A DNA stretch of 63,448 bases. Origin: Macrostomum lignano (taxonomy: Eukaryota). The stretch lies in the NCBI GenBank assembly GCA_002269645.1, contig NIVC01002048.1, forward strand, positions 107,826 through 171,273. Reading direction: 5' to 3'. Below the pieces are notes generated by a model. It was not told the DNA's origin. It did no database searches and saw only the letters and a program-made list of their open reading frames with translations. Below, in pieces: positions 1-63,448 of this stretch (its first letter is position 1; each line of letters starts with the position of its first letter). Position numbers and translations under genes: made by a program.

Positions 1-34700: not shown

Positions 34701-37700
34701 TAACCTAACCTAACCTAAGGGAATTGTGCATGGTCCTAACCGGCCATGGTTCCTTCCAGAGACATATCTCGTTGCAAACCGGTTGCCCTCCCACCTGTCC
34801 CTTCTGTGGCATAGGAGAGGAGACTGCGGAGCATCACGTCACCTTCTGCCCTTACTTCAACAAGGCGCGGCACAAATATCTCGGCCTCCCCCAGCGGATG
34901 AACGAGTTGACCACCCCAGACAACATCCGTGACCTTTGCGCCTTCGTCCGGGATACCGGCCGGATGAGGGTCGCCGATGCCTCCACTGCGAACCTGCCGA
35001 CTACTGGCGGGGACTGGGCGCACCCTCAGGGTTAATCCTTGTGCTCTTTTACCTTGGGATTGCAATAGGACCTATTCGCGGCGCCTGCGCCCCCCGTCAG
35101 TAGTAAGTAAGTTAGTGACAACGACAGTGACCAGAGACAGAGTGACATTTGAGTGATATTAGCGTGGCATTTAAGTGCCAGATGGAGTGGAAGGAATTGG
35201 TAACAAATAAGTACTGGACAGAGTGACACTGAAGTACCAGTATGGAGTACATCGGAGTACCACTACAGAATGATGTTGGAACACAAGACGGAGTGACATT
35301 GGAGTACCAGTATGAAGTGACATTGGAGTAACAGTATGAAGTGACATTGGAGTAACAGTATGAAGTGACATTGGAGTAACAGTATGAAGTGACATTGGAG
35401 TACCAGTATGAAGTGACATTGGAGTAACAGTATGAAGTGACATTGGAGTACCAGTATGAAGTGACATTGGAGTAACAGTACGGAGTGAAATTGAATTGGA
35501 GTAACAGTACGGAGTGACACTGGAATACCAATCGGAGTGACATTAGTGACACAGCAATTTAAAACCAGTTTAGTAAGCAACAATGCTAAGTTAATAGCTC
35601 GTAAAGTGTCACGCTATGAACTTCAACTACCAATTTAAACAAAAAAGCACTAATTTAAATCAGCCCCACTCACCACCAAGTCCCTAGTCGCTGAGTTCAA
35701 TCGCTGAACAGTGCCCTCCATATCTGAGTAGCGATTGTGCAGTTCGCTTAATTCCTTCTCGTGCTCCAATTGCAATTTCTGCAGCTCAGAATTGTGAGAA
35801 GTTTTCAACGCTTCGACTTCAGCCTCGCGCTCTTTCAGCAACTCACTCGTGGCCTCATCAACCAGTCGTTTGGCGCGGGCCTCGCCTTCAGCAATCAGCT
35901 CTGCTTCTTTCTTTCGCCACTTTTCATCAAGATCTTTGGTGTAGGAGTCTTTGAATGTGTCGAAACTGCTCTTGAGGTAGGCGATCTGACTCTCCAGTTC
36001 TTTGCGCATCAGGGTGTACTTGGTCTCGGCTTCTTGGGCCTGGTTTATTAATTATTAATCAGCTTTTAGTTTAGTGAACATAAGTATTCGTTCAATATTC
36101 AGACACCAAGTTAACCGACTCAGATCCCACGTTCCCCTACTAAGATCCCACGTTCCCCTACTCAGATCCCACGTTCCCCTACTCAGATCCCACGTTCCCC
36201 TACTCAGATCCCACGTTACCCTACTCAGATCCCAAGCTACCCTACTCAGATCCCAAGTTCCTCCTAGTCAGATCCCAAGCTACCCTGACTCAGATCCCAA
36301 GCTACCCTACTCAGATTCTAAGCTACCCTACTCAGATTTTAAGCTACGGCCTACTCAGATCCCAAGCTACCCTACTCAGATCCCAAGCTACCCTACCCAG
36401 ATCCGAAGCTACCCTACTCAGATCCTAAGCTACCCTACCCAGATCCCAAGCTACCCTACCCAGATCCCAAGCTACCCTACCCAGATCTTAAGCTACCTAC
36501 TACTCAGGTAAAAAACCGCATACTCAGATTCAAATCTCCCTCCACTCAGATTCCAACTCCCAAGCTCATTATCATTTTCTTATTCTCAACAAAACTTCTC
36601 ACCTGCTCCTGTCTCTCCTTCTCGACCTGTTGCACAGCAGTCTGATGCTGGGCCAGCAGGTCAATGATCCGACCCTCGTGAGCCTGAGACTGAGCCTCGA
36701 GTTTTTCTTGCATCTCAGCCGTTAGGGCTTCGATCTCTTCTCGACGTTTGAGTCGCTCTTCTTCTAGCATGACAACCAAAGAGTCCAGGTGTTTCTGCAT
36801 CTGACCGACTAAAGCATCGCGCTGTGCCTCTTCAACAGTTCGGCTCTGCTTCGCCACTGTTTCGGCTTTCTGTTGCCTGGCTGTGAACAGCTGATCGGAG
36901 TCCAGGGTTACCAGGACTCGGTCTCGCGAACGGGTCAACTGGAAGCCCGGGCCAAGCTGGAAAGTCCGGCTAGCTGGAGGCTGGAAGAGTGAGAGATAAA
37001 GCTTGGGATTAAATACGATCAATCTCGTACGTCATTCTATTTAAAAGTTTGTCATAGTCTTGCAGTAACAGTGTCAACGAAAATAAAAGGTAACGGTTTT
37101 TCCACATGGAAAAAATTTTTATGTTTAAACACCATTTAACCATCACCTGTAACAACGTAATTCTCCCTCATTTCTTGAACATTCCAATCCTGTCAATCGC
37201 ATCAGATCTTGTCTTCCAAATGATCTTCCCTGTCATGAACTCAACCCCTTTGAATGGCTCTTCAGATGGAAAAAAATAATGGAATCCGCTGTCGCTAGAT
37301 CTGACAAGTTGCCGCAGAATCTTTCCGGACAACCATTCGTGCGATCCAGAAAAATTACATGCTTACATGTAGCTCCCATCACCCTGTCTTACCGCCGTCT
37401 TAGGCAGAGCAGATTCTTCACTTGTGGGCACCTCTCCGAGTTGCTGCTGCTGGTGCTGCTGCTGGTGCTGCTGGTGCCTCAAAGGCAGCGAAGCTGTGGC
37501 ACAATGCCTTCTAACCGGCTCGGACACAACCAGCAAACTCGGCGTCACTAGTCCTGCCAAATAATTAGCCGGCTTCTCGCTTGGCGCGGTTTTCACGCGA
37601 TGGCGCGTATCTGACCAGGCGGCGCGCACCGGTGTTCGTCTGTTGATGCAAGCGAACGAAGAGGACAATTTGGCGTCCGCCAGCGCGTTTGATGCTGTCG

Positions 37701-37719
37701 CAGTTGCAGTGCTGGACAT
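31775..37719 (-). CDS. Uncharacterised long coiled-coil protein, 4 coding exons, about 512 aa
   Basis: Exons 37719-37393, 36980-36603, 36039-35674 and 32242-31775, all joined in phase 0 at GT-AG sites (GCG|GTAAGA, CAG|GTGAGA, GTG|GTGAGT). The translation is E/K/L/Q-rich and heptad-like. I recognise no family. Confidence 0.75.
32300..33668. repeat. 26-31-bp minisatellite, last intron of the coiled-coil gene
   Basis: (gctgacagtgtcttgtgtcaccatt[ggtc]actgatttgt)n. Confidence 0.96.
34266..35113 (+). mobile_element. 5'-truncated non-LTR retrotransposon (RNase H plus C-terminal Cys/His motif; I/LOA/R1-like group)
   Basis: RNase H motifs [12 protein letters not shown] and [22 protein letters not shown]; C-terminal [23 protein letters not shown]; short (TAAG)n-like tail; 11-bp target-site duplication agtgacaacga at 34255-34265 and 35114-35124; +1 frameshift at about 34701-34715. 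Confidence 0.87.
35290..35545. repeat. 24-bp minisatellite
   Basis: (gtgacattggagta[a/c]cagtatgaa)n. Confidence 0.92.
36118..36510. repeat. 21-bp minisatellite
   Basis: (ctcagatccca[c/a]g[t/c]t[c/a]cccta)n. Confidence 0.92.
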
Positions 37720-37784
37720 TTCTTTCTATTGATGGATCATGCAATAAATTGGGTTTTAGACAGGCATCAAATACTGACTGTGTC

Positions 37785-39090
37785 TCGGTGCTGACAGTGT
37801 CTTGTGTCACCATTGGTCACTGGTTTGTGCTGACAGTGTCTTGTGTGACCATTTGTCACTGGTTTGTGCTGACAGTGTCTTGTGTGACCATTGACTGATT
37901 TGTGCTGACAGTGTCTTGTGTGACCATTTGTCACTGGTTTGTACTGACAGTGTCTTGTGTGACCATTTGTCACTGGTTTGTGCTGACAGTGTCTTGTGTG
38001 ACCATTTGTCACTGGTTTGTGCTGACAGTGTCTTGTGTGACCATTTGTCACTGGTTTGTGCTGACAGTGTCTTGTGTGACCATTTGTCACTGGTTTGTGC
38101 TGACAGTGTCTTGTGTCACCATTGACTGATTTGTGCTGACAGTGTCTTGTGTCACCAGTGACTGATTTGTGCTTGACAGTGTCTTGTGTCACCATTGACT
38201 GATTTGTGCTGACAGTGTCTTGTGTCAACATTGGTCACTGGTTTGTGCTGACAGTGTCTTGTGTCACCATTGACTGATTTGTGCTGACAGTGTCTTGTGT
38301 CACCATTGGTCACTGGTTTGTGCTGACAGTGTCTTGTGTGACCATTTGTCACTGGTTTGTGCTGACAGTGTCTTGTGTCAACATTGGTCACTGGTTTGTG
38401 CTGACAGTGTCTTGTGTCACCATTGACTGATTTGTGCTGACAGTGTCTTGTGTCACCATTGACTGATTTGTGCTTGACAGTGTCTTGTGTCATCATTGGT
38501 CACTGGTTTGTGCTGACAGTGTCTTGTGTGACCATTTGTCACTGGTTTGTGCTGACAGTGTCTTGTGTCAACATTGGTCACTGGTTTGTGCTGACAGTGT
38601 CTTGTGTCACCATTGACTGATTTGTGCTTGACAGTGTCTTGTGTCACCATTGACTGATTTGTGCTGACAGTGTCTTGTGTCACCATTGACTGATTTGTGC
38701 TGACAGTGTCTTGTGTCACCATTCACTGATTTGTGCTTGACAGTGTCTTGTGTCACCATTGACTGATTTGTGCTTGACAGTGTCTTGTGTCACCATTGAC
38801 TGATTTGTGCTGACAGTGTCTTGTGTCACCATTGACTGATTTGTGCTGACAGTGTCTTGTGTCACCATTCTGACTGACAGTGTCTTGTGTCACCATTGAT
38901 TTGTGCTTGACAGTGTCTTGTGTCACCATTGACTGATTTGTGCTTGACAGTGTCTTGTGTCACCATTGACTGATTTGTGCTGACAGTGTCTTGTGTCACC
39001 ATTGACTGATTTGTGCTGACAGTGTCTTGTGTCACCATTCACTGATTTGTGCTTGACAGTGTCTTGTGTCACCATTGACTGATTTGTCCT
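37785..39090. repeat. 26-31-bp minisatellite, same family and orientation as 32300-33668
   Basis: Same gctgacagtgtcttgtgtcaccatt core. Confidence 0.96.
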
Positions 39091-39987
39091 GACAAAGTAT
39101 TGACTTGATAGTGTCCTTGAGTTTTGACCAAATCTTCTGGTTTCAATTTTTTTAGAACTTCAAAATGAAATTCAACTGCAATTAACTCGTATTGCACTAA
39201 TAAAAACACATCGCAATTAACCTAAAAACTAAATTCAGTATTAACTTTGGACATCAAAAGTAAAATCTTATGGTGATGCTGAAACTAAAACTATGATATC
39301 ATCCTTAAGCTATTACACAAGACGCAGAAATTAAAAACATTTTGATACGCGTTTAGTTTTCAAAAACAGTGAAAAGCAAATAAATTTGTTGATTTATTGC
39401 AATGTAAAATAGCATTGACTTGAAACTATAATTATTATTGTCAAAATTAAATTTCTCACACACGAACGACTGAAGTAAAAGGACGGTAGCTACTAAACAA
39501 AAAGCTCTGTGAATATAGGAATATAGGAATGGCAAGCCATAACATAAGATGAACATTGCGCCTGCTTCCTATCAAAATCAACAATTTTTGTCCTGAGAAA
39601 ATGTAAAGCTCCATTCTCCGTAATGTTTTTTTCCGGTAAAACCGGCCTCCTAAAAATTTCTAAGAAATGTAGGTTCCAGTCCTATTTTCTTGAGTAGTTC
39701 TTGGAGCAGACTAAATGCACTAGCGATACGACAAATATGCCTTCTTTTCCGATCTGCAGCTCATTTGTTAGAAAACAGAGTCAAGAGTCCTTCTACTTCA
39801 GTTGTCCATGGTCTCAAATCGCTAGAGCAAACGATTTTTTAATTACAAGTTTAAATGGTTTAGCAAGAAAGTTCAGAAGTGAACTTCTATAGTGAACGAT
39901 AGCAAAAACAGTATTTTTGACTAAAAATATAAAAAAATGTCTGTGAATATTCAAAATGATTCGTGCAGATTGGCTTGACCAGACGCA

Positions 39988-40549
39988 TCAGATGAGCTTC
40001 GGGTCTTTTCCAGAGTTCATAGAGTGGTTCCGGTACATGCCGCACTGTCCAAGCTCCTGTGAAATATTAATCAAAGTATAGCTGGTTGTTAATAAATTGC
40101 AACACCCAATCTACTGTGCTGCTAAATGGGAGGTCTCAACCAAGGAGCACCGGTCTCACTAATTAGAGAGCCAATCCTCTGACCATGTCTAAATATCAAT
40201 TTAGCGATCTTGAATTCACGTGTTATTCGACATCTCAAAGCTCTCCTCTTGGGGGGGGGCTTCTTAAGATAATTTTGCAACTAATAAACGTTGCTCACCT
40301 CAGAGAAAGTCTGAGACACCGGATGGAATGTAGTCGGCATTGTGTGCACTGTGGGCGACATTTTCCCGTAATCCGATGCAGTGGTGCGGTACATTGGATG
40401 CACCGGTTTAACGTTGCCGTACCCTTTAAACCAATCCGGATTGTCGAACCTGTCGGGAATGTTCTGTACGGCGTAGTACTCGGATGTCTTGCTGCCTTGC
40501 GCGGTACCCCGCCTGGGCCTGTCGCGTTTGACGAGTCACTTGAAGCCAT
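39988..40549 (-). CDS. PIERCE1: PIERCE1 (C9orf116/UPF0691)-like ciliary microtubule inner protein, 2 coding exons, about 106 aa; needs a one-base frame correction near 40507-40510
   Basis: Exons 40549-40299 and 40056-39988 (GAG|GTGAGC, TCACAG|GAG). The frame not shown in the track reads KTSEYYAVQNIPDRFDNPDWFKGYGNVKPVHPMYRTTASDYGKMSPTVHTMPTTFHPVSQTFSE|ELGQCGMYRNHSMN. This matches the PIERCE1 pattern TSDYY..P.RF.NP.WF.GY..YRT....YG...PTVH.MP..F.P....FS..L...GM.RN as I recall it. Confidence 0.85.
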
Positions 40550-42147
40550 CGTGCACGACTTGTAAGCTGGAGGCAGTTAATGGAACAGTCTGATATGTAA
40601 ATTGAAAGAAGTTTAGACTATATCTAGGAATGAAATTTTAGCGTTGAAATGAAGAATATAAAATTATCCAAGTTTTTGGACAATAAATGACGAAATTTCA
40701 TGGCTCACGGGGGAATTTCTGAGATATCAATGCTCATGGGGGAGTTGCTGAGACGTCAAGACTCACGGCTGGGAATAGATGAGATGCCAATTGTCAATTG
40801 GAAGTTTTTGATAGGCCAAGCATCAAACGGAGTGTTTAAGAGTTAAGTTTAAGCCACAGCTTCTACAAATTTATATTTGTAGCTGAAAGGGGGTGCTGAT
40901 ATCTTCGGCTAGGTAGCTGCATGGCTTATTTGCTTAAAAACCATATAGAAACTAATTCATTTAGAAACCAACTGTATAAGGACAAAAGATAAATGTGGTT
41001 TCTTCAATTTCTTCATTCAAATTTTTTTTGTTGGCTCCCTAACGGAAGGGGCGATTAATTGCTTTTTAATAAATATCTAAAACTAAAAGATTTAAAGAGC
41101 TAAAGAGCTAAAAATCAACTGTATCAATCAATTTAACTTAGAAGTTTAAATAATAGATCTATCTTAAAGCAATTGTTTTGGCATTTAGATTTTATCTAGG
41201 AAAGTCTAAGTCCAATTATTCATAATAAGATAATAATTTTGCAAATATTAGCCTTCACTTGTGATTGCTTTCTTCTAAATAGTAAACAGTTTAGAAGAAA
41301 GTTTAAAGTTCACTTTTTAAAGTTTAGTCAAAGCTAAACTTTCGACTCTTAATTCAGTAATAAAAAAATCATATAAAATATGATATTCTAGCTCGTTTTT
41401 CTATCTACAGTAACGATAGAAGCAAATAAATCTACATTTTGTCTACATCCAGCTTAATTTATCAGCAAAACATGAAGACCAATGGTTTTTTAAATAGAAT
41501 ATAAATTATTTCGGTGGTTACAAAAGGGACAGTATCTCATTAATTTTACGGGCAAAAAAACAAACTGCAATTCGAATACTAATAGATCAAGCAGATGAGT
41601 AATTTGTCATGGGAATCAGCATATATAGACATAGTGTGCACTGTTTTATGATATACATATATCTCATACTCAGTATGTCCAATAATGAGAGGAAAAACTG
41701 AGACTGAAAACGTACAGTTAAAATGTTGATAGATACAATAAGAAAAACAAAACTTTATAAATAATTTTTTTATGGTAAAGAAAGTATTGTAGGTTACTAT
41801 TTTTGTGAATTTTAAACAAGAAAAGTTAATTCTTATTTAACTAAAAACTTCTTTGATAAATTAGAATGACTCGTCATTCTTTTTCGAAGAAGTTTTTCAT
41901 TCTGTTTTATTAAAGTGTTTTAAAGTCTAAAGACGACAAGTTATTGTTTCAAGAGCTTTCCTTTTGGCCATTGGCCTCATAACTGACTTATCAAAGTAAA
42001 AAGGTCTTAATTTTTAGCCTTCTGTTAGCGCTAGTGCAAAGTGCACTGTCCCGATCGGACAGTTTCTAATTTTGTGTCAAATAGATAAGATAGATAAACT
42101 AATAGATTAGATAGACACGACACGAGTAACATTGATTTGGCCTAATC

Positions 42148-45100
42148 ATGGTCTATGTTACCCCGTCGGGTAAGTTTTATTGATTATTAAAAAATTAATT
42201 AGTTTTTAACTTGAATACATTTCCTTTATGTCCTTTAGGCTTTATTAATTAATATCTTTGCACTTGCACTTGTAATTGTAAGCAATTATTGTTGAAGCAC
42301 TTCATAGATAAGTTAGGCGTCTAGGAGCAGGGTTAGGAGGCCTACTAGGCCTATTGCCTATGATTTATAGGCCTAGGCCTATAATATGGTTTTGCTGAAC
42401 CTACTAGGTCTAGGCCCTATGGCTATAAGCCCTAATTTGTGTGTCCATTTACAGTGTTGGGCACCAGTCCGTTAATAAGCGTTAATCCGTTAATAAGCGT
42501 TAAGATTTTTCATCAACGTTAACGGACTGTCGTTAAGACATTTGCAATGTTAAAAAAGCAGAAAATTTTGTTAATAACATAGGTAACGGAAGTAAGTAAC
42601 GGAAGTAACTTAAAAGTTACCGGGTTTTTGTTCAAAGTTACTAGGCTAACGTAAGTTACTTTTTAAAAAGTGGTAACTTAAGTTACAGTAACGCAAGTTA
42701 TGGTACTTTTTTGAGTAACTTGCCCAACACTGACTATAAGTAGCCTGTAGGCCTATTCTTATTTCATTAGGCCTAATCACTATAGTCTATATAGATCTTA
42801 TTAAAAGGTTTTTAAAATGAAGAGCTTGCATGCCATAGTCAGGAAGGTGACATGTGCCCGCTGAAATTAAATTTAGGAAGAGGTCCTTATACATGCCAAG
42901 TTATGCTAAAAATAAAAATTGCAATGTAATTGTCATGTATGCCAAAATTAAAAAATTAGGCAATTTTACTTTTGCACTACAACAATAAAAGACCTTTTTC
43001 CATTTTTATGTTTGACATTTAAATTTAGATTAGGCCCTATAAAAATATGTTTTGGGTCTATTTTTCCTTTAGGCCTAGGCTTATAATAACTTACAGTTAT
43101 ATGAAGTCCTGGTACTAAAATTATTTTAAATAGCACAATCAAATTATATTAATATTATTTTTTTATTTCCACTCCTGTCATGTTTGAACTGCAACCTTTC
43201 TTTGAAATGTTGATATATTTTGTTACAGAGACTGACGATACTAGCATTTTTAAATAGCTTTTTTGTATATTATTTTTTTGTTAGTGTTCTACCATAAAGA
43301 GGATCCGTAGCCATAGCTTTAAGCAAAACTATGGCTTACTCCAATTCTTCATATTCTGTAGCCATAGGAACCCCAAAATTACCATATTCCCATAGTTCCC
43401 ATAGCCATAGCCGTAGTTTTAACAAAAAGTCTAAAAAAACAAAATATTTTGAATCAAGAAGATAACCTAGTGCTTAAACAACTGCAAATTAAATTAGAAA
43501 ATGAAATAAACACTTAATTGTCTTTGTAAGATTATATTTCGTCTTTTTTAAAGCAACAATACTTAATTGTTATTGAAAGTACTAATGCTAAAGTTTTTCA
43601 CATTAATAAAAATTAGAGTTTGTTAGTGTTTTATTGTACTTTTTTAGGTATATTTTATAAGTTTCTAGGTTGATAATACAGTTTACTAAAAGTATCTTTG
43701 TTTTACTCTACCTGTTTCTAATATTTTTTCAATTTTTAACATTAATAACTATGGCTACGGGAATCTACGGAATGTGACAGCAACTATCATATTTCCGTAG
43801 TCATAGCCGTAAGAGCAGCTAGCTACCATAGGTGTATCCATAGCTGCCGTAGGCACTTATTTTACCGTATTTGCCATAGGATCCTGTAGCCATAGATATG
43901 GCTACAGTGGAACACTATTTTTTGTACACCAAATGCAACTTTTTTGGATACCCAGTTTGCCAAATGCATTTTTTAAGATTTAAGCATGCCAAATGCATGT
44001 TAAATGAACTATGAAAGGCTAATTCATGCTGGAATTTTCAAGCAAAAAGGCCACCTTCTTGATTGGCTTGCATGCACAGCAGCCATCTACCCAATGTTTC
44101 AATTGTATATATAGCAGCTATCTTATGACTTCAATAAGTCATATACTATTTAAATTACTATTTGAATTAAGCTTAACAAAAATTAACAATGAATTGAGAT
44201 TATATTTGGCATATGCATACATGGTGTACATGGGATAAAACATAAAACAATGCAGTATTGACAATTTTTTGATTAGGTTTAGTTAGTAGTAACAGGGGGG
44301 TTTCCTTCTGTCTCTATAGATGATCTAACTGCTATTATCAAGTTGTAACAGGCCTATTGGCTCTTTTTCTATAAAATCCTAATTGCTCACACCAGTTGTA
44401 ACAGGGTTAAACTTCTATGCTCTCTTAATTTATGTACTTTTGCGTAAATGTACTTGGTTGTGGGACTACTTTTCTATCTACTTCTATATTGGTAGCATCT
44501 ATCTATCTATTATATGTATTGTACTCTTGGCCTAAGCAGTCTTTTGGCACTTTATGTTCCTACTATTTTACTCCTCTAGAGATGTTCTCTCAGTCCTGGG
44601 CATTCCCTGGATCAGAGGGTCACAGCCTTTATGCAATTTTCCTGCCTTGAAGCAATTCTTCTGCCCTGAGGTGACCTTTATGCTCTATAATGGTTAATGC
44701 CCTGAGGTGACTCTCACTCTTTAGCAGTTTTTGAATACTCAAAAGGAAATGACTAAGTCCTTCAAACACTGCAAATAGCAATTTAGTAAAAAGACTAAAT
44801 TGGTTGTACTTGCAAAACTTGCAGAAGAAGAGGCAACAGATGAAACTGTCCAAGCTCCAAGTTGCTCAAGGGTTGCTCTTCTTGGCCTCTCCCTGGCCCT
44901 CTATTTATATTGCTTGCATGGTATATTTAAAACAAAATTTTATTTCATAAACTGTTATTTGCTTTCACAACATTTAAACAAAAAGTATACTAATTTCTTT
45001 TTAGCGTAAATTCAAACACAGTATTTTCTAAGAAAAAGTTTCATAAATGTAGTTAATATCTATACTGGACGGCATTCTATATTATAAAATGTGGCATACT

Positions 45101-46637
45101 ACATCAGTAGCAATGTGGGGATTTGAGAGAAAGGGTCCAATTTACTAGGCCTATAGCTATACTGCAGCCAACCCAGATTCTAGAAGGTTACATGTATGCT
45201 AGATTCCAGTGTACAAATGATCCCTTTCAAAGTTGGCATATAAATTCATGCATTTTTTGGTATATAAATTTTGGCATACAAATCCATGCCAATTTTTTGC
45301 ATACAAATTTTGGTAAATAAATTCATGCCATGCATAAAAACAGTAATGCAAATTAGTGTATTACATAAAATTGAGGAAATTTTGTATAGTCTATAAAGTC
45401 AATGATAAACTTTTTGCTTCTATGAATTAAATAGTAAATAAAATGAGTAAATGAGTATGAGTAAATGAGTAAACAAAGTACTAAGAATCTTGGTGGTTGG
45501 TTACTGAAGTTGGGTTATATTGCTTAGGTTGCATAGATTCTAAAATATATCTTCCATATTCTAGATAGATCATGTTGCAAGTTCGCTGACTACTCAAATA
45601 AAATAAGATTTTGTTAGAACTCAACTCTTAACTTTATTGTTTCTGTAAGATATGATTATTTAATTAACAATTAAAACAAATTTTAGGCGAGATCATGGAG
45701 CAGCGACCATGGAAAATGCCAAACATTTTTAACTGGGCCAGCAGCTTTGTACAAGGAGTTGTTATGTTGTAAGTATCTTTATTGCTCCTCTGTGTCCATT
45801 TTGTTTATTTATAGCATCTTGTAAAGCTCTTTTAATACCTTATCTGAATTGTATTGCAGCTTCCAAACATTGATTCCTTTTGATGTGAGTACAAATTTAT
45901 TTTATCGAATTCTTTCTACTATAGTTAATTAGAATTCAATTTATCAATTCACAAGTTAGATACAAAAATTTAATTTCCCATCAATCAGCTGACGAGCAGC
46001 GGCTCGCAGGCCAATCGCTACGGCTCAGACTATCGGGCGCCATCGCGCTCTGCAGCACCTGGCGGAGCAGCTAATGGCAGTGCCCGACGCAGATTTGGCG
46101 GATTCAGAGGCAGTAAGAGATGTGATATTGGTTTTTAATAGTAGTTGCGCAGTAGTAGTAATAGTAGTAGTAGTAGTGGTAGTAGTAGTAGTAGTAGTAT
46201 TAGTAGTAGTGTAGTAGTAGTAGTAGTAGTAGTAGCATTAGTGAGGTAGTAGTAGTAGTAGTAGTAGTAGAAATAGTAGTAGTAGTATTAGTAGTAGTAG
46301 TAGTAGTAGTAGTAGTAGCATTGGTGAGGTAGTAGTAGTAGTAGTAGTAGTAGTAAAATAGTAGTAGTAGTATTAGTAGTAGTAGTAGTAGTAGTAGTAG
46401 TAGCATTGGTGAGGTAGTAGTAGTAGCATTGGTGAGGTAGTAGTAGTAGTAGTAGAAATAGTAGTAGTAGTATTAGTAGTAGTAGTAGTAGTAGAAATAG
46501 TAGTAGTAGTAGTAGTAGGTACATTTGCTGCCTAACTATAATAATTATATCTATTCTAGATCTTATTATAACAAATTTCTCAAATTTTAGCGGACGCTCC
46601 GAGCGCTCCGCCGTGCGTCGGTGGCGGATGAGGTTAA
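42148..46637 (+). CDS. SELENOK: Selenoprotein K, 5 coding exons, 99 aa; in-frame UGA (Sec) at 46629-46631
   Basis: Exons 42148-42169, 45687-45768, 45860-45884, 45989-46112 and 46591-46637, all GT-AG with matching phases. Translation MVYVTPSG|EIMEQRPWKMPNIFNWASSFVQGVVMF|FQTLIPFD|LTSSGSQANRYGSDYRAPSRSAAPGGAANGSARRRFGGFRG|TDAPSAPPCVGGG-U-G*. It shows the SelK layout: MVY start, PW motif, one hydrophobic segment, G/R/P-rich tail and near-terminal GGU. A SECIS lies downstream. Confidence 0.92.
42452..42732. mobile_element. hAT-like MITE in SelK intron 1
   Basis: Perfect 12-bp TIR cagtgttgggca/tgcccaacactg with many internal GTAAC/GTTAC motifs. The flanking 8-mers do not match, so no TSD is retained. 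Confidence 0.65.
43282..43917. mobile_element. hAT-type MITE with 8-bp TSD in SelK intron 1
   Basis: TIR tagtgttc/gaacacta; identical flanking 8-mers ttttttgt (43274-43281 and 43918-43925); subterminal gtagccatag/ctatggctac repeats in opposite orientations. Confidence 0.8.
46140..46518. repeat. (AGT)n trinucleotide array, SelK intron 4
   Basis: Begins about 30 nt after the donor. Confidence 0.95.
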
Positions 46638-47020
46638 TTGCGGCTCTCCCAGTTAAATCGGACCGCATCAGGTGGCTGGCTTTTATTGTAGCTGGTGAAA
46701 AGTTTTGTGCAACCTCGCCAGTTATGTTGCCATCCGCCTGTTGTCGCGGTTCAATTGGTTGAGAGCTGCAGTGTGTCTCTTGGAGTTTTCATTTTCAATT
46801 TCTTTACGAACTTTAATTTCCATTGCGTTTCAGCTTCAGTTTTAAATAGAATTTACTTTATTCAGGTGACTAACGTTTTTGTACTACTACTAGTAGTAGT
46901 AATAATATCTTTAAAATTTGTGTTGAAATTTTCCTGGTGGTTTTAAGGTGGGCAGTTTTAATTAGTAAAGTTACGTATTAAAGTTTCATGGCAGTTATTA
47001 GTTAGTCTGATGAAAATAAA

Positions 47021-47995
47021 TCTACTCTCATGAGAATCGCCCTCCAATCTATGAGTCTACTCTCATGAGAATCGCCCTCCAATCTATGAGTCTACTCTCA
47101 TGAGAATCGCCCTCCAATCTATGAGTCTACTCTCATGAGAATCGCCCTCCAATCTATGAGTCTACTCTCATGAGAATCGCCCTCCAATCTATGAGTCTAC
47201 TCTCATGAGAATCGCCCTCCAATCTATGAGTCTACTCTCATGAGAATCGCCCTCCAATCTATGAGTCTACTCTCATGAGAATCGCCCTCCAATCTATGAG
47301 TCTACTCTCATGAGAATCGCCTTCCAATCTATGAGTCTTCTCTCATGAGAATCGCCCTCCAATCTGAGTCTAGTCTCATGAGAATCGCCCTCCAATCTGA
47401 GTCTAGTCTCATGAGAATCGCCCTCCAATATATAAATCCACTCTCATGAGAATCGCCCTCCAATCTATAAGTCTTCTCTCATGAGAATCGCCCTCCAATC
47501 TGAGTCTACTCTCATGAGAATCGCCCTCCAGTCTATAAATATACTCTCATGAGAATCGCCCTCCAGTCTATAAATATACTCTCATGAGAATCGCCCTCCA
47601 ATCTATAAATATACTCTCATGAGAATCGCCCTCCAGTCTATAAATATACTCTCATGAGAATCGCCCTCCAGTCTATAAATATACTCTCATGAGAATCGCC
47701 CTCCAATCTATAAATATACTCTCATGAGAATCGCCCTCCAGTCTATAAATATACTCTCATGAGAATCGCCCTCCAGTCTATAAATATACTCTCATGAGAA
47801 TCGCCCTCCAGTCTATAAATATACTCTCATGAGAATCGCCCTCCAGTCTATAAATATACTCTCATGAGAATCGCCCTCCAGTCTATAAATATACTCTCAT
47901 GAGAATCGCCCTCCAGTCTATAAATCCACTCTCATGAGAATCGCCCTCCAGTCTATAAATATACTTTCATGAAAATCGCCCTCGAATCTATCTAA
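47021..47995. repeat. 35-bp minisatellite (about 27 copies) between the SelK stop codon and the SECIS
   Basis: Constant core ctctcatgagaatcgccctcca containing the palindrome TCTCATGAGA; the variable part shifts from atctatgagtcta to gtctataaatata along the array. Confidence 0.95.
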
Positions 47996-48504
47996 ATCTA
48001 CTAAAATCAAGCCTAATAAAAGCATTGCTTTGTGCTGGTAATTTCCACTTTAAATTCACACCCTTGCCGCCCGGCTGTACACAGTTGACCAAGACAAAAG
48101 ACTTTTTTTATTTTGTTTAAAACAATACAACCTATTTAATTCTGATTAATTGTTCAAATCTTTATCCGTTTTTAATAGTCATTTTGTTTAGTAAAGCCAT
48201 GACTATTTCAAAATTTTGTTCTTATTTTTAAATATATATATAGCTGTCAATGTTTTTTCTGTTGTTGCTGACCAACTCGAGTCACAGTCTGTACACTGTC
48301 CGGGGGTTCCTATTCTCTCTAGTCCAGCGAATCTCACCGCGAAAAAAAAGTGGAAATTACATGCCGAAATTGCAATGACAATATTTATATTATGATTAGA
48401 AAAGAAAATACGCTAGATATTCAGTTAACACTACTGCCGCCACGGATTCAAGTAGTAAGATGAAAATCATTTTGTTTCGCATCATTAATAAAGTTTTTCC
48501 TATA

Positions 48505-48585
48505 ATGGTTCGCGCTGCCTAATGACGCCATCCGAGGTAAACGGAATCATTTGTTCCGGCTTGGATTTGGCTGATAACGAAAGAA
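48505..48585 (+). promoter_or_regulatory. Type II eukaryotic SECIS element (SelK 3' UTR)
   Basis: ATGAC core at 48522-48526; 12-nt helix II gccatccgaggt pairing with gcttggat(tt)ggc; apical AAA at 48539-48541; helix III cggaa/ttccg with loop tcatttg; 3' TGAT core at 48572-48575. Confidence 0.85.
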
Positions 48586-49983
48586 AAGCTGCCGTGAGCC
48601 CATTCTATTTTCTGTACCAATAATATGTAATAATTTTGTTACGTAATCTTATTTTAAAAGTACACATTGTTATGTATAGTATATGCGATCTGCCTTAAAT
48701 TTTCAGTAATTATCTCTATGAAGTTTCTTTAGTGAAATACTACTGAATAGTAGAGCTGACTGATTGCGATTGTCTAATCCTTATTTGAGTGTGATTTCCC
48801 GTAAATTTTGATTTTTAATTATCAATTTTCAAGGTGATCTGAGTATTAAAAAATTAATGAGCAAATCAAATTTCAAACAAATAAATACTGCCAAATTAAC
48901 GATTTTAAGCTGTCATTGGTCTTATTTAATAATCGTTTTCTTAAGTTTTATTTATTTATTTCCTACTTTTATACAGTTAGATCACTTTCATCAGTCAATA
49001 GATTCCTACGGGGTAAATTGTAATTAAGAGAGCTTTGCCGTGTATTGGGAGAAAGTTTAAGTGCGTTTGTTTTTTTAGTGTCTGTTGTCGAAGGACTTCA
49101 AATAGGCTTCTCACTTCCCTTGCCTAATGTCTGCGGCCTTTAGTGTCTATGGTAGAAGTAGCTCTAACTGGCTTTGAAATGGCCGAAATATTATATACTT
49201 AACATTCCATTCAATGATTGTATCTAAACACTACACTGTGCTATTGTAGTACAACAAGCATTTTAACCCTTAGTGAAGGAATTAGGGTAATCAACCTGAT
49301 AAAAAATGCTTTTATCTACATGTCTACATTCTACATGGCCAGAAATGCTTTGAGAGGAGTTAAAAATGATCATGTTTGAAGTTCAGTTTCAATTCAACCT
49401 TTGAGTCCAGTTCTGCAATTATGAAAATGAACATCTATGCCTAAAGACAGTAAATACTCGCAATTTGCAAGATGTACACTTTAAAATACGAACGCGTACT
49501 ATTGCATGTGCGCATTCGTTTTTTGGTAGAGCCAAGGAATTTCCGTGGCTTACACATGGTAATGCCTTTATTGTTCTGCCGCATACGCACGTAGCGCGTG
49601 GTCAAAAAAGCTTAGTGTGCGGAGAGCAGACAGGAAGGCTTCTCTGAAAGCTTTTAAAAACATTGACCACTAGCTAGCTCTCTCAAATAATAATCGAAAG
49701 CTTGAGTAAAACGGCTAGCTTGGTAAGTTAGCAATATTTTCGGGTTTTTTGTATCATCAGACTGTTCAATTTTAGTTCAATTGGCACTGTTGTGTCAAAT
49801 TTTTAGAACTGATAGAGCCCTTGAATTAATTTGTTCAAGAGCCAAAAGATATATCTACCACAAACGACTAGCTTTTTTATACTTTCTAGATTCCTAAAAC
49901 TCCAGGGGAAATAAAAAATAATTGCAATAATTATTAATAATTTATTTTCAACTTAGCCCATTTTTAGCGTGGCCTACATTAAA

Positions 49984-50445
49984 GGGTCACTGGTCAGATC
50001 GTCATATTCCATTTCGTCATATTGGATGACGAAGTGACCAAAAGCAAATTGTAGCTTGAAAAATGATATGACGAAGTGACCAAATATTTATTAGGGCCTA
50101 TGTAGTTATGCTGGATACTTCGTCAATCGTCATCAATCTGTGTGGGATTCGAGTTCGTGCAAATTTTTTTTTTGTTTAATCACGATAAGCTGCTGCAAGC
50201 AGAACCGATCGATCGACAGGTTTTATCAATTAAGATGACAAAATGACTGGGATCATTAGGATTCCAAGATATGTTTGATTGTTACATTAATTCACTTGAA
50301 GTTGGAACTAATATGATCGGTGGATGACGAAATGACTCTCTTCAGGTAGTGCATGTTAATTAAGATGACGAAGTGACCATAGTTGAGGTGAGCACCCCAG
50401 ACACCCAGATGACGAAATGGCAGATGACGAAATGACTAGGAACCC
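49984..50445. mobile_element. Non-autonomous TIR element with a 6-bp TSD, superfamily unassigned
   Basis: Imperfect 22-bp TIR (gggtcactggtcagatcgtcat versus gggttcctagtcatttcgtcat, 17/22 matches); attaaa on both flanks (49978-49983, 50446-50451); repeated GATGACGAA[A/G]TGAC subterminal motifs. Confidence 0.7.
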
Positions 50446-51043
50446 ATTAAAGTTGTAGTTGCAATTCCCGCGGTAACGCCATAGAAATGCCGTGGAATCG
50501 AATTAAAAAAAGTTTTCTAAAAATAGAAAAGTAAGTTTCACAAAGACACTATATGCCTCCAAAGGTTGAAATTTAACATTATCTTTAATATCAACTTAGT
50601 TAGACTAAAATTTCGAACCTTTGAAATGAGACACATAAGTCTGCTCTTTAATACTTAAGTGTCTGTATCATTGATAATATTTATAAGAAATAAACTAGTC
50701 GATATAGTCAAGGTGGTCATAATGTTTCAATAACTTAAGTCACAATAACACAAAATTGAAGCATTTAAGTGGCACTAACTGTTAATTCGAGGGGCCAATT
50801 TCAAATCTTCAACCGTATGACCCGAGAAAACTAATTCAGTACTCGTGCTGTACTATAAAATAAGCCTAACAAGACGTCCCAAGATCAAGTTTGCGACTCG
50901 GGTATTGAAAATTGATTAAAGGGGGGATAAATAACGTTTATATTAACAAATGGCCTCTTAAAAATAATTTCAGACTCGGTTCAGACGCGATCAGTGCTAG
51001 TAATCCGATAACACGTTACACGATTCGCTACCGACAGATTTTA

Positions 51044-53008
51044 ATGGCTAATAACAGGTATAGATTTGTTAGATTGAATGCCTGGCAAGCTACATATCAG
51101 TCGTCCTCTTCATCGGAACCGGATCAAAGGCTTGAACGCATCGATCAAACTTTTCCGGCAAGTGACGTTCCATGCGCATCAACCAGATTTCAATGCGGTC
51201 AAAATTCTGCGAGAACCTCGCGTAACACTGACGCCACAGAATTTCAACTATTATTTAATCAATTACTAGCAATTGCAACTGACGGATTGTCCAGGCAGAG
51301 GGTCTTGCACTCTGACACTCAGCCCGAACAGTTAAAGTCTTTTAGTTCTCGATCACAGACTGGCAAGTGCAAGAAGTTGCGCTACTACAAAAGCAGAAGC
51401 ACATCTGACGGCAGAGTTTCGCCTGTGCCGCAGACTCTGGACTTCCGCAATCAGCGATGGGACACGAGTGGAATGCCGGCCTCGATTCCCCAACACCTGT
51501 GGGACATGAAACGAGAAGAGAACAGGTGGCAGTCTTTCCATCTGCCAGATGCCAGCTTTACAGCGGCTCACCTGGTGTCAGTGACGGATCTGGCTGCTGA
51601 CGGATTCTTCTACCTCCAGGAGACGGACAGAGTCAAGTGTGCATTCTGCAAGGGTGTGCTCAAGGGCTGGAAGGCTGGCGAACAGGTCCGAGAGGCTCAC
51701 AGACGCCACTTCTCCACCTGTCCGTTTGTGCTATTCGTCGAGGTCGGCAACGTGCCTCGAGAGCACAGGGAGCCGGAAGGAGCCTCGAGGTCAGCAAAGC
51801 TGGTCGAGGCAGTGCAGTGCAGTGATCAGATCATAGATGAAGCCGTAGTGATGGTGAACGGAGACTGGAGCATGAAGCTGGTCGCTGAGCTTCCACCGAT
51901 TGAGGCCGCTGGGCTGAAAGAGTGGGCGCTGGCGACACGAGGACTTTGTAGTCCAACCTCTGCTGGTGCAGTACGCGTTGTTGATGACGAGCTGGTCGCA
52001 GTCGACCTGATAAAGCATCCTCAGCTACCAGTGTCGAGCGAGGTAGCGAGATCTGCGTGCTCCGAGAGAGCGCTCAGGGAACTGTCTGCTCTCCAGCACA
52101 GTCTTGAAAGTGAGCCATCGAGTGTGACTGCCAAACACGCAGATTTCGAGAGCTACCAAACGAGGTCGCAGTCTCTGCACTCGGCTTTCGTTCAGCAGCC
52201 AGTGTACTTGCTTGCAAAGGCGGGCTTCTTCTACTCGAAAGCCGAGAGAGCGACCTGCTGCTTCAGCTGTGGACTTCGCGTTAACGACTGGAGCTGCAGC
52301 GATGATGTGTGGATTGAGCACGCTAGATGGTCGCCTCGCTGTCCTCATGTGTTGTTGGAACGAGGCAGCGACTTTGTGCGGACAGTGCACCGACTGTCAC
52401 CTCCCGTGCAGCACCCGACTTGTGCTGCCTCAGCTCGGCGTCGCACTGCACTGGTGCAGTCGGGCTCAACTGTATCAGCTAGTTTTGCGACTGTCGACGA
52501 GTCCGTTGCCCCTACTGCAGTCCGCAGCAGTCGCGTAGACCAGTCTCTCGCAGTCACACCTGGAGTCGAGTTCAGAGTCGAGGCCAAAGACATCAATGCC
52601 AGAGCCGACCTGCCCGTTTTGAGACTGCTCACTCAGCTCGGATTTTCTGCTCTGCAAGTGAAACTGTTCACAGAGCTGCATCTCAGACAGCGAGGCGATG
52701 ACTTTGCAACATCGGAGCTGTTCCTCGACTTCATGCTCTCCGAGAGCCGCCGCATGCGCAAGCAGTCGCAGGATCCGGAGGCGTTCTTCGAGAGCAGGAT
52801 GTCTCAGATTCGGGAGTCACTGAACCAACAGCCGAGACACCGAGACACAATCGACTGGAAGACGTGCAAGGTGTGCATGGACAATGAGGTGAACGTCATG
52901 CTTCTGGACTGTGGTCATTTAAACATTTGCTCTCCTTGTGCCAACTCTGTGACCAGCTGCCCCATTTGCACAGCCTACATACGCGGTACTGTGTTGATCA
53001 AGATTTAG
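51044..53008 (+). CDS. Inhibitor of apoptosis protein (IAP/BIRC family): BIR-BIR-UBA-RING, single uninterrupted ORF, about 654 aa
   Basis: Two BIRs with Cx2Cx16Hx6C (CAFC..AHRRHFSTC; CFSC..EHARWSPRC), an IAP-type UBA (LRLLTQLGFSALQVK..RGDDF) and a C-terminal C3HC4 RING (CKVC..CGH..CSPC..CPIC). The first ATG is at 51044; the track start at 50912 is a non-ATG codon. Confidence 0.95.
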   Translation: MANNRYRFVRLNAWQATYQSSSSSEPDQRLERIDQTFPASDVPCASTRFQCGQNSARTSRNTDATEFQLLFNQLLAIATDGLSRQRVLHSDTQPEQLKSFSSRSQTGKCKKLRYYKSRSTSDGRVSPVPQTLDFRNQRWDTSGMPASIPQHLWDMKREENRWQSFHLPDASFTAAHLVSVTDLAADGFFYLQETDRVKCAFCKGVLKGWKAGEQVREAHRRHFSTCPFVLFVEVGNVPREHREPEGASRSAKLVEAVQCSDQIIDEAVVMVNGDWSMKLVAELPPIEAAGLKEWALATRGLCSPTSAGAVRVVDDELVAVDLIKHPQLPVSSEVARSACSERALRELSALQHSLESEPSSVTAKHADFESYQTRSQSLHSAFVQQPVYLLAKAGFFYSKAERATCCFSCGLRVNDWSCSDDVWIEHARWSPRCPHVLLERGSDFVRTVHRLSPPVQHPTCAASARRRTALVQSGSTVSASFATVDESVAPTAVRSSRVDQSLAVTPGVEFRVEAKDINARADLPVLRLLTQLGFSALQVKLFTELHLRQRGDDFATSELFLDFMLSESRRMRKQSQDPEAFFESRMSQIRESLNQQPRHRDTIDWKTCKVCMDNEVNVMLLDCGHLNICSPCANSVTSCPICTAYIRGTVLIKI

Positions 53009-53980
53009 AAAAAGTAATTACTTTATACGAGCGTATGACAATTTTTTATAGAGAATTTTTAGATAGTGCTGCAAGCTCATAGTTTATTTGTTTTTTAATA
53101 ATGAAATACGAGACGTATTTATATAGCTATCATAAATACGCATTACGTGTATATATGCGATGTCGGGTCGAGCTGCTTCCGTTGGACTCAGTGTAGCTCT
53201 GATACCGCAATATACCCTTAATTATTAAATTTAACACCAGTTTTGATACTCGTAATTAGTTCGTTTTTTCAAAACACTAAGATAAACACGAATACGTGTA
53301 TGAATTTCATCAGCTTGTGTTATTGACACTTTCGCCTTGATCTTGCAAGTGCATTGTATTGCATTCCCAGTGCGTCGTTTTCAGTATCTGTTTTTTACAC
53401 ATATTGATGCTCATCTATTTTTATCGCGTATGAAGATATTTTTATCGAATTTAATAAATACATTTTTGTTAATGATCTAGTGCCTGACTTGTCTACTTGC
53501 CTATACAACCATTTAAATTTGATATAAATTGCAATTATAGTAGTCCTTTCATTCTTTGAGATGTCTTCAGCCCCGTTCTGAGTATAAGCCACAAAATTGG
53601 TTTCACTACATGGCGTTGTGATGGCGTCAGTTTTATTCAAAACTAGAAGGGTAAGCATATCGCATACTATATTAAATGTTTAATACTTCTTTTCACTGTA
53701 GTTCTCTTTTGCAAGTTTGTCTAACCGCAAAGCAGCGTACATGTCAAACAAATTCAAGCTGAATTCATCCGGCGCATATTAATCCTTTAGTTTACACATA
53801 CTCCATGCGCGGTCGACCGAAAGCATCTAAAATTGTACCTCGGGGTGGCAAAATTTAGTCACATTTGGCTGCACGAACAGCATCAAGGCCAGTGCAATGC
53901 TTGCAGTTAGTATAAAGTCAATCATGAAATAAACTGACACAAATTGCCACTTGAAAAGCTACCAGAAGAAGCAGCGAATC

Positions 53981-55558
53981 ATGAATTCGGAAACCTCTTC
54001 TGACACTGAGCTGTGCGTCATCTGCGGCGAACCGGCTCTAGGCTTGGGTCCGTTCTCTCGCTGCCAACTGTGCGATCATCACCTCAAAATTGATTTAGCG
54101 GACGCCTACAAGCTGCAACAGTCTGTTGCTGATGAACTCGACGCCTACTCGCAAGATGTCGCTAATGACTTGGCGGTGGAATCTGACGAACTTGAAAAAC
54201 ACCTGCTGGAGGTTCAGCTGACGCTCGCCTCTGTACAGCGAGACGTGCAAGAGTACTGTACCCGATTGGCGGAGCAGTATCGGAAGCGCCTTGAGGCTGT
54301 TCACGTTTGCCAGCGGAACCTCGAGGATGTCTGCAGCTACACCGAGGAGGTGGCCGCAGCGGAGAAGGCGGACAGCATTGCCGAGGTGGTTCAGCTGGCC
54401 GAATCCATGCAGCTGTCGCTTCCAGATTTGAAGTCGGACTTTGAAGTTGCGAAGCGACTGCGTTCGAAGGCCGACGGCGCCGAGCTGCAGTTGCGACGCC
54501 TTCGGCAGCTCAAGCGACTGGTTGGCAACGCGCTAGCTGGCGCCGAGTTGATAGACGTTGCGACGGACACTTCGAGTGACTCTGAATCCGCAGTGGTGCC
54601 ACTGAGAAAAAACTATTATCCTACCACAGATTCAAAGAGGCATGAGATTAATAAATCGACTGGTTCGATTATAATTACTCATATAGTGGAGCCAGACGGC
54701 TGGGTGCACTGGCTGGACGTGTGCAGCGACACCAGCGGATTCGTTGCTAACCGTTCAGGTCGCATTGTACCCGCCGAGTCAGCTGATTTTGGTAGTGAAG
54801 CTCTGTCCCAACAGTGTGTGTTTGCAGTCCTGTCTGACAAAGAGTATTTGTTTGTCTTTTCGATGCATAGTTCGCGGTGTTTCCGATGCTATTGTCCGAT
54901 TAATTGGAGAAAGCTTGTCTGGGGTCTGCACTGCGACCGTCAGCAGTTGTTCATCGCTCAGCCAGATGTAGTGACTGTAGCAGACCTGAGCGGTCGGATT
55001 CGTTTTCAAATTAAGACAGACGTGAACAACTTTGGAGACGTCTGGGGCATCGGCGGCAACGCAGCCTTCGTGTTTGTATCCAGCGGCAACAAGATTGCTG
55101 CATTCGACAAGTTGCGATTCGAATTCCAGTTCATCATTACGCTGAGGGAATTCCCCGACGCAGACTTGTACAACATGACATGCCTGCATGACTGCATTCT
55201 TGTGGCTGACAAGCATCACAACATGGTGCACCGAGTGTCCATTGAAAACAGACAGCTCGTGACATCCTTTCCGATTAAGGGTGCTAGCGGCATGGCTCAG
55301 TTTACTTATCCGTACGATGTGGTCGTCGACAGCAGAGGCCGCCTGTTCGTCAGCGAATTCCGCAGTCACTCAGTGCGAGTGGTGGACGCTGAAAGCGGCT
55401 CACTGCTGCAGACCCTAGGAGTGCCGGGCGAGAGCGGCAGCGGAGACGGCAAATTCTGCTGTCCATGCGGTCTAGCGGTGCTGACAGGAGGCACGCGCGA
55501 CCAGCTGATGGTAGCTGATCGCAATAATAAGCGACTTCTAGTATTCAACATCGGGTGA
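53981..55558 (+). CDS. TRIM-NHL-like protein: degenerate N-terminal Zn finger, coiled coil and NHL beta-propeller; no RING; about 525 aa; uninterrupted ORF
   Basis: CVICx12CQLCDHH, a helical E/L/Q-rich middle region, and NHL blades QFTYPYDVVVDSRGRLFVSEFRSHSVRV and GKFCCPCGLAV..LMVADRNNKRLLVF. First ATG at 53981. Confidence 0.85.
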   Translation: MNSETSSDTELCVICGEPALGLGPFSRCQLCDHHLKIDLADAYKLQQSVADELDAYSQDVANDLAVESDELEKHLLEVQLTLASVQRDVQEYCTRLAEQYRKRLEAVHVCQRNLEDVCSYTEEVAAAEKADSIAEVVQLAESMQLSLPDLKSDFEVAKRLRSKADGAELQLRRLRQLKRLVGNALAGAELIDVATDTSSDSESAVVPLRKNYYPTTDSKRHEINKSTGSIIITHIVEPDGWVHWLDVCSDTSGFVANRSGRIVPAESADFGSEALSQQCVFAVLSDKEYLFVFSMHSSRCFRCYCPINWRKLVWGLHCDRQQLFIAQPDVVTVADLSGRIRFQIKTDVNNFGDVWGIGGNAAFVFVSSGNKIAAFDKLRFEFQFIITLREFPDADLYNMTCLHDCILVADKHHNMVHRVSIENRQLVTSFPIKGASGMAQFTYPYDVVVDSRGRLFVSEFRSHSVRVVDAESGSLLQTLGVPGESGSGDGKFCCPCGLAVLTGGTRDQLMVADRNNKRLLVFNIG

Positions 55559-55994
55559 AGTCAGACAACTAGCTACTGTACATTTTTGTATTATTGCTGA
55601 TGCTGATACAAGACAATCAAGTTGATCAAATGGAGATGCCAGCTTCATTTTTAATCAAAATTGTTAATAGCTAATCATTTTTATTCAACTATCAAGCATA
55701 CAACTTATTGGCTATGTTGCCCATATGGTCGAGTGCTGCAGAAGTGAACGGGGATTGGTTATTAAACTTGACTGATGAAAGCAAATTAAAAGCCCCACTT
55801 CCAAAATAATATCCTTTAAAGCTGATGATTGTCACTTAATTTCTTGCTTCTTGTATACTTTTATTTATATTTATGGTGAAAATATTGGCAGGACGAAGCC
55901 GAATTCTAATTATTTCACTTTATGTTAATGGAACGTGTATAGCTACGAGTATATTATATTATAGATAAAACTCCTTACTTTAACCGCACAAAAA

Positions 55995-56185
55995 GGGGGG
56001 CCGTAGTCCAGCGGTAGCGCAGCTGCTCTGGTGTGCCAGCGACCCAGGCTCGATTCCAAGTGCAGTCACATTATTTTGGGGCTGAATTGGAATCTCGGCT
56101 TGGCTCTGCTCGTGCAATTAACGGCCTTGAGAGCCAACCCCCCAAGGCGCAGTGAAGTGTACATGCCTAACGATAATATAAAGTT
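55995..56185 (+). mobile_element. tRNA-derived SINE-like element
   Basis: Head has Pol III A box TAGTCCAGCGG and B box GGCTCGATTCC at tRNA spacing, but the acceptor stem cannot pair. A GC-rich body and a short AT tail follow. The 3' boundary is approximate. Confidence 0.55.
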
Positions 56186-57345
56186 AGGGCCGCTGTACAC
56201 TCCTGTGTGAGTGTGTGCCTGCGTACGTATCCGCGCGCTTGTATGCCTGCTCAGGGGAGTCGGCAGAATGGGCAGTAATGCCTCTCGCCGGTTGTGTGCC
56301 TATGTCGCTTAAAGTGCGCCAGGGTGCACACAATCTAATAAAAAAACCGCACAAAAGTAAAAAAATCAGCCAAAGTGCCAATTGTTTATTATAGCTAGCT
56401 ACATGTAGATAAACATGACCGTTAGTAAACAGGGATTTGTCTCGGTAAGTAAAAACGGGGGAGACCATCGATCCAGTCAGATATATTAGCCAATAATTGA
56501 GCATAATTGAGCATTGAGTTTTAACTTTACAATAATAAATATAGCTCGCATAGCCGTAGCTAAATATAAGACGAATACAATTTTTACAGTAAATAGACCA
56601 CAACACATTCGATGGAATTAACAACAGAAATACGCATCTATAGCAATCAGTGAATTTTTTCAATCAACGATTTAAACGACTTTAAGATATTTTAAGGCAT
56701 TGACATAATTCATCGACTTTAGACAAAATTTTGTTACAACTCGAAAATGAGGCTATATAAGGGGACGTTATCGAAAACCGAAATTATCATGCTAGCTAAT
56801 TAGTAACAACTAGAAAATTTGAAAACAGTGTGAAATTTGTAAAAATCTGAAAAGATTGAAAGTAAAAACAAGGAATTCACATTAAATAAAAAATAGCTAG
56901 CTAATCAAAATGTGCTAGCAATCCCGAAGGATATCCCAATGAAAGACCCTCTGTTAGGGAGAAACAAATTAATTTTAATTAGGAAGTTTTCAGTCCAAGG
57001 GACTGATGTGGTCGCCACACACCCTCACTAACCCAAGCTGTTGCTGGCACCCATTTTACAATTGAATTATAAATATCTTTACAGTACTTGTGGGGTCCCA
57101 GTTGCTGATTAACAATGAATTTACATAGCGAATTGCGTAAAACGCCATATTGCAAGCCTGAAAATCTGGCCACTGGACAAGATTTTTTATTTTAAACGTT
57201 TCTGGTGGGCAGTTGTGCGTTAAGCCTAAGCTACATTTTTTTGTTTTTTTCAGGCTAAAATGTCAATATAATGTGGCAGTTAAACTCATGGACAACTACA
57301 ATGCTCTTAAAAAGACGCTGCACACTCCTATAATCAATAGCTAGA

Positions 57346-58231
57346 CTAGTCAATTGACTGGTATCGAAAAGAATCCTTAAACCAGACGTCACCTCTCAGT
57401 TGGTTAATCTCAGAGGGCAAGTTAAATATTGGTTCGAATTCCGGACCGTAGGCAAAAAACGGACGCCTGCCCAGCTCGTGTCTGACCATATTTAGCATGG
57501 CGCACAGATGGCTCCTTTCGTAGTTCCTTCTGATCACATTGCACAGGGTTTGAATGTACGGGCTGCCTTTATCTGTGATCCGGATTGCCTTATCACCCTT
57601 GGTGACAGCGTACGCGATGAGAAAGTCCATTTTGCTTGAACTGACCCTGCCGTATTGGGAGCTACGGAGTAGCTGCACAGAACTTTGACTGCCGGAGGAA
57701 CTCCTTGAGCCTTCGATTATTCGACATCCCTGGATAAAGAACAGCTTCGGCTTATTCTGGAGCGATCTGCAGTCGTAGAACGGGCTTATGACGTCATCCA
57801 GCTCGACATAGTTGCCATCTGAGCCCAACACTTTATCGTATTTGCCGTGCGACATGATAAAGGCCACAAAGCAGTCAAATTTTGTGTGACGATCGCTGGT
57901 GGCGAGTTTCCGAACCAGAGCCAGAAGTTCGTTGGCGTTATTGTCTCTGTGCACCTGTACTTCAAAATTTAGCGTCTCTCTGAACAGGCTCTCCAGACGA
58001 TTAACATCCTGCTGCGAGCCAGTGCGAGTTTGAGAGTCGTCGACAAACTTCTCGTTGTTGATAATGAGGCAGATCCCGCGAGGCTTGCTGCGCATCGTGT
58101 ACTGATAGCCGCGTATCGGTGGCACCACACTTGAGTTCTGGCTCGAATAGTCCGGTTCGAATAGTTCAAAACGGCCTGAATGAGTACCTCCGAAATCGAA
58201 ATCAAGCCTGCGTCCTCTGCGCGCTGGTCTA
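57346..58231 (-). CDS. Caspase catalytic domain exon (p20+p10)
   Basis: YTMRSKPRGICLIINN, RTGSQQD (S1 Arg), FIMSHG (catalytic His), KPKLFFIQGCR (catalytic Cys), MDFLIAYA and AIR..GSPYIQTLC. Confidence 0.95.
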
Positions 58232-61200
58232 CTGGAGTAGGTAGTAGAAGTTTATTAAGCAATAGTAAACGACTTTAAAAGCCTCATTTCTATACGAGCT
58301 AGGGCCATTACCTTCGTTCAGCATAGAAAACACCATGCATTAATTAAAGATTTCCACATGTCAACTATCAAAACTTCTGCACAAACACAACTCTGCTTAG
58401 CAGTCTTCCATCCTTAGAAGGCTCAAGTTTACTAGTGTTGTACTACACTCAATGGCACGGTCACAATAATTTTTCAACTTATTAATTTTGAAGACACATT
58501 TTAAAGTCCAAACCTTGTTGGAGCTGCATGGGCTGCCCAGGTACGACGCTTCTGGCTATCGAGCTGCAGCAGCACCTCAGTTGCGGCTGTCCGATTTGCC
58601 CGCATAGCAAGTTCCATTGCGTCGCCTTGGGAGCTTCTGTGGTAGATACTGGCCCCGTAGTTAGCCAGCAGTTTCAGCATGTCCGCATGGCCCTTGACGG
58701 CCGCTAGGGTAAACGCAGTGTTGCGGTTTTTTCTAGAGCTTGTCTCCAGCTCTAAATTGGCGTTGCGTTTAATCAACAGTTCGGCAAGCTCTTGAAGATT
58801 CTCCTGGGCGCAAAAGTGCAAAGCGCTAAATCCATCTGCCTCCTGGTTGTTGACGCTGGCCCTTCTATCCAGCAGAAGTATGGCGATAGCCCGACGATTC
58901 AACCAGGCGGCTCGAATCAACGGAGTCCGGCTGTCGGAGCTCTTGGCGTTGATGTCAATGGATGTCTGGTCCAGTAGGATCTTAGCGACTCGGCGGCTGT
59001 CCTGCTGCACCGCGATGTGCAACGCCGTGACGCCCAGATCCTGCTGCGCGACGTTGGGATCCGCGCCTCGATCCAGCAGCAGCCTGCAGGTGGCCTCGTC
59101 ATCGTTCCAGGTGGCCGCCATCAGGACGGTCCAGCCCGGGTCCTGCCTAATCCGCTCGTTGATGCGTCGCTGTAGGGCGCCGCCGCTGGACTCGAGCAAG
59201 TAGCGCACCTTTCTCGTATTGCCGTCCATTGCAGCTTTGAAAACCTTCGATATGGTCAGCTCGTCGGTGTTTTGCGTCGATTTTGACCTGTTTGAAATAG
59301 ATTCGAGTAAATGGTGGTTTTTTGGGATAAGATGGGTATTTCAGCATCTTGGTCAAGGTCTTTGTACAGTAGTATATAAAGTCTTTTCATTTCAGCAGGC
59401 TCTAGTTGGTGGTTCAAAATATTTAAGTTCTATTTTTTAAACGGGGTCGCTTCACAAGCTCGAAATTTGACAACCTCGAAAATTTTAGCAGCCGACTTCA
59501 AAAGCTCGAAATTTCACAACCTCGAAACCAGTTACTTTCATAAGCTCGAAATTTCACAAGCTCGAAATTTCACAACCTCGAAACCATTTTAGCAGCTTGT
59601 GAAATTGCTTTCACAAGCTCAAAACAAAACGAAACACAAGCTTCACAAGGTTCTATGATTAAAACTACGGTCTATATGACTAAGCAATAAGGTAGGGTTA
59701 AAACTGGGTTCTATGGTAAAACTATGGTCTATGATTAAAACTAGGGTCTATGGTTAAAACTAGGGTCTATGATTAAAACTAGGTTCTATGGTAAAACTAT
59801 GGTCTATGATTAAAACTAGGGTCTATGGTTAAAACTAGGGTCTATGATTAAAACTAGGGTCTATGGTAAAACTATGGTCTATGATTAAAACTAGGTTCTA
59901 TGGTAAAACTATGGTCTATGATTAAAACTAGGGTCTATGGTTAAAACTAGGGTCTATGATTAAAACTTGGGTCTATGGTAAAACTATGTTCTATGGTTAA
60001 AGCTAGAGTCTATGGTTAAAACTAGCCAGAGTCAGAGCTGAACCATTGCAACTAACAACTCCACCGCGCTAGCCTGTATACAGTCTCACATGAGCTCCAA
60101 CACGACGTTAACCGCGTCTAACTGACGTGCCCGTTTGGCCTCGTCGCAGATCTGCGGCAGCCATTCGTTGCCGGCCCATTGAGCGTCCAACTGCAGAAGC
60201 CGTCTTAGCATTGGCCTCAGGACGTCGAGATGACCGCGGACAGCTGCGAGCTTGACCGGGCAGAGCGGACTGCCGTTGCGGCCGCCGCCGCCGCTGTTCA
60301 TCAACTTGTTGAAGCCTGCCCGGCTGACAAGCAACTTGACCAACGGCCTTGCCGAGTCGAAATCTGCGCAGAAATGAAGCGGCGTCGAACCCCAGGCGTC
60401 TCTTATGGACAGCTTGGCGCCGGCGTGCAGCAGCTGGCTGACGCAGGCCTCGCTCCCGGCTTGGACTGCCGCGTGCAGGGCGGTCGTCTGGCTGGAATTC
60501 GTCGACCGAAGATTGACGTGCAAACTGGCGTTACTGCTGCGATCTCTTCTGATTGCTTCTAGAAGCAGTTTTAGCGCTTCCGGTTTATCCAATCCAGCTG
60601 CAAGCATCAGCGGTGTCTGACCCGTTGTCCGGTCCATCGCGATCGCCTGATTGACGCCTTCGCCATCGTTCAGCAGGATGTTTCGAACTCGGTCGAGCCT
60701 GTCGCTTCGGATCGCTTTGATGAGGCTGAGTTGCTTGGATCGCTTTTGCCTATTTGTGGCGGTAAAAGGTGTAAATGAGGTCGTGCTGCTTGTTTTTAGA
60801 TTTAAGTTTTTACACTTCCTAGTGAACTCCACCAGGGCCTTTTGCCCCTTCCGTATTCTTTTCATCAGGAGGCTCCTTGATGATTGACTCACCTCCCGCC
60901 AACAACTCTCCAGCTCTTCAACAGGCTGAGCAGTTCAGGCGAAGCCGGCACGCCTGCCATTTTCACTTGGTCCAAAGCTGTGCAACCCTCGCTATTTACC
61001 AGATTTGGATCAGCGCCGCTCGCGTGCAGCAGTCGCAGCATCTCAACGTGACCATTCAGAGCAGCTAAAGCAAACGCTGTGCTACTCTTGAACTCTGGCC
61101 TGGCTGTCCGATTGACCAGTTCATGTGGCGCTTTAGCCAGAATGCGCTTAGCAATCTCGCGTCTGTCCAGCTGGGCGCAAAGGTGCAACGCGGTGAAGCC

Positions 61201-61755
61201 GCTCTTTGAGGCCAGGTCAAGCCTGGCGCCACGATCGATGAGCAGGCAAGCCAGCTGGACGCTGTTCTCAAACACCGACTTCATCAGAGCGGTGAATCCT
61301 TGCTGGCTACTCTGCTGGTTCAACTGGATGTTCCTCTGGTCCAGCAGCAGTTTTGCTAGTTCGATGTGACCAAAATCGACGCAGATCATCAATGCGGTGA
61401 CGTCATTCTTAGCCAACAAGTTCACATTGGCGCCAGCGTTCAACAGTAGTTTAGCGACGCTAAATAAATTCTGCCTGGCGCAGATGTGCAACGCGCCGAG
61501 CCCCGAGCTGTCGCGATGGTCCAGCGGAGACTTCAGTTCAGTCAGCAGCCGGCAGATGTTTACATTTTCGCCATTGGTTGAAGCCGCGGCAGCCATCAGT
61601 AGGCTCCTGTTGCGATCATTTTTGTTGATCCAGCCGGGTGACAAGCCCTCGCTAAGGTAGCCTCGAACTCTACTATAATCACCTTTTCCACAGGCTTCGT
61701 AAAGTTTGTAGTAGAGCCGTTCATTAGGTGCTTTGGATGCGGATGCAGCTGCCAT
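57346..61755 (-). CDS. Predicted ankyrin-repeat/caspase fusion protein (about 20 ANK repeats plus a C-terminal peptidase C14A domain), 4 exons, about 1060 aa
   Basis: Exons 61755-60893, 60749-60090, 59287-58514 and 58231-57346; every intron is phase 2 and the joins are in frame. Donors are AG|GTGAGT, AT|GTGAGA and AAG|GTTTGG (weak); acceptors are pyrimidine-rich (..cacaaatAG, ..tttcaaacAG, ..ctactccAG). The first two joins are strong; the third is plausible but less certain. Confidence 0.72.
58514..59287 (-). CDS. Ankyrin-repeat exon 3 (about 7 repeats)
   Basis: TVLMAA, TALHIA, TPLIRA, SALHFC and TAFTLA repeats. The track ATG at 59229 lies inside the first repeat (KVFKAAMDGN), which implies an upstream splice. 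Confidence 0.88.
59455..60025. repeat. Two adjacent minisatellites inside the ANK exon 2-3 intron
   Basis: gctcgaaatttcacaa-type units (59455-59640) followed by aaaactagggtctatg[a/g]tt-type units (59650-60025). Confidence 0.88.
60090..60749 (-). CDS. Ankyrin-repeat exon 2 (about 5-6 repeats)
   Basis: TPLMLAAG, TALHAAVQAG, TPLHFCAD and PVKLAAVRGH; bounded by an AG acceptor and a GTGAGA donor. Confidence 0.88.
60893..61755 (-). CDS. Ankyrin-repeat exon 1 (about 7-8 repeats)
   Basis: LYEACGKGD, GALHICA, TALMIC, TALMKS, TALHLCA and TAFALAALNGH; ends at a consensus AG|GTGAGT donor. Confidence 0.9.
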
Positions 61756-62180
61756 CTTCTGGTCTTGCAGTGCGCAACAACCCTAGCTAGTCTGATTGTT
61801 TAGTCAACAGCTAAGCAAAAATATGCGTGTAAGCTTGGTTAGTTTTCTTAACTTAGACCTTGGCTGCAAGTCTCTATACCGCGAGATAAAGTCAGAGATG
61901 TACGAATATAAATTTCTTGGAATTACTTGGCCCTGCAGCTAAGTCGACACTAACAGAGAGAGACAGGGAAAGAGAGAGAGCGAGTGAGCAAAAGCTACCC
62001 TGGTATTTACATGTCAATCGTAATAGCGTCGCATTTATACCGTTGCATTTGTATCGCTAGGCATATAGAAGTTCCCCTTTCTCAGTATTGCATGTACATG
62101 TATTGCTTGGAAATTCAAAGCATGATCTGCGATAGTTTATCAGTTAAATCAGCTTAACTATATACTTACAATGCGCAATT

Positions 62181-62447
<267 letters not shown>

Positions 62448-62865
62448 TTAATACAATTAGCATTAAAGTCATTAATCATTTTAACTGATACTGGGGCACA
62501 AGATGCAAACTGTAAATGTCTTTTACGATCGTGAGTACAACCTTTAGCTATGTTTATTTTGAAAGGAACTTCTGCTTGTAAATTTTGATTAGATTAAAAT
62601 TGTACTTTGAAATGTGTAGTTTATTCCTCGTGTTTTTAATTGATGTCAGCGCACTTCAATTTTGCTTTGCTATAATTTTTGTTTAACTTTTCATACCATT
62701 ATTAAAGTGATAACTTTTGGCCTAATCTGGATGAAACTCAGCTGCAATAGCTATTGATCTACTAGTTGACTAGGCTAAATTTAGCTCATTAGCTCACAGT
62801 GAGCGCACTATAGCTTGCAATCATGATGCTATATTTAGCTTTGGCCAAGTACTTTCTGTCCAGTC

Positions 62866-63084
62866 ATGAATATGAAGCAGGAACTCGAAAGCAGTTGCTA
62901 CTCCAATGAGTTTTCTCTTGACGACGGCTTCATGCGACATCAGCGACGTCTGAACGGTCGACGTTCAGGTGGAACTATTCGACAAAGTTACAATTGTGGC
63001 TCGAGATGTCGAAACCGATGTTTGTCCTTGACGACCCGTCGTCTGGCAGAGCCAATTTGGCCAATCATGGGCACTTCGAAACAA
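62866..63084 (+). CDS. Candidate first coding exon of a further gene extending beyond the window
   Basis: ATG-initiated, relatively GC-rich frame ending at CAA|GTGAGT (phase 0) and followed by a microsatellite like the other introns here. I recognise no motif. Confidence 0.3.
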
Positions 63085-63229
63085 GTGAGTTCTGCAGCCA
63101 AGGCTACTCAACTATTTTAGTTTCTTGTGTGATTATTTCTTAAAGACGAATTACTAAAGTACACATATAGTACAATAATAATAGTACACATGCTTGTAAC
63201 ATCTTCGAGAGGAGATGAGAGTGGATAAC

Positions 63230-63448
63230 AGGAGAGGAGAGGAGAGGAGAGGAGACGAGAGGAGAGGAGACGAGAGGAGAGGAGAGGAGAGGGAGGAGAG
63301 GAGAGGAGGAGGAGAGGAGAGGAGACGAGAGGAGAGGAGACGAGAGGAGAGGAGACGAGAGGAGAGGAGAGGAGAGGAGAGGAGAGGAGAGGGAGAGGAG
63401 AGGAGAGGAGACGAGAGGAGAGGAGACGAGAGGAGAGAGACGAGAGGA
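63230..63448. repeat. (GGAGA)n polypurine microsatellite, truncated by the window end
   Basis: Direct reading, with gacga variants. Confidence 0.95.

What the first reader, a model, noticed from the sequence alone, without database searches (positions are those of the whole stretch)
57346..61755. Three ankyrin ORFs and a caspase ORF splice into one ANK20-caspase protein of about 1060 aa
Each apparent stop sits just inside a donor (AG|GTGA, AT|GTGA) or shortly after one (AAG|GTTTGGACTTTAA). Each downstream ORF has a phase-2 acceptor, and the frames join without stops. The caspase frame is open for 45 codons upstream of its first ATG, which falls within the conserved Y-x-M start of p20. Animal initiator caspases normally use CARD/DED prodomains, so a large ankyrin array suggests a self-contained sensor-protease activated by ligand-induced clustering or release of autoinhibition. 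Candidate release sites LDFD and FEPD lie in the linker.
Basis: partly seen in the sequence, partly recalled or inferred. Interest (0 to 1): 0.88.

Follow-up and report, generated by a model that had tools for sequence, protein, structure and literature searches.

The report
Ankyrin-repeat caspase gene of Macrostomum flatworm
The four reading frames are very probably one four-exon gene of the free-living flatworm Macrostomum lignano, encoding about 21 ankyrin repeats fused to a caspase; this type of caspase was already described in parasitic flatworms but was reported absent from this species.

Summary
On the minus strand, four ORFs join through three GT..AG introns, all phase 2, into a stop-free 3183-nt CDS. 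The product is 1060 aa: three capped ankyrin modules (about 8+6+7 repeats), a roughly 45-residue disordered linker, and a complete caspase domain with its His/Cys dyad.

The window is Macrostomum lignano. UniProt A0A1I8I0Q1 matches the model at residues 1-1045 and uses the same three junctions, although it is otherwise a chimeric prediction.

The strongest support is a paralogue, PAA92194.1 (1067 aa). Its annotation method is transcript-based. It is collinear with the model at 62% identity and has the same four exons and phase-2 introns, including the unusual AAG|GTT donor before the caspase exon.

The 14 codons just upstream of the caspase's first ATG show 6 synonymous and 1 non-synonymous differences between the paralogues. 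Translation therefore starts further upstream, and neither this exon nor the spliced leader's terminal ATG supplies an in-frame start.

No RNA was checked for this locus itself.

ANK caspases are already published for parasitic flatworms and one annelid, so this is a new member of a known kind. It does contradict the published "absent in M. lignano / parasite-specific" statement. The mechanism is inferred.

The parts
60893..61755 (-). Exon 1: start codon at 61755 and ANK module 1 (about 8 repeats with N- and C-capping repeats; residues 1-287 plus 2 nt).
   Evidence: ORF. Pfam Ank hits. 68% identical to paralogue exon 1, omega 0.17. Ends at donor GAG|GTGAGT.
60750..60892 (-). Intron 1: 143 nt, phase 2, GTGAGT...AAATAG.
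   Evidence: GC is 43% against 54-60% in the flanking exons. Read through in the ORF2 frame it has no coding signal, LLR -4.3, against +28.7 for the first 37 codons of exon 2. UniProt A0A1I8I0Q1 uses the same junction. The paralogue has a phase-2 intron within 4 alignment columns.
60090..60749 (-). Exon 2: ANK module 2 (about 6 repeats; residues 288-507). Symmetric 2-2 phase.
   Evidence: 55% identical to the paralogue, omega 0.19.
59288..60089 (-). Intron 2: 802 nt, phase 2, GTGAGA...AAACAG. Carries minisatellites (16-nt unit at 59451-59583; 19/56/75-nt units at 59648-60025).
   Evidence: It is the only frame-preserving GT..AG pair. TRF results. The paralogue's intron falls in the identical alignment column. 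ORF3's own ATG lies inside the N-cap helix, and no in-frame ATG lies upstream of it.
58514..59287 (-). Exon 3: ANK module 3 (about 7 repeats; residues 508-765). Symmetric 2-2 phase.
   Evidence: 68% identical to the paralogue, omega 0.13. Aligns collinearly with the single ANK module of the Alitta virens ANK caspase.
58232..58513 (-). Intron 3: 282 nt, phase 2, AAG|GTTTGG...CTACTCCAG|T. Contains the read-through stop TAA at 58503-58501 and an AATAAA at 58256-58251.
   Evidence: GC is 36% against 58% and 53% in the flanking exon sequence. The paralogue has a phase-2 intron (166 nt) at the homologous position, with donor AAG|GTTAGA, which also has T at +3. A0A1I8I0Q1 uses the same junction. The introns themselves do not align.
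58096..58231 (-). Exon 4, first part: the disordered prodomain-to-protease linker (residues 766-811). Includes candidate cleavage sites LDFD (D778, codon 58197-58195) and FEPD (D793, codon 58152-58150), and the conserved block NSSVVPPIRGYQYT.
   Evidence: Composition is exon-like (GC 53%; LLR +11.6 against a non-coding mean of -36). The 14 codons before the Met show 6 synonymous and 1 non-synonymous changes against the paralogue. Both Asp residues align with Asp in the paralogue. pLDDT is below 50.
57349..58095 (-). Exon 4, second part: the caspase domain (p20 + p10; residues 812-1060). Key residues: His894 (57849-57847), Cys935 in QGCRI (57726-57724), Arg835 and Arg983 (P1-Asp pocket).
   Evidence: Pfam Peptidase_C14 E=2.4e-44. 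PDB caspase-7 1shj E=1.5e-27 over 249 residues. AlphaFold2 with a 91-sequence alignment gives pLDDT 83.8, and Foldseek's top hits are caspase-7/-3/-8 with TM(target) 0.85-0.91. Residue coordinates. Conserved columns.
57346..57348 (-). Stop codon TAG.
   Evidence: The C-terminus GDVWFKD... is shared with the paralogue. The UniProt model that splices away the last 15 residues is therefore wrong there.
57186..57191 (-). AATAAA, the likely poly(A) signal of the gene, about 155 nt after the stop codon.
   Evidence: Sequence signal only; not tested.

Best explanation
**What it is.** One four-exon gene of Macrostomum lignano encodes a 1060-aa 'ANK caspase'. It has three self-contained ankyrin solenoids, one per exon and about 21 repeats in total. 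These are followed by a roughly 45-residue flexible linker and a C-terminal caspase-8/-7-like protease domain with an intact His894/Cys935 dyad and an intact P1-Asp pocket.

**Shown here.**
- The exons join in frame.
- The same architecture and intron positions exist in a paralogue.
- Both halves, and the residues just upstream of the first ATG, are under purifying selection.
- The caspase fold is complete.

**Inferred mechanism.**
- The ankyrin array takes the place of a DED or CARD prodomain as the protein-interaction platform.
- Binding of the array to a partner or to an oligomeric scaffold brings two protease domains together. This is proximity-induced dimerisation, as in initiator caspases.
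- The activated enzyme then cuts after the conserved linker aspartates (LDFD778, FEPD793) and frees the protease from the array.
- This copy has no aspartate in its intersubunit linker other than the structural D968. It may therefore act as an uncleaved single chain.
For: **Gene model.**
- The CDS is stop-free at 3183 nt.
- Donors 1 and 2 are GTGAGT and GTGAGA. This matches the species motif GT[GA]AG and 7 of the 9 donors of the neighbouring transporter gene.
- There are sharp GC steps at every proposed boundary.
- Intron 1 has no coding signal.
- ORF2 and ORF3 lack usable start codons of their own.

**Identity and existing prediction.** UniProt A0A1I8I0Q1 (M. lignano) is identical to the model at residues 1-1045 and uses all three junctions.

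**Paralogue PAA92194.1/PAA51086.1 (1067 aa).**
- It is collinear with the model at 61.6% identity across all four exons.
- It has introns at the same or nearly the same columns, all phase 2.
- Its intron 3 donor is AAG|GTTAGA, against AAG|GTTTGG here.
- The published annotation of that assembly was built from RNA-seq and de novo transcripts and was cut at measured SL and poly(A) sites (PMC5730564).

**Selection.**
- Omega is 0.13-0.19 in the ANK exons.
- The 14 codons upstream of Met812 show 6 synonymous and 1 non-synonymous change.
- There is no in-frame ATG between acceptor 58231 and Met812.
- The spliced leader ends in ATG. Joined at 58231 it reads ATG|TAG, and no AG in the first 30 nt of the exon puts it in the caspase frame (sequence).

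**Protease.**

**Linker aspartates.** They align between the paralogues although the linker as a whole is unconstrained, omega 0.87.

**Precedent.** ANK caspases are published in flatworms and in a transcript-derived Alitta virens sequence that aligns collinearly with residues 525-1022.
Against: - No transcript, junction read or protein was seen for this locus. The exact 1060-aa product is not on record.
- The intron 3 donor GTTTGG is weak. It scores about 0 bits on a generic matrix and has T at +3 and +4, whereas all 9 transporter donors have G or A at +3.
- An in-frame TAA follows the donor after 11 nt. A canonical AATAAA sits 25 nt before the acceptor. The paralogue's intron 3 also holds an AATAAA (joint chance about 0.015 under simple shuffling).
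- The acceptor CTCCAG fits the species' trans-splice motif [T/C]TNCAG. [quoted passage not shown]
- A 29-nt ATG mini-exon (58340-58312, donor AAG|GTAATG) would also join 58231 in frame.
- Frame-specific coding potential of the linker is inconclusive: frame 0 scores 11.6 bits and frame 1 scores 16.9 bits.
- The pentapeptide is QGCRI rather than QACRG. The final Gly is conserved in at least 90% of relatives, so activity is not guaranteed.
- The activation mechanism is entirely inferred.
- That the specific paralogue model is RNA-derived rests on the published method and the locus-tag naming, not on reads I inspected.
Confidence: 0.85

Rival explanations
1. Two genes in an operon-like unit. An ANK-only gene ends at TAA 58501 and is polyadenylated after the AATAAA at 58256. 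The caspase exon then receives the spliced leader at 58231 and is translated from Met812 as a caspase without a prodomain.
For: - M. lignano trans-splices about 30% of its genes and has operons with intergenic distances of about 100 bp. The acceptor matches [T/C]TNCAG.
- An AATAAA lies 25 nt upstream of the acceptor, and one is also present in the paralogue's intron 3.
- No ATG in any frame lies between 58231 and 58095.
- The intron 3 cis donor is weak.
Against: - The 14 codons upstream of Met812 are protein-constrained, with 6 synonymous and 1 non-synonymous change. Under this model they would be untranslated.
- The SL's terminal ATG joins out of frame (ATG|TAG), and no nearby AG fixes this.
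- The paralogue is annotated as one ANK-caspase mRNA by a pipeline that cuts at measured SL and poly(A) sites.
- The AAG|GTT donor is conserved at the homologous position.
Confidence: 0.05
2. Two genes with separate promoters. The caspase is transcribed from within 'intron 3'. It starts at ATG 58340 in a 29-nt first coding exon (MHGVFYAER..) spliced at 58312/58231, giving a short-prodomain caspase of about 305 aa.
For: - ATG 58340 through donor AAG|GTAATG at 58312 is in phase 2 and joins 58231 in frame.
- This donor resembles a donor that is actually used in the transporter gene, AAG|GTAACG. It scores better than GTTTGG on a generic matrix (my own calculation).
Against: - The Kozak context is poor (T at -3), and three upstream ATGs lie in the candidate 5' region.
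- The mini-exon has no coding signal.
- The intron does not align with the paralogue's intron, so the mini-exon is not conserved.
- A promoter would have to sit within about 160 nt of the ANK stop codon and inside the ANK 3'UTR.
- The paralogue and the UniProt model both join exon 3 to exon 4.
Confidence: 0.04
3. The gene makes both forms. One is the full-length ANK-caspase. The other is an ANK-only isoform produced by intron 3 retention or intronic polyadenylation (..APTRFGL*), possibly acting as a decoy or regulator of the full-length protein. This rival does not exclude the best explanation.
For: - A weak donor is followed at once by a stop codon, then by an AATAAA 245 nt later.
- An AATAAA occurs in intron 3 of both paralogues, with a joint chance of about 0.015 under simple shuffling.
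- All introns are phase 2, so exon skipping also stays in frame.
Against: - In the paralogue the AATAAA lies inside the 44-codon read-through frame, ahead of its stop. No clean ANK-only product is conserved.
- Mononucleotide shuffling understates A/T runs in AT-rich introns.
- There are no expression data.
Confidence: 0.2
4. The locus is a decaying copy. The weak third donor no longer works, and the caspase exon is an unexpressed relic.
For: - GTTTGG is the poorest of the donors examined.
- The QACRG motif has degenerated to QGCRI.
- The M. lignano genome is highly duplicated.
Against: - All four exons are intact, with no frameshift or stop.
- Omega is 0.13-0.19 in the ANK exons. Non-synonymous divergence in the caspase exon (pN 0.30) is far below its saturated synonymous divergence (pS 0.75).
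- Catalytic and P1-pocket residues are kept.
- The paralogue has QACRP, so loss of the last Gly predates the duplication and has persisted in both copies.
Confidence: 0.03

Closest known systems
ANK caspases of parasitic flatworms (e.g. Schistosoma mansoni XP_018647858.1, Echinococcus granulosus KAH9278879.1). Named in Horkan et al. 2024, PMC11463336, which credits Lee et al. 2014 with the first description in Schistosoma.
   Same: An N-terminal ankyrin-repeat prodomain replaces DED or CARD, followed by a C-terminal caspase domain. Same phylum. In that paper the caspase domain is placed near DED (caspase-8-like) caspases, as are this protein's best named hits.
   Different: That class was reported as restricted to parasitic species and as not detected in M. 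lignano. This gene comes from a free-living, early-branching flatworm. I could not obtain neodermatan sequences, so common descent is untested. None appeared among the 120 best word-indexed caspase hits.
M. lignano paralogues PAA92194.1 / PAA51086.1 (BOX15_Mlig008053g1 / Mlig008805g1; 'hypothetical protein').
   Same: Three ANK modules plus linker plus caspase, 1067 against 1060 aa, 61.6% identity. Same four exons and phase-2 introns. Same conserved NSSVVPPIRGYQY block and aligned linker aspartates.
   Different: An old duplicate: synonymous sites are saturated (dS 1.2-2) and the introns do not align. The paralogue has Asp sites in its intersubunit linker (SNVD, SNFD) and in-frame Met codons in the linker; this copy has neither. 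No shared neighbouring genes within 6 kb.
Alitta virens ANK caspase (Trinity transcript c83651_g1_i1, 522 aa; supplement of bioRxiv 10.1101/2023.12.11.571055).
   Same: The order ANK module, then a roughly 50-aa linker, then Y-x-M caspase is collinear with residues 525-1022 here (BLASTP 99.8 bits). It is transcript-derived, so the architecture is real in at least one animal.
   Different: It has one ANK module of about 6 repeats, not three. Identity is only 26%, no closer than unrelated caspases. The authors regard it as convergent.
Caspase-8 / DED initiator caspases, and caspase-7/-3 (solved structures).
   Same: Complete p20/p10 fold. Y-x-M-x-x-K-P-R-G start resembling caspase-8. His/Cys dyad and Arg/Gln/Arg P1 pocket. 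Foldseek TM(target) 0.85-0.91 to caspase-7/-3/-8.
   Different: No DED or CARD. QGCRI in place of QACQG/QACRG. No Asp cleavage site in the intersubunit linker.
Other ANK-bearing caspases among the nearest relatives. M. lignano: P0320 (ANK+caspase, 723 aa), PAA47029.1 (ANK+kinase+caspase), A0A1I8GZ94 (kinase+ANK+caspase). Tick Haemaphysalis longicornis: XP_077551368.1 / XP_077535275.1 (Mind-bomb SH3 + ANK, with or without RING, + caspase).
   Same: Ankyrin repeats lie N-terminal to a caspase domain in one polypeptide. 12 of the 51 long relatives have this arrangement.
   Different: They carry additional domains (kinase, RING, Mib-SH3) and have different exon structures (P0320). Caspase domains are only 31-39% identical, so these are probably separate fusions or old divergences.
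UniProt A0A1I8I0Q1 (M. lignano, 2049 aa, 'ANK_REP_REGION domain-containing protein').
   Same: It is this locus. It matches the model at residues 1-1045 and uses the same three junctions.
   Different: It lacks a start Met and splices away the last 15 caspase residues. It then runs on through antisense ORFs of the neighbouring NHL and IAP genes, coiled-coil exons and the transporter's 5' exon. It is a chimeric prediction.

Membership tests
Caspase (Peptidase_C14, clan CD) | Significant match to the family profile across both p20 and p10. | tested here: met
   PF00656 E=2.4e-44, 152 bits against a cut-off of 21.4, profile positions 1-212 of 233. Caspase-7 1shj E=1.5e-27 over query residues 40-288.
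Caspase (Peptidase_C14, clan CD) | Catalytic His (SHG) and Cys (QxCxx) dyad. | tested here: met
   His894 in MSHG and Cys935 in QGCRI fall in the nearly invariant columns H128/G129 and Q167/C169 of a 91-sequence alignment.
Caspase (Peptidase_C14, clan CD) | P1-aspartate pocket (equivalents of Arg179, Gln283, Arg341). | tested here: met
   Arg835 falls in invariant column R69. Gln933 and Arg983 fall in nearly invariant columns Q167 and R217.
Caspase (Peptidase_C14, clan CD) | Canonical QAC(R/Q/G)G pentapeptide. | tested here: not met
   The pentapeptide is QGCRI. The last Gly is conserved in at least 90% of 91 relatives. The paralogue has QACRP. The consequence for activity is unknown.
Caspase (Peptidase_C14, clan CD) | Caspase fold. 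| tested here: met
   AlphaFold2 model with alignment: pLDDT 83.8, core above 90. Foldseek PDB top 50 are all caspases, E about 1e-24, TM(target) up to 0.91.
Caspase (Peptidase_C14, clan CD) | Asp-directed protease activity. | not testable with these tools
   Needs recombinant enzyme and substrates.
ANK caspases (Horkan et al. 2024) | Ankyrin repeats and a caspase domain in the same polypeptide, with ANK N-terminal. | tested here: met
   In-frame gene model. The same junctions in A0A1I8I0Q1, and a paralogue with the same architecture and intron positions. Coding constraint upstream of the first ATG. Caveat: no RNA evidence for this locus itself.
ANK caspases (Horkan et al. 2024) | Caspase domain belongs to the monophyletic platyhelminth ANK-caspase clade. 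| not tested
   Neodermatan sequences could not be retrieved. Indirect hint: the paper places an M. lignano kinase-caspase as sister to that clade, and M. lignano kinase-caspases found here also carry ANK repeats.
ANK caspases (Horkan et al. 2024) | Restricted to parasitic flatworms, as the class was described. | tested here: not met
   The source is free-living M. lignano. The paper's Table S1 lists ANK caspase as N/A for this species. This contradicts the stated distribution, not the architecture.
DED/CARD initiator caspases | Death-fold prodomain (DED or CARD). | tested here: not met
   No DED, CARD or Death Pfam hit at E<=0.01 anywhere in the 1060 aa.
SL trans-spliced downstream cistron (rival) | Upstream poly(A) signal plus a [T/C]TNCAG acceptor. 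| tested here: met
   AATAAA at 58256-58251 and CTCCAG|T at 58231.
SL trans-spliced downstream cistron (rival) | The downstream ORF can be initiated after the acceptor, from its own AUG or the SL's AUG, and covers all conserved coding sequence. | tested here: not met
   The first AUG is Met812, but the 14 codons before it are constrained. The SL ATG is out of frame at every AG in the first 30 nt.
SL trans-spliced downstream cistron (rival) | SL-containing reads at the acceptor. | not testable with these tools
   No read data available here.

The most novel reading that the evidence does not exclude
Ankyrin-prodomain caspases may not be an invention of parasitic flatworms. They may date back at least to the common ancestor of Macrostomorpha and Neodermata. 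In Macrostomum they would then have diversified into a small family: triple-module ANK, single-module ANK, ANK+kinase and kinase+ANK caspases. Such a family could act as self-contained sensor or adaptor death proteases, replacing the DED/FADD route that these flatworms lack. The two conserved linker aspartates would serve as release sites.
Probability: 0.3. Interest if true: 0.55.

Novelty: new member of a known kind. Interest (0 to 1): 0.38.

Why it matters
- **It corrects a published distribution.** The only survey of these proteins states that ANK caspases arose with parasitism and are absent from free-living flatworms, M. lignano included. This locus, its 62%-identical paralogue pair and at least three further ANK-bearing caspase genes of the same species show otherwise.
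- **It gives access to an experimental model.** M. lignano supports transgenesis and RNAi. The unknown activation route of ANK caspases, which has been proposed as a drug-target pathway in schistosomes and tapeworms, could therefore be studied in a free-living laboratory animal.
- **It corrects a database entry.** The UniProt entry for this locus is a 2049-aa chimera, and the true product is 1060 aa.

Tried and rejected
- **Word-indexed homologue searches.** Searches with the caspase, and with the last ANK repeats plus caspase, gave at most 38% identity and no ANK-bearing hit. Taken alone, this wrongly suggested an orphan. The top hit (Notodromas) scored high only because it has two caspase domains.
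- **Exact-product look-ups.** Look-ups of the single ORFs, the neighbours and the full model found nothing.
- **Species identification from the transporter.** The neighbouring monoamine transporter identified only a bilaterian.
- **Frame-specific coding potential of the linker.** This was inconclusive, because two frames are open and score alike.
- **Generic splice matrices.** Taken alone, these argued against junction 3. I had put the fusion at about 50% until the exhaustive search found the paralogue.
- **Intron 3 alignment between paralogues.** Nothing is conserved, so neither the ATG mini-exon nor the AATAAA can be called conserved by position.
- **AlphaFold2 of the full protein without an alignment.** The model was unusable (pLDDT 38.6) and served only for a rough helix-pair count.
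- **Retrieving neodermatan ANK-caspase sequences.** Attempts to get them from the paper's supplement failed.
- **P0320 as a structural comparison.** This third M. lignano ANK caspase has a different exon structure and says nothing about junction 3.
- **Other scans.** Rfam and tRNA scans of the window found nothing.

Full report
**What is in the sequence**

The minus strand between 61755 and 57346 carries four long ORFs of 288, 268, 242 and 260 aa. Joining 61755-60893, 60749-60090, 59287-58514 and 58231-57346 gives 3183 nt with no internal stop, hence 1060 aa.

The first two ORFs end in a TGA that is part of the donor itself (GAG|GTGAGT and CAT|GTGAGA). The third ends at a TAA 11 nt after AAG|GTTTGG. 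All three acceptors are phase 2, and the introns are 143, 802 and 282 nt.

Pfam finds ankyrin families across residues 1-760 and Peptidase_C14 at 817-1020 with E=2.4e-44.

The ankyrin part is not one long array. It is three self-contained modules, one per exon, each with an N-cap-like and a C-cap-like repeat. I count about 8+6+7 repeats, and that count is approximate.

**How good are the splice signals alone?**

- GC falls from 54-60% in the exons to 36-43% in the proposed introns, with sharp steps at every boundary, including 58231.
- Junction 2 is the only frame-preserving GT..AG pair available. ORF3's own ATG lies inside the first capping helix, with no in-frame ATG upstream.
- Junction 1 has seven in-frame options that share one strong donor. 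The stretch removed has no coding signal, LLR -4.3 against +28.7 for the next 37 codons.
- I reconstructed nine introns of the neighbouring monoamine-transporter gene. Seven of the nine donors are GTGAG, and all nine have G or A at +3. That matches the first two donors here.
- It does not match the third donor, GTTTGG. On a generic matrix that donor scores about zero.

Several further features weaken junction 3 when it is judged alone:
- A phase-compatible GT near the end of an ORF is not rare by chance.
- An AATAAA lies 25 nt before the acceptor.
- A 29-nt ATG mini-exon inside 'intron 3' would also join 58231 in frame.
- The frame-specific coding score of the 45 linker codons is inconclusive.

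On the sequence alone, the ANK-to-caspase junction, the crux of the finding, was roughly a coin toss.

**Related sequences settle it**

The word-indexed protein searches found nothing closer than 38% identity. The exhaustive HMMER search with the linker plus caspase found two decisive proteins.

The first is P0261, which is UniProt A0A1I8I0Q1 of Macrostomum lignano.
- It is identical to the model from residue 1 to residue 1045.
- The window is therefore from M. lignano, a free-living macrostomorph flatworm.
- An existing prediction uses exactly the three proposed junctions.
- That entry is otherwise a chimera. It cuts off the last 15 caspase residues and continues through antisense ORFs of the neighbouring genes. 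It shows only that a gene finder made the same choices.

The second is P0262, which is PAA92194.1 (1067 aa, same species; near-duplicate PAA51086.1 at 97% identity).
- It is collinear with the model over its whole length at 61.6% identity. By exon the identities are 68, 55, 68 and 55%.
- I mapped its CDS exactly onto its contig (L001). It has four exons and three phase-2 introns.
- Intron 2 lies in the identical alignment column. Introns 1 and 3 lie within 2-4 columns, in gapped linker regions.
- Its intron 3 donor is AAG|GTTAGA, again with T at +3.
- Nucleotide similarity between the two loci is confined to the exons.

The published annotation of that assembly was built from StringTie/TACO assemblies of RNA-seq plus a de novo transcriptome. 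It was cut at experimentally mapped spliced-leader and poly(A) sites, with ORFs called by TransDecoder (PMC5730564). The paralogue's single ANK-caspase ORF is therefore, by method, transcript-derived. I did not see the reads themselves.

**Selection analysis**

| Region | Result |
|---|---|
| ANK exons | omega 0.13-0.19 |
| Synonymous sites | saturated; dS 1.2-2 in the ANK exons, pS 0.75 in the caspase exon |
| Linker residues 767-797 | omega 0.87 |
| 14 codons before the first ATG (NSSVVPPIRGYQYT) | 6 synonymous, 1 non-synonymous difference |

Those 14 codons are therefore translated. In this copy there is no in-frame ATG between the acceptor and Met812.

The M. lignano spliced leader ends in ATG. 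Joined at 58231 it reads ATG|TAG, and none of the AG dinucleotides in the first 30 nt of the exon would put it in the caspase frame. The exon must therefore receive coding sequence from upstream in cis. Exon 3 is the source used by the paralogue and by the UniProt model.

I put the single-gene reading at about 0.85. The remainder is divided among an operon/SL arrangement, an internal promoter with the mini-exon, and a decaying copy.

An additional ANK-only isoform made by intron retention or intronic polyadenylation cannot be excluded. It is hinted at by an AATAAA in intron 3 of both paralogues, with a joint chance of about 0.015 under simple shuffling. In the paralogue, however, that signal lies inside a 44-codon read-through frame, so no clean product is conserved.

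**The protease**

- The domain aligns with caspase-7 over 249 residues (E=1.5e-27) and with caspase-8.
- An AlphaFold2 model built with 91 homologues is confident (pLDDT 83.8, core above 90). Foldseek returns only caspases, with TM(target) up to 0.91.
- His894, Cys935, Arg835, Gln933 and Arg983 are in place.
- The pentapeptide is QGCRI. The final Gly, conserved in at least 90% of relatives, is replaced here and also in the paralogue (QACRP).
- The first 40 residues of exon 4 are predicted to be disordered.
The second site keeps Glu at P3.
- This copy has no aspartate in the intersubunit linker apart from the structural D968. The paralogue has two.

**Likely mechanism (inferred, not shown)**

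The three ankyrin solenoids replace a death-fold prodomain as the recruitment surface. Partner-driven proximity dimerises the caspase-8-like domain. The active enzyme then cuts the linker aspartates and releases itself. Autoinhibition by the array is an equally untested variant.

**Comparison with what is known**

'ANK caspases' are a published class. They were named by Horkan et al. 2024, who credit their first description in Schistosoma to Lee et al. 2014 (PMC11463336).

That paper describes them as restricted to parasitic flatworms, plus one annelid transcript from Alitta virens. It lists ANK caspase as not detected in M. lignano. The A. virens sequence, taken from the preprint's supplement, aligns collinearly with residues 525-1022 here, but at only 26% identity.

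Among the 150 closest cluster representatives of this caspase domain, 51 are at least 550 aa long. Twelve of those carry ankyrin repeats, about as many as carry DED (11). They include:
- three further M. lignano gene families: ANK+caspase of 723 aa, ANK+kinase+caspase, and kinase+ANK+caspase;
- tick proteins with Mind-bomb SH3 + ANK, with or without RING, + caspase.

The architecture is thus neither unique nor parasite-specific. I could not test whether the Macrostomum genes share ancestry with the neodermatan clade, because no neodermatan sequences could be retrieved. One hint is that the paper places an M. lignano kinase-caspase as sister to that clade.

**Verdict**

- The structural interpretation is supported with good but indirect evidence.
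- The mechanistic interpretation is untested.
- The finding is a new member of a known kind. It is of moderate interest because it corrects the published distribution and a chimeric database entry, and because it places the family in a genetically tractable flatworm.

Noticed in passing
window 51044-53008 (+): A single-exon ORF encodes an inhibitor-of-apoptosis protein, with two BIR domains (E=5e-27) and a C-terminal RING. It lies about 4.3 kb beyond the 3' end of the caspase gene, on the opposite strand (convergent). A caspase regulator next to a caspase gene may or may not be meaningful. No IAP lies within 6 kb of the paralogue.
   Followed up: partly
window 53981-55558 (+): A single-exon 525-aa ORF with an N-terminal Cys-rich (B-box/RING-like) stretch and only a weak NHL-repeat hit (E=1.7e-6). 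It lies between the IAP gene and the caspase gene. Function unknown.
   Followed up: partly
window 5015-22057 (-): A monoamine (dopamine/noradrenaline-type) SLC6 transporter gene with at least 10 exons. The N-terminal core is up to 90% identical to insect and vertebrate transporters. Its introns (81 nt to 7.9 kb) are filled with micro- and minisatellites. Seven of its nine reconstructed donors are GTGAG.
   Followed up: yes
whole minus strand of the window (UniProt A0A1I8I0Q1): The public 2049-aa model for this locus is a chimera. After caspase residue 1045 it uses a false donor (AGAG|GTGACG near 57391). It then strings together antisense ORFs of the NHL gene (54779-55369) and the IAP gene (52025-52390), coiled-coil exons, and the 5' exon of the transporter.
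   Followed up: yes
window 31775-32227, 35650-36009, 36546-37022 (-): Exons of a coiled-coil protein with no Pfam match. They are separated by 39-nt-unit minisatellites (32300-33669 and 37788-39094).
   Followed up: no
window 6026-7523, 16544-19056, 19478-20730, 22395-24140, 26636-28621, 62183-62448 and others: The load of tandem repeats is very heavy. Examples are (AATC)375, a 14-nt unit repeated 180 times, (TATC)437, (GACA)497 and (CTGT)68. These create most of the long spurious ORFs in the window and the large GC/AT skews in the composition profile.
   Followed up: partly
window 58256-58251 and L001 about 10394-10399: Intron 3 of both ANK-caspase paralogues contains a canonical AATAAA, 25 and 69 nt before the acceptor. 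Introns 1 and 2 of the window gene contain none. The joint chance is about 0.015 under mononucleotide shuffling. This may be coincidence in AT-rich sequence or a signal for an ANK-only isoform.
   Followed up: partly
window 57724-57732; P0262 residues about 930-934: Both paralogues have lost the last glycine of the caspase QACRG pentapeptide (QGCRI here, QACRP in the paralogue). The change is therefore old and tolerated. Its effect on the active-site loop is unknown.
   Followed up: partly
window 61760-61815 (-), upstream of the start codon: Several acceptor-like sites precede the ATG (TTTTTGCTTAG|C, AATCAG|A, ACCAG|AAGATGG). At the last site, the spliced leader's terminal ATG would be in frame with the ORF. 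The gene's 5' end may itself be SL trans-spliced.
   Followed up: no
L002 (M. lignano contig NIVC01002653.1), gene 1001-14295: A third M. lignano ANK+caspase gene (723 aa). It has a different, more fragmented exon structure, including an intron inside the caspase domain. The public model starts without a Met.
   Followed up: partly
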